Part shown: piece after piece, positions 1 to 64,000 of the stretch
Numbering within the stretch: the stretch's first letter is position 1
How the letters are laid out: every line of letters starts with the position of its first letter
NCBI RefSeq assembly: GCF_010120715.1
Contig: NZ_CP047591.1
Location: 2,586,303-2,650,302, forward strand
Reading direction: 5' to 3'
DNA from: Aminipila terrae
Lineage (GTDB): Bacteria; Bacillota; Clostridia; Peptostreptococcales; Anaerovoracaceae
DNA length: 64,000 bases
The notes under the pieces: model-generated
Told to the model about the DNA's origin: nothing
What the model saw: only the letters and a program-made list of their open reading frames with translations
Databases searched by the model: none
Program-made: the position numbers and the translations under genes

Positions 1-30
1 TATGAGTTATATGCACACATATATCTGATT

Positions 31-507
31 ATGAGCACGTATTTAGAATATATAGCTACTGAGTGCTTAGAAAATAGCTTACTAACCGGAATTGATTTTC
101 TTGAGTGGAAACAAGATTTTTATGATATTTTAAGAGCAAGGATGTATAAACCTATTAACGAAAATATTCTTATAATAAATAAGTTCCTTAAACAAATTCA
201 TGACAAATTATCGATAATTTTAACGGTTGATGAAATTACGGAAGACAAAAAAGATAGTATAGATATGTTTATTTGCAAAAGATTTGGACGAGAAAAAATT
301 GGTATTGTTAGGACAAAAAGAACTGAAGAAAAAGTTGATTTTTTAAGAAGTATTCAAACTGGGGATATAAAAGATTTATTCGAGCTAGACAGATCTAATA
401 ATAAAGTTATATATAAAAGATATATAGGTGATGTTATTGATACTCCAGCATTTTTTTTAGATATTGAAAAACTAGATCAGTATATAAAATCTTTAGAAAT
501 AGAATAA
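31..507 (+). CDS. hypothetical protein (158 aa)
   Basis: Intact ORF whose stop lies inside a 20-bp palindrome shared with the convergent integrase gene. No recognisable motif. Confidence 0.4.
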   Translation: MSTYLEYIATECLENSLLTGIDFLEWKQDFYDILRARMYKPINENILIINKFLKQIHDKLSIILTVDEITEDKKDSIDMFICKRFGREKIGIVRTKRTEEKVDFLRSIQTGDIKDLFELDRSNNKVIYKRYIGDVIDTPAFFLDIEKLDQYIKSLEIE

Positions 508-521
508 GCCTAGGCTTATTC
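502..521. terminator. 20-bp perfect palindrome gaataagcctaggcttattc between convergent genes; bidirectional terminator-like hairpin (or a recombination site)
   Basis: Perfect inverted repeat read directly from the sequence. It overlaps the stop of ORF 31-507 and lies 5 bp from the stop of the integrase gene. Confidence 0.35.
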
Positions 522-525
522 TATT

Positions 526-1674
526 TCATATAATCAGACTATTCCCAAGTTCATCAATCATATTTTGCTTATTTTTCGGGTCAACGTGAGCATAGATATT
601 AGCGGTGGTTTGGAAGTTGGAATGACCTAGCCACTCTTGCACATCTTTCATGCTGTAACCTAGACTGAGAAGAAGAGAAGCACAGCTATGACGTAAATCA
701 TGGAAACGGATAGGCTTTAAATCATGTTTCAAAATGATTTTATGGAAAGCACGGCTGATATAATCAGGCTTAAGCAGTTCACCTCTAGAATCTATGCAAA
801 TATAGTCATCTAAATTTTTATTAGGTCGAATAAATGTAACTTTACTATACGTCAATTGCCGCAATCGTAAATCACCTAAATAGTTGCATATTGTATCATT
901 AAGAGGAAGGGTTCTGTAACTGGAATCCGTCTTTAAATCATCTGAACATTGAATTGTGCATTTACCATCCACATAAGCTCGAACAACTTTATGCTGGATG
1001 GTAATTGTTTTATTTGAAAAATCAATGGCACCCCATTTTAAACCTAATATTTCTGATCGCCTTAATCCAAAGTAGCAAGCTAAAAAGACAGGTAACTCAA
1101 TAGAAGTATTTTTTGTAAATGAAAGTAGAGTATTAATCTCTTCCTGGTTATAAAATTGAGCAAGGTATTTTTTCCGTTTGGGTTTCTCAACTAAATCAGC
1201 AACATTTTCTTTGATAAGTTTCTGTTTTACAGCATATTGCAATACACTTCGTATTATTGCAAGGTGTTTTATTACAGTATTCGGGTTTAATCCTTCATCC
1301 AATTTGTCGTTAATATATTTGGATAAATGAATTGGCGTAACTTCCTGTAAATAAATATTCTTTGTTTTGAAGTATGGTATAAGATGCCTTCTCAGCATGT
1401 GAGTATATCCGTCAAAAGTTGTAACTTGAAGATTTGATTTATTCACCTCTAACCAAAATTTTATATAATCAGAAAATAGTACTTTAGATTTTGAAATATA
1501 GGTATCATCTTGATTTTCTGCAAGTAAATCAGTTAGCATCTTTTCGGCTTTTCTACGATTACCCCTTATTGCTAAACCTGTCTTAATCCACTTTTGTCTT
1601 CTTTTGTTATTTTCGTCTTTGTAATTCACTACGATATATAACATACCGTTTTTTTCTTGTACACTCCCTGTCAT
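526..1674 (-). CDS. int: site-specific tyrosine recombinase/integrase (Tn916/phage type)
   Basis: 382 aa. N-terminal arm-binding-like domain (MLYIVVNYKDENNKRRQKWIKTG). C-terminal catalytic region HDLRHSCASLLL...LGHSNFQTTANIYAHV with the R..H..R..Y signature. Confidence 0.85.
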   Translation of the reverse strand: MTGSVQEKNGMLYIVVNYKDENNKRRQKWIKTGLAIRGNRRKAEKMLTDLLAENQDDTYISKSKVLFSDYIKFWLEVNKSNLQVTTFDGYTHMLRRHLIPYFKTKNIYLQEVTPIHLSKYINDKLDEGLNPNTVIKHLAIIRSVLQYAVKQKLIKENVADLVEKPKRKKYLAQFYNQEEINTLLSFTKNTSIELPVFLACYFGLRRSEILGLKWGAIDFSNKTITIQHKVVRAYVDGKCTIQCSDDLKTDSSYRTLPLNDTICNYLGDLRLRQLTYSKVTFIRPNKNLDDYICIDSRGELLKPDYISRAFHKIILKHDLKPIRFHDLRHSCASLLLSLGYSMKDVQEWLGHSNFQTTANIYAHVDPKNKQNMIDELGNSLII

Positions 1675-1711
1675 GGTATCAGTCCTTTCTTAGTATTTGA
1701 TTTATTCCAAT

Positions 1712-1746
1712 AGAAAAAGGCACTTCAAATGAAATGCCTTTAACTA
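1712..1746 (-). terminator. hairpin aaaggca(n)tgccttt followed by a T-run on the minus strand, downstream of gene 1768-2304
   Basis: Stem-loop plus T-tract seen in the reverse complement. Confidence 0.4.
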
Positions 1747-1767
1747 ATTAACTATTGATATGCTGTT

Positions 1768-2304
1768 TTAAGAAGAGTGGTTTTTAAAAGAGGTTTCAAA
1801 TACCTGTATAAAATTATCAATATCCTTTTTTGAAACATTTGCTTTTTTGTGGCTTGAGATTAACTCATGTTGTTTGCAGTAACAAAAATGTGACACAGCT
1901 TGTCCATAAGCATAGGTCAGTGAACCTGCCACAGCAGCGTTTATTATTCCACCACCAATAGTACCAATAAATGGAAGTAATTTTAACAATTGATCTGTAG
2001 CATATAAAGAGGCTTTTTTAGCCATAGAGGAGGTAAATGTACCAATGCCTACATTACCTATTAAAACAGCAACTAATTCACTTAGATCCGACATATTGTA
2101 GATATTTAGGATTCTTTCAATTAAAGCCGTTTGGTTTGCTAAAAGTATAGGTGCATCAGAAAATGGAATGGGTGTAAATCCTATAATAAAACTTCCAGTG
2201 ACATGTAAATTAATAACCTTATCAACTTTGAGTTTTTGGTTTTCTAGAGTTATAAGTTTTTGTTCTATAGATAAATCTAATTCAAGATTTTTATTTATCG
2301 GCAT
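1768..2304 (-). CDS. hypothetical protein (178 aa) between xis and int
   Basis: Intact ORF. Gly/Ala-rich central segment (GTIGGGIINAAVAGSLTYAYGQAV). No confident family assignment. Confidence 0.4.
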   Translation of the reverse strand: MPINKNLELDLSIEQKLITLENQKLKVDKVINLHVTGSFIIGFTPIPFSDAPILLANQTALIERILNIYNMSDLSELVAVLIGNVGIGTFTSSMAKKASLYATDQLLKLLPFIGTIGGGIINAAVAGSLTYAYGQAVSHFCYCKQHELISSHKKANVSKKDIDNFIQVFETSFKNHSS

Positions 2305-2326
2305 CAGTACCTCCTAGTATTGTATA

Positions 2327-2515
2327 TTAAGTATTTTTCATGTTGGTTTTTCTAGAGTTCAAATATTCATGGATAGATTCCTTTGAGATTCTCCATTGAT
2401 GACCTATCCGATAAGCTGTAATAAGTTTCTTATTAATTAAGTTATAGGCCGTATTTTTCCCTATTTGCAGGAATTCACATAACTCATCTACTGTTATTAG
2501 TTCTTTTGTGTTCAT
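2327..2515 (-). CDS. xis: excisionase / helix-turn-helix DNA-binding protein (Xis-like)
   Basis: 62 aa with an HTH (ELCEFLQIGKNTAYNLINKKLITAYRIGHQWRI) typical of Tn916 Xis/MerR-like excisionases. It sits beside int. Confidence 0.65.
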   Translation of the reverse strand: MNTKELITVDELCEFLQIGKNTAYNLINKKLITAYRIGHQWRISKESIHEYLNSRKTNMKNT

Positions 2516-2778
2516 TTTTCTTCACTCCTTATGGTTAGATTTTATTTAAAAATATGTTAATAACATTAAATTAAATTTATAGCAGCAAGAATTATTTTAT
2601 ATCTTGTCTTTAACCTTTTAATAAAGTTAATAGTTTTGAGGTTAATGTAAATTGAATTAAGGATACATATATATCATTAAAATGGATCACTATCTTTATC
2701 AAAAATAGTAATGAATCTATATAGAAAGGTATCTTTAGAATAAGGTTTATAGAACCAGTAAAGAAAGGAGTGCTTATT

Positions 2779-3900
2779 ATGATGCACACAGTAGAAACAA
2801 CTTACGAATTATCAAGAGAGCAATTTGAAAAAACAAAGGATAGACTTTATGAATTTAGCACAGAAAATAAATTACGTTGTATTTCGGATGAGAAAAATCT
2901 TACATATACAAAATTTTATGAAAGGGTAGATGAAATGACACATAAAAACACCTGGGGCTTAAAATTAAAGAATGGGATGCAGATCGTTTTGGGGGAAAAT
3001 ATGTTTAAGGTAAATGGGAAGATTAGTAAAACATTTGAGTTGAATTACATAATAAATTTAGCAAAAGTAATAGGAGGAAATTATACGAATTTATATAACT
3101 CCTATACGCATGATTATGAAAAGGTTATACAGGAAATAAATAAAACATTGGAATTAGTGTCCCCAGAGTTCCCCAATATAAATAGTGTAAAAATTAGAAG
3201 AGTAGACTTTAGCTGTAATATAAAACTAAGAAAGAATCAGTTAGCAAGTTACTTGAAGATTGCCAAAAGTGGTAAATTTGCTTCTAGAATTGAAGCTACA
3301 GCAAAAGATGAAAACGAGAAAAGATATAAGCCTAAAAATAGTGTGAAAATCAGAAATCGTAAAGATGGAAGCATTAAAGTATATCTATACGATAAACGCA
3401 GCCAAATGGAAAAGAATTCTTTAGGAGATTTCAAAAATGATACCAATGCTGAAGAAATTTTACGGGTCGAAGTACAGATTAGTAATCCTAAGATTGAAAA
3501 CTTATTGAGCAAATATAAAATAGGAAATTTAGAAGAACTACTAAAAACATCTAATAGAATGGCTCTTGTAGTTTTTGAAAAATATCTTTACAAAAACTTT
3601 TGCGCTGGAAGATATTATAAATATAATGATGCTATGGAAGTTATCCAAAGAAGCCATTTCAATAAGTCGATAAAGGTAAGAATGATCAGATTTCTTGAGT
3701 GTGTTAAAAAGGGAAAGAGCATCGAAATTGGCATAGAAAAATTCAAAAGCGATGGCAACACATCACAAGATGTAAGAAGAATCAGAGAGAAATTGAAAGA
3801 TTTAAATATAAATCCATATACACTGGGGAAACGAGAAAATGTTGAGAAATTGGATAATTTGTATAGTTGCATTTTATATGCAATGACAGAAAATTTTTGA
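2779..3900 (+). CDS. Rep_trans-family replication initiator / MobT-like relaxase
   Basis: RBS aaaggag 8 nt upstream of ATG 2779. Motifs RVDFSCNIKL and VYLYDKRSQ resemble the conserved R-x-D and YDK active-site motifs of Rep_trans (rolling-circle) proteins. Divergent from the int-xis pair. Confidence 0.55.
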   Translation: MMHTVETTYELSREQFEKTKDRLYEFSTENKLRCISDEKNLTYTKFYERVDEMTHKNTWGLKLKNGMQIVLGENMFKVNGKISKTFELNYIINLAKVIGGNYTNLYNSYTHDYEKVIQEINKTLELVSPEFPNINSVKIRRVDFSCNIKLRKNQLASYLKIAKSGKFASRIEATAKDENEKRYKPKNSVKIRNRKDGSIKVYLYDKRSQMEKNSLGDFKNDTNAEEILRVEVQISNPKIENLLSKYKIGNLEELLKTSNRMALVVFEKYLYKNFCAGRYYKYNDAMEVIQRSHFNKSIKVRMIRFLECVKKGKSIEIGIEKFKSDGNTSQDVRRIREKLKDLNINPYTLGKRENVEKLDNLYSCILYAMTENF

Positions 3901-4036
3901 TAGCATGGTTATAAGAATAGGATGGAGTAATTAATGAGAGCGATATACAAGAACACATATATGATTGCATGTTACTAACTTGCCATATAGATTTATAATA
4001 TATCAATCATTTTTAGGAGATTTCAATGTAAAAGTA

Positions 4037-4078
4037 GTTACCTTCTTATTTTCTAAAAAGAAGGTAACGAGCTTTTTA
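4037..4078 (+). terminator. rho-independent terminator (gttaccttctt...aagaaggtaac plus T-run)
   Basis: 11-bp perfect stem followed by gagcttttt. Confidence 0.6.
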
Positions 4079-4488
4079 ACTTTATAGCAAAGAAATTTGG
4101 GATCTTTCAAGTGCGATATTTTCGACTTACCAATTAATGGGGGATTAGCTTTAAGTAAGAAGAGAGTTTCTGCATGTAAATTTAGCTTTTTATCGCTGAA
4201 AATGAAAGAATATCTCATTTTATTATGGTATAATAAAAGTTAGAATTTTTGTTCATGAGAAATCAATTGGGATAGTTAGAATGCTACAAAACTAACTACA
4301 GATAAGATTATGCAAATTGATGATTGGAGACAGAAGGACAAAACTCAATAAATAATAGCAGCAACTTTATAAAATGATTTGAAATAAAATAATTCAATTT
4401 AAACAATAATGAAGATATGCGTAGAAGTTGGTATTGATATTGGATATATTATTGGACTTAACAGATAAGGAGCTTGGAGGAGTAAATA

Positions 4489-7068
4489 GTGATTACATCA
4501 GAAGAAATTAAACGCAGATTATGGGATGGAGCAAACGAGCTACGTGGTTCTATGGATGCAAGCCGATACAAGGACTATATGCTAGGCTTAATGTTCTATA
4601 AATTTTTAAGTGATAAAACTTTAGAAATATTCAAAGCAAGCGCAGTTAAGGGACCAGTAACAGAAGCTCAACTAGTGGAGGAGTATACTAAATCAAGAGA
4701 AGAATATGGCGAAGATTTAGACTTAATGATTCAAAAGGTGCTTGGCTACTATGTAAAACCAGAATATCTTTATCATACATGGCTGAAAGATATAAACTCA
4801 GGTAATTTTGAAGTTCAGAGAGTAACAGATAGCTTGAATTATTTTGAACGAACCCTTGCTGTATCTGGTGATTCAAATGATTTTAAAGGGTTATTTTCAA
4901 GTTCTACGCTTGACTTAACCGACACCGCATTAGGGAGCAATCTAAATGAGCGTAGCAAGAATATAAGGGCGTTAATTTTGTTATTCGCAGATTTGAATAT
5001 GGTGGCTTTACAAAAGGGTGATGTTCTTGGTGATGCCTACGAATATCTAATCGGACAATTCGCGATGGAATCTGGCAAAAAGGCAGGAGAGTTCTATACG
5101 CCTAGACAAGTCAGTGAGGTTATGGCACAAATCGTTGCCAAAACATCAAATATTGAATCTATATACGACCCTACAGTTGGATCCGGTTCTCTACTTCTTA
5201 CGGTTAAAAAACATTTGAGTCAAGAGGTTCAAAAGAGTCTAAGTTATTATGGGCAGGAAAAAAATACGGCGACATATAACTTAACGCGTATGAACTTGCT
5301 ACTTCATGGCGTTCGACCTGAAAAAATGACCATTAAAAATGGAGATACGCTATCACATGATTGGCCCGAAGATCCAGACCGCCCAAATGAAGGTGTATTG
5401 TTCGATGCGGTGGTAATGAACCCGCCTTACTCTGCGAAGAATTGGAATAAAGCAGGCTTGAAAGGCAGCGAACCAAGGTTCGAAATTGTAGATGGCATAC
5501 TCCCTCCAGATTCAAAGGGCGATTTTGCATTTTTATTGCATGGATTATATCACTTAGGACAAAACGGGACAATGGCTATTGTATTACCTCACGGTGTTCT
5601 GTTTCGTGGTTCGTCTGAGAGTGAAATCCGCAAGAGATTGTTGGAGAAAAATCGCATTGATGCCATTATCGGCTTACCTAGTAACCTATTTACTAATACA
5701 GGTATCCCGGTATGTATTCTCATTCTGAAAAAAAACAGAGAAGTTGGGGAGCCTGTTCTTGTGATTGATGCATCAAAGAATTTTATCAAGAACGGAAAGC
5801 AAAATATACTACAAGAAAAAGATATTGCTAAAATTGTCGATGCTTATATTAACCGTGCTGAGATAAAGGGATATAGCCATTTGGCTACTCGAGAAGAGAT
5901 CATCGAAAACGATTTTAACATGAATATCCCAAGATATGTTGAAGTGGTTGATAGTGAAATTGCACATGATGTAGATGGGCATTTATATGGCGGTATTCCG
6001 CAGAAAAATATTGATGATTTAATAGTTCTACAAAAAACAGTAAAAGATATTATAGATAGTTGCCTAGCGCCAATTAGAGATGGATACTTTGTACTAATAA
6101 AACCTATAAGTGAACTGACAGCTACGGTATTGAGCGATAGTCGTGTCATTCAAAAGTCACAGGAAATAAAGGCAAAAACAGAAGACTTCATTGCGACATA
6201 CTGGGAAGCCTTACGTAAAATTGATGATGTATTAGAAATAAATCCGTTGATGGAAGAAATGTTATCTCACATCAAGGAGCTTTTATCAGGTGTTGAATTC
6301 ATTGATGTCTATGATGGATATCAGATAGTGGCTGAAATTTGGAAGAATGCTTTAACTCATGATACCGAGTTGATTGCAGGAAGTGATTTCTATACAGCGG
6401 GTCGTACTCGTGAACCGAACATGGTAACAAAGGGCACGGGAAGTAACAAACGTGAAGAGCAAGATGGTTGGATTGGAGCAATTGTTCCTAATGATTTGAT
6501 AGCTAAGAGGTTATATAGCAAGGAGCTTCAGGCAATAGAAGACAAAAAAACTCATGTAAGTGAAATTGAATCAGAGCTTACCGAATTAGTTGAAGCTGCT
6601 AAAGTTGAAGATAGTGACGAAAATGACGCTTTATATGATGCTCTAAAGAAAAATGAAGACGACGAACCCCAAGATTCATTTGAAAATAAATTGGTTAAAG
6701 CAGAGCTCAAAAAGGCAATAAAGAAAACCACAAAGTATGATTTACTTAAGAAAGTTGATAATTTAATAGAGGAAAAGTCTGATTTAGGCAAAAAAATCAA
6801 ATACGAAGAGAAAAAACTCAAAGAGGCTATTTATGAAAGAATCCTTGTACTGACTGATGAAGAAATCGATAAACTTATATTTGAAAAATGGTTTGGTACT
6901 ACGGTTGCTGATTTAGTCAAATTGGTTGAAATACCGCTAAAAGAGGAAATTGCTACTTTGGAAATGCTAAACAATCGTTATGCGAATAAACTATCTGATA
7001 TTGATGATGAGATTAATAAGCTAGAAAGTGATTTGGAACTCTTGATGAGTGAATTGGTGGTGCTGTAG
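4489..7068 (+). CDS. hsdM: Type I restriction-modification system, DNA methyltransferase subunit M (long form, 859 aa)
   Basis: N6-adenine MTase motifs (AdoMet region DPTVGSGSLL; catalytic VVMNPPYS). C-terminal ~340 aa is a charged coiled-coil-like extension. GTG start after the RBS ggaggag. Confidence 0.9.
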   Translation: MITSEEIKRRLWDGANELRGSMDASRYKDYMLGLMFYKFLSDKTLEIFKASAVKGPVTEAQLVEEYTKSREEYGEDLDLMIQKVLGYYVKPEYLYHTWLKDINSGNFEVQRVTDSLNYFERTLAVSGDSNDFKGLFSSSTLDLTDTALGSNLNERSKNIRALILLFADLNMVALQKGDVLGDAYEYLIGQFAMESGKKAGEFYTPRQVSEVMAQIVAKTSNIESIYDPTVGSGSLLLTVKKHLSQEVQKSLSYYGQEKNTATYNLTRMNLLLHGVRPEKMTIKNGDTLSHDWPEDPDRPNEGVLFDAVVMNPPYSAKNWNKAGLKGSEPRFEIVDGILPPDSKGDFAFLLHGLYHLGQNGTMAIVLPHGVLFRGSSESEIRKRLLEKNRIDAIIGLPSNLFTNTGIPVCILILKKNREVGEPVLVIDASKNFIKNGKQNILQEKDIAKIVDAYINRAEIKGYSHLATREEIIENDFNMNIPRYVEVVDSEIAHDVDGHLYGGIPQKNIDDLIVLQKTVKDIIDSCLAPIRDGYFVLIKPISELTATVLSDSRVIQKSQEIKAKTEDFIATYWEALRKIDDVLEINPLMEEMLSHIKELLSGVEFIDVYDGYQIVAEIWKNALTHDTELIAGSDFYTAGRTREPNMVTKGTGSNKREEQDGWIGAIVPNDLIAKRLYSKELQAIEDKKTHVSEIESELTELVEAAKVEDSDENDALYDALKKNEDDEPQDSFENKLVKAELKKAIKKTTKYDLLKKVDNLIEEKSDLGKKIKYEEKKLKEAIYERILVLTDEEIDKLIFEKWFGTTVADLVKLVEIPLKEEIATLEMLNNRYANKLSDIDDEINKLESDLELLMSELVVL

Positions 7069-8337
7069 ATGGACGAAAATAAAAAATTAGTACCCAGAAG
7101 ACGTTTCAAGGAATTTCAAAATACTAATGATTGGGAACAGCGTAAGTTAGAGGATATATACGATAAGATAAGAAATGCATTCGTTGGTACAGCGACACCA
7201 TATTACATACCTCAAGGTAATTTTTATTTAGAATCAAACAATGTTAAAGATGGTCAGATTAATAGAAATAGTGAAATTTTTATAAATGACGAGTTTTATT
7301 TACGACAAAAGGACAATTGGTTACGAACTGGTGATATGGTTATGGTTCAGTCTGGACATGTTGGACATGCAGCTGTAATTCCGCCTGAACTCAATAACTC
7401 TGCAGCTCATGCGTTAATCATCTTTTCAAATCCAAAAGAAATTGTTGACCCATATTTTCTGAATTATCAGTATCAGACTTCAAACTATAAGAAAGCAATT
7501 GATAATATTACCACAGGTAATACTATTAAGCACATTCTTTCATCTGAAATGAAAAAGTTCACAGTTTTTTTGACCAAAATCGAAGAACAAAATAAAATTA
7601 GTGAGTTTTTTATAGGCCTCGACAACCTTATCACCCTTCATCAGCGTAAGTTAGAAAAGACAAAAGCATTAAAATCTGCATTTTTATCAGAAATGTTCCC
7701 AGCGCAAGGAGAGCTGGTGCCGAAACGCCGATTTGCAGAGTTTACTGGCGATTGGGAACAGCATAAGGTTTCCGAATTAATAAAGGATATTGCTGATGGA
7801 CCATTTGGAAGTAATCTGAAAGTAGTACATTATACAGATGAAAAAGAGGCTCGAATTATACAACTAAGCAACATTGGAGAAGGTGGTTGGCAAGACGAAA
7901 ATGTACGTTATACAACATTTGAACATGCCAAGGAAATTAAGAGATGTATAGTTGAACCGGGTGAACTTGTAATGGCAAAAATGATGCCATCAGGGCTTAC
8001 AATTGAGCGACCAAACACTGATAAAATGTACGTTCTTTCATCAGATGCAGTTAGAATAAAAATTAATGAAATGCTGATTGATACAAAATACTTTGTTTAC
8101 ATGACAAAGTGTGAATATTTTCTTAATCAAATTAATAACGATGCTCAAGGAAGCACACGTACAAGAACAAGTATTAGTAAAATAAGAATGATGGATATTC
8201 CAGTTCCGTCTATACAAGAACAAAAAAGAATCGGCCTGTGCTTTCAACAACTAGACAACCTTATCAACCTTCATCAGCGTAAGTTAGAAAAATTGCAAAA
8301 TATTAAAAAGGCATACTTGAATGAGTTGCTTATATAG
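7069..8337 (+). CDS. hsdS: Type I R-M specificity subunit S
   Basis: 422 aa with two target-recognition halves. Each ends in the conserved repeat LDNLITLHQRKLEK (one at 7612-7656, one at 8251-8295). ATG overlaps the hsdM stop. Confidence 0.85.
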   Translation: MDENKKLVPRRRFKEFQNTNDWEQRKLEDIYDKIRNAFVGTATPYYIPQGNFYLESNNVKDGQINRNSEIFINDEFYLRQKDNWLRTGDMVMVQSGHVGHAAVIPPELNNSAAHALIIFSNPKEIVDPYFLNYQYQTSNYKKAIDNITTGNTIKHILSSEMKKFTVFLTKIEEQNKISEFFIGLDNLITLHQRKLEKTKALKSAFLSEMFPAQGELVPKRRFAEFTGDWEQHKVSELIKDIADGPFGSNLKVVHYTDEKEARIIQLSNIGEGGWQDENVRYTTFEHAKEIKRCIVEPGELVMAKMMPSGLTIERPNTDKMYVLSSDAVRIKINEMLIDTKYFVYMTKCEYFLNQINNDAQGSTRTRTSISKIRMMDIPVPSIQEQKRIGLCFQQLDNLINLHQRKLEKLQNIKKAYLNELLI

Positions 8338-8352
8338 GAAGGAGCTTAAGTC

Positions 8353-11300
8353 ATGAGCAATGCACCAAAGAATGCTTCTGAAAAAGCATTTCAAGAAAAC
8401 TTTGTTAAAGAACTTACTAAGTACAAATGGGAAAGTCCTGATTTTCTTAATGGCAATAAGCAAAAGGTTACAGTAGATGATTTGACTAAGCACTGGCGAA
8501 CAGAACTGAATCGTATGAATTCGGATCAGCTTGAAGGTATCCCTCTGACAGATGGTGAGTTCAATCAAGTTATGGTAAAGGTTAAGCAAATCAGCAACAG
8601 CTATGAAGCCGCTAAAATTCTAGCAATTGAAGAGTCAAAAGGAAAGATTGACGGCATTTATAGAGAGGATAATCCGAAGATAACCAGAAGACAAATTACA
8701 TTGACAATCTTCAAAAAAGCAGAAGTACGAGGCGGAGATTCAAGTTATAGAATAGCTCGTGAAGTTGTAACGCCAAATGATAACCGCTTTGATATTGTCT
8801 TGCTAATTAATGGCTTACCTTTAATTAATATTGAACAAAAACGTACAGACAAATCTCTAGATGAAGCATTTGGACAGTTTGTTAGATATTTCCGTGATGG
8901 GGAGTACACAAATTGTTTCATGGCATTTTCTCAGATGATGGTTATTACGTCTGAAATAGAGACTCGTTATTTTGCTACACCAAAATCGCTAGCTGATTTT
9001 AATACTAGCTTTGTATTTCATTGGTCAGATAAGAAAAATAAACAAATTAACAATTGGAAACAGGTCGTAGAACATTTTCTTATGATTCCTATGGCGCATC
9101 AAATGGTTGGTGATTATCTCGTTATTGATGAAGCAAAGGAAGAAGAAAATAGACGTCATATGCTGATGCGTCCTTATCAAGTATATGCCCTTCAAGCAGT
9201 TGAAGGTGCTGCTTTCGGGTGGGACAATGAGGAGAGGGTTCCGCATGGTGGTTTTATATGGCATACAACCGGTTCAGGTAAAACCATTACAAGTTTTAAG
9301 ACCGCACTCTTTTTATCAACACGGGCAGGGTTCGATAAAGTGGTTTTTTTAGTAGACAGACGTGAGCTTGATACCAAAACGAGTGACAATTTTAAAGCCT
9401 ATGCTGAATATGAGCCTGTTTCGGTAGATGAGACGAAGCATACATATAATCTAAAAAAACAATTAAAGTCACCTAAAAACGGTATTATCGTAACGACCAC
9501 GTTTAAGTTGAATGGTCTTGTAAAAGAGATGGAAGAGGCTCATGATAATAGTTTGGCAGATAAAAAAATGGTGTTTATTATTGATGAAGCCCATCGGACC
9601 ACTATGGGCCAAATGATGGGAACAATAAAAAACTATTTTAAGAAAAATGGCCTATTCTTTGGATTTACGGGAACACCACTTTTTGATGAAAATAAGGTCA
9701 AAGGAAAAGTAAATGAGAAGAGTGAGGTCATTAACACAACTGAAAAACTCTTTGGACCGAGCTTACATGACTATACAATTGATCAAGCTATTTCTGATGG
9801 TAATGTTTTAGGTTTTAACGTGGACTATATCAACACGGGAGAGTTTAAAAATTACGAAGATTTACGTGATCAACTTATAGAGAAAATTCAAGAAGAAGAG
9901 CCGGATGAGACAAGGAGAGATATTGAACGTTTGGTGCAAAGCTGGTCCGAAGCAGAGGTGGAATCCCAAGCGAAGAAACGAAATATCCTTAAATACCAAG
10001 ATGAAACGCATATTCCTAGAGTTGCAGAAGAAATCCTTGCTAATTGGGGGAAGCAATCACAAAACCGCGAGTTCAATGCAATCTTAACAGTTGCTTATAA
10101 AAATCGTGTAATTGCATATTATAATGAGTTTAAGAAACAACTGAAAGAACGTGATGCGAAGTTAAATATAGCGATGACGTTTAGTTTTGGAAATGAGAAT
10201 GACCCGGATAACATAGATCCTGAAATCATAAAAGGGATGTTTAAGGACTATTCTGATTTTACAGGAATTGAATTTATCGTAGGGGATAAAAGGCACGGTG
10301 AAGATGCTTATTTTGAGGATGTTGTAGAACGAGCGACTCGTGGTGGAAGTGGAAGAAATGAAAAAAATATAGACTTAGTAATTGTTGCTGACCAACTTTT
10401 GACGGGATATGATTCGAAGCGACTTAACACGTTGTATGTTGACCGAAATTTGGAACTGCAAGGGCTAATTCAAGCCTATTCCCGTACAAATCGAGTGTTT
10501 GGTAAAACTAAGGAATTCGGGAGTATTGTTAATTTTCAATATCCAAAAATGACAGAGAAAATCGTGAACAAAGCGTTGGAACTTTACGGTAGTGGTGGAA
10601 AGAGTAGTCCTGCAATTGTTGACCTCTACTCAACAGCAGTTAAGAAGTTCAAAATTAAGATTGGAGAGATGATTCTAACACTGCCAGACCCCACAGAATG
10701 GGCAACTCTTAAAAATGATGAAAGGAAAAAACAAAATTTTATTCTTACCTTTAAAGAGTCTGCCGATCAATTGAATCTAGTGATGCAATATTATGAGTTT
10801 CACTGGGACGATAGTACTTTTGGCATAACAGAGCACATTTGGATGCAGTATATTGGTGCATATAAGAATCTGACGCATAAACCTGGCACTTCAACACCAT
10901 CACAGGTTATCGTTAGGCCGCTTGTAGGTAAAACAAAATTGGCAGGGACTCAAGTGATAGATGCTGCTCATATTTTAAGCTTGATTGGCTCCAAGGTTGG
11001 AAATGTGGACGGTATTCAAACTGTTGATGATGAAACTTTGAGGATTATTCATGAGCAAATACAGGAACTTAGTAATATGGGTGAAGATGAGCAAGCGTTG
11101 CTTTTAAAAGAGTTTGTTAATACAGAGTTGGTTCCGGGGAATTTATCTAGTAATTTGAACTTTGATGAAGCCTTTGAAGCATGGAAAAAATCAGACAAAA
11201 GAAGAGTGTTGAGATTTTTGCTGAAAAGTGGGGAGTAGATGCCGAGTTGCTTAGTAAATCTTTATCTTCCTATTCTGATTCTCAGCCAGATTTTGTTCCG

Positions 11301-11438
11301 TATATTGATGAACTCATGAAAACTGCTGACTTTGATAAAGCCACAAATCAATCTGCGGGAAATAGGTTAGGACACATAATCAGATTGACTAAGGAACTTC
11401 CTATATGGATAGCACGAACTAAGCAGAAATATAGCTAA
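8353..11438 (+). CDS. hsdR: Type I R-M restriction endonuclease subunit R. Interrupted by a -1 frameshift in an A6 run at 11185-11190, probably a sequencing error.
   Basis: SF2 helicase motifs HTTGSGKT and FIIDEAHR. ORF 11181-11438 continues the C-terminus in the -1 frame. Adding one A gives a ~1029 aa protein, a typical HsdR length. Confidence 0.85.
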
Positions 11439-11556
11439 TACTGTCAAATGCCATGTGACTGTATTTTGTGAGGTTAAAAATGTATAGTTACATATTTTGC
11501 TTATATATTATATCTCTAATAAAGAACAATTAAATCTTGAAAGGAGATATTTTATT

Positions 11557-12489
11557 ATGAGTGCAAATGTAGAAAGTATGTTTTATGTAGGAAGGACGGC
11601 TCCATGGCACGGACTTGGAGTCAGTGTAGAAGAGGCTTTAGATTCAAAGAAAGCAATAAAAATGGCAGGTCTTGACTGGACGGTAAGGCAGGAAGAAATA
11701 ATGACTGCAGATTTTAAGGACATATCTGGGTTTAAGGCAAATGTGAGGTCTGACAATGGAAGTATCTTAGGAGTAGTATCTGACAGATACAAGGTGGTTC
11801 AAAATGAAAAAGCTTTCAGCTTTACTGACAGCCTTATTGGAAACGGTGTAACTTATGAGACTGCCGGAAGTTTAAATGATGGTAAAAGGATTTGGCTCTT
11901 AGCAAAATTGCCTGAGAAATATACTCTGGCAGATGAAGCAGTAGAGCCATTTTTAGTGTTTTCAAACAGCCATGATGGAACAGGAGCAATTAAAGTTGCT
12001 ATGACACCCGTAAGAGTTGTATGCCAGAACACTTTAAATCTTGCATTAGATAATGCAAAACGTATTTGGTCAACAATTCACATGGGAGACATGAAAAATA
12101 AGCTGGAAGATGCAAGAAATACCCTGCTTATGGCAGACAGGTATATGATGGCACTTCAGGATAGGTCAGAAAACTTAAGTCTAATAAAATTAACAGATAA
12201 AAAGGTAATACAGAACATTGAAGAGCTTATTAAAATGCCTGATAATCCAACTGAACTGCAGAAAAACAATGTAACCAGAATGAGAAGTGACATAACACAT
12301 AGATATTTTGAAGCGCCAGATTTAAAGGTATTACCTAAAAATGCATGGCGCTTTATTAATGCTATATCAGATTTTGCAACACATGCTGAGCCACTTAGAA
12401 AAACATCAAATTATACTGAGAATCTATTTGCAAAGACAATAGATGGACACCCACTGATAGACAGAGCCGTTCAGATGGTAGCAGCATGA
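11557..12489 (+). CDS. DUF932 / TIGR03299 phage-plasmid-like protein
   Basis: RBS gaaaggag upstream. N-terminus MSANVESMFYVGRTAPWHGLG is the signature start of DUF932 proteins found in ICEs and phages. Confidence 0.7.
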   Translation: MSANVESMFYVGRTAPWHGLGVSVEEALDSKKAIKMAGLDWTVRQEEIMTADFKDISGFKANVRSDNGSILGVVSDRYKVVQNEKAFSFTDSLIGNGVTYETAGSLNDGKRIWLLAKLPEKYTLADEAVEPFLVFSNSHDGTGAIKVAMTPVRVVCQNTLNLALDNAKRIWSTIHMGDMKNKLEDARNTLLMADRYMMALQDRSENLSLIKLTDKKVIQNIEELIKMPDNPTELQKNNVTRMRSDITHRYFEAPDLKVLPKNAWRFINAISDFATHAEPLRKTSNYTENLFAKTIDGHPLIDRAVQMVAA

Positions 12490-12659
12490 GAAAAGAGTAT
12501 AAGGTGCGCATAACAGAAACTCTTTCAAGAACTGTAACTGTAAAAGCTGAAAGTAGTGAAGATGCTTATAAAATAGTAAAACAAAAGTATGATAAATCAG
12601 TGATTATTCTTGATTCAGGTGATTATGTGGAAACTGAAATTGATGTTTTAATTAGGTAG
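12486..12659 (+). CDS. DpnD/PcfM-like small protein (57 aa)
   Basis: Below the ORF-track cutoff. ATGA start/stop overlap with the DUF932 gene. Short acidic/basic protein (MRKEYKVRITETLSRTVTVKAESSEDAYKIVKQKYDKS...) in the usual position after DUF932. Confidence 0.45.
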   Translation: MRKEYKVRITETLSRTVTVKAESSEDAYKIVKQKYDKSVIILDSGDYVETEIDVLIR

Positions 12660-12671
12660 GAGAAAAACAAA

Positions 12672-13604
12672 ATGAATAAGATAAAACTAGAAGAAAATAT
12701 GCCACGAGATAAATGGCTGGCACTTAGAAGAAGAGGCATCGGAGGTTCCGATGCCTCTGTTGTTTGTGGAATCAATAAGTATAAATCAGTAGTTGAACTT
12801 TGGATGGATAAAACGGAGCAGCTTCCATTTGAAGAAGGAGATTCAGAAGCAGCATACTGGGGACATACTTTGGAATCAGTTGTAAGAGAAGAATTCTCCA
12901 AAAGGTCAGGACTTACAGTCAACACCGTTCCGTGTATGTATCAACATGAAGAGCATCGTTTTATGCTCGCTAACCTTGATGGTGAAGTCTACGATCCGAA
13001 ATACGGAACCTGTGTATTTGAAGCAAAGACAGCAAGTGCATTTAAACATGCTGAGTGGAATGTTGAAATACCTGAAGAATATTACCTGCAAGTACAGCAT
13101 TACATGGCAGTAACAGGATATAAAGGTGCATATATAGCAGCACTAATAGGCGGCAATCAGTTTGTATGGAAGTTTATTGAGCGTGATGATGAAGTCATAA
13201 ATCTGCTTATAAGGCTTGAAGGCGCATTCTGGAATTATGTTAAAACTAAGCAAGTGCCGCCTATTGACGGAAGCAAAGCTTCAACAGCACTTCTTGATAA
13301 AATATATCCAAGAGCAGTACAAGATAAAGAGCTTGAACTTGGAGAAGAAGGCCTTGTATATATTGAACAGTACCTTGAAGCACAGGAGCAAGAGAAGAGA
13401 ATAAAAGAAATAAAAGATTTAGCAGGAAATAAACTTAAGGAAATGCTTGGAGATAGTGAAATAGGAATTGTAGGCGAAAGAAAGGTAGTTTGGAGCAATA
13501 TTAGTTCTGCCAGATTTAATGATAAATCTTTTAAAGAAAAAGAGCCGGAAAAATATAATCAGTATATTAAGCAGATCGAATATAGAAAACTGGCGGTAAA
13601 ATAG
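12672..13604 (+). CDS. YqaJ-like viral recombinase domain exonuclease (lambda-Exo type)
   Basis: N-terminal W..RR.GIGGSDASVVCGINKYKS..ELW motif of YqaJ/phage alkaline exonuclease. Confidence 0.75.
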   Translation: MNKIKLEENMPRDKWLALRRRGIGGSDASVVCGINKYKSVVELWMDKTEQLPFEEGDSEAAYWGHTLESVVREEFSKRSGLTVNTVPCMYQHEEHRFMLANLDGEVYDPKYGTCVFEAKTASAFKHAEWNVEIPEEYYLQVQHYMAVTGYKGAYIAALIGGNQFVWKFIERDDEVINLLIRLEGAFWNYVKTKQVPPIDGSKASTALLDKIYPRAVQDKELELGEEGLVYIEQYLEAQEQEKRIKEIKDLAGNKLKEMLGDSEIGIVGERKVVWSNISSARFNDKSFKEKEPEKYNQYIKQIEYRKLAVK

Positions 13605-13613
13605 GAGATGAAA

Positions 13614-14438
13614 ATGGAATCAGTTAAAGAAAAATTAAGTGACAAAGTCATAAGCCTTAATGAGCAAATCCCAGATAACCCATGTGGTCAAGAAATGAAG
13701 TCATACCAAGAAAACGGTATGGCTTTTTCTTTGCATGAAGTCAAGCAAAGACTGGAAATGCTGCAAAACTTTATATCGGAAATAATGGTTGAGGGAACAG
13801 ATTACGGATATCTTCCTAAGACAGATAAAAAGTGCTTGTTTAAATCGGGAGCAGAAAAACTTTGTGATGTTTTTGGACTTTCTAAAAGAATCGAAATTGT
13901 AAGCAGAATGGAGGACTTTGATAAAGGTATATTTCATTATGAAGTTAAAGCCATAGTAATTGATAAAAAGACGGGTGTTATTGAAGCAGAGGGAGTCGGT
14001 TCCTGTAACAGCATGGAAAAGAAGTATAGAAGTCAGGATGCATATAACCTTACAAATACAATCCTAAAGATGGCAAAGAAAAGAGCCTTTGTAGATGCAG
14101 TCCTTTCAGCAACAAGGAGTAGTGATATATTTACTCAAGATGTTGAGGACAATCTTTTAGGAGATGGAGCTGAAGGAAAACCCAGAAATATGAAGGATAA
14201 AAGTCGTGATAAGAAGAATACAGTGCAAGATCAAAATGGAAAAGCGGGCAAAGAAGAGTCAGCAAGCAATAAGCAACTTTCATATATTTATACAATTCTT
14301 TCCGATTCAAGAATACCTGTAGAAACGGCCAGAAGTGACATGGAAAAAATGTATGGGGTAACTGAAAGCAGAAATTTAAGCAAGAAACAGGCAAGTGAGT
14401 TTATTGAATATCTGAAGAACTATAAAAAGGCAGGTTAG
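13614..14438 (+). CDS. RecT-like single-strand annealing protein (putative)
   Basis: Directly downstream of the YqaJ exonuclease. Region KSGAEKLCDVFGLSKRIEI resembles the conserved RecT core. Family assignment is unverified. Confidence 0.45.
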   Translation: MESVKEKLSDKVISLNEQIPDNPCGQEMKSYQENGMAFSLHEVKQRLEMLQNFISEIMVEGTDYGYLPKTDKKCLFKSGAEKLCDVFGLSKRIEIVSRMEDFDKGIFHYEVKAIVIDKKTGVIEAEGVGSCNSMEKKYRSQDAYNLTNTILKMAKKRAFVDAVLSATRSSDIFTQDVEDNLLGDGAEGKPRNMKDKSRDKKNTVQDQNGKAGKEESASNKQLSYIYTILSDSRIPVETARSDMEKMYGVTESRNLSKKQASEFIEYLKNYKKAG

Positions 14439-14444
14439 AAGAAT

Positions 14445-14900
14445 ATGAAGTGCAGTAAGAGAGTGGATGTTGTAAAAGTTCAGATTGTAAAAGAAACCTC
14501 AATAAAGTATATGGACAGAGTAATTAAAAGTCCTGATGAAGCAGGTAGTCTGATTAAAAACTTTATTGGAAAACCAGACAGAGAACAGTTTGGAGTAATG
14601 TGTATTGATACAAAAGGTCAGCCAACCAATATCAGTATAGTTGCAGTTGGTGATTTAAACTGTACTATCGTGCATCCGAGGGAAGTATTTAAGACTGCAA
14701 TTTTGAGTAACGCAGCTTCTGTAATTCTTTTTCATAATCATCCATCCGGAATAGAATCACCTTCAATGGAAGATAAGAATATTACAAAAAGGTTATGTGA
14801 TGCTGGTCTGATACTTGGAATAAAAGTGTTAGACCATGTTATTCTTGGAGACATGAAAACCTTTAGTTTTAAAAACAATGGTCTAGTATTGGAGGAATAA
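14445..14900 (+). CDS. radC: RadC-family JAB/MPN domain protein
   Basis: HNHPSG....PS..D JAMM motif (ILFHNHPSGIESPSMEDKNIT). Confidence 0.8.
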   Translation: MKCSKRVDVVKVQIVKETSIKYMDRVIKSPDEAGSLIKNFIGKPDREQFGVMCIDTKGQPTNISIVAVGDLNCTIVHPREVFKTAILSNAASVILFHNHPSGIESPSMEDKNITKRLCDAGLILGIKVLDHVILGDMKTFSFKNNGLVLEE

Positions 14901-14902
14901 AT

Positions 14903-15208
14903 ATGTTGCTGATAAACCTGGAAAAAGAAAGGGAAAGAAGTACAGATGAATTAATTCCATATCCCTTGGGAGCATTATGTTTTGTATTAGACTGTTTAAA
15001 TGAAGGGGAGAGTATGGAAACGGCAATAGAAAGCTTAAAGAAGTATAAGCTTGCAGAATCAAGTATGAAACTTGTAGTAGAGAATAAACAACTACTTCTA
15101 TTCTTAAAACAGAGACATTCGGAATTTAAGGACATTAGAGATGTAATGAAAATACTTTATATGATGGTATTTAAGAGTTTGCCTGAAAATATGAAAAAGG
15201 CAGTTTAA
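14903..15208 (+). CDS. hypothetical protein (101 aa)
   Basis: Intact ORF packed tightly into the operon. Confidence 0.4.
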   Translation: MLLINLEKERERSTDELIPYPLGALCFVLDCLNEGESMETAIESLKKYKLAESSMKLVVENKQLLLFLKQRHSEFKDIRDVMKILYMMVFKSLPENMKKAV

Positions 15209-15230
15209 CTAATTATGGAGGAAAAAACAA

Positions 15231-16136
15231 ATGGATAATCTAAATATGGAAAGTTTTAAAAATCAGCTTATATCAGAAGTATCAAAGCTTATGGGTGATG
15301 GCTTTAACGTAGACCTTAAAAATATAAAAAAGAATAATGGTTTAACCCTAGAAGCTTTAAATATAGTTGAAAAAGGCAGTAATGTGGGTCCACTATTTTA
15401 TCTAAATGGTTATGATGAAAAGTATAAAGATAGAACAGTGGAAGAAATAGCTAAAGACATTATAGGCAAATATATGGGAAGTAAAAATATAAGTTTTACT
15501 TTAGGAAGCTTTATGGAGTTTAACAATGTAAAGGACAAGATTACCTTTAAGTTAATTAATGCTGAAATGAATAAAGAACTGCTAAAGAATGTGCCACATT
15601 CAGATTATCTGGATTTGACACTAGTGTACCAGGTGCAGCTTGATATCAAAGACGATGGCAACCCTACTATATTAGTTAGCAATACTCTTTTAGAAAGCTG
15701 GAAAATATCAAAAGGTAAATTACATGAATATGCAGAACAAAATACCTCAAAGCTTTTACCATATGAAATACAAAGCATGGAAGACTTAATAGGGGAAATG
15801 GTAGGAATGCTAGAAGAAGATGTACAAGCTCTAAAGGACGAAAACAGTAATGTCATGTATGTACTTACCAATAAAAAGAAGATAAATGGAGCAGCGTGTC
15901 TTTTGTATGACGATGTACTTAAAAATTTTGCTGAAAAGCATAATTGTGACTTTTATATGCTCCCATCTTCAACTCATGAAGTCTTGCTTATTCCTGATAA
16001 TAATTTAGTAAATTCTAAGGAATTGCAGGCAATGGTGAAGGAAGTTAATGCGACAGAAGTAGCACCCGATGAAGTGCTTTCTAATAATGTATATTATTAC
16101 AGCAGAAAAACTAGTGAGCTGAGTTTAGTCAACTAA
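15231..16136 (+). CDS. hypothetical protein (301 aa), mobile-element associated
   Basis: RBS ggaggaaaa upstream. No motif recognised. Confidence 0.45.
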   Translation: MDNLNMESFKNQLISEVSKLMGDGFNVDLKNIKKNNGLTLEALNIVEKGSNVGPLFYLNGYDEKYKDRTVEEIAKDIIGKYMGSKNISFTLGSFMEFNNVKDKITFKLINAEMNKELLKNVPHSDYLDLTLVYQVQLDIKDDGNPTILVSNTLLESWKISKGKLHEYAEQNTSKLLPYEIQSMEDLIGEMVGMLEEDVQALKDENSNVMYVLTNKKKINGAACLLYDDVLKNFAEKHNCDFYMLPSSTHEVLLIPDNNLVNSKELQAMVKEVNATEVAPDEVLSNNVYYYSRKTSELSLVN

Positions 16137-16294
16137 TGCTACAAATAAAAGAGTATATTTTCTTAGACGTTAAAATAGTGAATTATTCCATGAATAATTC
16201 ACTATTTTGTCTCTTAGACTCTTCACAAGAAAAAAGTTAAACTATGAAAATAATCTATTTTCATGGAGGTGATAGCATTAAAGGTAAGCTAAGA

Positions 16295-16548
16295 ATGGAA
16301 TGTTTAAATGATATTTATAAAGAATTGGCTTCCCTGGTGGGAATAGAGAATATGGAAAAAATCTATGAACATTATAGGGGCAGGAGCTAAACTTCCCATC
16401 AAAAATATACAGTAAGGAATACATACGAATCGTAATTAAGGAAGAGTATGATGGCACAAACACAAAAGATATAGCAAGAAAAACTGGATATTCAGAAAGA
16501 TGGATTAAAAAACTTATTAAAGAATGTGAGAAAGATAGACTTAAATAG
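16295..16548 (+). CDS. Mor-family transcriptional activator. Split by a -1 frameshift in a G4 run at 16377-16380.
   Basis: With one G added it reads ...EHYRGQELNFPSKIYSKEYIRIVIKEEYDGTNTKDIARKTGYSERWIKKLIKE, matching the Mor GG.elyiPk and C-terminal HTH pattern. Confidence 0.5.
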
Positions 16549-16774
16549 CAAAGTGCATAAAAAATTTATTTTATACTTATTTTTCGTGAACCCAAAAATG
16601 TGTCCGTTATAGTGAGTAGAATATATACATGTTTAAGGAAGTAGAAGAATGTTAGGAATAGTAGCTTACAGAAATGAATGTTAAGAATGATAGAATAGAA
16701 AACCTTATAAAAATTGTCATAGAGATATGTTCATCTTCGCAAGGAAAATAAAAGAATTTAAGGAGGATAAAGAA

Positions 16775-17371
16775 ATGTTAAATCAATTTATGGTGTGCAT
16801 GGTTGTATTAATGTTACCATTCGGAAATGTAACTGACAAAGGTGGAAACAATGTGGTTATTCATGACTGTCAAGCCCCAGCTATATATTGTCAATATATG
16901 GACACTTATCTGGACAATGTCTATGATCCGTATGACGTTCCAAAGAGAACAACCGGTGCCATGGAATTAATGGCTGAGTATTACCCTGATTGGGAAGCTA
17001 GCTATCAATTCAATGAGTTTGATTGTACTGAGATGTCAGCATATCTATCATATTATCTAAAGGCTTGTGGCATTCCTAATACTATTGTTGTAGGTACTGC
17101 TGCTAATGGTGAATCTCATTCTTGGATTGAAGTACCATATAAAACAGCATATGGTACTACTAGTAAACTTATAGTTGAATCTACTACATTTGATGTATTG
17201 AATCCATCTGATACTACAGTAAATCAGTTCTATTCGAAGTATAAGAAATTTAATTTAAAGGAACTAAAGAGTACTGAATTGGATTGGTGGAATTCAAAAT
17301 ATTTCCTTAATAAGTATTTAGACCTTAGAACGGACTTTACTTATATGAATTTTATGGATGAGACCGAATAA
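16775..17371 (+). CDS. transglutaminase-like / papain-like cysteine peptidase (putative)
   Basis: Start moved to ATG 16775 after the RBS aaggagga. Has a Cys...His arrangement (FDCTEMSAYLSYYLKACG ... GESHSWIEV). Confidence 0.4.
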   Translation: MLNQFMVCMVVLMLPFGNVTDKGGNNVVIHDCQAPAIYCQYMDTYLDNVYDPYDVPKRTTGAMELMAEYYPDWEASYQFNEFDCTEMSAYLSYYLKACGIPNTIVVGTAANGESHSWIEVPYKTAYGTTSKLIVESTTFDVLNPSDTTVNQFYSKYKKFNLKELKSTELDWWNSKYFLNKYLDLRTDFTYMNFMDETE

Positions 17372-17377
17372 GCCAGT

Positions 17378-17411
17378 AAAAATATAGTGCACAAAAATGC
17401 ACTATATTTTT
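17378..17411 (+). terminator. rho-independent terminator (aaaatatagtgcac...gtgcactatatttt)
   Basis: 14-bp stem plus T-run immediately after the CDS. Confidence 0.65.
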
Positions 17412-17569
17412 GGTATATAGAAAATGACGCGTTGGACGCGTAGCTCCGTAATAAGAAAATTTAATTTATATAGGGAAACAGGGTATTTAAGATATAATGA
17501 AGCCCAAATATTGAGACTTGCCCATTTTCATAAGTAAAATAAAAACATTTCAGGAATGAGGATATTCTA

Positions 17570-18859
17570 ATGGTAAAATTTATATTTTATAAAAGCTTAT
17601 CAAAAAAAATGAAAAGCATAGCGTTTAAGAAAAATATTGTCATAGTATTTATTATTACTAGTATAATATGTAGTTGCTTAACTGCTTGTTCACCATCTAG
17701 TCAAGACATTGATGGATTTTTATATAAAAGTGATTATCATCTATACAAAGATTACTATGATTCTTTAGATTTAAGCGGGAAGATATATATGATGGATCAA
17801 TGCGAAAAGAAAATCATAGATGAAATTAAAAAAAATAAAGAATCATTATTAAATAAAGATTATGATTATGCTCAAAATTCTTTAAGTTACGTTTTAAAAA
17901 TATTATCAGATTTTGATTATGAAGAGGATTCTCGAATGGGAAAACTTTGTAAAAATGCTTTGGAATTTAGGGCGACATATAAAAAATTAGAGGATACAAA
18001 TTATTTTAAACTTCAAGATGCATTAGTTCAAAGTATATATATATCTGATAGGATAAAGTCTCAAGATGAAAAGTCTTATCTTGATGAATACTATAGTACA
18101 AGTTATGATTACAATGAATTTGGTATTTATTCTACAGAGGATTGGGAAGGGGTTATTGAAAGTAGTGAACCACTAAAAAAAGGAGCCATGGAGGAAGTTT
18201 ATCTTAAAAAAAACGGACAAACGTCAGTTATTGATGATTCTGGATTTGAATCCACTTATAATAAGTATGAAATTATACCCGAAGAAGAAGTTAATACATA
18301 TCTTTCATCATCTCAAGAAATAGAGAAGCTAACCAGTGAGTTAGATAACTATATGTCAAAATTTTTATTGATTTCAAAGGTGATTACAATACCGTCTGAT
18401 ACGAATACTTCCAATAAGGCTAAAGAAAATGAACTTATTAATTCCAATAGTACTAAAGAAGATAGTAACACTGATTATGGTGAAGAAGAGAGTTATATAC
18501 AAGGGTGGGACGATGATATTAAACGGATAGAAGACAATATGGGTGATAAGACATTTGTAGTATCTGATGTTATAATGGCAGATCCTTATAGTGCTGGATC
18601 AATAAGTACAAGTAATGAACTTTCTTTTGAGCTATTGGTATATAGAAACTTAGATAGTGACTCTTTATATTTTGTAAGTTCTTTAAATGGTGAAGATGTT
18701 TTCTTCGTCAAATCATTTACATATACGGGGGCAAATATATACGTAACGCTTGAAGATTTTAATGGAATAGAATCTAGTCTTATATTTGATACAGAAACCC
18801 AAGAGTGTACAATTACATCTGGTGGCACAACAGATACATATGTTGCCATAGGGTATTAG
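17570..18859 (+). CDS. lipoprotein of unknown function (429 aa)
   Basis: Signal peptide with lipobox IICSCLTAC|S. Acidic repeat-poor body. Confidence 0.6.
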   Translation: MVKFIFYKSLSKKMKSIAFKKNIVIVFIITSIICSCLTACSPSSQDIDGFLYKSDYHLYKDYYDSLDLSGKIYMMDQCEKKIIDEIKKNKESLLNKDYDYAQNSLSYVLKILSDFDYEEDSRMGKLCKNALEFRATYKKLEDTNYFKLQDALVQSIYISDRIKSQDEKSYLDEYYSTSYDYNEFGIYSTEDWEGVIESSEPLKKGAMEEVYLKKNGQTSVIDDSGFESTYNKYEIIPEEEVNTYLSSSQEIEKLTSELDNYMSKFLLISKVITIPSDTNTSNKAKENELINSNSTKEDSNTDYGEEESYIQGWDDDIKRIEDNMGDKTFVVSDVIMADPYSAGSISTSNELSFELLVYRNLDSDSLYFVSSLNGEDVFFVKSFTYTGANIYVTLEDFNGIESSLIFDTETQECTITSGGTTDTYVAIGY

Positions 18860-18875
18860 TATTAAAGAGGGAAAA

Positions 18876-19079
18876 TTGTTAAAATTTTATGAAGGGTATA
18901 AAGATAGTCAAGAATGTGTTACTTTAATAGTGGACCACTTTTTAGGTGATTTTTACTTGGAAAGGGTCCACTATTTATTTATACCTTCTTTTTTCTATCT
19001 AACTCCCAAAGAAATTATACAATTAGAAAATCCTGAGCTTAATAATAAATTTGGAAATTTTATTAAAACTGAAAATTAG
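18876..19079 (+). CDS. hypothetical small protein (67 aa, TTG start)
   Basis: ORF evidence only. Confidence 0.25.
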   Translation: MLKFYEGYKDSQECVTLIVDHFLGDFYLERVHYLFIPSFFYLTPKEIIQLENPELNNKFGNFIKTEN

Positions 19080-19533
19080 AGTTTACAACAATTGTACAAC
19101 TTCATGGTGACTTGCAACTATATAATGACTTTATTATAAATCAATCTCCAAAGGTATGGGGAATGATATTATATTTCAAATAGTGTGCTGTTATCCAAAT
19201 AAGTAGGATTTTTTATAGGCAAGGTAGAAAAAAGTTTAATAAATGTTGAATGCTGTCAAATTTTGTCGAATGTTGTGTGCAAAAACATAGTAGCATATGG
19301 TGAACATTGGAAATATGTAAGTTATAATAAAGATATTGAAACTAATAACTAGTAAAAGAATATGCTATTGGAGTAATAAAAATATATTAGAATCCCAAAA
19401 TGTGTCATCATCTTAAGTAAAATAGAATGAAGGAACATAAGTGGAGGAATTTTAATGAAAATGTAACAGATTTTACTTCCAACGGTTATAAATATTATGT
19501 ACGGATTTATTCATTAATGGAGAAAAAGTTTTA

Positions 19534-19626
19534 ATGGATGTAAAAGCTCAAGTTATAAATGGTTAAACAATGATTCCGCTTCGATTTGTGGCAGAGAATT
19601 TAGGAAGAATGGTAATTATTATAATA
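19534..19626 (+). pseudogene. relic of a copper-amine-oxidase-N-terminal-like (stalk) domain
   Basis: MDVKAQVING*TMIPLRFVAENLG matches the conserved A.VINGRTMVPLRFVAE.LG repeat but carries an in-frame TAA. Confidence 0.3.
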
Positions 19627-19691
19627 CAAAGAATCTTTTTTATCACTCTTTTATATTTGAATTATATTTTTGAAAGTATGGAGGTAGGAAA

Positions 19692-20369
19692 ATGGCTGTG
19701 AATAGCTTGCATTTTATGAAATTTCACATGAGTGAACCATGGTCCATAAAAGATTTATGTGAAAAGATTTTTAATTCATTAAGTGAAGAAGGGGAGAGGT
19801 TTATTTTAAATGAAGAGACAGCTTCAATCATTGATGGCTATTATGTAACTTATTTCTATGCCAAAGAAATGATTTATAATGAAGACATAAACTCTTTAGA
19901 GACTATTGTAGTTAAAAAAAGCCTAGTAATTCCTTTTTCTATTGACTTAAAAAATCAAATTATTGACGTTTGGAGTAGTAAGTCTAATGCAAATAAATTA
20001 GTTACTCAACTTGGAATTAGATTAGATCATAAAGTTAGCATAGAATCAATTGATATTAACCTTGAAAACATTGCCAATGATCTTCAAGGGAGGAATATAA
20101 AAATAGGAAGAATTAAAATCCAAAATTTTTTAATTGAAAAAGATATTGTCGCAAATTGTACATTTGACTTATCAAATCATAATAATCCAAGCAATACATT
20201 AAAGAAATATTCTAAGGATTTAGTTCAGATGGCGATTATAATATCTGAAGAACAAAATGAAGTAGTATCTATGATGATATATAAGAGTGGCAGTGTGGTA
20301 GTTTATAAATCAAAAGAAGAGATTTCATTGAAAACGTTAGAACTCGTTAGAAAAATTTGTGTAAGATAG
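19692..20369 (+). CDS. hypothetical protein A (225 aa), first gene of a compact operon of unknowns
   Basis: RBS ggaggtagg upstream. No motif. Extremely AT-rich. Confidence 0.5.
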   Translation: MAVNSLHFMKFHMSEPWSIKDLCEKIFNSLSEEGERFILNEETASIIDGYYVTYFYAKEMIYNEDINSLETIVVKKSLVIPFSIDLKNQIIDVWSSKSNANKLVTQLGIRLDHKVSIESIDINLENIANDLQGRNIKIGRIKIQNFLIEKDIVANCTFDLSNHNNPSNTLKKYSKDLVQMAIIISEEQNEVVSMMIYKSGSVVVYKSKEEISLKTLELVRKICVR

Positions 20370-20379
20370 GAGAAAATAT

Positions 20380-21329
20380 ATGGGCGAGCAGGCTAAAAAA
20401 ATAGGGGATAAATTGGAAGGATTCGGTGAGAAGATTTATGAACGGTTCAATTGGGAAGAACTAACTAGAGATCAGGAAATTAAATGCACGAAAAGTAGCC
20501 ATAGAACGGAAAAAGGAAATCCTAAAAAGACTCATGGGATAGATCTATACCATAAATGCTTAGATCCGTATAAAAACCAGTATATATCAATAATTACAGA
20601 ATGTAAGAATTATAAATGGGAAGCAATAAATCAAAAGAGTATACAAACGTGGTTTGAACAGCTTGAATGGACTATGGAGTGTGCCCAAAATGCGGAAGAG
20701 TTGCTAGAATATAATAAAAATGTGATGTACATAAAAACGGGATATTACTTATTCATGCGAATGATGGGAACTATGATGATCTTGCGTTTAGAGAATACTT
20801 AAGAAGTTTAAAATATAAAAATAAAAGAAATCCATTAAATATATTTGTTGCAGGAAATAAAGAAATTGAAAAATGGGATGCTATGTTTTCTTTCATTGAG
20901 TCTAAATTTAATAAAGAAAATAGCGAATTTAACTTTTACTATCCAAGCATAATGAATTCTAAGCTGATTCTGATGCCACAAATTTCATTAACTCATTTGT
21001 TTTCTAGTTTTGTTTTTGCAGAGTATAAAGAAGAAGTTACCATCACGGAACATGTTAGAAAGATTACAGAACTAAAAACTAAAAAAGTAGTATTTTCTTT
21101 TGATTCCTTGATAGATCAATCTTTTCCATATTTGTTTAGTATGTTTAAAGCTCTACAAATGGAAAATGCAGATGAATATATTTTTTGTTTTTTCCCAGAA
21201 ACACCAGAGGATGTAAATCTTGTTAATCAAAAATTTATTTTGTATGCAAAAGAAGAATTGTTTGATATTGATAAAATTAAAATTGAGTTTTTGAGGAATC
21301 CTAGAATATCACCAGTAAATAACATTTAA
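20380..21329 (+). CDS. hypothetical protein B with a possible PD-(D/E)xK nuclease-like motif. Split by a -1 frameshift in an A5 run at 20733-20737.
   Basis: ORFs 20380-20802 and 20883-21329 join into ~315 aa when one A is added (...YIKNGILLIHANDGNYDD...). HGIDLY ...(18)... ITECK fits a D-x(n)-E-x-K core. Confidence 0.45.
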
Positions 21330-21366
21330 TTCATAATTTATTATCAGTAAGGAGAGAAGAGGTATT

Positions 21367-22455
21367 ATGATAAAATCGTTTGCGCCAAATAGTCAAATTA
21401 AAATGATAATTTCTGAAAAAGAAATTTCAACAACACAGATTAAATGGTTTTTAAGTCAAAAAGGAATTTTTTCTATGGTGCAAAACTCAGAAGAGCTATC
21501 GAATGAGATATATCCTATATTTTTTGGATGCAGTGATATAGAAAAATTGCAAGAAATGCTACAAAGTGATAAGAATTATCAAAAATCTTCAATTATGATT
21601 TTAGAACCTTGTGAAAAAGACATGGGAATAAATGAATTTCAAGATTTTATCACGGATGAGCTAAATAGATATAAGAGCAAAAATGAAAAATATCGAATTG
21701 AGTCTGTACAGAAAAATAAAGAGGGAAATATTCTTTTTAAAATTCTTTATACCAAAAAAGTAAAAGGCAAAATAGAGCTGTTAAAAGATAAAGTTAAAGA
21801 AATAAATGTTAAAATTGAAAAAAGAAGCTTAGATAATAAATTAATTGTTGATATTAGACAAAATGACAATTCAGATTTGAAGGAATTAGACATATTTATA
21901 CATCAATTGAGTTTTGGCGAGAATAAAGAAAATCTTTTTAATGTTGAATATATTACTTTAGATAAGTTAAATAATGATAATAAAATTAAATTTTTTGATG
22001 ATTTAATTGCTTATAAATATAAAGAGTGGAGACTTGAAGATATAAAAGGGGTAGATGTAAATAAAACTGAAAACTTAGACGAAGATGAAGATGGAGAAGA
22101 AAGTATAACGAAAGATGAGTTGGCTGGAATAAATAGTGCAGTATTTAAGGGTAATAGTATTCGAGAAACTGGAATAGTTCAAAAATTTCTAAAGCAAGGC
22201 TTCTATTTTACCTCCATGAAATTTAAATATGAATATCAGAGTAGTTTTGAAAGTTTTGTAATTGATGTTAATTTTAAAAGCACAGAAAATATAAAAATTG
22301 AAATAATTAAAACTTATGATAAAGATGATCACATTGATAGAGATTTAATTTGCGTGCTCCCTTTTAGCAAACAAGAAGAAATCCTTGTAGCATTTCAAAA
22401 TGTTGCATATGAAATATATAATAACTTATTAGAAAGTCAAGGACAAAATATTTAG
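21367..22455 (+). CDS. hypothetical protein D (362 aa)
   Basis: RBS aaggagag upstream. No motif. Confidence 0.5.
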   Translation: MIKSFAPNSQIKMIISEKEISTTQIKWFLSQKGIFSMVQNSEELSNEIYPIFFGCSDIEKLQEMLQSDKNYQKSSIMILEPCEKDMGINEFQDFITDELNRYKSKNEKYRIESVQKNKEGNILFKILYTKKVKGKIELLKDKVKEINVKIEKRSLDNKLIVDIRQNDNSDLKELDIFIHQLSFGENKENLFNVEYITLDKLNNDNKIKFFDDLIAYKYKEWRLEDIKGVDVNKTENLDEDEDGEESITKDELAGINSAVFKGNSIRETGIVQKFLKQGFYFTSMKFKYEYQSSFESFVIDVNFKSTENIKIEIIKTYDKDDHIDRDLICVLPFSKQEEILVAFQNVAYEIYNNLLESQGQNI

Positions 22456-22551
22456 AAACTTCAACAGAAATGCTGCTATTTTATATAATGGTAGCCTAAA
22501 TGGTGGAGAGATATTAAGAAAAATGTTGCAGCAAGTTCGACCTAGCTGATT

Positions 22552-22601
22552 TAATCGGCTAACTCTAGTTCTAGAGTGAAATAATTCTAACCACTTTTCT
22601 A
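22552..22601. repeat. 50-bp direct repeat copy 1, containing the palindrome CTCTAGttCTAGAG
   Basis: About 90% identical to 25701-25750. Lies ~45 bp upstream of the DUF262 gene start. Confidence 0.5.
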
Positions 22602-22644
22602 ATTAAATGAAGTTTAATTAAATCGACTAAGGAGATATATTTAT

Positions 22645-24373
22645 ATGATGCAGTTTTCACAAAAAAGCATAAAAGGTTTATTTGATAGTTCGGAGAAAAT
22701 GATGATAATTCCGGTTTATCAAAGAGCTTATTCCTGGGATGAAAAGGAAAGAAAAGTATTCCTAGAAGATCTAAAAGAACAACAAGCGGGTGGAAACATT
22801 TATTGCTATGGTAATTTACTTCTAGAAACAATACAAAAGATTCTGAGTACGAAATTATTGATGGGCAACAAAGACTCACTACTGTCACTATATTTGTGAG
22901 AGCTTTATTGAACGTTTTACATAGTAGATTAGATAAGGAACCTGAAATTGTAAGGCAAGTAAATTTCAAGAAAAAAGAAAAAATTTACTTTAAAGATGAT
23001 GGTGTAATTAAACTTAGGCCTGTTGATTATGATAGAGGATGCTATGATACACTAATTGTAGAAAATAAGGATGAATATAGCATTTCTACGCCATCACAAA
23101 AAAGAATGAGGGATGCAAAGGAGTATTTTACAAAAGAATTATCACTTATACAAACTAAAGAGTTAATAAAAATATTTTCAATATTAGAAGAGGCGCAGGT
23201 AAATTGTATAGAACTAGAAGGAAAAAAGGATTCTGCGTTAATGTTTGAATTACAAAATAATAGAGGGAAGGAACTCTCTGATTTAGAAAAACTGAAATCT
23301 TTTTTATGTATCAACTCTATGTAGTAAGTAATATAAAAGAAACTGACTCTAACATTGAATATGTTGCAAACAAATTCGACCCAATATATAGGCTTATAAA
23401 TGATCTTAAGGAGAATAATGAATCTGAAGATGTAAGAGAATTAACTGAGGATAGAATTTTCATGTACCATTGTTATGCATATACAGCTAAAGGTTTTGGA
23501 TATAGAAGTATTGCTGATATAGCAGATGAATACAAGAAAATAAAGTCAGATAGAGTAAAATGGATTAAAGATTTCACTGATGAGTTACATACAACCTTTT
23601 CAAACATGAAATTTTTACAAGGGATTAATAATAAATACTTAATGAAGCTTAATCAAATTGGTATGCCTTATTTTGTGTATGCATTTATAATTAAAGGTTT
23701 AAAATATTTCAAGGAAGATTCTTCAAAATTAGAGCAGCTTTTTAAGACAATGGAGATCTTAAGTTTTAGGTATAAACTTATAAACAGTAGATCGGATATT
23801 GTTAGTAAGCTATATCCAGCACTCAGAAATTTTAAAGGTAATGTTATTGAATTAAATTCAGAAATAAAAAAGACATTAAATGATAACTGGTATTGGAGCG
23901 ATGACAGAATAGAGGAATACTTAAATAGTAATATGTATGAAAACAAAATGATCAATTATGTGCTTTGGGAATATGAACATAGTATTCAACTTAAAGGTTA
24001 TGACACTAATAAAATTAAAATAGAAAAAGAGCAAATTGAACATATTTCCCCTAAAACCCCTGACGAAGGATGGATTGCGTCTGGATATGAAGTTGATAAG
24101 AATAATATGTATTCAGAGCAATTCATAGAAGACTGGTTAAATTCACTGGGAAACCTTATGCTTATTTCGGGGTCGCATAATGCATCCATTGGAAATAAAC
24201 CTTTTGCAGAAAAATTAAAAACTTATAAGAGTAATCCAGTCTTAAAACAGCAAGAAGAAATTGTGACTTTTTTGAATGAAACAAGAAAGAAACCAAAATG
24301 GGATTCTCATGCAATTGAAAAAAGGCATGAAAAAATATTGGAATTTGCGATAAATAGGTGGAGTTTTGATTAA
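22645..24373 (+). CDS. GmrSD-like type IV restriction enzyme (DUF262 nuclease/NTPase plus DUF1524 HNH-like). Split by two -1 frameshifts: an A4 run at 22835-22838 and a T6 run at 23300-23305.
   Basis: DUF262 motifs IIPVYQRAYSW and (after the shift) YEIIDGQQRLTTV. DUF1524 motif EHISPKTP...GNLMLISGSHNASIGNKPF. Each junction is repaired by adding one base. Confidence 0.75.
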
Positions 24374-24669
24374 AAAAGGAGTAATGACAAACTTATAAAG
24401 GTAATTTTCACAGATTAAAACTGATGCTATTGATTTGCATTGAAAAGTATTTATTGTAGATGGTAACAATGAAATTAGTCATGAAGCCCTTGAGACATTG
24501 AGAACTTATAATCTTATATAACAATGTTTTCAAATAGTATAGGAGTGGTGATGGAAATATGAAAATAACAAATGAAATGACTCATAGAGCCTATGAAATT
24601 GTAAAAATGGTTTATCATGGAGCTATAGGATGAAATGAGGGGAAATATAAGATAGCAGATGAAACTGGA

Positions 24670-24912
24670 ATGAATGTGAGTTCGTCAGGAGACTATATTT
24701 CTAGTTTCCTTTCTATGATGGAGGGTCAACGATATACACGTACTTTCAATTCTTATGCGACTCGTTATATACTAGAAAATATAAAGAAAGATTATGGGGA
24801 CAAGCAGTTTCAAAAGGCATTAGAAGCGGTTCAAGAGCACGGCAACTATTATAATGGATTAAATAATGGAAATTTAAGAAGCATACAAAATATAATAAAT
24901 GAGTTAAGATAA
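24670..24912 (+). CDS. hypothetical small protein (80 aa); possibly the C-terminal part of a 117-codon ORF starting at 24559 that contains an in-frame TGA at 24631
   Basis: Same reading frame from 24559 (good RBS aggagtgg). Broken only by TGA at 24631-24633. Confidence 0.3.
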   Translation: MNVSSSGDYISSFLSMMEGQRYTRTFNSYATRYILENIKKDYGDKQFQKALEAVQEHGNYYNGLNNGNLRSIQNIINELR

Positions 24913-25106
24913 AGAAAAGTGAAATGCCGTTTTATTTTGTAGCAATTGGTAGAGGTAGTATAAAAGCAAATAGGATGGGTTAGGATTTAGAACACTCATT
25001 ATTTTATTTTTTTAATGTTAGTACAAAAAATTGATTGCGTGGAAAAAATATAATACAAATACTGTAAAAAGAAAAAACATAATAAATAATATGCGAGGTA
25101 GAATTT

Positions 25107-25553
25107 ATGGTTAAAGAACAAATTATTTTGGCGCTATTAACCTCACTTCTTAGTGGTGGTATTGGATCCGTAGTAGGTTTTTTAATTAGCTCAAATCAAC
25201 GGAGAAAAGATAGAAATGATGAGATAAAATTTTATTCAACCATTTTAAAAAATGATTTAGAGAGCATATGTAATTATTTTTCAAACGAGAGAGGTTCGGT
25301 TAATTTAAGATATTTTGCAGATTGGCAAAAAAATATTGCAAAGTGTGCTTATTTATGTCAAGATGAAGTGGCTCTCCTTTATGAGATATATGATAAATGT
25401 TTCAATTATTCATACCATTATATCTTAAAGGAGAAAACAGGAAGCGTATGTAAAGACAATATAAACGAATATAAACAACTTAATCAGATATTCGCTGGAA
25501 ATAAATATTTGAAGCTTAAAGCAAATTTAATATGCCATGAAACTAAGAAATGA
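25107..25553 (+). CDS. hypothetical membrane-anchored protein (148 aa)
   Basis: N-terminal TM helix ILALLTSLLSGGIGSVVGFLI. Confidence 0.45.
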   Translation: MVKEQIILALLTSLLSGGIGSVVGFLISSNQRRKDRNDEIKFYSTILKNDLESICNYFSNERGSVNLRYFADWQKNIAKCAYLCQDEVALLYEIYDKCFNYSYHYILKEKTGSVCKDNINEYKQLNQIFAGNKYLKLKANLICHETKK

Positions 25554-25700
25554 TATTTCCTAAATAGTTAAAAAATATTAAGTAGTTGATATTCAGTTGC
25601 TTTTATAGTAGTAGCAAGAACATCGTTGGAATTTAGAGTTACCGTTCATGTGGTTACGCCGTAACCGCTGATATAACAGCAATTTTTGAATTCGTTTATC

Positions 25701-25750
25701 TAATCGGCTAGCTCTAATTTTAGAGTGAAATAATTCTAACCATTTTTCTA
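25701..25750. repeat. 50-bp direct repeat copy 2, containing the palindrome CTCTAAttTTAGAG
   Basis: Compensatory substitutions relative to copy 1 keep the 14-bp palindrome intact. Confidence 0.5.
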
Positions 25751-25802
25751 ACCAAACTACAAAAAACGTAATAAAGGCTATTTCCGTAGCAAAAATAAAA
25801 AA

Positions 25803-25842
25803 ACAGTATAAATGTTGGTAATTCAACATTTATACTGTTTTA
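25803..25842 (+). terminator. hairpin (acagtataaatgttg...caacatttatactgt) plus TTT
   Basis: 15-bp perfect stem. Confidence 0.5.
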
Positions 25843-25882
25843 AACAAAGGCAAAGTAAGGGCAAAAAAACATATGCACTGCC

Positions 25883-25927
25883 CTCATAACCCGGAGGCCG
25901 TAGGTTCAAGTCCTACTCCCGCAACCA
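25883..25927 (+). other. relic of the 3' half of initiator tRNA-fMet (anticodon loop CTCATAA to CCA); attachment-site remnant
   Basis: CTCATAACCCGG AGGCC GTAGGTTCAAGTCCTAC TCCCGCA A CCA matches the bacterial tRNA-fMet 3' half (B. subtilis ...CTCATAACCCGAAGGTCGCAGGTTCAAATCCTGCCCCCGCAACCA). There is no 5' half upstream. Confidence 0.6.
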
Positions 25928-25936
25928 CGTAAGTTA

Positions 25937-25966
25937 CTTGCAATTTCAACAATTGCAAGTTTTTTT
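25937..25966 (+). terminator. hairpin cttgcaatt-tcaac-aattgcaag plus T7; terminator that accompanies the tRNA-fMet relic
   Basis: 9-bp stem followed by ttttttt. Confidence 0.55.
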
Positions 25967-26572
25967 ATTTTTTGTAAATTTAGTTTTAAATGCGGGATTG
26001 GGGACAGACGCTATTTGTCTGATTCTGGACTAGATTTAACAATACTTTCTAAGGAATAGCTTTGAGTTAAGGAGATTAAGAATTCTTTGATTTTGGAATA
26101 TTCGTCTGTTTGAACTGGAGAAGAATTTTTATTTGCCTTCTTCTCCAAATGAGAAGCTATATCCTGATTAAATAATTTACAATCAAGTAGATTCTATGGA
26201 AACATTTTTTAGGTGAGGTATTTAGTATAAAATTAGATTAGAATCACATTTCATGCAGCTGAGACAACATTTCACACGGAAGATATTGACAATATTTATT
26301 AATGGAATATTATATGTATGGAATTAGCAAGAGAAGCGTTTTATATGCAGAAAGAATTATAGTAATTAACTCAACTTTCCCAGTCTAAAAGACTGGGTGC
26401 ACCTAGAAAAATAAATATGATTATGCACACCTAATACCAAATAAGAAGCTACCAATTGTCCTTAAATTAGAAGAGTTCCTTGCTTCAGTCAACAGCATAA
26501 TATAACTAAGAAATACGATTACAGTATCTAACATATTTAGTGATAATACAGTATTTTGAAAGGAGATTTATT

Positions 26573-26812
26573 ATGGATTATTTAAAAATAATGTTTTATG
26601 GCGTAATAAGTGCCATAATTTTTACGATCTTTACTCTAGTAATTGGGAATTGGATTGGAATGATTATATTTAAAGGAGACCAATATGAGCTTTCGTATCA
26701 TATATTTACTAGAATGGGTTTAATTGCACTCAGTGGAATAATTATTACCTGTACAATAATTATTGTAAAAAAACTTAATCAGGTTAATGAGGTCCTAAAA
26801 AATTCCAAATAA
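26573..26812 (+). CDS. small membrane protein (79 aa, two TM helices)
   Basis: Start moved to ATG 26573 after the RBS gaaaggag. Hydrophobic segments. Confidence 0.45.
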   Translation: MDYLKIMFYGVISAIIFTIFTLVIGNWIGMIIFKGDQYELSYHIFTRMGLIALSGIIITCTIIIVKKLNQVNEVLKNSK

Positions 26813-26894
26813 ATTAATTCAAAAAGGGGGGTAGTCATAATTATAGTATTTGGTTTTTTAGTAATTTAAATTTGTACAAAAGAGAGGTATTATT

Positions 26895-27812
26895 ATGAAA
26901 AAAAAAGTATTTAGTATTTTTTTAACTTTAGCATTATCACTTTCAATGGGGGTTACATCATTTGCATCAAGCAATGATTTAAGTAGTGATAGTGATGTTT
27001 GTAAAAGTTTTAGTATTAACGAATATGATGTAGTTACAGAATTAAGAAGTAATTCAGATCAGGATTTAGAAGAAAAAGGCTATAGCGAAGATGAAATTAA
27101 AGAAATTAGATCTGATGAATATGAGCAAGACCTATTAAAAAGAAGCCAATTATCAGACTCTGAATTAAAATCAGAATTTAATTATAATGAAGAACAAATA
27201 GAAGTTTTAAAAAATTACGAAGGTGAGCCAATCCAAGAAGTACCAGAAATGAGAGCAGTAGCAGCAACCTGTAATGGAACTGTAAGCTGTCCAACAGCTA
27301 GTAGCGAATTTATTTATATTAAACTAAATTGGAAATGGACAACAGCACCATCTTTTAGGACAGTTGACGCAGCAGCAGTTAGATGGAAAGGTACCGATAC
27401 AGGCGGTAATCCTTTAAATGTTGCTTTAAATAACAATGCTTCGAATTCATACTGTACAGTTAATTATGTATATTTTGCAGGTGAGAAGCCTTCTACATCT
27501 GTAAAAAAAGCTTTAACTGTAACAGATTCTTATGGCAAAGCATATTCTGATTTTGCAATGACAAAAATTTCTAACGGAGACATTAACCAGTGGGCTAAGT
27601 CAGGAGAATTACAAATTAAGGTAGATAAAACAGGGACAAAGCCAATAAAAGAAGTGGCTGTTTGTTTTTCGTATGGCCATTCAACTGTATCAGCTAGTGG
27701 TGTATCAGTATCCTGGCCTGCAGGATTTTCTATTTCCTTTTCCTCAGGCGTTACTACTATGTTTACAGAACCAAGAAGAGTTTCCAATACTGGTTCAATA
27801 ACTAGTTATTAA
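26895..27812 (+). CDS. secreted protein of unknown function (305 aa)
   Basis: Signal peptide MKKKVFSIFLTLALSLSMGVTSFA. Ser/Thr-rich C-terminus. Confidence 0.55.
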   Translation: MKKKVFSIFLTLALSLSMGVTSFASSNDLSSDSDVCKSFSINEYDVVTELRSNSDQDLEEKGYSEDEIKEIRSDEYEQDLLKRSQLSDSELKSEFNYNEEQIEVLKNYEGEPIQEVPEMRAVAATCNGTVSCPTASSEFIYIKLNWKWTTAPSFRTVDAAAVRWKGTDTGGNPLNVALNNNASNSYCTVNYVYFAGEKPSTSVKKALTVTDSYGKAYSDFAMTKISNGDINQWAKSGELQIKVDKTGTKPIKEVAVCFSYGHSTVSASGVSVSWPAGFSISFSSGVTTMFTEPRRVSNTGSITSY

Positions 27813-28812
27813 TTACATACTATAAAATGTTACACAGATGTATATTTAGGATCTGCAAACAAAATAAGACTTACAGATTACCTTGAAGCCTATGGATTAT
27901 TAGGTCATCTGTGTAGAAAAAGTATATGGGGTCAGTGCTGGTACTAGATATGAAACAAAAGATTGGGAAATAATATGAAAAAATAATATACAGCAGTTCT
28001 TTGTATATACACCACAATATATATTTCTACGGATGTGAAAAATCAAAGGGAATTTACTGTAAGTTCTTCAGTATTTAAAATCAGAAGCATTTGATTAATT
28101 TAAAAATAAGTTAGATAGTTATATCTAACTTATTTTTGTTATACAGTTTTAAATTTACTAAACCTGCTAATTAAAGCCAAGCTTTGGGAAGGTTATTGCC
28201 TTAAATATTTCTACTGATATGGAGGCCATGGACAAATTAAAAAGTAGGTGGAATGACCTAAATACGGGTATGGTATTGGTTTCAAAATATTCTCCATACA
28301 GAGCTGTAGTAACACCATTGTTAGATAATATTTAGCAGATTGCAGAGGCTGCGGAAGAGGAAGACTAAAAGATAACGGTAATCGTACCTCAGTTTCTGAC
28401 ACGTGGAACTCTGACTAGTATCTTGCACAATCATACCGGTCTATTTATTCGTGAAAGCCTTTTAAAGAAGGGAAACATCATTGTAGCCACTTATCTAGTG
28501 GGGTTTTCTATTCCATACTTAAGCAATTATCAAGAATAGGTTAAAACATCCCCAAATGACATCATTGGAACGAAATACAATCATTGATAAACATCTAAAT
28601 TTGAATGAAAACCACAAATAACCAAAAGGAATCCCGCAGGTAGTTCAGGGGTTTTTAGTTTTTGATTTGAGGGGAGAAAAATGGATTTGACTACAACAGT
28701 ACTACAACTGGAGAATATTTGTATTTATAAAAATTGCCATATATGATAATCTAAAAGTAATTATTAACGACGATGAAATGTTTATAGAAAAGAAATTTGG
28801 GGGTAATATTGC

Positions 28813-30063
28813 TTGAGTGAATTTTCAGAGCTGATTAAGAAATTTGATAAGATTAGAGACTACATGCGAGAGTTCTATGTATATGGCTTTAAATCTCGCG
28901 AGGATTATGATAAAAAGAGCCTTCGCAGTTATGATAACGAAAAACGCAGGATAGAAAGTTACCTTTCTGATTATATGTCATTTCGTCACGATGAAAATAA
29001 TAAAAATATTTTTATATCGATAGATAGTTCTGATATACCGACCAATCCTCTTTATCGTGCTTTTAAAGCTAAATCATTTACTAAAAATGATATTACTTTA
29101 AATTTTATAATTCTTGATATTCTTGATGGTGGAGAGAGACATTCTGCAAATGAGGTAGCTGATAAAATTGCAGATGAATATCTAACGTACTTTGAAAACC
29201 CAGTGATATGGGATTTATCAACGGTAAGGAACAAGCTTTCTGAATATGTTAATCTTGGAATACTACAAACGGAAAAAGATGGGAAAAGGTTACTATACTC
29301 ACTGAAAAAAACAGACATTAATTTAGATGAACTTTGCGACGCACTGGCGTTTTTCAGCGAGATCTCTCCTCTAGGAGTTGTTGGGAGTTTTTTACTTGAC
29401 AAATGCAATTATAATAATAGCATTTTATCTTTTAAGCACCATTATATTATGCATGCATTAGAAAGCGAAATTGTTTATACACTCCTTCATGCAATTCATA
29501 ATAAAGAAAAAGTGGAAATCAAAAACCATAGCCCTCGCTCTGATAGGGATATAATCCTTGAAATCATACCGCTCAAATTTCTTATAAGCGCCCAAGGAGG
29601 GAGAAGATATCTTTGTGCCTACAGTTCAAAATTTAGAGCGATTGTAGATTTCAGATTAGATTACATAATGTCTGTTAAAGTATTGGGAAAAGCAAATAAT
29701 TATACTGAGCATTACGAAAAGCTAGAACGGATACTTTCATGTACATGGAGTGCTTCCTTTGGCAATGCTAAAAGACTCGAATGGTTAAAGATGAAGCTTA
29801 GTATTCCGCATAATGAACGGTTCATTGTAAATCGCATTGAGCGTGAGGGTAGGCACGGCAAGCTTACGCAAATTGATGAAACAACATATGAATATTTTAT
29901 TGAAGTATTTGACACAATGGAAATGATGCCTTGGATCAGAACCTTTATTGGCAGGATTATTTCCATTGAGAGTAGCAATATAGAAGTAACACAGACCTTT
30001 TATTCTGATTTGGAGAAGATGTATCAATTATACAATGGAGGTGATGGGAATGCTGTTCAGTGA
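28813..30063 (+). CDS. WYL-domain transcriptional regulator (wHTH-WYL), TTG start
   Basis: WYL core GGRRYLCAYSSKFRAIVDFRLDYIMSV (R/W-Y-L ... FRLDRI-type motif). N-terminal HTH-like segment. Confidence 0.55.
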   Translation: MSEFSELIKKFDKIRDYMREFYVYGFKSREDYDKKSLRSYDNEKRRIESYLSDYMSFRHDENNKNIFISIDSSDIPTNPLYRAFKAKSFTKNDITLNFIILDILDGGERHSANEVADKIADEYLTYFENPVIWDLSTVRNKLSEYVNLGILQTEKDGKRLLYSLKKTDINLDELCDALAFFSEISPLGVVGSFLLDKCNYNNSILSFKHHYIMHALESEIVYTLLHAIHNKEKVEIKNHSPRSDRDIILEIIPLKFLISAQGGRRYLCAYSSKFRAIVDFRLDYIMSVKVLGKANNYTEHYEKLERILSCTWSASFGNAKRLEWLKMKLSIPHNERFIVNRIEREGRHGKLTQIDETTYEYFIEVFDTMEMMPWIRTFIGRIISIESSNIEVTQTFYSDLEKMYQLYNGGDGNAVQ

Positions 30064-30961
30064 AATTTATAGTGCCTACTACAATGCTGTTGCTCATCTT
30101 ATAAGCAAAGCTATTGACGGAGATCTTAATGAAAAAACGGCAAGTGATCTTATTCGAGATTCAGCATTCTCGGAAAGCTTTGTATATATTCTTAATGCAA
30201 TTAAAAATGAGGAATGGCAGGTTATAAACAAAGAGCTCAAAACTCCTATCAAACATAAACCATCTATGCCACTAACTACACTTCAGCTTAGCTTTTTAAA
30301 AGCAATCAGTCTGGATGCTAGGTTTGCACTGTTTTCAGAAGGGATTAAAGGGCTTGAAGGCATAGCACCTCTGTATGTTGACAAGGACTTTTATTACACA
30401 GACATAATTAAAGATGGTGACCCTTATGAAAGCGATGAATATAGAAAAAATTTTAAAACAGTTCTGCAGGCCTTAACGGATAAAAGAAAGCTGCTGGTTT
30501 CCTTTAAAAGTGGGAAAGGACATACACACAAGAATACATATGTGCCAAGAAAACTGGAATACTCTCAAAAGGATGATAAGTTTAGGCTGATATGCAAAGG
30601 AAATTATAAGATGGTGGTAATAAACTTAGCAAGAATTACCAACTGCCAACTAGGAGAGCACTTTGAAGAAGCTGCAATAAAACCATATAATAGAAAGAAA
30701 AGCTCAGTTGTATTGGAAATTATAGACGAACGGAATGCACTTGAACGTTCAATGCTCCATTTCGCTAACTTTGAAAAGGAAACGAAGCAAATAGAAAAAG
30801 ATATATACCAAATGAAAATTATATACAATGGGGAGGATGAAACAGAGGTCTTAATCAGGGTATTATCCTTCGGGCCGATGCTAAAAGTATTAGAGCCGAA
30901 AGCTTTTACAGATCAAATTAAACAAAGATTATCAAATCAAGAAAAGTTGCGAGTTTTATAA
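30050..30961 (+). CDS. WYL/WCX-domain regulator, paralogous partner of the upstream WYL gene
   Basis: KFRLICKGNYKMVVINLARI (WYL-like). C-terminal VLSFGPMLKVLEPKAFTDQIKQRL matches the WCX domain. Start set at ATG 30050 after ggaggtga. Confidence 0.5.
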   Translation: MLFSEIYSAYYNAVAHLISKAIDGDLNEKTASDLIRDSAFSESFVYILNAIKNEEWQVINKELKTPIKHKPSMPLTTLQLSFLKAISLDARFALFSEGIKGLEGIAPLYVDKDFYYTDIIKDGDPYESDEYRKNFKTVLQALTDKRKLLVSFKSGKGHTHKNTYVPRKLEYSQKDDKFRLICKGNYKMVVINLARITNCQLGEHFEEAAIKPYNRKKSSVVLEIIDERNALERSMLHFANFEKETKQIEKDIYQMKIIYNGEDETEVLIRVLSFGPMLKVLEPKAFTDQIKQRLSNQEKLRVL

Positions 30962-31029
30962 AGTTCGCAACTTTTTTTCCATGATAAAGGATAAATTTTC
31001 CTGTAATATTAGTTTGCAAGGTTGCTTTT

Positions 31030-31200
31030 GCGGGAAGATAAAAATATTCTTCTGCGGTGCCCGAGGTGTTACCAGAGGGTATACCAAGTAAGGCTTGCCC
31101 GAAATGCAGGTTCAATTCCTGCTCTAAGCAAAAAGCTTAGCCATGGTTTGGAAACTTCTACGTGAGTTCGAATCTCACCGGAACAAAATTGTTCTGCTAG
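31030..31200 (+). ncRNA. candidate structured RNA with two tRNA-like T-arm hairpins (GCAGG-TTCAATT-CCTGC and GTGAG-TTCGAAT-CTCAC); Y-RNA-like or tRNA-like element
   Basis: Two canonical T-stem-loops 40 nt apart without canonical acceptor stems. Flanking hairpin ctaagc-aaaaa-gcttag. The minus-strand ORF 31069-31341 translates them as ...GIEPAF..., a typical artefact of tRNA-like DNA. Confidence 0.3.
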
Positions 31201-31451
31201 CGGTTTAGTGAAGTTGTAAAATCTATTAAGAAGATAGGTTAAATGGAAAAGGAAAGTGAGCAGATTATCCGGCTGAACAACCAGCGAGCGTGACTTTGCC
31301 TTGCCGAAGAGTGGATACCGATGATGTTTATATAAGCCCAAAGCTTTGCTTCCGGTTTATATATAATACATCTTAAACTCTTTGCCGCAAAAGTAATGCG
31401 GATAATTTGCAACTACACAAAAACAAAATACCCTATATGGAGGTAAATAAT

Positions 31452-32549
31452 ATGAAAATGATAATTAATGAAAACCAAAGAGGATTGCTTTTTAAGGATG
31501 GAAAATTTCTAAAAATGCTTGTACCAGGTAAGTATACATTTTTTAATAAGCAGAAAAAGGTAGTGGTTGTAAATACTTCGGAAGAGTTTAAGCTTACGGG
31601 ATATGACTTGTCTATTTTCCTAAAGAATGAAGAGCTTGCAAAACAGCTTGCTGTTGTGGACGTAAAAGATGAAACACTTGTACTTCATTATATAAATGGT
31701 AAGTTTAGTGATTGTCTGCAAAGTGGCAAATATGCCTATTGGACAATATTTGATCAACATGAGTTTAAGGAAATTGATATTAAAAACCCAGAAGTGGATG
31801 AGAGTATTTCAAAGTTTATTTTTACGTTTATCCCAAGAAAGTATTTTTTCAAGATTGAGGTAGCTCAATATCAGAAGGCAAGACTTTATTTTGATCAAAA
31901 GTATGTCAAGCTACTTGATGAGGGTACCTATTATTTCTGGAATAATGGCACTAAAATTGAGGTTGGCTTTGCTGACACAAGACTTATGCAGATGGATATT
32001 GCGGGACAAGAAATTTTAACCCTTGATAAAGTTGCATTGAGAATCAACTTCGTCTGCCATTATAAAATTATGGACTATGTGAAAATTTACACCGAAATTG
32101 AAGATTTTGAACAGCAGATGCATGTTACCTTGCAGCTTGCTCTTCGTGAATATATAGGCAAGTACCGTTTAGATGAGATTCTTGAAAATAAAGAGCAAAT
32201 ATCAAAATTGGCATATCAAAAACTCAAAGAGAAGGAAGGAGATTATTTTATCAAGGTTGTAGACGCAGGTGTCAAGGATGTCATTCTTCCTGGAGAAATA
32301 CGTGATATAATGAATACTGTGCTTATCGCAGAGAAAAAAGCGCAGGCAAATGTAATCACAAGACGCGAGGAAGTTGCATCAACAAGAAGCTTGCTTAACA
32401 CTGCAAAGCTTATGGAAGAAAATCAAACTTTGTATAAGCTTAAAGAACTAGAATATCTTGAAAAAATATGTGAGAATGTAGGCAGTATCAGCGTAAGTGG
32501 TGGAACAGATCTACTCTCACAATTGACCAAAATACTTAGAGGTGCTTAA
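31452..32549 (+). CDS. SPFH/band-7 (slipin-like) domain protein with an N-terminal domain of unknown function
   Basis: RBS ggaggtaaa before ATG 31452. The C-terminal half matches the SPFH fold region (KVALRINF...EIRDIMNTVLIAEKKAQANVI...). Confidence 0.6.
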   Translation: MKMIINENQRGLLFKDGKFLKMLVPGKYTFFNKQKKVVVVNTSEEFKLTGYDLSIFLKNEELAKQLAVVDVKDETLVLHYINGKFSDCLQSGKYAYWTIFDQHEFKEIDIKNPEVDESISKFIFTFIPRKYFFKIEVAQYQKARLYFDQKYVKLLDEGTYYFWNNGTKIEVGFADTRLMQMDIAGQEILTLDKVALRINFVCHYKIMDYVKIYTEIEDFEQQMHVTLQLALREYIGKYRLDEILENKEQISKLAYQKLKEKEGDYFIKVVDAGVKDVILPGEIRDIMNTVLIAEKKAQANVITRREEVASTRSLLNTAKLMEENQTLYKLKELEYLEKICENVGSISVSGGTDLLSQLTKILRGA

Positions 32550-32570
32550 TGTTCAGGGGGAGAACATAGG

Positions 32571-33809
32571 ATGTTCAGCAAATCCCTCAAAAAGAAGGTG
32601 AAAATAATGTTTGAAATAAAGGGTGAATTTACTACCGCGAAAGTGTTCACAGAAAATATAGAAGAGATTGCAATTGCACAAATTAAACAGTTGTGTGATA
32701 TGGAATATACATATAAAAGTAAAGTCCGTATTATGCCGGATGTACACGCAGGTGCAGGTTGTACGATTGGTACGACCATGACCATTTTCGATAAGGTTGT
32801 ACCTAATCTTGTTGGTGTGGATATCGGCTGTGGGATGGAGACAATCCAGATTGCAGAGAAACATATTGAACTTACCAAACTGGATAAGCTGATTTATGAA
32901 AAAATACCATCTGGAATGAACATCAGGGATACTATCCATAAATACAATGATGAAATAGACTTTAATGAGCTTAAATGCAAGGATAAAGTGAATCTTGACA
33001 GGGCAACAAGAAGCATAGGTACTCTTGGCGGAGGAAATCATTTTATAGAGGTTGATAAGGATTCTGAAGGAAATTTATATGTGGTTGTTCATTCTGGCAG
33101 CCGCCATTTAGGAAATGAGGTAGCAAAACTGTATCAGGATTTAGGTTATCAAAGATTGAATGGAAATGACCAAAGAGCACTTAATAGCTTGATTGCCCAA
33201 TATAAGGCGCAAGGCAGAGAAAAGGAAATTCAGTCAGCTATAAAGGAACTTAAAAAACAAGTAATTAGCAGCATTCCTCATTCGCTTGCTTATGTCAGTG
33301 AGGATTTGTTTAATGACTATATCCATGATATGCAAATCATCCAATACTTTGCTGAGCTTAACCGCAAGGCGATGGTAAATGAAATTATAAAAGGTATGAA
33401 ACTTGAGGTGATAGATCAATTTACGACAACACACAACTACATTGATACCAATGCAATGATTTTGCGTAAGGGTGCAGTTTCTGCAAAATTAGGTGAAAAA
33501 CTTTTAATACCTATCAATATGCGTGACGGAAGTCTAATCTGTGTTGGAAAAGGTAATGAAGACTGGAATTGTTCTGCACCACACGGAGCAGGTAGACTGA
33601 TGAGCAGGACCCAGGCACGAAACACCTTTACCGTATCTGAATTTAAAAATCAGATGAAGGATATTTATACAACTTCGGTAAACAAGAATACACTTGATGA
33701 ATGCCCTATGGCATATAAAGATATGAAAGACATCGTGGATAACATTGGTCCCACTGCAGATATCATTGGAATAATAAAACCTATATATAATTTCAAGGCG
33801 GGAGAATAA
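32571..33809 (+). CDS. rtcB: RNA-splicing ligase RtcB (3'-phosphate/5'-OH RNA ligase)
   Basis: Motifs MPDVHAGAGCTIGT, GGGNHF, HNY and APHGAGR. An alternative start at ATG 32607 has a stronger RBS. Confidence 0.85.
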   Translation: MFSKSLKKKVKIMFEIKGEFTTAKVFTENIEEIAIAQIKQLCDMEYTYKSKVRIMPDVHAGAGCTIGTTMTIFDKVVPNLVGVDIGCGMETIQIAEKHIELTKLDKLIYEKIPSGMNIRDTIHKYNDEIDFNELKCKDKVNLDRATRSIGTLGGGNHFIEVDKDSEGNLYVVVHSGSRHLGNEVAKLYQDLGYQRLNGNDQRALNSLIAQYKAQGREKEIQSAIKELKKQVISSIPHSLAYVSEDLFNDYIHDMQIIQYFAELNRKAMVNEIIKGMKLEVIDQFTTTHNYIDTNAMILRKGAVSAKLGEKLLIPINMRDGSLICVGKGNEDWNCSAPHGAGRLMSRTQARNTFTVSEFKNQMKDIYTTSVNKNTLDECPMAYKDMKDIVDNIGPTADIIGIIKPIYNFKAGE

Positions 33810-34567
33810 TGAAAGAAGAAATAATAAAAAGATTAGAACAAATTGAAGAAAAAGAAAAAGTGAAAATACTGTATGCTGTTGAGTCTGGAAGTAGAGCTTG
33901 GGGATTTGCGTCACCTGACAGTGACTATGATGTACGTTTTATCTATTTAAGGCAAAAAGAGTTTTATTTGAAGTTAGAAAAAACCCGCGATGTTATTGAA
34001 GTGCCAATAAATGATATTCTTGATATCAATGGGTGGGATTTTCAAAAAGCGTTAAGACTCTTACATACTTCAAATCCTACGCTTTTTGAATGGACCAACT
34101 CACCCGTTATATACAAAACTACACGATTTTTTGAAGAATTTAAGGATCATATCAATGATTACTTTAAAGCAAAATCAGGGCTTTACCATTATCTTAATAC
34201 TGCAGCGAGTAATTACAGAGAATACTTAAAGGGGGATTTTGTAAAAGCAAAGAAGTATTTTTATGTAATAAGGCCAATTCTGGCGTGCAAGTGGATATTA
34301 AAAGAGAACACGCCACCTCCTATGCTCTTTACAGATTTGGCGGAAAGTGTACTTGATGAGGAGTTAAAGCCAGTTATTGAAAAACTTCTTGAAATGAAAA
34401 TGTCATTGCCTGAGATTGGCCAAATACCAAAGATTAATCAACTTAATCAGTATATTGAGAAGAATTTAATTCAATTAAAAGAAGAAATTGATAGTTTACT
34501 AAGAAATGATAGCAATGATTTTGAACAGCTAAATCGTATTTTTTTAGAAGCATTGGAGTTGATATAG
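33809..34567 (+). CDS. Pol-beta-superfamily nucleotidyltransferase (COG3541-like)
   Basis: GSRAWGFASPDSDYDVRF motif (hG[GS]...DxD). Confidence 0.6.
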   Translation: MKEEIIKRLEQIEEKEKVKILYAVESGSRAWGFASPDSDYDVRFIYLRQKEFYLKLEKTRDVIEVPINDILDINGWDFQKALRLLHTSNPTLFEWTNSPVIYKTTRFFEEFKDHINDYFKAKSGLYHYLNTAASNYREYLKGDFVKAKKYFYVIRPILACKWILKENTPPPMLFTDLAESVLDEELKPVIEKLLEMKMSLPEIGQIPKINQLNQYIEKNLIQLKEEIDSLLRNDSNDFEQLNRIFLEALELI

Positions 34568-34595
34568 ATATGTAATATCTGAGAGGAACATATAG

Positions 34596-35006
34596 ATGAT
34601 AAAACAGGTAATAAAGGATGCTTTTTTCTTAAATCAGAAATCAGAACCTGCTACAAAAGCTGATATGCAGGTAGTTCAGGACTTACTCGATACACTAAAT
34701 GCAAATGCGTCAGACTGTGTGGGTATGGCAGCGAACATGATAGGCGTAAGGAAAAGAATCATTGCAGTAAATATGGGGTTTTTAAATGTAACAATGATAA
34801 ATCCAGTAATTGTGAAAAAATCTGGAGAATATGAAACAGAGGAAGGCTGCTTATCCTTAATTGGAGTGAGAAAAACTACCAGATATAGAGATATTGAGGT
34901 GGAGTTTCTAAATTCTAATTGGGAGAAACAATCTAAGAAATATTCTGGATGGATTGCGCAGATTATACAGCATGAAATTGATCATTGTGATGGGATAGTG
35001 ATATAA
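34596..35006 (+). CDS. def: peptide deformylase-like protein (short, 136 aa)
   Basis: The three PDF motifs are present: GMAANMIG, EGCLS, HEIDH. Confidence 0.6.
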   Translation: MIKQVIKDAFFLNQKSEPATKADMQVVQDLLDTLNANASDCVGMAANMIGVRKRIIAVNMGFLNVTMINPVIVKKSGEYETEEGCLSLIGVRKTTRYRDIEVEFLNSNWEKQSKKYSGWIAQIIQHEIDHCDGIVI

Positions 35007-35317
35007 CGCTTCTTCATTGACAATTTGCTAGATGAAATTTTAGCAGCAGTTATGATTATGCATCCCAATATTTATTTTGAAATCATGTAAGTTACTTGAA
35101 ATTTTAATGATTACAAGCTTTTCTGTTGCCTGAAATCTTTTTTGAGAAATATAGCTGTTAATGGGCCTACGGTTGTATTCCAGATTTCTTTTGCTGTCAT
35201 AAAGGCTTCATGAGAAAAGATATTGAAAAAGCCCAGAATGATATTGTAAATGCTTCTTATTTTAATAGATGTAGTATATAATAATGGAAAATAGAAATTA
35301 TTATTTAGGAGGGTTTC

Positions 35318-35959
35318 ATGAAAATATCACTTAGAGATAAATTCCCTGAATTGCAGGTGGAAACAACTAAAGGACCTATTAATTTGCCTAATGATTATAA
35401 GGGGAAATGGTTCATATTATTTAGTCATCCAGCAGATTTTACTCCAGTTTGTACTACTGAATTTGTTTCTTTTCAAAAGAAAAAGAAGCAATTTAATGAA
35501 TTAGGAGTGGAACTAATTGGTTTGAGTGTGGATAGCTTAGAATCACATTTCAAGTGGATTGAATGGATTAAAGAAAAGATACATGTTCAAATAGAATTTC
35601 CTGTAATAGATGATGAAAACAGAAAAGTTTCTGAAACTCTTGGACTGATTCATCCTAATGAAGATGATACTGCTGCAGTAAGAGCAGTAATAATAGTTGA
35701 TCATAATGGCAAGGTAAGGACTATGCTTGAATACCCTAAAGAAATAGGCAGAAACATTGATGAAATATTGAGAACTGTAAAAGCATTAAAAATGGCATCA
35801 ATTAAAAAAGTTTTTGCTCCAGCAAATTGGCCGTGTAATGAAATCATAGGAGACAAGGTTTTGTTCCACAGAGGAGAAGGGGAAGATCCATCATTAGATG
35901 AGAAACGCGGAATATATAGTTTATCAAATTGGTTTATATATAAGAATATGGACGAATAG
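35318..35959 (+). CDS. 1-Cys peroxiredoxin (Prx6-like)
   Basis: FTPVCTTE peroxidatic-cysteine motif. Confidence 0.8.
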   Translation: MKISLRDKFPELQVETTKGPINLPNDYKGKWFILFSHPADFTPVCTTEFVSFQKKKKQFNELGVELIGLSVDSLESHFKWIEWIKEKIHVQIEFPVIDDENRKVSETLGLIHPNEDDTAAVRAVIIVDHNGKVRTMLEYPKEIGRNIDEILRTVKALKMASIKKVFAPANWPCNEIIGDKVLFHRGEGEDPSLDEKRGIYSLSNWFIYKNMDE

Positions 35960-36056
35960 AAATATTATTTGACTAAGAACTGAAAGGTAAAACTTTTGGT
36001 TCTTTTTTATAATAGTGGTTTATATCTATAGAAATCAAAAAATATAGTTCCCATAT

Positions 36057-36102
36057 CTCATAAACCCGGAGGCCGTAGGTTCAAGCCCTACTGCCGCAAC
36101 CA
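36057..36102 (+). other. second, more degenerate relic of the tRNA-fMet 3' half
   Basis: CTCATAAACCCGGAGGCCGTAGGTTCAAGCCCTACTGCCGCAACCA. No 5' half upstream. Confidence 0.5.
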
Positions 36103-36238
36103 CGAAATAACCTCTGAACTTTAATTAGTTCACTATATTTCATGGCCATATCTTACAAAAGCATTAGTTTTACTGTCAAATCCTTATTTTTTTTCATATT
36201 ATATTATGTTATAGATTTATTATAAGGAGTTTGTATTT

Positions 36239-37191
36239 ATGAAATATTTAATTACAGGTGGAAATGGCTTTATTGGGTCGCACCTTACATTAAGATTGTT
36301 AAGTAAAGGGCACGAAGTTACAGTTTTAGATAATTTCAGAACCAGTCCCCCGATAGATTAGTTAATACTGATGCAAAAGTAATTGAAGGAAGTGTTACAG
36401 ATTTTAAATTAGTAGAAAAATTAGTGCTTGAAAATGACTATATAATTCATCTTGCAGCTATAGTTGGTGTTAGATTAGCTATGGAAAATGGGATAGAAGG
36501 ACTAAAAGTAAGCTGTATGGGAACTGAAAATGTACTAAATTGCGTGGCAAAGTACAATAAAAAATTGCTGGCTGCTTCGTCTTCTGCCATATACGGGAAG
36601 ATATCTAAGACGCCAGTATCAGAGGACACAGACAGTATAGTAGGTTGCAGCGCAAAATCAAGCTGGCTATATTCCATTGCTAAACTGGCAGAAGAACATT
36701 TCTGCTTAGCGTATCACCGTGAATTAGGATGTGATGTTAAAGTATGCCGCTTTTTTAATGCAGTTGGCCCAAATCAATCTAAGAGCTATGGCATGGTCAT
36801 GCCTAATTTCATTAGTAACGCACTAAGCCACCGGACTTTACAAATATATGGTGACGGAAATCAGTCCAGGACTTTTGTCTATATTGAAGATCTTTTAGAT
36901 GGAATTGAACTAGTTATTGAAAAGGGAACTACAGGAGAAGTATATAATATTGGAGGAACAGAGGAAATAAAAATAGCAGACCTTGCGAGAAAGATTATTG
37001 ATATTACCGAATCTGGCTCTGATATAGAATTTATCCCATTTGAAAAAGTATTCGGGCCGGACTATGAAGAAACCATGCAGCGGATGCCTGATATAACAAA
37101 GCTAAAGGCACTCGGATACAATCCCCAATATACCCTTGAAAAATCAATCAGTTCTCTTATTAAGCACCTTAAATTAAGGAAGGATATATAA
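36239..37191 (+). CDS. NAD-dependent nucleoside-diphosphate-sugar epimerase/dehydratase. Split by a -1 frameshift in a C5 run at 36347-36351.
   Basis: [16 protein letters not shown] Rossmann N-terminus. YSIAK (YxxxK). Adding one C gives ...[15 protein letters not shown]... Confidence 0.7.
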
Positions 37192-37195
37192 AAAG

Positions 37196-38476
37196 ATGGA
37201 TATCAAGTCAAAAGATTGTAAGGTAGGGATTATAGGACTTGGCTACGTGGGATTACCATTGGCTATACTATGTGCAAAAAAAGGTCTGCAAGTAATTGGA
37301 TTTGAAAATAACAAAGAGAAATGCAATCTCTTACTCTCTGGAAAAAGTTATATTACGGATATTGACGATGAGGAAATAATGAGAGTAATTGCAGATCATC
37401 ATCAACTGAATGTAGCTTATAACTATGATCTTATGCCGCAATGCGATATTATTATTATTTGCGTACCAACTCCTTTAGATGAAAACAAAGATCCTGATTA
37501 CTCATTTTTATACAAAGCAATTGATACCATAAAGCATTTTATTAGAAAAGAGCAACTTATTATTGTAGAAAGCACATTAGTTCCCACAACTTCCAGGAAT
37601 ATCATATTGCCTATATTAGAAGAAAGCGGACTTAAAGCTGGAAAGGATTTTTTCTTTTCTTTTTCTCCTGAGCGAATTGATCCGGGAAATGAATTTTATA
37701 AAATAGAAAAAACTCCTAAATTAGTGTCCGGATATTCTAAACTATGTACTGAAAAAGCTTGCCAATTTTACAATGAGATTGGTGTCACTCCTTATCCAGT
37801 TTCATCCCTTGAAGTTGCTGAAATGTCAAAAATCCTTGAGAACACTTACAGAGATGTTAACATTGCACTAATTAATGAAATGGCTCAAATATGCAAGTTG
37901 TATGATATTAATATATGGAATGTTATTGAGGCAGCAGCTTCAAAACCTTTTGGATTTAATGCATTTTATCCTGGCCCAGGAGTAGGAGGACACTGCATTC
38001 CAAAAGATTGTACTTTCTATACCTGCCTTGCAAGAGAAAAAGATGTTAAAGCCTCATTAGCTGAATGTGCCCGCTGGATTAATGACCAAATGCCAGACTA
38101 TATCGTATCCAGAATAAAAATGCTGCTATCCAATGTTAACAAAAGTATTAAAGATAGTAGTATTTTAATATTAGGGATAACTTATAAAAAAGATGTTAAT
38201 GATGTTCGTGAATCACCATCCATTAAGATAATAAATTTACTTTTAGAGCTTGGGGCAAAAGTATCGTATCATGATCCATTTATTAAAAAACTTAATACAG
38301 ATTATAAACAGCTTAACAGTGTAGTTTTTGAGGATATATGTATAAGTGATGCAGATTGTATTGTTTTATCTGTTGCACACAACTGCTATAAGGATCTTAA
38401 TTATCCCGAGGGGAAAATTGTTTTTGACCTGACTAATTCTATACAAAACTTATCGGTAGGGCTGAATAAATTATGA
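37196..38476 (+). CDS. UDP-glucose/GDP-mannose dehydrogenase family (nucleotide-sugar dehydrogenase)
   Basis: IGLGYVGLPLA NAD-binding motif. Catalytic GGHCIPKD. Confidence 0.75.
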   Translation: MDIKSKDCKVGIIGLGYVGLPLAILCAKKGLQVIGFENNKEKCNLLLSGKSYITDIDDEEIMRVIADHHQLNVAYNYDLMPQCDIIIICVPTPLDENKDPDYSFLYKAIDTIKHFIRKEQLIIVESTLVPTTSRNIILPILEESGLKAGKDFFFSFSPERIDPGNEFYKIEKTPKLVSGYSKLCTEKACQFYNEIGVTPYPVSSLEVAEMSKILENTYRDVNIALINEMAQICKLYDINIWNVIEAAASKPFGFNAFYPGPGVGGHCIPKDCTFYTCLAREKDVKASLAECARWINDQMPDYIVSRIKMLLSNVNKSIKDSSILILGITYKKDVNDVRESPSIKIINLLLELGAKVSYHDPFIKKLNTDYKQLNSVVFEDICISDADCIVLSVAHNCYKDLNYPEGKIVFDLTNSIQNLSVGLNKL

Positions 38477-38497
38477 AATTAGAGGAGTAGATTAAAA

Positions 38498-39220
38498 ATG
38501 GCATATTATAAATGCTATCTAATGCTAGTTGAAATACTGGAACAAATAAAATTTTCACTGAAACATCATAAGCCATATTCATTGGTACGTTTGGGTCACG
38601 GTGAAATGCATGTTGTGAGTTATAAAATTTGTCCCAATCACAAGATTAACCGCTATTTTGATCATTATCATCAATATGCAGGGATAACAGAGTTAAATGA
38701 TGAAATTGCAGCAAGTATGATTAATGCTTTGAAAAAAGCGGATTTAGTGGGTTTGGGAAATCATACCCCATACAATGAGGAACTACTGAACCAAATTATT
38801 CAATACTATGGTTTAGAGTTCCCCGCAGTGTGTAATGCCTGGATTTGTGTTGAGATGATTAATTCGCCTGAATTTTTTAATATTCTCAGAGCACATAGGG
38901 TCTTGGTTGTAGGCAGAAGATCGGCAGAGGGTGCAGATAAATTGCGAAAATTAGGAATTACTGTTACAGGAGCCATTGGACATGAGGGATTGGAAGCAAT
39001 GGCTCAAACAATTAAAGAAATCTCATCAATGGAAAATTTTGATATAGCCTTAGTTTCTGCAGGTGTACCAGCAACAATAATGTGTCCTGAAATTGCAGAA
39101 AAGACAGGGAAAGTAATAATCGATTTTGGCCATGCGCTGGACATTTTAATTGAGGGTGAAAACTTTGATCATGAAAAACAGGTTAACGATTTTAATAATA
39201 AATTAAACAAAGGAGTTTGA
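38498..39220 (+). CDS. hypothetical protein in a glycan-synthesis cluster; possibly a GT-D/DUF1792-like glycosyltransferase
   Basis: The SLVRLGHGE motif resembles the DUF1792 RFGDGE motif. Weak. Confidence 0.3.
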   Translation: MAYYKCYLMLVEILEQIKFSLKHHKPYSLVRLGHGEMHVVSYKICPNHKINRYFDHYHQYAGITELNDEIAASMINALKKADLVGLGNHTPYNEELLNQIIQYYGLEFPAVCNAWICVEMINSPEFFNILRAHRVLVVGRRSAEGADKLRKLGITVTGAIGHEGLEAMAQTIKEISSMENFDIALVSAGVPATIMCPEIAEKTGKVIIDFGHALDILIEGENFDHEKQVNDFNNKLNKGV

Positions 39221-39223
39221 AAA

Positions 39224-40030
39224 ATGGATAGTGAAATTACCGTTGTGATACCTTCTTACAATCCTGGGAAATTGTTGATAGATGCGCTAAAAAGTGTTTA
39301 TGCTCAAACCTATTCCAATTGGAAATTAATACTCGTTGATGATGCTTCTGATGATAATAGTCTAAAGATGGCAGAAGAATTGTTAAACGATCCTAGGGTA
39401 ACAGTAATTAGGAATAATATAAATCTTGGACAGTCAAAAGCTCAGAACAAAGCGTTAGATATAGTGGATACTGAATATTTTGTTCAATTAGACAGCGATG
39501 ACTGGTTCTTACCTTATACGTTAGAAACTCTTTTAAAGGAATTTAAACAGCAACCCAGTGATATCGCTGTAGTCAGTGGAAATATTAAAACTATCATTGA
39601 GACAACAGAATATATGTTAAAGCACCATAATCAAGCGGCTGAACATATACGTAAAGGACGGAATTTTAAAGATCGTTATGATTTTTTGCTTTCTAATATG
39701 TCAGTATGGCCCAGATGCTACAAAACAAGTGCTGTTCGGGAAGTAGGAGGGTGGCCTACTGATGATCCGTATAAAGGACGTAATATGGAAGATCGGATGA
39801 TACTTTTAAAGTTAATCGAAAAATACCGATTTCACTGGATTGATGAAGTTCTTTATGTTCACAGACGACATGATTATAACAATACAAATAAGCTTGCGGA
39901 ATATAACTATATTATAGAATGGTATACTAAAAAAATATTAAAGCAATGGGGTGACGAATATATACCTGTTTTTCAAATCAATGCTTATGGTTGGAAAGAT
40001 ATTGTACGGCTTAAACCAAAAACTAGATAA
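39224..40030 (+). CDS. family 2 glycosyltransferase
   Basis: VVIPSYNPGKLL...ILVDDASDD and DSDD motifs. Confidence 0.75.
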   Translation: MDSEITVVIPSYNPGKLLIDALKSVYAQTYSNWKLILVDDASDDNSLKMAEELLNDPRVTVIRNNINLGQSKAQNKALDIVDTEYFVQLDSDDWFLPYTLETLLKEFKQQPSDIAVVSGNIKTIIETTEYMLKHHNQAAEHIRKGRNFKDRYDFLLSNMSVWPRCYKTSAVREVGGWPTDDPYKGRNMEDRMILLKLIEKYRFHWIDEVLYVHRRHDYNNTNKLAEYNYIIEWYTKKILKQWGDEYIPVFQINAYGWKDIVRLKPKTR

Positions 40031-40266
40031 TTTTAATAAGTTTAAAGAAGCATTTACAGAAGAATGCCTAAACAAGTAAGGCCCTGGGAATAGAACTCAA
40101 CAGGGCCTTGTGAGTTGATTTGTTTCAGTTGTTAATTAATGACATCTGAATGAATGGAATAATAGACTTACAGAATTTCACATGATATAATATTTTTTAT
40201 ACTTTTATAATAACTAGGGTTATCCTTAAAAATTTAACTGATAGATACTCTTTAAGGAGGTGTACC

Positions 40267-41004
40267 ATGCTGCAAATCGCCATATGTGATGATCAGCCAC
40301 AGGAGTTGGAAACCATCAACTCATACATAAAAGAATATCTTGCTGCTCATATGTTAGAAGCTGATGTTCGCCTGTTTTCCCACCCTGACGAACTACTTTC
40401 TGCCATGGAAGGTGAGAATTTTCATCTTTATATACTTGATATTGTCATGCCTATGATAAGCGGATTGGAACTTGGCAAAGAAATTCGCCGCTTTGACCAT
40501 GAGACGCAAATCATTTACGCCACCACTGAGCCGCAATTTGCTTTGCAGGCATATGCTGCAAGTCCTATCAATTATTTGACTAAACCCATAAACAAAAAGC
40601 AGCTGTTTGATACGCTGGACTTGGCCATCTCCAAAGCAGACCTTACTCAGGAGCAGACATTTACCTTTAAAACTGCAGATAGCCTGAGGGTAATCAAACT
40701 GTTGGATATCGTCTGCTGTGAATATCGTAGCCATGCTGTCATTTTCAGTTTTACAGATGGACAGGAAGTGATTAGCCGTACCATTCGGGAGAGTTTTTCT
40801 GAATATTGTGCAGCAATCTTGAAGGACAGGCATTTTTTGCAATGTCACGCCTCCTTTCTGGTCAATATGCGACGAGTAGAACGTTTTAGTAAGGACAGCT
40901 TTACATTGTCTGGGGGAAAGATAGTCCCCATTGCAGAAAAGCAGTATCCAGCGGTGAGAGATACATATATGGATTACCTGATGTCAAAGGGGGGGAACAG
41001 ATGA
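40267..41004 (+). CDS. LytTR-family response regulator (receiver plus LytTR DNA-binding domain)
   Basis: Receiver IAICDDQ...LDIVMP. C-terminal LytTR-like segment. Confidence 0.75.
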   Translation: MLQIAICDDQPQELETINSYIKEYLAAHMLEADVRLFSHPDELLSAMEGENFHLYILDIVMPMISGLELGKEIRRFDHETQIIYATTEPQFALQAYAASPINYLTKPINKKQLFDTLDLAISKADLTQEQTFTFKTADSLRVIKLLDIVCCEYRSHAVIFSFTDGQEVISRTIRESFSEYCAAILKDRHFLQCHASFLVNMRRVERFSKDSFTLSGGKIVPIAEKQYPAVRDTYMDYLMSKGGNR

Positions 41005-42287
41005 GCCAGTTTCTTCCTGATTTCTTACGGGCCGCAGTTTCTACCACTGCAAATGTTCTACTGATGATGACTCTTTTGCAGCCAAAATATTCTAAAAAAA
41101 TAACATTGCTGACCATGCTTGGCATTCTTGCTGCTGATTTGGGCACGGCAGTTTACTGCTATCTTAGTGGGAACCTGACATTGCTTTCTAAACTTGACAT
41201 TATTTTATTTGCTGTACTGTGTTTTGCGGTGCGGCCACTGTTCAAAGATACCTTCATGCAATGGCTGTTTTCCTATCTCACTGTTCAAAACATTAGTGAT
41301 ATGGTGATTATTCTCAGTTTTATTGGTTCAAGGCACTTGCCATACCCTGTCTATGCCAATTCGGTCCTGCGAATAATCCTGTTTGGTGCTTTTCTGCTAA
41401 TTTTATCACGTTATGTGAGACCACTGTATCGGCAGGCGGTGGAGCATTGGACGGCATATTTTGCCGTGGCTGTGGGGATTTATATTACCTTTAATTATTA
41501 CGTTTTGTCTTCCGACGATATTGTTGCTACCCTGACGGAACAGGCCTTTCCGCTGCTCCTGGTGATTTTCATCGGACTCGCCGCCTATGGCTCCATTTTT
41601 CTCTCCCTAAAAAATCTTCAGCGAGAGTTTTGGATAAAAGAGGAAAACCAGAAAATGTTATCAGAACGAGAATATTTGCATCTGGCTGCCGATAACATGA
41701 CGAAACAGCTTGAACTGATGGAGGAGGTTTCGGGGCAGAACAGCCGTGCTGCTCATGACCGCCGCCATTTTAACAATATGCTGCTGGGGCTTTTGGAACA
41801 GGGGGAAATCAGCCAGGCCGCTGCGCTTTTAAAAAAGCAAAATCAAGTCGTTCCCCAAATAAGCAAGGTATACTGTGAAAATCCAGCTGTTAATGCCGCT
41901 GTATGTCATTATGCTGCACTTGCAGAGCAATCGGGCGTTGATACAGCAATTGAGCTGGACATTCCCAGCGAACTGACTGTGGATTCTCTGGAGCTTTCCA
42001 TGGCAGTTTCAAACCTGATGGAGAATGCCATTCAAGCTTGTGGAAAGCTGGCCTCAAATTCTGAGCCATATCTCCGGTTTACCTGTCGTAATGTTGGGCG
42101 GCTGCTCCTGGAAATTGAAAATCCCTGCGCTGAAAATACCACACTTGATGAAAACGGCTATCCCATTGCTCATGAAGATGGACATGGTGTGGGAAGTAAG
42201 AGCGTTATCACCTTTGCAAAGAAGTATGATGGTGAGTTGATATACCACATGGAATGCGGCGTTTTTCGGGTGCGCCTGTTAGTGTAA
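41001..42287 (+). CDS. multi-TM sensor histidine kinase (GHKL, AgrC/LytS-like), overlaps the response-regulator stop
   Basis: Six or more TM segments. N-box NLMENAIQA. G-box GHGVGS. Confidence 0.6.
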   Translation: MSQFLPDFLRAAVSTTANVLLMMTLLQPKYSKKITLLTMLGILAADLGTAVYCYLSGNLTLLSKLDIILFAVLCFAVRPLFKDTFMQWLFSYLTVQNISDMVIILSFIGSRHLPYPVYANSVLRIILFGAFLLILSRYVRPLYRQAVEHWTAYFAVAVGIYITFNYYVLSSDDIVATLTEQAFPLLLVIFIGLAAYGSIFLSLKNLQREFWIKEENQKMLSEREYLHLAADNMTKQLELMEEVSGQNSRAAHDRRHFNNMLLGLLEQGEISQAAALLKKQNQVVPQISKVYCENPAVNAAVCHYAALAEQSGVDTAIELDIPSELTVDSLELSMAVSNLMENAIQACGKLASNSEPYLRFTCRNVGRLLLEIENPCAENTTLDENGYPIAHEDGHGVGSKSVITFAKKYDGELIYHMECGVFRVRLLV

Positions 42288-42349
42288 CAAAATAAGAAAT
42301 TTCATTTGTCAATAGAAAATTTAAACGAAAATAAAGTTTTTAAGTGTAA

Positions 42350-42390
42350 AAATGAGTCTTTTAAGTGTAAAGACTCATTTTTTCTTTTTT
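42350..42390 (+). terminator. rho-independent terminator
   Basis: aaatgagtctt...agactcattt plus T-run. Confidence 0.55.
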
Positions 42391-42465
42391 GTGTGCTATT
42401 GTTTTGACAGAAAATAGTAAATAAAAATGTTTTTTAAGATTACTTTCTTATTTCGCAGGTGATGC

Positions 42466-43640
42466 TTGCATAAGAATGTACTTTTAATGGATGGTATGAA
42501 TATGAAAAATTATGGGTTAAATAAAAAACAACTGGATTTTCTACTGTTGATAGTAGCAGCAATTGCAGCTTTTATTGCCTTTGGCATCATTTTGTACAAA
42601 AGTTATATGCAGTTAAGTTTCTATCTTCTATCAATAGCTTTTTTTGTGCTTATTATTATTAAAATATTTAAGTCTATGAACAATTCAATCATACAACTCA
42701 GATTAAATGAGGAAAGATACAAGGTTACTTTGCAACATGTAAACAATGTACTTTTTGATAATATATTAGAAGCTAATATAACAAAGGATTGTTTAATTGG
42801 GGATAATGCAAAGGAACTAACAATGTTATTAGGTATACCAGAGAATTCATCCTATTCAGATACAATTCTGGCTATTTCAGAACAATTAGTTAAAGAGGAA
42901 TTTTCACAGGAATATAAAGAAGTGTTGTCTGTTTCAAATATTTTAAATACTTTAAAAAATAAAGCCCATATATTGGAATACGAATGTATTGAACGATCAG
43001 ATGGTGTGAATTATGCATGGATTCGTATACATTATTGTATTTACTATTCGGATGCAGCTAATTCAGTATGCATTATTTCATATGTCAAAAATATTGAGGA
43101 AGAAAAAAGAACATTTAATATATTGCTTGAAAAGGCCAATACGGATTCTCTTACTGGGTTATATAATAAAGCCTCTACCGGTGAATCTATAACAAATTTA
43201 TTAGAAGAATATCCAGAAGGTGGACATGCAATGATGATGATAGATATTGATGATTTTAAAAGAATCAATGATACCTATGGGCATGATTTTGGAGATAAAG
43301 TAATCCTTAGCATAGCAGAACAGATGAAAAAGTTTTTAAGAATACCGATATTATTGGAAGAATTGGCGGAGATGAATTTTTAATATATATGACAGGAATT
43401 TCTGATATGGCAAAGGCAGTTGAAAGATTTGCAGCCCTTAATGAAAGTGTATCCCTATTTTGCTCAAATCATTTTGAAGAAAATTTTAAAATTTCTTTAA
43501 GTGGAGGTATAGTAATGATATATGGAACACATGAATTTTATGAATTATATCATTATGCCGATATGGCGCTATATTGTGCAAAAAAAAATGGTAAAAATCA
43601 ATATTATATATATAATTACTATAAAAATGAGATGAAATAA
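42466..43640 (+). CDS. membrane-anchored GGDEF diguanylate cyclase. Split by a -1 frameshift in an A5/T5 run at 43327-43337.
   Basis: ...MMIDIDDFKRINDTYGHDFGDKV... continues in the -1 frame as ...NTDIIGRIGGDEFLIYMTG... Confidence 0.65.
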
Positions 43641-43664
43641 ATCCAAAATTGTAGGTTCAAAAAT

Positions 43665-43698
43665 ACCAGAGAAGCTTTTATGCTTTCTGGTATTTTTT
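43665..43698. terminator. bidirectional hairpin terminator between the GGDEF and MCP genes
   Basis: accagagaagc-tttta-tgctttctggt plus T-run. Confidence 0.55.
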
Positions 43699-43743
43699 AT
43701 TTACACCTTAAATTTGCAGAATTACATCTAAGTAATTAATTAC

Positions 43744-45432
43744 TTAGACAGCATTGTTTCTTAATTGAAATCTGCTTACAAGTACCTTTAGTGTCTGTGC
43801 CTGCCCAGATAGTTCTTCACTGGCTGCAGCACTTTCCTCAGCTGTAGCAGCGTTGGTCTGAACAACACTTGAAATTTGATCGACGCCCAAGGTGACTTCA
43901 TTTATGGCACTTGACTGCCTGTTTGAAATATCTGAAATATTTTCAACAATGCTGGCAACATCTTTTGCTCTTTCCACAACCTTAAGAAGTGAACTTGCAG
44001 TTTCGTCCGCAATTTTAGTGCCATTTTCCACTTGATTCATTGAGTTCTCAATTAAAGTCGTTGTATCTTTTGCTGCCTCCGCACTTTTTGTTGCCAGATT
44101 TCTTACTTCATCTGCCACCACAGCAAATCCTTTTCCTGCGGCACCTGCACGAGCTGCTTCAACTGCAGCATTAAGAGCAAGGATATTTGTCTGAAAAGCA
44201 ATATCTTCAATGGTTTTAATGATTTTTCCAATTTGACTGGAAGAGTCATTGATTTGTGTCATGGCAGAAACCATTTCAGTCATATGCAGGTTACTTACTT
44301 CTATTTCTTCACTTACCAGATTTACATTTTCGCTGGCTTTTGTTGCGTGACCCGCATTTTTCTTTATATGGTCAGATATCTCCAGTATGGATGCAGACAA
44401 CTCTTCCACTGCACTGGCTTGTTCAGTAGCCCCCTGAGCCAGTTCCTGGGAACCATCAGACACCTGATCTGAACCTGTAGCAACCTGTTCTGCTGCCTGA
44501 TTTATTTTAGTAAGTGCATCATTAAGGGAAGCAACGATACTATGAATTGAATTTTTAAGTTCAATAAATTCCCCTTTATAATCTTGCTGAATATTAATAT
44601 TCAAATCGCCCAGGGCCATTTTTCCAAGATTTTCTTTAATATCAGTTATATACGCTCGTATCATCTGGTTAGACTTAACAAAGGCTGTACCTAACTGACC
44701 AATTTCATCTTTAGAGTGTATGTCAATTTCTACGCTTAAATCTCCTTCGGACATTCTTTCTGCCGCATAAGCCATTTCTGTTACAGGTTTACTGATGCCT
44801 CTAGAAATAATCAGGGCTATGATAAGTGAAACGGCTAAAGAAATAGACATTACAACAAGAATTAAAATGGATGCTAAATTACCCTGAGCCGATAATTTAG
44901 TGGCTAGAGAATCTCCTGTAGTGGTTTTCTCGTCCATTATCGATTCTGTAGATGTTCGAATTGTATTTGCAAGAGGTGTAGCTTGATTCACTAAAATTGC
45001 ATAGGCTTCAGTATTTTTATTTTGCATGGCAAGTTCAACTTCCTGATTGGCAACCTCAATGAAGTTTCCCATATTATTCTTGATATTATCATATTCTTTT
45101 TTCTCTTTGTCAGAGTCTAACTTTTTACCTACTTGTGATAAATATGTATCAAGTTTGTCAAAGGATTTTGTTATTTCATTACGATCATTCTCCATTTTTG
45201 CCATATCAGTATCAATAATCACGTTTCTAAGTAGTACCCTTACATTATTGAGTTCAGTACTAAAGCGACCAATATCTCCTTGTGCAAAACCGTAGTTTTC
45301 CAAAGCTGCACCATATTTGGAATTCATATTAGTCATAACATAAAGGCCCATTACACTTCCGATACTGGAGATAATTGTAACTAAAATAAAAGTGATAATT
45401 AATTTCTTTCCAATTTTCATGTTTTTTAACAT
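43744..45432 (-). CDS. methyl-accepting chemotaxis protein
   Basis: TM, HAMP and MCP signalling domain (highly conserved ...[19 protein letters not shown]...). Start set at the ATG with RBS aaaaggagaag. Confidence 0.85.
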
Positions 45433-45765
45433 ACTGCACTTCTCCTTTTCAAACATTCATAAATTTAGTAGCTTAAATCCCTGTGCAATTAAATTGGTTT
45501 TAAAGAATAGTATTTATCCACCAAGATTTCGGCTAATTATGCGAATATTCTAACATTTATATCGTCAATATTCAAGCATCTTTAACATTTTATGTCATTT
45601 TATGAACTATTATGGATAAAGGTAGATTTATAGTCATATTTAAGAGTTGGTTTAGGGATGATTAAATAAATTGCATTGAATATATGTTCTTAAGAATTGA
45701 AAGATATGCTAAAATATAACAAGAAGCAATCTGCAGAATAAATAGAAGATTTATAAGGAGGAAAC

Positions 45766-46974
45766 ATGATAGGAAAGTTGATTGAAGATATTTCTCAGTT
45801 TGGAAGAGAAACATCAGGTGGAGTAACAAGATTGCCATTCAGTAAAGAGTCATATGCTGCACAGAAATACCTGGTTGATTATATGAACAATTTAGGCTTA
45901 AACGGACAAGTTGACTCATATGGAACCGTTTGGGGTCATCTTGAGGGGAAAGTAAAAGAAAGCATTATCATATCATCGCACTATGATACAGTGCCTAATG
46001 GTGGTAAGTATGATGGAATCGTCGGTATAATAGTTGGTCTTGAAGTAGCAAGATATTATGTTGAAAGAAATGAAAAACCTTATTATTCTATTGACATTCT
46101 GGCCATGAATGATGAAGAAGGGGTTCGGTTTTCACAGGGCTTTTTATCATCTCATGGGGTATGTGGATTGGAGACAGATCAGCTACTTGAAGAAACCAGG
46201 GACATTAATACAGGAGAAACGTTAAAAAATATAATCACTAACGGGATTCATGGGGATGCTGGCGTTATATCAAAGGAAAGACAACTAGCAAACGTAAAAA
46301 GAACAATCGAAGTTCATGTTGAGCAGGGAACCGTGCTTGAAAGCGCAGATTGCCCAATTGGTCTTGTTCACTCTATCGTTGGTTTAAACTATTATTATTT
46401 TACAATCAAAGGAGAAGCAAACCATGCGGGGGGAACAAGTATGAACTCTCGAAAAGATGCTCTGGTTACAGCTTGTAAGATTATTTCACAAATTCCTGAG
46501 ATTGCAATGAAATATCCAGAGGCTGTTGCTACAGTTGGAAAGTTGGATGTCTTACCCAATGCGGCAAATGTAATACCAGGTGAAGTTAATTTTTCTGTTG
46601 ATATGCGGACCTGTATTGACAAGGATCTCAAAGCCCTTGGAGAAGATGTTGAACGTTTAGTAAAAATTGAAGTGGAAAAAAATCCGGGGATTACTTATGA
46701 AGTAACATATGGGACTATAGACAATCCAGCTCATATGAATGAGAAGATGCTTAAGGATTTAGAGGCTATTGTTATAGAACAGGGACTGAAATACCTGAAA
46801 CTGTCAAGTAAAGCCGGGCATGATTCACAAATATTATCGGATTATTTTAAATCAGCCATGTTATTTGTTCCAAGTAAAAATGGAGTTAGCCATAGTCCGT
46901 TAGAATATACCGATACAAAGTATATAGAAAACGCTGTAAAAGTACTTGTTAAATATGTTAACAAGGTAGAATGA
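45766..46974 (+). CDS. M20-family amidohydrolase (hydantoinase/carbamoylase / allantoate amidohydrolase type)
   Basis: ISSHYDTVPNGGKYDGIVG and the dimerisation-domain pattern. Confidence 0.65.
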   Translation: MIGKLIEDISQFGRETSGGVTRLPFSKESYAAQKYLVDYMNNLGLNGQVDSYGTVWGHLEGKVKESIIISSHYDTVPNGGKYDGIVGIIVGLEVARYYVERNEKPYYSIDILAMNDEEGVRFSQGFLSSHGVCGLETDQLLEETRDINTGETLKNIITNGIHGDAGVISKERQLANVKRTIEVHVEQGTVLESADCPIGLVHSIVGLNYYYFTIKGEANHAGGTSMNSRKDALVTACKIISQIPEIAMKYPEAVATVGKLDVLPNAANVIPGEVNFSVDMRTCIDKDLKALGEDVERLVKIEVEKNPGITYEVTYGTIDNPAHMNEKMLKDLEAIVIEQGLKYLKLSSKAGHDSQILSDYFKSAMLFVPSKNGVSHSPLEYTDTKYIENAVKVLVKYVNKVE

Positions 46975-47035
46975 AAAATAAGATATAAATCCTTAAAAAC
47001 TAAGTATGAAGAGGAATAATGATTTTTTTAGCGTT

Positions 47036-47079
47036 GCAATAGGTATTTAAAATTATTTTTAAATACCTATTGCTTTTTT
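47036..47079 (+). terminator. rho-independent terminator
   Basis: gcaataggtattt...aaatacctattgc plus T6. Confidence 0.6.
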
Positions 47080-47159
47080 ATTCACAAAGAGTACAATCTA
47101 TTTAAAATATTTTTTAAATAGATTGGTTGCTATTCTAAAATCTTAAAAAGGGAGGCATT

Positions 47160-47432
47160 ATGGGCTTAGCAGATTCATTTAAAGCCGTATCTGATTCTCA
47201 ACGAAGAGAAATTCTGCTTATGCTTAGAGAGGGCAGACTTACAGCTGGAGAAATAGCGGAAAAACTGAATATATCCCAGGCGGCATTGTCATATCATTTG
47301 ACACAGCTGAAAAAAGCAGATATGGTACTTGAATACAGACAGAAGAATTATATATATTACGAACTGAATACAACCCTGTTCGATGAAATGCTTGTATGGA
47401 TTGAACAGTTTAAGGAGGATAAACATAAATGA
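47160..47432 (+). CDS. ArsR/SdpR-family autorepressor (wHTH)
   Basis: SDSQRREILLMLREGRLTAGEIAEKLNISQAALSYHL. Confidence 0.5.
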   Translation: MGLADSFKAVSDSQRREILLMLREGRLTAGEIAEKLNISQAALSYHLTQLKKADMVLEYRQKNYIYYELNTTLFDEMLVWIEQFKEDKHK

Positions 47433-48112
47433 AAAATAAAATGGGCAGGCTCATGTTATTACTGTTGAGCATAGCACCCTTTGTACTTACAGCAATGGCA
47501 TTAAAGTATTTCCCGGAGAAAATTCCCACCCACTATGATTTCTCGGGAAATATAGATGCTTTTGGATCAAAGAACTCTCAATATGTACTTGCAGCAGTAT
47601 TTTCGATATCTGGATTAGTAATGTTTATCATAAGTGAATGCGTGAGAAAAATCCATAACAAAGAAGAAGAGGATACTGTTAAAGCACAAAATAATGCTAA
47701 TATAATCAATAAAATCGGAATTGGTCTTATGATTCTCTTTATTGTTATGCAAGGCAGCGAACTGCTGAATGTATATTATTATATTAACAATAAAGGGGAC
47801 TTTCCCGATCTTAAGATAACAAATATTGCATTAATGAGTTTGATGGTATATGCTGGAAATGTTATAGCAAAATCAAAAATGAATTCTGCTCTGGGAATCA
47901 GAACATCCTGGAGCTTTAAAAGTGAGAAGGCATGGAGTGTTAGCCAGAGAAGTGGTGGGAAAGCAATGATAATAACCTCCATACTGATGATTATCGCTGC
48001 TCTGATTTTACCGGAAGCATATCAGATTATCCTTTTATTTTCAGGAGTGATACTGGTAACTGGCTCATCCCTAATCGTTTCATACAGGGCAGTAAAGAAA
48101 ATGGATGATTAA
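47429..48112 (+). CDS. SdpI/YhfL-family membrane protein (DUF1648)
   Basis: Translationally coupled to the SdpR-like gene. Multi-TM. N-terminal ...KIPTHYDFSGNID motif. Confidence 0.5.
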   Translation: MKNKMGRLMLLLLSIAPFVLTAMALKYFPEKIPTHYDFSGNIDAFGSKNSQYVLAAVFSISGLVMFIISECVRKIHNKEEEDTVKAQNNANIINKIGIGLMILFIVMQGSELLNVYYYINNKGDFPDLKITNIALMSLMVYAGNVIAKSKMNSALGIRTSWSFKSEKAWSVSQRSGGKAMIITSILMIIAALILPEAYQIILLFSGVILVTGSSLIVSYRAVKKMDD

Positions 48113-48130
48113 ATAAATATTGCTGAAAGA

Positions 48131-48192
48131 AAAAGCTGTTTCAAACTAGTAAACGATTCTGCAAAGGGAAGCTTATTTGAAACAGCTTTTGA
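48131..48192. terminator. long inverted repeat between convergent genes
   Basis: aaagctgtttcaaa...tttgaaacagcttt. Confidence 0.45.
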
Positions 48193-48203
48193 TTTATTAT
48201 GAT

Positions 48204-48895
48204 TTATTTGCCTGCGGGAAAGTATGGTCGCAGGGAATCCGCAACTGAATTTACAGGAAGTGTCTGAAGTATAATTTTACCTGGACCCCTTACCACTGTG
48301 TTGAAAATTCCTTCCCCGCCGAATAACATATTTTTTACGCCTGGTACTGTTACAATATCCAGGGAGCAGGTATCGCTCATGGCGGCAAGGTAGCCCGTGT
48401 CTATAATCATGGATTCACCAGATCCCAGATTATATTCAACAGTATGCCCGTCTATTTCAATAAAGGCTTTACCATTTCCAGAGATTTTCTGCATAATAAA
48501 TCCCTCGCCCCAAAGAAACCAGCACCAATTTTCTTCTGAAAGAAGACCGATAAACTTACAGTTGACTCTGCTGCAAGGAATCCTGATTTCTGTACAATAA
48601 GGGAATTCTGGGGTGTGATGTCAAATGCCATGATAGATCCTGGAAAACTGGAAGCAAATGCAATTAAACCTTTTCCACCCTGGGAAGTATAACGATTTTG
48701 AAAAAGTGATTCACCAGCAAACATTCGGCCTAATGCTTTGCCCATTCCACCATTACTGCTGGTCTCCATTTTCATATTTGGCGACATCCAGCTCATAGAG
48801 CCTTTTTCAGTGATCATACTTTCTCCTTGCTCTAAAGTGCAGATAAGAACAGGAAGAGGAGTTCCTTCAATTTTATATTCCATAATAACCTCCAT
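48204..48895 (-). CDS. AIM24/TIGR00266-family protein. Split by a -1 frameshift (C4 run at 48508-48511 on the plus strand).
   Basis: ...KKIGAGFFG then, with one G added, GEGFIMQKISGNGKAFIEIDGHTV, the typical family core. Confidence 0.55.
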
Positions 48896-49118
48896 TTTTT
48901 ATTGTTTTTTACAATGGTAGTGGTATAATATATAAGGAAATCATATAAGGATGGATTTGGAAAGTCAAGTAAAGATAAAAAATAAGAACTATCCATATAA
49001 GATAAAAGAATTTTTTTATCCGAAAGTTTAAAATGCATATTTAAAATAGCCGGAAAGTGTTGGAAAATACACACTTTATAAAAAGTGAAAAAATAATAAT
49101 AATATGTAAAAAAATGTG

Positions 49119-49147
49119 TTGACATAACGAATCGGAAATGGTAAGAT
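49119..49147 (+). promoter_or_regulatory. sigma-A-type promoter of the tRNA operon (TTGACA, 17 nt spacer, TAAGAT)
   Basis: Consensus -35 and near-consensus -10 about 40 bp upstream of tRNA-Met. Confidence 0.5.
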
Positions 49148-49186
49148 ATTAAATGTTGACGGCGCAAAACGTTGGAAACATCATGT

Positions 49187-49263
49187 GGCGGTGTAGCTTA
49201 GTTGGCTAGAGCGTCCGGTTCATACCCGGAAGGTCGGTGGTTCGAATCCACTCGCCGCTACCA
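49187..49263 (+). tRNA. tRNA-Met (CAT), elongator type
   Basis: GGCGGTGTAGC...CCGGTTCATACCCGG...GGTTCGAATCC...CGCCGCTACCA. Confidence 0.85.
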
Positions 49264-49270
49264 TTAAAAT

Positions 49271-49346
49271 GGGCGTTTAGCTCAGCTGGGAGAGCATCTG
49301 CCTTACAAGCAGAGGGTCATAGGTTCGAGCCCTATAACGCCCACCA
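49271..49346 (+). tRNA. tRNA-Val (TAC)
   Basis: GGGCGTTTAGCTCAGCTGGGAGAGC...CCTTACAAG...GGTTCGAGCCC...ACGCCCACCA. Confidence 0.85.
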
Positions 49347-49358
49347 TTTTAATAATAT

Positions 49359-49435
49359 GGCCTGGTAGTTCAGTTGGTTAGAATGCCAGCCTGTCACGCT
49401 GGAGGTCGTCGGTTCGAGCCCGATCCAGGTCGCCA
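49359..49435 (+). tRNA. tRNA-Asp (GTC)
   Basis: GGCCTGGTAGTTCAGTTGGTTAGAATGCCAGCCTGTCACGCTGG...GGTTCGAGCCC...CCAGGTCGCCA. Confidence 0.85.
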
Positions 49436-49473
49436 TTTTTATTAAAATAAAATTTAATAAAAAGCCATTATAT

Positions 49474-49550
49474 GGTGGGTATCGTCAAGTGGTTAAGACA
49501 CAGGGTTGTGGCTCCTGTATACGTGGGTTCGACTCCCACTATCCACCCCA
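49474..49550 (+). tRNA. tRNA-His (GTG) with a G-1
   Basis: G-GTGGGTATCGTCAAGTGGTTAAGAC...GGTTGTGGC...GGTTCGACTCCC...TATCCACCCCA. Confidence 0.8.
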
Positions 49551-49567
49551 TATAAAAACTTTGTTGT

Positions 49568-49642
49568 TGGGGTATCGCCAAGCGGTAAGGCAATGGATTC
49601 TGATTCCATCATGCGCAGGTTCGAATCCTGCTACCCTAGCCA
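49568..49642 (+). tRNA. tRNA-Gln (CTG)
   Basis: TGGGGTATCGCCAAGCGGTAAGGCAATGGATTCTGATTCCAT...GGTTCGAATCC...TACCCTAGCCA. Confidence 0.85.
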
Positions 49643-49672
49643 ATTTATTTGCTGGTCGTAAGGCTGGCTTGC

Positions 49673-49747
<75 letters not shown>

Positions 49748-49754
49748 TGAGAAT

Positions 49755-49795
49755 AACTCTAAACTCGTTGAAATTGATGGGTTTAGAGTTTTTTA
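49755..49795 (+). terminator. terminator of the tRNA operon
   Basis: aactctaaac...gtttagagtt plus TTTT. Confidence 0.6.
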
Positions 49796-49945
49796 TTTGT
49801 CTTGATTTATGTATAGAGCTGGTTGCACTATCCTAAAACAGATGTCTTTGTTTTAGCAACTTTTCTTGTGTTGTGCAGTGTTAATTGTTATAATTCTACT
49901 GTGACAAATTTTAGACAAAATTTTTTAGAAAAGAGGATAACAAAA

Positions 49946-51682
49946 ATGATTCAAGTGGAAAAACTTTCCTATGGTTTTCCTGCAAAAGATTTATATAAAG
50001 AGGTTTCATTTACATTGAAAATGGGGCAGCATTGCGCTTTTATTGGAAGCAATGGTGCTGGAAAATCAACTCTTGTTGATATGATTATTCATCCGGATAA
50101 ATATTTGTATGATGGAAAGATAATCAAAGATGAAAGTTGTCGAATTGGTTATGCTAGCCAGTTTGCTGTGAGAGATAAAGAGCAGGAATGCACTGTTTTT
50201 GAATATCTAAGTGAGAGATTCGTGGAAAATCAGCAAGCGACAATTGCTGTGTGTGAAGAAATGGCAGTGGCTGAGGATGCATCGCCGTTATTTGAGAAAT
50301 ATCAGGCTCTTTTAGATGCCTTTGAGGCCATGGATGGCGATAATTATGCAAACAATATCCGTAAACAGTTATATGTAGCCGGTATGCGTGAATTGGAAGA
50401 AACAAAGTTATCACAACTTAGTGGTGGAGAATATAAATTACTTCAGATTATGAGGGAAATGTTATTATCTCCAAATCTTCTTGTGTTGGACGAACCAGAT
50501 GTATTTCTTGATTTCAGCAACTTAAATAGACTTTGTCAGTTGATTAATGGTTATAATGCCACATTATTAGTTATTACACATAACAGATATTTATTGAATC
50601 ACTGTTTTAACAAGATTTTACACTTAGAGAACGGTGACATTCAGGAATATGATGGTAATTATACAGAATATCGTTGTTCCCAGCTAAAGGAAAAATTAAA
50701 ACTTAAACTTCAGAGTATTGAAGAACAGGAAGAAATTGAACGTACTGAGAAAATGGTTGATATTCTGCGCACAAGAGCTACGATACTTGTCAATCCTGTT
50801 ATTGGAAGTGCTGTAAATGCAAAGCAAACACAACTTGACCGTTTACGTGCAAGAGAAATTAAGGCACCTTTTATTGAACTTCGAGAGCCAAAGATTGAAC
50901 TTCCCGCAATAGAAGTTGAAGCAGATCATACAGTTTTAAGCATTACAGACTACAATGTTTCATTTGATGAAAGCTTATTGGAAAATATCAATTTTGAACT
51001 GCTAGCTGGGGAAAAAGTAGCCATCGTTGGTGCAAATGGTACAGGAAAAACTACTTTAATGCGTGATATCTTAAAGAATAACCATCCTTCCATCCATATC
51101 CATGAGCATACAAGCTATGGGTGTTTATCTCAGCTTCAAGGGGAGAATATGGATGAAACAAAAACGGTATATGAGGTTATGGAAAGTTTGGGTTTTGAGA
51201 CAAGGGAAAGTATCCGCGAGTATCTGGGGAAATATTGTTTGGAAAGTGATACCTTAAAGCAGAAGGTAGGTCAGTTGTCCGGTGGAGAAAAGAATTTGCT
51301 CCAAATTGCAATGATTGCAAATACAAAGGCAGAACTTCTTATTCTTGATGAACCCACTAGCCATTTGGATATTTACGCACAAATGGCACTGGAAAAAGCC
51401 ATTTCCGAATATAAAGGGGCTGTACTCATGGTAAGTCACGATTTCTATCTTGTAGCTAATTGTGCGGATTACGTTTTGCTTATAGAAGACAATACCATTA
51501 GACGTATGCGTACGCGTTCTTTCCGTAAAATGGTATATGATAAATATTTCAATCAGAAGTATTTAGAAATAGACAAGAAAAAACAAGAATTAGAAGCGGA
51601 TATTACATTAGCCTTTAAAAAGGATGAACTGAAAACTGTAGAAAAGCTTTGCAACCAGTTAGAAGCGCTTAGCGCAGAATAG
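49946..51682 (+). CDS. ABC-F family ATPase (two ABC domains, no TM domain)
   Basis: Two Walker A motifs (GSNGAGKST, GANGTGKTT), two LSGGE signatures and an inter-domain linker. Start set at ATG 49946 after the RBS aagagga. The ORF-track start at 49823 adds an implausible leader. Confidence 0.85.
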   Translation: MIQVEKLSYGFPAKDLYKEVSFTLKMGQHCAFIGSNGAGKSTLVDMIIHPDKYLYDGKIIKDESCRIGYASQFAVRDKEQECTVFEYLSERFVENQQATIAVCEEMAVAEDASPLFEKYQALLDAFEAMDGDNYANNIRKQLYVAGMRELEETKLSQLSGGEYKLLQIMREMLLSPNLLVLDEPDVFLDFSNLNRLCQLINGYNATLLVITHNRYLLNHCFNKILHLENGDIQEYDGNYTEYRCSQLKEKLKLKLQSIEEQEEIERTEKMVDILRTRATILVNPVIGSAVNAKQTQLDRLRAREIKAPFIELREPKIELPAIEVEADHTVLSITDYNVSFDESLLENINFELLAGEKVAIVGANGTGKTTLMRDILKNNHPSIHIHEHTSYGCLSQLQGENMDETKTVYEVMESLGFETRESIREYLGKYCLESDTLKQKVGQLSGGEKNLLQIAMIANTKAELLILDEPTSHLDIYAQMALEKAISEYKGAVLMVSHDFYLVANCADYVLLIEDNTIRRMRTRSFRKMVYDKYFNQKYLEIDKKKQELEADITLAFKKDELKTVEKLCNQLEALSAE

Positions 51683-51702
51683 TGAGTAGTATGGAGGAAA
51701 AA

Positions 51703-53946
51703 ATGACTGAATTATTAGCTCCAGCAGGGAATATGGAAGCTTTAAAGGCCGCAATTTCTAATGGTTGTGATGCAATATACTTAGGCATGCAAAAATTTGG
51801 TGCACGTGCATACTCGTGCAATTTTGATTTAGAATCATTAAAAGAGGCTGTTGATTATGCGCACCTGAGAAATATTAAAATCTATGTAACCATGAATACC
51901 ATCGTTTTCGAAAACGAAGTTGAAGAGATGAAGGCGCAGATGAACGAATTAAATGAAATCGGTGTGGATGGAATTATCGTTCAGGACTTGGTTGCTTTGG
52001 ATTATATAGTTAAAAACTTTCTTGATATGGAAGCACATTGTTCAACTCAGATGGGAATAGACGATTTAGAAGGAACTTTATTATTTAAGGAGCTTGGTGC
52101 TAAACGAGTTGTTTTGGCCCGTGAGGTTCCGATTGAAAAAGTAAAAGAGATAAAAAGAATAGCTAAAATACCTTTAGAAATTTTTGCTCACGGTGCTTTA
52201 TGTGTATCTTATTCTGGAAACTGTCTAATGTCTGGATTAATCGGCTATCGAAGCGGAAATCGGGGAAGATGTGTTGGTTCATGTCGTAAAGAGTATGAAC
52301 TACTTGATAAGACAACAGATACATCTTTAGGAAAAAACTATATTTTATCTACTAAGGATTTAAACACTATCGATTATATTAATGATTTAAAAGAAATAGA
52401 TTCTTTAAAAATAGAGGGCCGAATGAAAGAGCCTGCCTATGTTGCCAATGTTGTATCAAAATATCGCATGGCCTTAGATGATAAAATAGCCCAAGAAGAT
52501 AAAGAGAATCTGAACAAAACATTCAATAGAACATTTACTAAAGGATATTTGTTTCACGAAGATCAGAAAGATATTACAAACATTTTAAGGCCGAATAATT
52601 TTGGCTATGAAATTGGCAGAATTAGCAAAATGGTTAAAGACATGTATGAAATAACACTTACACGTACTTTAAATCAAAACGATATAATCAGAATAAGTCA
52701 TAATAATGAAGATGTAAATTTAACTGTTGTAAAACTGTACGATAAAGATGGCAATTTAATTAACAAGGCACATGATGTCTGCTATATCAAAATCAAAGAA
52801 AAGTTGTCTAAGGGCGATTTAGTATATATAACGAAGGATTATTTTTATTACAAAGAGTTAGAGTCATCACTGGAAAAAGAATTTAAGCGCTTTAACCTAG
52901 ATATAAGAGTGTATGCATATCCAGATTCAAAGCTTATCATTGATGCTGAGGGTTTAGGCTTCAATTATTTATATGAAAGCCAGGAAATACTAGGGGTCGC
53001 AATTAACAATCCAACAACAAAAGATCAGCTAATAAAGCAATTTTCAAGATTAAATGATACTATATTTGAACTTAATCATGTAGATTTTGAGGAATGCAAT
53101 GCATTTATTCCAGCTAAACTGTTAAATGCAGCAAGAAGAGATATTGTACAGGGCTTATACGACTTAAAGCTTAACAGCCAAAAGAAAAGAACCAAGGCTT
53201 TAAAAGCAAAAGAAAAAATAAGTTTTGCCCCTGAAAAACCATACCTTACGGCCTCTGTAACGACTAAGGAACAGTATGATGCTTGCGTGAACTGTGGAAT
53301 TAAGGAAATCTATTTTGAAAACGTTGTTAGAAGAAACCAGAATGATTATAAGGAAAAAGAAGGGCAGCTACTAATCGGAGGATATGGCGGAATTTATCAC
53401 TACAGAAAAACTAATCCTTTTGTTACGGACTACTCTCTAAATGTTGTTAATTCTACTAGTTGCTATGAATTATATAGATTAGGTGCGAAACGTGTAACGT
53501 TATCTTATGAATTGAATAAGAGCCAAATTGAAGAGCTAATCAATGCTTATTATGAAGAAAATGGCGGCTATCCTGCGCTGGAGATGATTGTATATGGTAA
53601 GGCTCCTTTGATGTTTACAAAATATTGTCCGCTGAAAAAAATGAACCAATGCGGTATTTGTAGAACAAAGAGCTATGAGTTGAAAGATGATTACGGAACC
53701 TTCCCAATCATTTGTCATGATGATTGTACAACGACTATTCTTAATGGCAAGACACTTAATCTTTTAGATGAGCTTCCAAGCATAAAAAGAATTGATGCAT
53801 TCAGATTGAACTTTACAGTTGAGTCCAAAGAGCAGGTTGTGACAACCATTAATAAGGCCTTAAACAAATTAAATGGCGGAATGGATAAAGCTGTCTTTAA
53901 TAAGGAAACAGACACAAGAGGACATTTTAATAAAGAAATTTTGTAG
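51703..53946 (+). CDS. peptidase U32 family protein (long, collagenase-like form)
   Basis: N-terminal ELLAPAGN...AI.NGCDAIYLG...FGARAY.. U32 signature. RBS ggagg before ATG 51703. Confidence 0.75.
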   Translation: MTELLAPAGNMEALKAAISNGCDAIYLGMQKFGARAYSCNFDLESLKEAVDYAHLRNIKIYVTMNTIVFENEVEEMKAQMNELNEIGVDGIIVQDLVALDYIVKNFLDMEAHCSTQMGIDDLEGTLLFKELGAKRVVLAREVPIEKVKEIKRIAKIPLEIFAHGALCVSYSGNCLMSGLIGYRSGNRGRCVGSCRKEYELLDKTTDTSLGKNYILSTKDLNTIDYINDLKEIDSLKIEGRMKEPAYVANVVSKYRMALDDKIAQEDKENLNKTFNRTFTKGYLFHEDQKDITNILRPNNFGYEIGRISKMVKDMYEITLTRTLNQNDIIRISHNNEDVNLTVVKLYDKDGNLINKAHDVCYIKIKEKLSKGDLVYITKDYFYYKELESSLEKEFKRFNLDIRVYAYPDSKLIIDAEGLGFNYLYESQEILGVAINNPTTKDQLIKQFSRLNDTIFELNHVDFEECNAFIPAKLLNAARRDIVQGLYDLKLNSQKKRTKALKAKEKISFAPEKPYLTASVTTKEQYDACVNCGIKEIYFENVVRRNQNDYKEKEGQLLIGGYGGIYHYRKTNPFVTDYSLNVVNSTSCYELYRLGAKRVTLSYELNKSQIEELINAYYEENGGYPALEMIVYGKAPLMFTKYCPLKKMNQCGICRTKSYELKDDYGTFPIICHDDCTTTILNGKTLNLLDELPSIKRIDAFRLNFTVESKEQVVTTINKALNKLNGGMDKAVFNKETDTRGHFNKEIL

Positions 53947-54150
53947 GGAAATTCCAGCTCAAATCAGGCTGGCGCCTTCAAAGATTGAGGTTTCAATATT
54001 TTAAAAATGTTGGAACTTCTTTTTTATTGTTTTTTACTTTGAACGAAAAGGTCTGTAAAAAATCTTTTAGGGACTATAATCATAGAAAATGTTGTTATTT
54101 ATTTAGAGAAGGACTATATTTATATAAAAAATAACAATAAAAGAAGGTGA

Positions 54151-54474
54151 GTGGTTTTGGTAAAAGTTGATGTTAATCCAGGGGCATGCGGATTAAAAAC
54201 AAGTTTGAGGATGGAAGTAGACGGTAATCAATCGCTTAAAATTGATATACAGTCAGAATGCCCACAAATTATGGCAATGGAGGCAGATTTAACAGAATTA
54301 GCTGGTTATAAGGAGTGCTTTGAAAAGTATAGTAAGTCAATGATTTACAAGATTGCTGACAAACATTGCCGGCATTTGGCATGTCCTGTTCCAACAGCCA
54401 TCATCAAGGGAATGGAAGTTGCTTATGGTTTTAACGTGTGCAAGGACGTAACCATACATATTGAGAAAGAATAA
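54151..54474 (+). CDS. hypothetical Cys-rich small protein (107 aa, GTG start)
   Basis: Six Cys residues including CRHLACP. No family assignment. Confidence 0.4.
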   Translation: MVLVKVDVNPGACGLKTSLRMEVDGNQSLKIDIQSECPQIMAMEADLTELAGYKECFEKYSKSMIYKIADKHCRHLACPVPTAIIKGMEVAYGFNVCKDVTIHIEKE

Positions 54475-54519
54475 TACATTCATCTAAATCAAAATGTTTT
54501 TTTAGAATTCAGCTGTGAG

Positions 54520-54548
54520 CCTACAATATAAAATATTGTAGGTTTTTT
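54520..54548 (+). terminator. rho-independent terminator
   Basis: cctacaatat-aaa-atattgtagg plus T6. Confidence 0.6.
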
Positions 54549-54896
54549 CTTTAATAATTGCCAAAAAAATTGGAGTATAACCCAAAGAAACTATTTTGAA
54601 TATTGATTGTTATTAGAATATTCTACATATATTTAGAATGTTTTTCATAACTGTTTAGTGGAATTATAAACCATTTTAATGCATTTTAATACTAAATATC
54701 TTAGCAAATGTGTATTTTTCAACATTTATTTTGCATGTGTAATTCGGACTTGCTTAAAAAATAAATATAAACTATGCCCTAAGGTATTGATTTTTATTTA
54801 ATCGATGTTATAATTTAATTGAATTTACAGAATACTTCGTAAAATCAATATATTGTGAAAGACTATATTGCATTTATGTATTTATTTTGAATTCTG

Positions 54897-55080
54897 ATTC
54901 GGAGGTGGTAAGAAGCGCGGATAGATATTATCCGATATACGAAAGAGGACTTTTAAAAATGGGTAAGCGTCAAACGTAATTAGGCAATACTTTAATGTTT
55001 GACCATAGCAGTTGACTGTACCACATGGAAGTTTTCCTGTGGCGGACAGATTTCTGGCAGATTTATAATAAACACTTGTT
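54897..55080 (+). promoter_or_regulatory. candidate lysine riboswitch (L-box) in the 5' leader of the amino-acid permease gene
   Basis: GGAGGTGG...GCGC, GAAAGAGGAC, GGTAAGCGTCAAA and TGGAAG blocks resemble L-box conserved blocks (AGAGGTGC, GAAAGGGGA, GTAAGGCTGTCAAGA, TGGAG). Confidence 0.35.
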
Positions 55081-55138
55081 TTATGCAACTGCTATTCTAT
55101 GAAATTATTATGTTTTTTTAAGGTAAGGAGGATTTATT

Positions 55139-56653
55139 ATGAGTTCAGAAAAACATGGCGAAGGTACTAAACTGAGTCGTGGAATAAGGTCCAGACAGCT
55201 TACTATGATAGCTATCGGCGGAGCTATCGGTACAGGATTGTTTTTTGCAAGTGGAAGTGCAGTTTCATCTTCCGGTCCAGGAGGCGCAATGGTTGCCTAT
55301 GGATTAATGGGTCTTATAGTATTTTTTATGATGTCATCACTTGGTGAAATGGCAACTCAGTTACCACTTGTTGGATCTTTCGAAGCGTATGCTAACAGAT
55401 TTATCGATCCGGCTTTCGGCTTTGCTGTTGGTTGGAACTACTGGTTCTCTTGGGCTATTACTGTTGCAGCTGAATTCGTTGCAGCAGGTCTGATTGTTAA
55501 GTTCTGGATACCAGAAGTACCTGGTACTTTGGTAGCAATTATAGCATTCACGTTATTAATGGGTTTGAACCTGATTTCCACCAAATCATATGCAGAAGCA
55601 GAATATTGGTTTGCTGGTATTAAAGTAATCGCTGTTATTATTTTCCTGATTGCTGGTGTTCTTTGTATCTTCGGCATCATGGGTAATCATACAACAGGAT
55701 TCCAGAACTGGACACTGGATGCAGGTGATGGAGGAAAGGCTCCATTTGTTGGCGGATTTGCTGCAATGATGAGTGTATTTGCTGTAGCTGGATTCTCTTT
55801 CCAGGGAACTGAAATCGTAGGTCTTGCTGCTGCAGAAACAGCAGATCCTGAAAAGAATGTTCCAAAGGCAATCAATACAGTATTCTGGCGAATCTTAATT
55901 TTCTACATAGGCAGTATCTTTGTAATCGGTACATTGATTCCGTTTACAGAACCTGACTTATTAAACGGAAGTGCTACAAACGTAGCAGCATCTCCATTTG
56001 TTCTGGTATTTAAAAATGTAGGTTTTGCAGCAGCAGCATCTGTTTTAAACGCTGTAATCCTGACATCCGTATTATCATGTGGTAACTCCGGTCTTTATAC
56101 TTCTTCAAGAATGTTGCATGCAATGGCAACAAGAGGAAATGCACCAAAGTTCTTTGCAAAGACAAATAAACATGGTGTTCCTGTTTATGCAGTATGGGCA
56201 ACTGGCGGTATCGCAGCACTTTCCTTCTTTGCTTCAATGGTAGGAGAAGGTAAGATTTATACAATTTTCTATAATGCATCAGCATTAAGCGGATTCTTTA
56301 TCTGGCTTGGTATTTCAATCTGCCACTACAGATTCAGAAAAGCATGGGTTGCACAGGGCCACAGCATTTCAGAACTGAAATACAAATCATTATTGTATCC
56401 ATTTGGACCAATCTTTGCAGGAGTTATGATTACAGTAATCATTTTCTTAGCAAATATGTGGGTATTCCAGGCAGATACTTTCAGCTGGTTTGACTTCATT
56501 TCTAACTATGCACTGATTCCTGTATTCCCTATTCTAATCATTGCATATAAGCTTAAGAAAAAGACTAAGCTTGTTCCTTTGACTGAATGTGACTTTACTA
56601 TTCCTGATGAAACAGTTGATGATCCAACTATAGCAGCAGCTGCTAACAAATAA
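55139..56653 (+). CDS. APC-family amino-acid permease (LysP/AroP-like)
   Basis: SRGIRSRQLTMIAIGGAIGTGLFFASG signature. 12 TM segments. Confidence 0.85.
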   Translation: MSSEKHGEGTKLSRGIRSRQLTMIAIGGAIGTGLFFASGSAVSSSGPGGAMVAYGLMGLIVFFMMSSLGEMATQLPLVGSFEAYANRFIDPAFGFAVGWNYWFSWAITVAAEFVAAGLIVKFWIPEVPGTLVAIIAFTLLMGLNLISTKSYAEAEYWFAGIKVIAVIIFLIAGVLCIFGIMGNHTTGFQNWTLDAGDGGKAPFVGGFAAMMSVFAVAGFSFQGTEIVGLAAAETADPEKNVPKAINTVFWRILIFYIGSIFVIGTLIPFTEPDLLNGSATNVAASPFVLVFKNVGFAAAASVLNAVILTSVLSCGNSGLYTSSRMLHAMATRGNAPKFFAKTNKHGVPVYAVWATGGIAALSFFASMVGEGKIYTIFYNASALSGFFIWLGISICHYRFRKAWVAQGHSISELKYKSLLYPFGPIFAGVMITVIIFLANMWVFQADTFSWFDFISNYALIPVFPILIIAYKLKKKTKLVPLTECDFTIPDETVDDPTIAAAANK

Positions 56654-56684
56654 AATCGGAATATTTAATTAAATAAAACAATAA

Positions 56685-56720
56685 AAAGGTAGCAGATAAT
56701 AATAGTCTGCTACCTTTTTT
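56685..56720 (+). terminator. rho-independent terminator
   Basis: aaaggtagcag...ctgctaccttt plus T-run. Confidence 0.65.
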
Positions 56721-57145
56721 ATAGAAATAAATCTAAATGGGGAGAACTTTTGCCAGCCTGAATAAAGTGTAAAAGAAAAAAACAGTAAGATACAAATAAA
56801 ATTAAATATTTGTCCCTCATAAGATTGACACATCTTGTATAATAAAATATGTTTTTTGTTAATTATAACCTTTTTTAATTAAATTTTTATTTTTTTTTAC
56901 TAAAATTGATAATTTTTATTGGACTTCTTTGTTAACGTGGTATAAAATATTTAGCGAGCATTCCGTTTAATTCTCCTAATTATTTCCGAATTTTTAAATT
57001 TTTATAAAGAATAAAATGAATTGATTGCAGCGGAAAAGGGTAGAATTGCTATGAACACGGTATAAGTATGCAATGCTTCATTGATATAGATGTTTCATTC
57101 TATTATTAATGCAGCAAATTTTTAAATTTAAAGGGAGAGACTAAA

Positions 57146-59170
57146 ATGACTAATCTTATTTTGGCAGCATCTATTTTAGCATTAATATTTGCGGCTTATT
57201 TATCCAAGTCAGTTCTTAAAGAAGACATGGGAACTGACAAAATGATTGAGATTTCAGAATCAATCCAACAGGGTGCAATGGCCTTTTTAAACAGACAGTA
57301 TAAGACCTTGCTTCCAATTGCAATTATTATTTTTATCATCTTGGGATTATTAACTGAACACAAATGGTCATCTGCAATAGCATTTGGTGTTGGTGCATTC
57401 TTTTCTGCACTAGCAGGTTACCTGGGTATGTACATCGCAACCAGAGCAAATGCCAGAACAACACATGCTGCAAAAAGCAGTTTGAAAAAGGCACTTGGAA
57501 TTGCTTTCAAGGGCGGTTCTGTTATGGGTATGGGTGTTGTAGGTCTTGGATTACTTGGCGTATCATTGTTATATATATTTGTAGCTAAGCAGAATCCAGA
57601 ATCTATAGCAGCAATCGACAGTTTCGCTTTCGGAGCTTCATTAATTGCTCTTTTTGCACGTATTGGCGGAGGTATTTTTACAAAGGCCGCTGACGTTGGT
57701 GCAGACCTGGTTGGTAAAGTAGAAGCTGGAATACCTGAAGATGACCCTAGAAACCCTGCAGTTATTGCTGACAATGTAGGGGATAACGTTGGTGACGTTG
57801 CAGGTATGGGTGCTGACCTGTTTGAATCTTATGCAGCAACATCCATTGCAGCAATGCTATTAGGTACATTCATGCCTGGACAGACAGGTGTAATACTTCC
57901 GCTATTATTGGGTGCAGCAGGAATTATTGCCTCTATTATCGGAACTCTTTTCATTTACACAGGTAATGATGGAAATCCACAGTCCGGACTTAACAGAAGT
58001 CTTTATACATCTTTCATTTTGTCTGCAGTTGCAGCATTTTTCCTGACCAGATATTTATTGCCAGACCATCAGATTCAATTTTTCATTGCAATTATGGGTG
58101 GTTTAATCGCAAACATTTTAATCGGACTGGTAACAGAGTACTTTACAGCACAAAATTATTCACCGGTTCAGAATATTGCAAAATCCTCTCAGACAGGAGC
58201 TGCAACAAATGCCATTTATGGTTTCTCCGTAGGACTTGAAAGTACTGCACTTCCAATTGTAATTATTATTGCAACTGTTGCAGTAGCTTATGTAGTTCCA
58301 GGAGGCGGTGTTTATGGATTCTATGGAATCGCATTAGCAGCAATGGGTATGTTATCCATGGCAGGTACCATTGTAGCTATCGATGCTTATGGACCAATTG
58401 CAGACAATGCTGGTGGTATTGCTGAAATGGCTGGTCTTGAACCAGAAGTTCGTCAGGTTACGGACAAGCTTGATGCTGTTGGAAACACTACAGCAGCTAT
58501 CGCAAAGGGATTTGCTATCGGATCTGCTGCAATTACTGCAATTGCATTATTCTCTGCGTTTGCTCAGAGAGCAGGTTTAGCTTCACTTGATATATTAAAT
58601 CCAATGATTATGCTTGGTTTATTGTTTGGTGCAATGATTCCATTCCTGTTCTGTGCATACGCTATGAGAGCCGTTGGAACTGCAGCCTTTGAAATGATTG
58701 AAGAAGTAAGAAGACAGTTCAGAGAAATCCCAGGACTTTTACAAGGAACAGCAAAGGCAGATTATAAGAAGTGCGTAGATATTTCTACAAAAGCTGCTAT
58801 AAAGAGAATGATTAAGCCAGGACTGATTGCTCCTTTAAGCATAATTGTTATAGGTTTCGGTATTGCTGCATTTAATCCTACCGTTGCATTAAACGTTCTT
58901 GGCGGTATGCTGGTTGGCGGTACTGCAAGTGGTGTACTACTTGCTCTTACTATGTCAAATGCAGGTGGTGCATGGGATAATGCTAAGAAATACATTGAAA
59001 CTGGTGCACTTGGTGGAAAAGGTTCAGAAGCGCATAAAGCTGCAGTTGTTGGAGATACCATCGGCGATCCGTTTAAAGATACAGCCGGTCCTTCACTAAA
59101 TGCAGTAATCAAGGTTATGGGTACTATCTCATTAATCGTTGCTCCTATTATTGCAGCAATGATAAAATAA
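57146..59170 (+). CDS. hppA: membrane-bound proton/sodium-translocating pyrophosphatase
   Basis: DNVGDNVGDVAGMGADLFESY signature. About 16 TM segments. Confidence 0.9.
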   Translation: MTNLILAASILALIFAAYLSKSVLKEDMGTDKMIEISESIQQGAMAFLNRQYKTLLPIAIIIFIILGLLTEHKWSSAIAFGVGAFFSALAGYLGMYIATRANARTTHAAKSSLKKALGIAFKGGSVMGMGVVGLGLLGVSLLYIFVAKQNPESIAAIDSFAFGASLIALFARIGGGIFTKAADVGADLVGKVEAGIPEDDPRNPAVIADNVGDNVGDVAGMGADLFESYAATSIAAMLLGTFMPGQTGVILPLLLGAAGIIASIIGTLFIYTGNDGNPQSGLNRSLYTSFILSAVAAFFLTRYLLPDHQIQFFIAIMGGLIANILIGLVTEYFTAQNYSPVQNIAKSSQTGAATNAIYGFSVGLESTALPIVIIIATVAVAYVVPGGGVYGFYGIALAAMGMLSMAGTIVAIDAYGPIADNAGGIAEMAGLEPEVRQVTDKLDAVGNTTAAIAKGFAIGSAAITAIALFSAFAQRAGLASLDILNPMIMLGLLFGAMIPFLFCAYAMRAVGTAAFEMIEEVRRQFREIPGLLQGTAKADYKKCVDISTKAAIKRMIKPGLIAPLSIIVIGFGIAAFNPTVALNVLGGMLVGGTASGVLLALTMSNAGGAWDNAKKYIETGALGGKGSEAHKAAVVGDTIGDPFKDTAGPSLNAVIKVMGTISLIVAPIIAAMIK

Positions 59171-59230
59171 AAGTGCCTGTAGAACAAATTTTTAAATAAA
59201 TAAATACAAATTTTAATAAAATGGAAATTG

Positions 59231-59267
59231 AGACTGTGCTTAAAACTTTTAGCACAGTCTTTTTTTA
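59231..59267 (+). terminator. rho-independent terminator
   Basis: agactgtgct...agcacagtct plus T7. Confidence 0.65.
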
Positions 59268-59369
59268 GGTATTTATAAAAATTGCTGAATTTCACAAAAT
59301 ATGTTATAATAATTATTACGTTAAAAAATAAACTAACAGAATAAACGGCATAAAAGTTAAAGAAAAGAG

Positions 59370-59765
59370 ATGAAGAAAAAGATGGATATAAGAGATTTGC
59401 TACCAGAAGATTCAGAAGGAAGACTAAGAATTATACAGGAAAGTGTTCCTGGAAAACAGATTTCCCTGGCTCATATAATAGGTGGACCCAGACCAATTGT
59501 ATATAAAAAGTTAGGATTAAACCCTGATATTGATTTCAATAATTCTGCAATTGGAATCCTCAACGTAACGCCTCCCGAATCAGCAGTAATTGCAAGTGAT
59601 GTAGCAATTAAAGCAGGGGATGTATATTTAGGATTTGTAGACAGATTCAGCGGAACACTGATTATAACAGGGAGGCTGTCGGAAGTAGAAACGGCTATAC
59701 AGGAAATTGTTTCTTACTTTAAAAATGAACTGGAATTTGCTGTGTGCAGAATAACAAGAAGGTAA
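59370..59765 (+). CDS. eutS: EutS/PduU-type (circularly permuted) BMC shell protein
   Basis: RIIQESVPGKQISLAHIIG...AIGILNVTPPESAVIASDVAIKAGDVYLGFVDRFSGTLIITG matches the permuted BMC domain. Confidence 0.6.
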   Translation: MKKKMDIRDLLPEDSEGRLRIIQESVPGKQISLAHIIGGPRPIVYKKLGLNPDIDFNNSAIGILNVTPPESAVIASDVAIKAGDVYLGFVDRFSGTLIITGRLSEVETAIQEIVSYFKNELEFAVCRITRR

Positions 59766-59770
59766 TAATC

Positions 59771-60250
59771 ATGAGGAAGATTATGCTTCTTGGGCGTAGT
59801 GAGGCCGGAAAGACTACGCTGACACAGGCTTTAAAGGGAGAAAAAATTACCTATCATAAAACCCAGTATGTCAACTATTATGATGTTATTATTGATACAC
59901 CGGGAGAATATGCGGAAACCAATACGCTGGCAGGTGCCCTGGCGATTTATTCTTACGAAGCAGATGTAATAGGTATGCTGCTGAGTGCTATTGAGCCTTA
60001 TTCCCTGTATCCCCCATGTGTATGTGCCATCGCAACAAGAGAGGTAATAGGTATTGTTACAAAGATAGATCATAAGGAAGCTGATGTGGAACAGGCTAAA
60101 GAATGGCTGAGATTAGCAGGCTGTGAAAAAATATTTTGTATCAGTGCTTACACTGGAGAGGGAATTTCAGATATTTTAGAATATTTAAAGGAAGATGGAG
60201 ATATACTTCCATGGGAGGAAGCTAAAGCAAAAGACGATATTTTGATATAG
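59771..60250 (+). CDS. eutP: EutP/PduV-family GTPase
   Basis: MLLGRSEAGKTTL P-loop, DTPGE and TKIDH motifs. Start set at ATG 59771. Confidence 0.7.
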   Translation: MRKIMLLGRSEAGKTTLTQALKGEKITYHKTQYVNYYDVIIDTPGEYAETNTLAGALAIYSYEADVIGMLLSAIEPYSLYPPCVCAIATREVIGIVTKIDHKEADVEQAKEWLRLAGCEKIFCISAYTGEGISDILEYLKEDGDILPWEEAKAKDDILI

Positions 60251-60429
60251 CAAAGTCATGTAATTATGTAGAAAGAATCACGATTTATTTACCTATATTT
60301 TGTTAAAAAAAACAAATTTCAAATAATTCAACATATTTTTTCCAAAAACCATTGAACAAACTCCTAAAAATGTATAAAATACTAAATGCACTAGCTATAA
60401 TTTTATATATAACTTTAAGGAGAGAAAAA

Positions 60430-61965
60430 ATGGAGGAAAAAAATGTAATGGAGCAGGGAACTCCAGCGAAGAAAAAGCGCCAATTCCCATCTGCCTTTAC
60501 GGTATTATTTATTATCCTGATTATTGCGGCTATTGGAACAAACTTTATGCCAACAGGAGCATACTCAAAACTACTTTACAATGCAGATACAAACAAGTTT
60601 GACATTACTGCTCCAGACGGAAGTATTAATTCCATGGATGCAGACCAACAGTCACTGGACACCCTACATATCAAGGCTAAATTAGATTTATTTTTAGATG
60701 GCAGTATTAATAAGCCGATTGGTATTCCTGGAAGCTATGAAGCGATTGAACCTAATCCACAGGGATTTACTGATGGTGTTTTAGCTTTGGTTAATGGTGT
60801 ATATGACACCATTGATATCAGTTTATTTATCTTTGTACTGGGAGGTATGCTTGCTTATTTAAATAAGTCAGGTGCTTTCGCAGCTGGAATGGGAGCCTTA
60901 TCAAGAGTAACTAGAGGGAAGGAATACATACTTATTATACTTATTACTGTATTAATCTCTCTTGGTGGCACTACTTTCGGCATGTGCGAAGAAACAGTTG
61001 CACTTTATGCAGTAGTTATTCCAATCTTTGTAATTGCAGGTTATGATGCTTTAGTAGGTATAGCAGCAGTTTATCTGGGTTCATCTATTGGTACTATGTG
61101 TTCCACAGTTAATCCTTTTTCAGTTGTAATCGCATCCAATGCTGCTGGTATCAACTTTATGGAAGGATTCGGAATCAGAATCTCTGCACTGGTTGTAGGT
61201 ACTATTATCTGTATCTTATATGTAATCAGATATGGTAATATGGTTAGAAAGAATCCTGAAAAATCACTTATCTTAGAAAGTAAGGCATATATTGATGAAA
61301 AGTACTGCAGCGAAGCTGAAGTACCTGTACTGACTCTGAGATTTAAGATTATATTAGCTCAGTTCTTCCTGACTTTTGTAGTTATGGTTTATGGAGTAGT
61401 TAAACTTCAATGGTGGTTTGGCGAAATGACGGGTCTATTCCTGGTTTCTGCTATCATCATGGGAATCATTTTACGTATGAGCGAAACTGAAATGGTTAAT
61501 GAATTCCTGGCAGGTGCAGGAGATATGATTGGTGTTGCTCTTATCTGTGGTGTTGCAAGATCCATCAACGTAATATTAGAAAATGGTTTAGTATCAGATG
61601 CATTGCTTAACACAATGTCCGGATGGATAAATGGCATGAGTCCTTATGCTTTCGCCATTATGATGTATTTCATTTATATCATCTTAGGATTTTTCATTAA
61701 TTCATCATCTGGTCTTGCTGTACTTTCAATGCCAATCATGGCACCTCTTGCAGATGCAGTTGGCCTTCCTAGAGAAGTTGTTATTACAGCATACATGTTT
61801 GGTCAGGGTACAATGGGCTTCATTACTCCAACTGGATTAGTACTGGTAGTCCTTCAGCTAGTTCATGTAAACTACGACAAATACTTAAAATTTGTTATGC
61901 CGCTAATGGGAATATTAGTAGCATTTTCAATAGCATTCCTTTGCATTGAAGTTGCAACGGTATAA
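60430..61965 (+). CDS. YfcC/DcuC-like anaerobic C4-dicarboxylate / basic amino-acid antiporter family membrane protein
   Basis: N-terminus KKRQFPSAFTVLFIILIIAAIGT typical of YfcC. RBS aaggagag before ATG 60430. Confidence 0.7.
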   Translation: MEEKNVMEQGTPAKKKRQFPSAFTVLFIILIIAAIGTNFMPTGAYSKLLYNADTNKFDITAPDGSINSMDADQQSLDTLHIKAKLDLFLDGSINKPIGIPGSYEAIEPNPQGFTDGVLALVNGVYDTIDISLFIFVLGGMLAYLNKSGAFAAGMGALSRVTRGKEYILIILITVLISLGGTTFGMCEETVALYAVVIPIFVIAGYDALVGIAAVYLGSSIGTMCSTVNPFSVVIASNAAGINFMEGFGIRISALVVGTIICILYVIRYGNMVRKNPEKSLILESKAYIDEKYCSEAEVPVLTLRFKIILAQFFLTFVVMVYGVVKLQWWFGEMTGLFLVSAIIMGIILRMSETEMVNEFLAGAGDMIGVALICGVARSINVILENGLVSDALLNTMSGWINGMSPYAFAIMMYFIYIILGFFINSSSGLAVLSMPIMAPLADAVGLPREVVITAYMFGQGTMGFITPTGLVLVVLQLVHVNYDKYLKFVMPLMGILVAFSIAFLCIEVATV

Positions 61966-62027
61966 GTACTATTTCAAAGGAAACTGTCTATAGATATAAA
62001 GAGAGTTTTATCAATGACTAAATAGAG

Positions 62028-62068
62028 AAAAGGCTATTCCAATAGGATATATTGGGATAGCCTTTTTT
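62028..62068 (+). terminator. rho-independent terminator
   Basis: aaaggctattcc...gggatagccttttttg. Confidence 0.5.
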
Positions 62069-62236
62069 GATAGCCAGGAAACACTTCTAAAAACCAGATA
62101 TGAAAATCCAGGATGCTAGAATTATCTGTCGCAATAAGGGATAAAATTGGGTACGTAAATGGTTGAATAATAACAGGTGGGTACTCCATAATTGTAAGTG
62201 GGGCTTTCAACAGCCAAATAGTTAGGGGGTACGGCC

Positions 62237-62899
62237 ATGACAAGAATGAAATTTGAAAAAAAATACAGGTTTATGTGTCTGTTTATAGCAGCCATTATAT
62301 GTATTGTTCTTACTGGTGCAGGTCGTGGACATGTGATTTCAAATGAAAGGATTGATAAAACACTAGATAAAACCATGTTACTGTCAATTGAAGACAAGAA
62401 AGAAATTGATCTGGATGCTTTGATTTCACAGAAATGGATATTGAGAATCAACTATGATTTAAAGAAACAAAGTAAAGAAAATCTGGGGGTTCTGCAGGGT
62501 TATACAGGAAAAAACAGCTTACTTGGAACAAAGCTTCCGGAAGCGGTTGCGTTTATTACCCAAGATGGTGAAACCCAGGAGTGGTTTCCAAGTTTGTATT
62601 TTGATGCTTACGACTGGTTTGATGAGGAAAAAGGTATCGGCATAGTAAGTCTGGTATTAACAAAGGAAAGTTTACTGGCTTTTGGACAGCTGCAAGATAC
62701 CACATTATTTAATGAAATGCCAGACTATGCCAAGAGTAATCTAAAAGACTGTGATTCCAGGAGCATTCAGAAAACACAGGTATATACAAAATATGACTTA
62801 CAGATGCCCATTCATGGGGTAAAATCAATTATTAAACTATCAGTACCAATAGAAATGACCAGAAATATAAACGTTATTATGCCTGAAATTATACAATAA
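62237..62899 (+). CDS. hypothetical exported or membrane-anchored protein (220 aa)
   Basis: N-terminal hydrophobic segment FMCLFIAAIICIVLTGAG. Confidence 0.45.
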   Translation: MTRMKFEKKYRFMCLFIAAIICIVLTGAGRGHVISNERIDKTLDKTMLLSIEDKKEIDLDALISQKWILRINYDLKKQSKENLGVLQGYTGKNSLLGTKLPEAVAFITQDGETQEWFPSLYFDAYDWFDEEKGIGIVSLVLTKESLLAFGQLQDTTLFNEMPDYAKSNLKDCDSRSIQKTQVYTKYDLQMPIHGVKSIIKLSVPIEMTRNINVIMPEIIQ

Positions 62900-62919
62900 A
62901 ATATCAATTTATAAATCAA

Positions 62920-62948
62920 CTGCAGAAATTATCCTCTGCAGTTTTTTT
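62920..62948 (+). terminator. rho-independent terminator
   Basis: ctgcagaaattatcctctgcag plus T7. Confidence 0.6.
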
Positions 62949-63006
62949 ATTTCTGAAAATGTGGTAAAATATATAGATTAAAGAAAATTAATTAAAGGAG
63001 ATTAAT

Positions 63007-64000
63007 ATGGCCTTTACACATCTTCATGTACATACTGAATACAGTCTGCTGGACGGAGCAGCCAGGATAAAGGACTTAATAGCAAGAGTCAAGGAACTTG
63101 GCATGGATTCTGTTGCTATAACCGACCATGGAGTGATGTTTGGTGTAATTGATTTTTATAGAGAGGCATTAAAGAACGGTATCAAACCTATCATTGGTTG
63201 TGAAGTTTATACCGCAGCCAGAACAATGTTGGACAAGGATGCGGATAAAGATAAATATCAGGGACATTTAGTTCTTTTGGCAAAAAATCAGGAAGGGTAC
63301 CAGAACCTTATAAAAATAGTATCTGAGGGATTTACCAAGGGATACTATTACAAGCCCAGAATTGATAAAAACGTTCTTAGAAAGTATAACAAAGGTATCA
63401 TTGCATTATCTGCGTGTCTGGCTGGAAATATCCAGAGAAAGTTGAGCAACAGAGATTATAGTGGAGCGAAAGAAGAAGCTTTGGAATTACTGGATATATT
63501 TGGGGAAGGTAACTTCTATTTAGAATTGCAGGATCAGGGTCTGGAAGAAGAGTATGCTATTTTAGATGATATGAAAAGACTCAGAGCAGAAACAGGAATC
63601 CCTTTTGTTGCTACAAATGATGTGCATTATGTAAAACAGGAGGATGCTGCAGCACATGACATTTTGCTGTGTATACAGACCGCTACCAATGTGGATGATG
63701 AAAAGCGTATGCGCTTCCCTAATGATCAGTTTTATCTGAAGTCCGAACAGGAAATGAGAGTGATATTTTCAGGTATTCCTGAGGCAATAGAAAACACACA
63801 GAAAATAGCGGACCAGTGTGATGTGAATTTTACTTTTGGTGAGCTTCATTTACCTGAGTTTAAGGCTCCTGATGGCAAAAACAATGCAATCTATCTCCGA
63901 GAACTATGTGAAGCAGGACTGAAAGACAGATATGGAGAAGGGTCACCTGAAATACGGGAGCGGTTTGAATATGAACTTTCCGTAATTGAAAAAATGGGAT
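63007..64000 (+). CDS. dnaE: DNA polymerase III alpha subunit DnaE, N-terminal PHP domain (partial; runs past the window end)
   Basis: MAFTHLHVHTEYSLLDGAARIKDL...DHGVMFG PHP signature. RBS aaaggag. Confidence 0.9.
   Translation, partial: MAFTHLHVHTEYSLLDGAARIKDLIARVKELGMDSVAITDHGVMFGVIDFYREALKNGIKPIIGCEVYTAARTMLDKDADKDKYQGHLVLLAKNQEGYQNLIKIVSEGFTKGYYYKPRIDKNVLRKYNKGIIALSACLAGNIQRKLSNRDYSGAKEEALELLDIFGEGNFYLELQDQGLEEEYAILDDMKRLRAETGIPFVATNDVHYVKQEDAAAHDILLCIQTATNVDDEKRMRFPNDQFYLKSEQEMRVIFSGIPEAIENTQKIADQCDVNFTFGELHLPEFKAPDGKNNAIYLRELCEAGLKDRYGEGSPEIRERFEYELSVIEKMG

Follow-up and report, generated by a model that had tools for sequence, protein, structure and literature searches.

A putative SPFH/Band-7-RtcB-RlaP RNA-repair operon with a tRNA-like leader RNA and a WYL regulator pair in Aminipila terrae

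Genes and boundaries of the locus

We analysed a 64,000-nt window of the Aminipila terrae genome. On re-checking, the placements of seven genes and two T-arm hairpins given in the original prediction were all verified, as were the two tRNA-fMet 3'-half repeats (25883-25927 and ~36057-36102) that it had taken as the bounds of an island. The locus comprises the following features:

25883..25927, + strand: left tRNA-fMet 3'-half relic, att-like direct repeat (exact pattern match, chance expectation 0)
28813..30063, + strand: WYL1, 416 aa (Pfam WYL, E 6.6e-7)
30050..30961, + strand: WYL2, 303 aa from the NCBI-annotated start (open reading frame from 30035), overlapping the end of WYL1
30942..31009, + strand: candidate operator and promoter (conserved block, motif survey)
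31016..31451, + strand: structured leader/non-coding RNA of ~435 nt, both ends inferred
31452..32549, + strand: SPFH/Band_7 protein, 365 aa (Pfam Band_7, E 1.5e-25)
32571..33809, + strand: RtcB RNA ligase (Pfam RtcB, E 6.6e-63)
33809..34567, + strand: RlaP, Pol-beta nucleotidyltransferase (PF10127, E 6e-91, full length)
34596..35006, + strand: peptide deformylase, 136 aa (NCBIfam NF006670)
35318..35959, + strand: peroxiredoxin (NCBIfam NF009668)
36057..36102 (start approximate), + strand: right tRNA-fMet 3'-half relic (pattern match, chance expectation 0)

The direct repeats correspond to the 3' half of the initiator tRNA and read CTCATAACCCGGAGGCCGTAGGTTCAAGTCCTACTCCCGCAACCA; neither site holds a complete tRNA. 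They form the edges of an island of ~10 kb, a context consistent with acquisition of the locus by transfer.

The WYL regulator pair

The N-terminal ~95 aa of WYL1 are conserved; a winged helix (~120-165, weak matches only), the WYL domain (220-290) and a WCX-like C-terminal part follow. The protein matches the PADLOC WYL model at 2e-11. For WYL2, Pfam returned only a weak WCX match (E 0.0097), while the PADLOC WYL model matched at 4.5e-7 and Pfam WCX was detected in 19 of 23 members of its family. BLASTP alone found no similarity between the two proteins; profile-profile comparison (hhalign) aligned them across the WYL and WCX regions with 95% probability (E 3e-8). Judging from these profiles, WYL1 and WYL2 are distant paralogues of the WYL-WCX type. 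The WYL1 family profile matches PafBC chains (7p5x/9fnd, 1e-4; 6sj9, 6e-3), and an AF2 model of WYL2 (pLDDT 82) found PafBC-RNAP (9fnd_Y, 1.3e-8) and DriD-ssDNA (8tpk/9pfq, 2e-8) as its best Foldseek matches, followed by CapW and BrxR.

PafBC and DriD are described as activators turned on by single-stranded nucleic acid (PMC11804915, PMC10853764), and the characterised WYL factors, these two included, all bind ssDNA, not RNA. PafBC of mycobacteria and DriD of Caulobacter share the HTH-WYL-WCX class with the pair and are its best structural matches; pafB and pafC are likewise two paralogous genes in tandem, and the DNA site of these regulators abuts the -35 position, as does the candidate site described below. 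However, sequence identity to the WYL proteins is only ~12-15%, the conserved ~95 aa at the N-terminus of WYL1 are an addition, and the regulon here would be RNA repair, whereas theirs is DNA repair, with ssDNA as ligand.

A candidate operator and promoter

The region in front of the leader RNA contains two palindrome arms, AAAAGTTGCGA (30942-52) and TCGCAACTTTT (30965-75), a T7 run (30972-78), a -35-like ATGATA (30981-86) and a -10 box TAATAT (31004-09), which would place the transcription start at about 31016-31018. Across loci the promoter follows directly on the WYL pair, with TCGCARC at ~-51 to -45, then the T7 run, then GTGA or ATGA where a -35 element would stand, and lastly a -10 box. 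The block AGTTCGCARC-T7-CCGTGA does not vary among 26 aligned loci, the proteins of which are only 40-60% identical. In 1.88 Mb of sequence the motif occurs 78 times, each time upstream of Band-7, DUF2828 or RtcB operons (78/78), and TAnnnT follows at -10 distance in 77 of these 78 occurrences; the operons behind it begin with a Band-7 or a DUF2828/DUF7788 protein. Two loci (L006 and L011) have second motif copies preceding extra repair genes, and divergently arranged loci have one copy on the opposite strand. A divergent second WYL lineage goes with a different, perfect palindrome, AAAGTTTGCAAC-N8-10-GTTGCAAACTTT.

By its motifs the promoter resembles the sigma-70 type: it has a -10 box, an upstream site specific to the WYL lineage and, adjoining that site at the -35 position, a conserved non-consensus GTGA box. 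Since the left palindrome arm is absent from several loci, the site may amount to one half-site. In part it may also be the terminator of the WYL genes. That the pair acts as the regulator, as had been proposed at the outset, is backed by a putative operator motif that is confined to the fronts of repair operons and varies with WYL lineage, and the pair seems to be the on-switch of the RNA-repair cluster.

A structured, tRNA-like leader RNA

The intergenic region 30962-31451 (~445 nt) is conserved as DNA along its full length in 27 other genomes (nhmmer), and 76 of 78 Band-7 homologues have a T-loop RNA upstream. The leader folds as a single sequence at -127 kcal/mol (z = -3.8, reached by none of 100 shuffles), and RNAalifold yields 45 pairs, and 32 of these show compensatory change. 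Neither ARAGORN nor the Rfam tRNA model called a tRNA in 30962-31451, and the leader matched no Rfam family, Y RNA included. Its parts are:

31030..31085, + strand: 5' hairpins, from covarying pairs (RNAalifold); P1 pairs 31030-36 with 31050-55, P2 pairs 31056-62 with 31077-85 (inner pairs 31065-67 with 31071-73)
31106..31151, + strand: tRNA-like module A (sequence, covariance model, single-sequence fold)
31106-31122, + strand: T-arm hairpin of module A, GCAGG-TTCAATT-CCTGC (sequence); followed by a loop-closed acceptor-like stem CTAAGC-aaaaa-GCTTAG (31124-40) and a mini D-arm CCA-TGGTT-TGG (31141-51)
31153..31215, + strand: tRNA-like module B, circularly permuted (model R2, fold), starting with the anticodon-stem 3' strand AACTT (31153-57) and a variable CTAC
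31162-31178, + strand: T-arm hairpin of module B, GTGAG-TTCGAAT-CTCAC (sequence); followed by a closed acceptor stem CGGAACA-aaat-TGTTCTG (31179-96), a D-arm CTA-GCGGTT-TAG (31197-208) and the anticodon-stem 5' strand AAGTT (31211-15)
31292..31394, + strand: 3' domain (RNAalifold, many compensatory changes)

The 5' hairpins form a GCGGUGC...GGUAUNCC element that, by eye, is present in nearly all related loci, and the 3' domain is a long covarying stem (31292-31329 with 31364-31394) enclosing the conserved GGATACCG (31313-20). Both modules are circularly permuted tRNA-like structures in the order T-arm, loop-closed acceptor stem and D-arm with GG loop, with a loop closing the acceptor end and an anticodon stem that opens into the remaining RNA.

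Module A scored 17.5 bits (E 0.016, at 31098-31153) against a covariance model built from related loci only, and its hairpins also form in the single-sequence fold. Module B scored 47.1 bits against model R2, the seed of which contains the module B sequence itself; the centroid fold reproduces its structure, and in the nearest relative ACTTTT/AAAAGT replaces AACTT/AAGTT. In a model-guided alignment of the window's RNA subtype, 92.9% of cells pair (38-53% in slid controls), with compensatory change in 12 of 14 pairs. Among 33 full modules the corresponding values are 95.3% (40-48% in slid controls) and 16 of 19 pairs, the observed value being reached by none of 500 shuffles. Model R1 gave 43 strong matches in 43 loci, all of them 300-450 nt ahead of the Band-7 gene, and no other match above 30 bits elsewhere in 1.06 Mb.

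The leader resembles YrlA and the bacterial Y RNAs, which also have a tRNA-like domain of T-arm, acceptor-like stem and D-arm joined via the anticodon-stem position, and YrlA is likewise encoded beside RtcB (10.1101/312249). YrlA, however, goes with Rsr (Ro60), whereas the partner here would be the SPFH protein in a locus without a Ro/TROVE gene, and the leader has two tandem modules and further conserved domains on the 5' and 3' sides.

The SPFH protein, RtcB and RlaP

The start of the Band-7 protein is confirmed by a 365-aa match at 100% identity (P0121). Three N-terminal beta-rich repeats (~1-175), for which no family assignment was obtained, precede the SPFH core and a long helix (~280-343). 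The AF2 model gives these N-terminal 175 residues pLDDT 85-89 and the SPFH core low confidence; structural matches were weak and confined to stomatin, HflK and QmcA. By eye we saw no hydrophobic segment, and we read the protein as a putatively soluble SPFH scaffold protein ('slipin').

RtcB ligates RNA ends, with a 3'-phosphate or 2',3'-cyclic phosphate on one side and a 5'-OH on the other. The translation contains the motifs DIGCG, GGGNHF, HSGSRHLG and SAPHGAGR, and tblastn matches begin at residues 8-13; translation probably starts from the 32607 ATG. Members of the RlaP family add 1-2 NMP onto RNA 3'-OH ends in vitro (PMC12776372). RlaP leaves a 3'-OH end and RtcB needs a 3'-phosphate, which speaks against repair by RlaP and then RtcB; neither RtcA nor a kinase is present at the locus.

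Recurrence of the unit

In 80 loci anchored on WYL1, WYL2 lies directly downstream in 61 of 62, in the order WYL1-WYL2 and often with overlapping genes, and RtcB was found in 30 of the 46 with enough flank; the association recurs in other genomes. Among 80 Band-7-anchored loci, 47 have the complete WYL pair, 18 with full 8-kb flanks lack it, and many have no adjacent RtcB. Seen across these loci, the unit, which is widely conserved in bacteria, is WYL1-WYL2, the promoter, the ~435-nt structured leader RNA, the soluble SPFH protein, RtcB and RlaP, and the only apparently obligatory linkage is that of RNA and Band-7. The original prediction of a module is in this respect borne out for the WYL pair, tRNA-like RNA, SPFH protein, RtcB and nucleotidyltransferase; it had also counted in the deformylase and the peroxiredoxin, which do not belong.

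It is very improbable that these two have a role in a translation-rescue or stress module. The def gene does start 28 nt behind RlaP in the same orientation, no terminator-like site separates the two, and it is probably co-transcribed with the operon here; but both genes are missing from all 160 related loci (80 Band-7-anchored and 80 WYL1-anchored, with 5 kb or more of downstream sequence in 43 of the latter), and this holds for the nearest relatives, 87% identical, as well. The deformylase belongs to an ordinary NCBIfam equivalog family (NF006670; 218 bits, cutoff 162) and by its distribution is a lineage-specific passenger. The peroxiredoxin, preceded by a promoter-like 311-nt gap with its own TATAAT box and followed by a terminator-like hairpin at 35975-36004, is by the same comparison outside the module.

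Interpretation

Burroughs & Aravind (2016) predicted a system of RtcB, SPFH/Band-7, RlaP and a tRNA-like RNA called 'b7a-tRNA', as related in 10.1101/312249 and PMC12776372. By gene content, the core of our locus matches that prediction, with the SPFH/Band-7 gene beside RtcB and RlaP and a tRNA-like non-coding RNA by the Band-7 gene, and we equate the leader with the 'b7a-tRNA' class; compared via these citing papers, the RNA here differs in being a ~435-nt leader with two permuted modules and loop-closed acceptor stems that tRNA finders do not call. PMC9503650, a paper citing the 2016 work, speaks of WYL transcription factors as regulators of RNA-repair pathways. By these accounts, the arrangement is not as new as first supposed, both its core and the WYL link having been put forward before. 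In P. aeruginosa, too, the rtc locus has an SPFH protein, PaFlo8, in an operon with RlaP (PMC13086221, PMC12776372). The RtcR-controlled rtcBA operon of E. coli and Salmonella shares the RtcB ligase in an inducible repair operon, but Pfam found no RtcR-type (CARF/sigma-54 activator) or RtcA protein among the seven genes of our locus, and the promoter looks sigma-70-like.

As a whole, the locus is best explained, with good though not high probability, as an inducible SPFH/Band-7-RtcB-RlaP RNA-repair operon under control of the WYL pair. WYL1 and WYL2 would form a PafB/PafC-like heterodimer on the TCGCARC site, and single-stranded nucleic acid made by damage would bind their WYL domains and activate transcription. 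The leader RNA would bind an SPFH oligomer, and the resulting particle, with its tRNA-shaped handle, may gather RtcB, RlaP and broken tRNA or rRNA; RlaP would replace lost nucleotides and RtcB then seal the break.

But what would the WYL pair sense? We favour RNA fragments over ssDNA, in keeping with the proposal of the Aravind group that RNA with cyclic-phosphate ends is what WYL factors detect (PMC9503650); the association of this WYL lineage is specifically with RNA-repair operons, and no adjoining DNA-repair gene was identified in the loci examined. The rival reading, that the pair, like PafBC, DriD and CapW, senses ssDNA produced by DNA damage or in a phage attack, with RNA repair as one output, is a real possibility, though not the one we would expect: the solved and characterised WYL relatives, the best structural matches among them, all bind ssDNA in the WYL domain, and the Salmonella rtc operon is induced in the SOS response (PMC9879122). 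A further question is the sign of regulation. It is rather doubtful that the pair acts as a repressor like CapW or BrxR, sitting on a palindrome and released on damage. The second-lineage site is indeed a perfect palindrome that sits immediately before the -35 region and runs into it, and the structural matches of the WYL2 model include CapW and BrxR; PafBC and DriD, both activators, rank best among these, however, several loci carry a lone half-site, and the GTGA box beside the site fits activator-dependent promoters, following our reading of PafBC 'sigma adaptation'.

Compared with its proposed role as a stable SPFH partner, it is unlikely that the conserved RNA is a cis-acting leader, that is, an attenuator or T-box-like tRNA sensor controlling the translation of Band-7-RtcB or read-through into it. 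Its position between promoter and Band-7 ribosome-binding site with no terminator-like site in between would suit such a function, as would the conserved 3' domain that stops ~55 nt before the start codon. Against this, no alternative terminator/antiterminator pairing was seen in the RNA, and DUF2828-type operons have the same promoter with different leaders. The RNA tracks the Band-7 gene (76/78), not RtcB or the promoter, and in Lachnospiraceae it lies between an upstream RtcB and Band-7 or beside a stand-alone Band-7 gene.

Gene content and recurrence

On the plus strand of the window, seven genes lie between 28.8 and 36.0 kb, with the starts of WYL2 (30050) and of the Band-7 gene (31452) taken from identical entries in the protein database. 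Domain searches and reading of the sequence bore out every gene, T-arm and tRNA-fMet relic at the place assigned to it in the original prediction.

Genes of the locus (window positions, strand, product, best evidence)
28813-30063, +, WYL1, WYL-domain protein (Pfam WYL, E 6.6e-7)
30035/30050-30961, +, WYL2, WYL-domain protein (weak Pfam WCX; PADLOC WYL 4.5e-7)
31452-32549, +, SPFH/Band-7 protein (Pfam Band_7, E 1.5e-25)
32571-33809, +, RtcB (Pfam RtcB, E 6.6e-63)
33809-34567, +, RlaP nucleotidyltransferase (PF10127, E 6e-91, full length)
34596-35006, +, peptide deformylase, 136 aa (NCBIfam NF006670, 218 bits against a cutoff of 162)
35318-35959, +, peroxiredoxin (NF009668)

Recurrence was surveyed from two anchors: Band-7, with 80 loci at one genome per species, mostly from Clostridia and including Thermoactinomycetaceae, Negativicutes and others, and a WYL1 profile, with 80 metagenome-contig loci fetched from more than 580 matches. 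The predicted association of a WYL pair with rtcB does recur. Profile searches found WYL1 and WYL2 together in 47 of the 80 Band-7-anchored loci, side by side and in a constant order throughout, and RtcB is present in 30 of 46 WYL1-anchored loci with sufficient flank; WYL2 directly follows WYL1 in 61 of the 62 WYL1-anchored loci with room for it. RtcB stands next to Band-7 in about 46 of the 80 loci, either downstream, as in the window (same strand, 21 nt apart), or as a 30%-identical RtcB upstream, and RlaP accompanies Band-7 in about a quarter. The WYL pair is missing from 18 Band-7 loci with full 8-kb flanks, and some Lachnospiraceae loci carry the RNA and Band-7 alone, among unrelated transporter genes. 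The families are large (over 3,800 clusters for WYL2 and over 7,900 for Band-7), with many members from gut Clostridia.

Most WYL1-anchored operons are devoid of Band-7 and instead have a protein of about 500 aa with DUF2828/DUF7788, which we take to be Ro-like, ahead of RtcB and RlaP and, in some operons, a CCA-adding enzyme.

Examples of DUF2828/DUF7788 genes behind the WYL pair or promoter motif (related loci fetched for comparison)
L087:9392-10885
L099:4461-5993, minus strand
L011:5933-7399

In the last of these loci, DUF2828 and Band-7 genes coexist, each with its own promoter copy. As the WYL pair is common to Band-7-type and DUF2828-type operons, it is, by these neighbourhoods, a general companion of RtcB repair operons, which have two alternative first genes (Band-7 or DUF2828/DUF7788).

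The reading of the locus as an RNA-damage response module under WYL control was mostly right, except that it included the deformylase and the peroxiredoxin. These two genes were found at 0 of the 80 Band-7-anchored loci, including relatives at 87% identity, and by this distribution are to be placed outside the module. The deformylase covers 136 of 136 NF006670 positions, and its EGCLS and HEIDH metal-binding motifs are readable in the translation. Its first catalytic motif is GMAANM, in which Met apparently replaces the conserved Gln of G-x-G-x-A-A-x-Q; the protein meets the NCBIfam equivalog model of the 136-aa family despite this exchange.

Relation to known systems

The arrangement had been regarded as undescribed, but its core matches the SPFH/Band-7-RtcB-RlaP system with a b7a-tRNA that is attributed to Burroughs & Aravind 2016 in the relevant passages of 10.1101/312249 and PMC12776372. 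As in that system, Band-7 is located next to RtcB and RlaP (PF10127) is associated; where the b7a-tRNA is found beside Band-7, the window has two T-arm modules (31106-31215). Compared through the description in those passages of 10.1101/312249, the leader RNA, a structured RNA of about 435 nt between WYL2 and Band-7, probably corresponds to the published b7a-tRNA. Hence, the locus is real and conserved, and it belongs to a known system that has so far been purely predicted; our literature search turned up no experimental work on the WYL pair, the leader RNA or the SPFH protein of this kind. Three features may each go beyond published work: a regulator pair with its defined promoter motif, an RNA built of permuted modules in tandem, and the alternation of Band-7 and DUF2828 under one regulator.

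The canonical RtcR-RtcA-RtcB system differs in having RtcR and RtcA, as neither RtcR-type domains (CARF plus sigma-54 AAA+ activator) nor RtcA domains were found in the seven genes (28813-35959). In P. aeruginosa, an SPFH gene and RlaP lie within an RtcR-controlled rtc locus, according to the sections of PMC13086221 and PMC12776372 dealing with it. YrlA and Y RNAs have a Ro60/Rsr (TROVE) partner and a Ro-binding helix, whereas neither a TROVE nor a DUF2828 gene was found in the window locus, and Rfam gave no Y-RNA match.

The WYL1/WYL2 pair

BLASTP found no similarity between WYL1 and WYL2 and is thus blind to a kinship that requires profiles to be seen: the alignment of the two family profiles covers the WYL and WCX regions (hhalign, 95% probability, E 3e-8), and each family HMM cross-matches the other family. 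Pfam WCX is present in 19 of 23 WYL2 family members, and both proteins show the WYL-then-WCX layout of the HTH-WYL-WCX class. Single-protein sequence searches of solved structures gave nothing useful, while a WYL1 profile search of the PDB matched PafBC chains. The AlphaFold model of WYL2 (pLDDT 82) matched PafBC-RNA polymerase and DriD-ssDNA at about 1e-8, followed by CapW and BrxR (Foldseek range for the four, 1e-8 to 1e-5); it has a helical N-terminus, and its whole-chain alignments with DriD and PafBC span 300-350 columns at TM-scores of just 0.4-0.5. Winged-helix matches in WYL1 (residues ~120-165) are weak (E 0.005-0.2), and this protein has an extra conserved, arginine-rich N-terminal region of about 95 residues with no family match. 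Taken together, the matches are consistent with membership of both proteins in the HTH-WYL-WCX class and hint at N-terminal DNA-binding domains.

A shared promoter motif

Promoter elements in the window
30965-30971, TCGCAAC
30972-30978, T7
30981-30986, -35-like ATGATA
31004-31009, -10 box TAATAT

Transcription from this promoter would start near 31016. In 26 aligned loci, whose proteins share just 40-60% identity, the block AGTTCGCA(A/G)C-TTTTTTT-CCGTGA is invariant and is followed after 19-20 nt by a TAnnAT box. A left palindrome arm, GTTGCGA (30946-30952), lies within the final WYL2 codons; it is absent from several related loci, and the palindrome that it completes also resembles a terminator of the WYL genes. 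Within the fetched sequence (1.88 Mb), the strict motif has 78 occurrences, 77 of them with a -10 box. The first long ORF downstream encodes DUF2828 at 32 sites, Band-7 at 25 and RtcB at 4; at 8 others this ORF is spurious and lies within the leader ahead of Band-7. Extra copies precede additional genes in two related loci, L006 and L011 (in L011 the DUF2828/DUF7788 gene), and in divergently arranged operons the motif is found on the opposite strand. At the corresponding position, a divergent WYL lineage (24-28% identity) carries another palindrome, a perfect one, AAAGTTTGCAAC-N8-10-GTTGCAAACTTTTTGTC, with TATACT after it. This exclusive association and the co-variation of the motif with the regulator lineage argue that the WYL pair controls these promoters, and the pair would bind its motif directly.

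The leader RNA

The spacer 30962-31451 contains two T-arm hairpins and is conserved over its whole length at the DNA level in 27 loci; RNAalifold predicted 45 pairs, with compensatory changes at 32. Neither ARAGORN (including relaxed settings) nor Rfam (gathering thresholds and E<=10, including RF00005) detected a tRNA or Y RNA in this spacer, the sole matches being two weak tmRNA T-arm fragments, and no Rfam family was found for the leader in the window or in eight related loci.

RNA elements of the window
31030-31085, 5' hairpins of the leader
31106-31151, module A, in tandem with module B
31153-31215, module B
31292-31394, long 3' stem of the leader
49187-49747, six-gene tRNA cluster (Met, Val, Asp, His, Gln, Cys)

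The module plan was derived from reading 100 T-arm sites. The 3' strand of an anticodon-like stem is followed by a variable region of 4-5 nt, the T-arm, a loop-closed acceptor-like stem of 4-8 bp directly abutting the T-arm, a D-arm with a GG loop and finally the 5' strand of the anticodon-like stem. While the acceptor ends of a tRNA cloverleaf are free and its anticodon stem carries a loop, these modules have loop-closed acceptor stems and a loopless anticodon stem, and the paired positions predict a circularly permuted tRNA with neither a free acceptor end nor an anticodon loop. A plain tRNA was rejected as a reading of the leader because ARAGORN gives eight different anticodons among the relatives and because the paired partners show acceptor stems closed on themselves.

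Among 33 modules, 95.3% of cells pair, compared to 40-48% with slid partners, and 16 of 19 pairs change on both sides; 0 of 500 shuffles attained the observed value. R1, a covariance model of the permuted module built from these 33, gave 43 strong matches in 43 loci, one each and 300-450 nt upstream of Band-7, and no other match above 30 bits in 1.06 Mb. A T-loop motif was found 270-500 nt upstream of Band-7 in 76 of the 78 surveyed loci having upstream sequence. The subgroup of the window has a short D-arm, CCA-GUGGUU-UGG; in a model-guided alignment 92.9% of its cells pair (38-53% with slid partners) and 12 of 14 pairs are compensatory. Folding the leader as a single sequence gave the same elements (z = -3.8). 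In the window, R1 also matches junctions between the real tandem tRNAs at 49.2-49.7 kb, which we dismissed as false positives expected of a permuted-tRNA model.

Outside the modules, GCGGUGC-hairpin-GGUAUNCC (31056-31085) has a counterpart at the corresponding site of almost every related locus and is kept in all leader subfamilies, even where the tRNA-like modules differ. In several relatives (L001:7673-7691, L005:4889-4903, L007, L011 and L013) the loop on the acceptor-like stem of module A is 7 nt long and looks like that of an anticodon arm (CUGUCAA, CUGACAA, CUGUUAA); in the window it reads AAAAA. The DUF2828-type leader of L099 (6060-5990, minus strand) has a D-arm-like AGCTAAGTGGTTAAAGCA and then a T-arm-like CGGG-TTCATAG-CCCG, and DUF2828-type first genes may thus have a tRNA-like RNA of their own.

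The SPFH/Band-7 protein

In the structural model of the SPFH protein, residues 1-175 form three beta-rich repeats predicted with confidence; the SPFH core is poorly modelled, and the model also has a long helix. Inspection of the sequence by eye showed no hydrophobic segment. Fold searches returned SPFH-family matches alone, all weak, and no match for the repeats. The beginning of the first repeat bears a weak resemblance to that of an SPFH domain.

A proposed mechanism

To our knowledge, bacterial RNA repair is understood almost solely through the enterobacterial RtcR-RtcBA system. The gene set, regulator class, promoter specificity and RNA fold, as established by sequence comparison, suggest a most likely course of events for this locus. 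WYL1 and WYL2 would form a heterodimer on the TCGCARC site, and damage-derived single-stranded nucleic acid would switch it to activate transcription; the leader RNA would bind the SPFH oligomer and act as a tRNA-shaped handle, and RlaP would rebuild and RtcB seal the broken RNA. The enzymology of RtcB is established. For RlaP, it is covered in the pertinent part of PMC12776372.

Three competing explanations were weighed. The ligand could be ssDNA, which every characterised member of the WYL class binds; PafBC and DriD are activators switched on by single-stranded nucleic acid (PMC11804915 and PMC10853764). A passage in PMC9503650, from the group of Burroughs & Aravind 2016 and citing that paper, states that WYL transcription factors may sense cyclic-phosphate-ended RNA and regulate RNA repair. 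PafBC is a heterodimer of two paralogues, and single-stranded nucleic acid bound to the WYL domain gates its activity; WYL1 and WYL2 show genetic coupling, namely invariable co-occurrence, fixed order and frequent overlap. The pair could also repress rather than activate; under the activating reading, it would drive a promoter of sigma-70 type, with its binding site in place of the -35 element. The leader, finally, could act in cis. In the boldest reading, it would be an uncurated RNA class of tandem permuted tRNA mimics with extra conserved 5' and 3' domains, and together with a soluble, cage-forming SPFH protein it would form a particle for RNA repair, equivalent in bacteria to the Ro-Y RNA particles. 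That activation, RNA class and particle all hold together is a tentative proposal, which we consider rather unlikely to be correct in full. The locus offers handles for experiment, i.e. a promoter/operator of about 70 bp, two candidate sensor proteins and a covariation-supported RNA structure absent from Rfam, and makes two questions testable: which signal reports broken RNA, and what role a tRNA-shaped RNA plays in its repair.

Genomic surroundings

The locus sits on an island of about 10 kb between two direct repeats, each corresponding to an initiator-tRNA 3' half (25883-25927 and about 36057-36102), with no complete tRNA at either repeat. As no such relic was found in the first 80 related loci, this island context is particular to the A. 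terrae genome. The plus strand of the roughly 1 kb 5' of WYL1 (27813-28812) is free of ORFs of at least 60 aa, and a terminator-like hairpin is located at 28487-28501. Directly left of the island, an ORF with a GmrSD_C restriction-endonuclease domain (23306-24373, E 1.6e-19) is surrounded by ORFs of which several have no Pfam match, and this part of the genome may be variable or serve defence. In the related locus L009, a pemK RNA motif (3108-3165, minus strand; Rfam, 67 bits) is found about 2 kb upstream of the WYL pair. An NAD-dependent epimerase gene (36241-37191) that adjoins the second tRNA-fMet relic on its right appears disrupted: a short ORF from 36241 ends at an early stop, and a second ORF (36424-37191) covers positions 66-240 only of the Pfam Epimerase profile.

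Follow-up and report, generated by a model that had tools for sequence, protein, structure and literature searches.

YrlA, a Y RNA of bacteria, is encoded inside the rsr-yrlBA-rtcBA operon, and it binds Rsr (Chen et al. 2014; Wang et al. 2018). The criteria used to recognize it are a 5' GNCGAAN0-1G motif, an optional V hairpin, a T-arm, closed acceptor-like stem (AS) and D-arm in that order, a stem that joins the two ends of the RNA, and a Ro60 gene at a distance of no more than 4 kb (Chen et al. 2014). The sequence of the tRNA-like domain of Salmonella YrlA is available from a crystallographic study (Wang et al. 2018; PDB 6cu1; bioRxiv 10.1101/312249). A second tRNA-like noncoding RNA, b7a-tRNA, was predicted by Burroughs and Aravind (2016, NAR) beside genes for Band-7 proteins and RtcB, where, as relayed by Wang et al. 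(2018), a cofactor role was proposed for it. According to that same account, b7a-tRNA is unvalidated and is occasionally swapped with YrlA. Here, we describe a conserved, covarying, multidomain RNA that carries one or two tRNA-shaped modules. It was found in a 64,000-nt stretch of the Aminipila terrae chromosome (NZ_CP047591.1:2586303-2650302; hereafter, the window), and its features are numbered from the first nucleotide of that stretch, all on the plus strand.

The RNA lies in a 490-nt gap between the second of two WYL-type genes and an SPFH gene. On the upstream side, a WYL-domain gene (28813-30063; Pfam WYL; 416 aa) overlaps by 29 nt a second, WYL/WCX-like gene (30035-30961; Pfam WYL plus a weak WCX match; 308 aa). 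This duo recalls a PafB/PafC-like pair and occupies the place that is held by RtcR/sigma-54 control in Proteobacteria. Downstream, Pfam matches identify genes for an SPFH/Band-7 protein (31452-32549), RtcB (32571-33809), and RlaP (33809-34567), and the SPFH sequence matches that of an Aminipila terrae slipin family protein with 100% identity. The sequence-only reading of this DNA had remarked on the absence of an rsr (Ro60) gene, and no TROVE match was obtained among the operon neighbors or in ten of the 15 window open reading frames (ORFs) of at least 400 aa, these ten being 400-680 aa long. Two more of the 15 are the WYL and RtcB genes.

Signals flanking the gap suggest how the RNA may be transcribed. 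The second WYL-type gene ends in an inverted repeat that resembles a terminator, AGTTGCGA...TTCGCAACT, with a T-run after it (30945-30978), with weak Rfam matches of the terminator type. This repeat and the subsequent TTTTTTCC(A/G)TGATAAA (30945-30995) are conserved at the DNA level in many loci from several families, about 30-60 nt upstream of the -10 box of the RNA. Because of this conservation and placement, the region may be an operator for the WYL regulators. An extended -10 promoter-like sequence, TGTAATAT, occupies 31002-31009, and alignment of related loci places TGgTAAAAT, TAGAAT, or TATACT at the matching offset, consistent with a putative promoter. A consensus promoter scan, which demands a -35 hexamer, did not flag this box. 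The RNA appears to start at its own promoter, just past the terminator of the WYL genes. At the other end, a Shine-Dalgarno sequence, GGAGG, and the SPFH ATG (31440-31454) are preceded by an unpaired A-rich linker, and the ATG is 42 nt downstream of the last helix of the RNA. No terminator-like site ahead of the SPFH gene was found in 30800-31600, and the SPFH, RtcB, and RlaP genes appear to be co-transcribed with the RNA.

Within the gap, the window contains two tandem copies of a circularly permuted tRNA-like module that consists of a T-arm, a closed acceptor-like hairpin, and a D-arm with a GG loop. The sequence-only reading had called two T-stem-loops and one hairpin, all of which are present where it placed them: T-arm 1, GCAGG-TTCAATT-CCTGC (31106-31122); T-arm 2, GTGAG-TTCGAAT-CTCAC (31162-31178); and CTAAGC-aaaaa-GCTTAG (31124-31140). 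It had missed a second closed hairpin, GGAACA-aaau-UGUUCU (31180-31195), along with two D-arm-like hairpins, CCA-UGGUU-UGG (31141-31151) and CUA-GCGGUU-UAG (31197-31208). With these elements added, module 1 (31106-31151) and module 2 (31162-31208) have the same composition, each with an AS of 6 bp. That there are two modules follows from the double match of R1, a covariance model of the T, AS, and D helices that was built from related loci without the window. R1 scored 43.1 bits on module 2 (31156-31229; E = 1e-13 over 616 kb) and 24.9 bits on module 1 (31106-31151; E = 2.5e-6). In close relatives, module 1 is conserved in three loci. Two of these, L085 and L086, keep both modules beside SPFH proteins that are 87% and 82% identical to that of the window, and the third, L083 (85% identical), has one. 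Compensatory changes affect module 2 in L085/L086, where GUGAG/CUCAC becomes GUGGG/CCCAC and CUA/UAG becomes CCA/UGG.

The proposal that these elements are tRNA-mimic domains and not tRNA genes held up against standard annotation tools. ARAGORN called no tRNA at the site, its only predictions in the window being six tRNAs at 49187-49747, a cluster of Met, Val, Asp, His, Gln, and Cys species. Rfam 15 assigned no family to the site at gathering thresholds, and at E<=10 only the bare T-arms matched, to the tmRNA T-arm, with 9.4 and 7.1 bits. Thus, neither program found a cloverleaf of the tRNA type, in which a 7-bp acceptor stem is open and an anticodon arm is present. R1 gave weak matches of about 20 bits at junctions in the tRNA cluster (window positions 49517 and 49609), which are false positives; false positives of this kind have been noted before (Chen et al. 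2014). Such matches at real tandem tRNAs hint at an origin of the module from a tRNA dimer. Folding of 31020-31215 alone was not significant (z = -1.38), so that only comparative data and the full-length fold are informative; the window RNA of about 400 nt (31013-31412) folds with z = -4.07.

The comparative data came from 80 genomic loci that encode SPFH relatives with 51-70% identity, mostly from Oscillospiraceae, Lachnospiraceae, Erysipelotrichaceae, and unclassified Clostridia. Viral contigs yielded no relative of the SPFH protein. Most of the 80 loci have a canonical T-arm, at a distance of 250-440 nt upstream from the SPFH start. This arm is followed by a hairpin of variable sequence, typically 6-7 bp, then by a CCA-GUGGUU-UGG hairpin, and then by P4, which is usually capped by a tetraloop. 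In an alignment of 27 module sequences, 89.8% of positions in the T, AS, and D helices were paired, as opposed to 26-50% in slid controls. Furthermore, 10 of the 15 module pairs changed on both sides, and none of 500 shuffles reached the observed covariation. About 60 of 75 loci had an R1 match ahead of the SPFH gene, with scores of 29-84 bits. This conservation and these scores place the T-arm pattern beyond chance; conserved structure in homologous loci, whose absence was part of what the sequence-only reading said would refute it, was recovered.

Each helix of the module has its own pattern of variation. The T stem-loop, GGUUCRAnYCC, has a 5-bp stem that is paired in 100% of cases and shows CG/UA and GC/AU exchanges, and the UUCGAAU T-loop has a G53:C61-type pair. 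In the AS helix, six of seven pairs change on both sides, and its length ranges from 4 bp to long extensions (L021, L057, and L077). The D stem-loop, CCA-GUGGUU-UGG, has a loop containing GG and a stem that also occurs as CCG/CGG, CCU/AGG, or CUA/UAG. The nucleotide that precedes the T-stem and the one that opens the D-loop form a C:G combination in 50 of 62 sequences, U:A in three, and another combination in nine, a trend that would suit a Levitt-type pair, with few independent changes.

Annotation of the related loci gave a similar picture. Rfam searches of 21 related loci found no family at the site, and ARAGORN reported a tRNA at the RNA site in only 4 of 58, placing the anticodon at positions 33-40 and assigning a different identity each time. 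These odd calls (L023 3168-3247, L029 3111-3187, L050 3129-3208, and L053 3163-3234) were for tRNA-Asp, -His, -Lys, and -Asn, respectively, and treated as an anticodon arm the hairpin that precedes the T-arm, in whose 7-nt loop there are U33- and R37-like positions. Such calls could end up annotated as tRNA genes. They are accounted for by a cloverleaf in which the 3' strand of helix P2 and the 5' strand of AS serve as an acceptor stem. We rejected this fold, since it is feasible only in one Oscillospiraceae-type subgroup and fails in the window and in Lachnospiraceae-type loci.

The modules belong to a larger conserved structured RNA of about 400 nt, predicted from its sequence to extend from about 31013 to 31409. 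Hence the 31030-31200 element of the sequence-only reading is real, while its boundaries are too narrow, and the small RNA of roughly 100 to 170 nt that was expected there is better seen as part of a molecule with two further conserved domains. The first of these is a 5' three-way junction in which helix A encloses P1 and P2. The 5' strand of helix A, UUUGCAAG (31013-31020), is at or near the 5' end of the RNA and pairs with 31094-31104, a 3' strand that consists of CUUGC, a CCG bulge, and AAA and runs straight into T-arm 1. In this helix, the 5'-terminal GCAAG is matched with the CUUGC just before the T-arm. Across loci, the duplex energy of cognate strands was -10.8 kcal/mol versus -8.6 kcal/mol for non-cognate strands, a difference of 2.2 kcal/mol that was equaled in none of 5000 permutations. 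Compensatory variants of the helix are found in L018, L038 (UGUAAAA/UUUUUACA), L053 (UCACAAGG/CUUUGUGA), and L055 (GUAAGG/CUUUAC).

Hairpins P1 and P2 together are 94.6% paired across the alignment. P1 (GGAAGA/UUCUUC; 31033-31053) is 86% paired, and three of its four pairs change on both sides. P2 (31056-31085) is a bulged helix, GG-UGCCC-[GGU loop ACC]-GGGUA-UA-CC, with 99% of cells paired; its general form across loci is GG-UGCNN-[GGN loop NCC]-NNGUA-UG-CC. P2 is present in about 50 loci, has an invariant core (U-A, G.U, and GUAUGC), and is more conserved than any other element of the RNA; its pair 78:96 reads AU in 21 loci but GC in 19 others. Two other pairings were considered and dropped. 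A local P3 hairpin (CAAG...CUUG) was rejected because its CUUGC strand shows covariation with GCAAG at the 5' terminus. The CCUUGC motif of the 3' domain was a second potential partner for the 5' end, but this pairing received no support from L018 or L038/L041 and was rejected as well, since the motif pairs locally with GCCGC.

Downstream of the D-arm of module 2 is P4, AUCUAU-UAAGAAG-AUAGGU (31221-31239), whose position is taken in other loci by a hairpin capped with GAAA or UUCG. The 3' domain follows (31261-31409; about 150 nt), with six helical segments defined by the alignment, RNAalifold, and the centroid fold. They include H0 (31261-71/31399-409), Ha (31289-97/31390-98), Hb (31305-12/31377-84), and Hc (31320-23/31369-72), along with a GCCUUGC/GCCGC junction and a distal hairpin that has a C..CC internal loop near its tip. 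RNAalifold on the full-length alignment and the centroid fold of the window RNA gave matching helices in this domain. Its internal loops are invariant (GCCUUGC/GCCGC, GGAUACC/CUYAA, and C..CC), the second of them reading GGAUACC/UUAA in the window. Both partners change in 41 of 46 pairs, and the share of paired cells is 83.9%, compared with about 40% in slid controls.

The tRNA-like modules share much of their design with YrlA. They align colinearly with the Salmonella YrlA crystallization construct, with T-arm, closed acceptor-like stem, and D-arm in an identical 5'-to-3' order. Both RNAs have a tRNA-like T-loop, GG in the D-loop, an acceptor-like stem of variable length, and an optional hairpin 5' of the T-arm, and both are encoded in an rtcB operon. 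A Levitt-type position that varies between C:G and U:A in YrlA corresponds to the combination tabulated above, in which C:G predominates and independent changes are few. However, the RNA described here is much larger than YrlA and departs from it in other ways. The GNCGAAN0-1G motif is absent from the RNA of the window, and in related loci it occurs in 6 of 51 without a fixed position; the conserved 5' element in its place is GGUGCRYGAGG. There is no 5'/3' closing stem replacing the anticodon arm. Instead, the segment after the D-arm forms its own closed hairpin, P4, and the segment before the T-arm pairs with the 5' end of the RNA as helix A. These two features put the break in the tRNA chain in the variable region and not in the anticodon loop. 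The AS-D linker is C(G) here and UA in YrlA, and a nearby Ro60 gene is lacking. With the Ro-binding motif, end-to-end stem, and Ro60 neighbor all absent, sequence comparison indicates that the RNA is an analog of YrlA and not a member of its family.

The sequence-only reading had proposed a Y-RNA-like RNA of the YrlA/YrlB kind, of which the design of T-arm, closed AS, and D-arm stands; the 5' motif, the closing stem, and the Ro60 gene do not, and b7a-tRNA is closer than either YrlA or YrlB. The covariance-model search of Rfam that it recommended returned no Y RNA match at E<=10 and no tRNA at the site. As described in Wang et al. (2018), b7a-tRNA is a noncoding RNA with tRNA features beside a Band-7/SPFH gene and RtcB, which is exactly the context here. 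It is also described there as strongly resembling authentic tRNA, whereas we find a permuted closed-acceptor module in an RNA of about 400 nt with P2 and a 3' domain. By that description, our RNA is most likely the Firmicute form of the predicted Band-7-associated tRNA-like RNA. The b7a-tRNA family is absent from Rfam 15, and in the literature searched we found no mention of it beyond Wang et al. (2018). What may be new in our RNA is the duplication of the module in tandem, along with the extended architecture. Other tRNA mimics are more distant. The tRNA-like domain of tmRNA and viral tRNA-like structures likewise mimic tRNA by means of a T-arm/D-loop elbow, but their acceptor end is open and can be aminoacylated; in our RNA, the acceptor-like stem is closed and a CCA end is lacking.

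Conservation across loci reveals that the RNA is modular. A strong R1 match and the 3'-domain motif occurred together in 55 of the 75 loci with enough upstream sequence, and in another 12 of the 75 the 3' motif was accompanied by a weak module match or none. Four loci (L028, L043, L070, and L076) keep P2 and the 3' domain but have a degenerate or missing tRNA-like module, which indicates that the mimic is not essential everywhere. One of these loci, L043, carries GTGGGTTAGAAAACCAC without AS or D. Gene order varies in a similar way. Upstream, 58 of 67 loci have WYL-type homologs; downstream, 49 of 68 have RtcB and 6 of 66 have RlaP, so that the SPFH gene and the WYL pair are the constant neighbors of the RNA. 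RtcB is not adjacent downstream of SPFH in 19 of 68 loci, nor in L083/L084 or L048. The RNA is nevertheless retained beside SPFH in L083/L084, in L048, and in most of those 19 (e.g., L014, L015, and L018), four of which (L013, L056, L070, and L072) have no strong tRNA-like module. The gene after SPFH is an FAA hydrolase gene in L083 and tRNA-Ser in L048.

Additional genes were noted around the RNA in some loci. Between the RNA and SPFH, a conserved ORF of 215 aa is present in L034 (2802-3449) and about 10 others (L006, L020, L030, L064, L068, L073, L078, and so on), with no Pfam or NCBIfam family. A DUF2828/DUF7788 protein of 533 aa, from a putatively TROVE-like family, is encoded directly upstream of the RNA in 3 of 80 loci (L034 570-2171, L064, and L074); sequence searches of the PDB and NCBIfam returned no match to it. 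The DUF2828/DUF7788 gene of L034 is immediately preceded by a genuine tRNA (472-541; 41 bits with Rfam).

A related arrangement exists outside the Firmicutes. Full-length relatives of the SPFH protein, with 31-35% identity, are encoded in Burkholderia, Citrobacter, and E. coli. In the last of these, genes for a slipin and an RlaP-like nucleotidyltransferase lie between yjbD and lysC in 1,629 of 5,426 complete genomes (roughly 30%). This island consists of SPFH and RlaP only, without an adjacent RtcB, and adjoins a zeta-toxin gene. In the 530-nt region upstream of the slipin gene, R1 gave a match of 23.4 bits (L081 3679-3992; L082) to an element that combines a T-arm with a closed hairpin of 7 bp and a weak D-like element. 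No annotated RNA, ARAGORN tRNA, or Rfam family was present in that region, which also contains a sigma-54-type sequence, TGGCACGCTTCTCGCA (TGGCAC-N5-TCGCA), as read by eye.

What might such an RNA do? Judging from the locus and its conservation, we see an even chance that the tandem permuted mimics, as part of a Band-7-associated leader RNA, would serve the SPFH/RtcB repair system as its RNA subunit or scaffold. The invariant, bulged P2 and the 3' domain could form a protein-binding platform, and the SPFH gene is the most constant neighbor of the RNA. The T-loop/D-loop elbow, in turn, would offer a tRNA-shaped docking surface for tRNA-recognizing enzymes, be they RtcB, RlaP, or host enzymes such as TruB or RNase P. 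Such an arrangement of RNA and protein would parallel the tethering of an effector protein by Ro60 and Y RNA, the analogy from which the partner or scaffold role is drawn. An AlphaFold model of the SPFH protein (mean pLDDT of 58.6) contained no recognizable RNA-binding fold, and its N-terminal beta domain (pLDDT of about 80) matched only SPFH proteins in the PDB. Possible, if on the doubtful side, is the further reading that the mimics are an accessory, duplicable, and losable part of an otherwise undescribed class of RNAs of about 400 nt. The core of this class would be P2 and the 3' domain, and it would partner with soluble SPFH (stomatin-like) proteins under the control of WYL regulators in Firmicutes or sigma-54 in E. 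coli. If so, it would represent a new Ro/Y-RNA-like ribonucleoprotein of the RNA-damage response, testable in roughly 30% of E. coli strains.

The RNA is always a 5' leader in position, which fits a cis-regulatory role equally well. The main rival explanation, which we regard as rather unlikely, is an autoregulatory leader acting by tRNA mimicry, where RtcB, RlaP, or the SPFH protein binds and represses its own mRNA until damaged tRNAs titrate the protein away and the operon is de-repressed, much as in the thrS leader of E. coli. The invariable same-strand position, the lack of a terminator before SPFH, the short distance from the last helix to the start codon (42 nt), and the presence of tRNA-shaped modules would all suit such a mechanism, and thrS provides the precedent of a gene that encodes a tRNA-binding product and has an element of tRNA shape in its 5' leader. 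Yet what the thrS leader mimics is the anticodon arm, and the mimic overlaps with the ribosome-binding site. In our RNA, it is the elbow and acceptor side that are mimicked, and the Shine-Dalgarno sequence is left free in its unpaired A-rich linker, with no conserved helix to sequester it. Moreover, about 400 nt with three covarying domains and invariant loops goes far beyond the needs of known mimicry leaders, and the tRNA-like part can be lost while the rest of the RNA is kept. We consider it improbable that the RNA is a sensor or decoy for RNA-damaging toxins, in which the mimic would be cut by tRNA-attacking ribotoxins and cleavage, or religation by RtcB, would change what becomes of the leader or send a signal to the WYL regulators. 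The anticodon loop is the usual target of tRNA-cutting toxins, and the modules are without one, even if the RNA-repair operon, the WYL-type regulators upstream in 58 of 67 loci, and the position of the E. coli island beside a zeta-toxin gene are what a sensor would lead one to expect. In line with this idea, Salmonella RtcR is reported to sense tRNA fragments (PMC7790460).

The remaining explanations concern the identity of the RNA. That it is a true YrlA-type Y RNA, binding a Ro60 protein encoded elsewhere in the genome, strikes us as very improbable. The order of T, closed acceptor, and D elements is that of YrlA, the Levitt-type position is mostly C:G (50/62), and 3 of 80 loci have a DUF2828/DUF7788 gene directly ahead of the RNA; on the other hand, GNCGAAN0-1G is not conserved, no stem closes the 5' and 3' ends, and neither a TROVE match (operon neighbors and the ten ORFs of 400-680 aa) nor an Rfam Y RNA match at E<=10 was obtained. 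We give hardly any credence to the idea that the modules are functionless remains of decayed tandem tRNA genes or of tRNA-derived integration sites. Although real tandem tRNAs do produce R1 matches of about 20 bits (49517 and 49609), this explanation is already contradicted by covariation: the elements sit within a larger covarying RNA, and loci from Oscillospiraceae, Lachnospiraceae, Erysipelotrichaceae, and E. coli preserve their position and structure, with compensatory changes.

These results bear on the targets of bacterial RtcB repair operons and on why tRNA-shaped RNAs such as YrlA and b7a-tRNA accompany them. Comparative sequence analysis suggests that the Band-7-associated RNA is a large, well-supported structured RNA. 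Because its mimic shares the permuted design of YrlA without Ro60, the common functional feature would seem to be the tRNA shape itself and not Ro binding. About 1,600 complete E. coli genomes carry a related element within a sigma-54-type island, which makes genetics and biochemistry accessible. In addition, the family merits an Rfam model, since genome annotation misses the RNA or occasionally miscalls it as tRNA. Two observations concern the surroundings of the loci. Large ORFs at window positions 4489-11238, which include a type I restriction-modification specificity subunit (7069-8337), probably constitute a type I restriction-modification system about 20 kb upstream of the repair operon. 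In L072, from a Defluviitaleaceae metagenome-assembled genome, an Rfam match to a group II intron catalytic domain (20-96; 47.2 bits) lies upstream of the locus.
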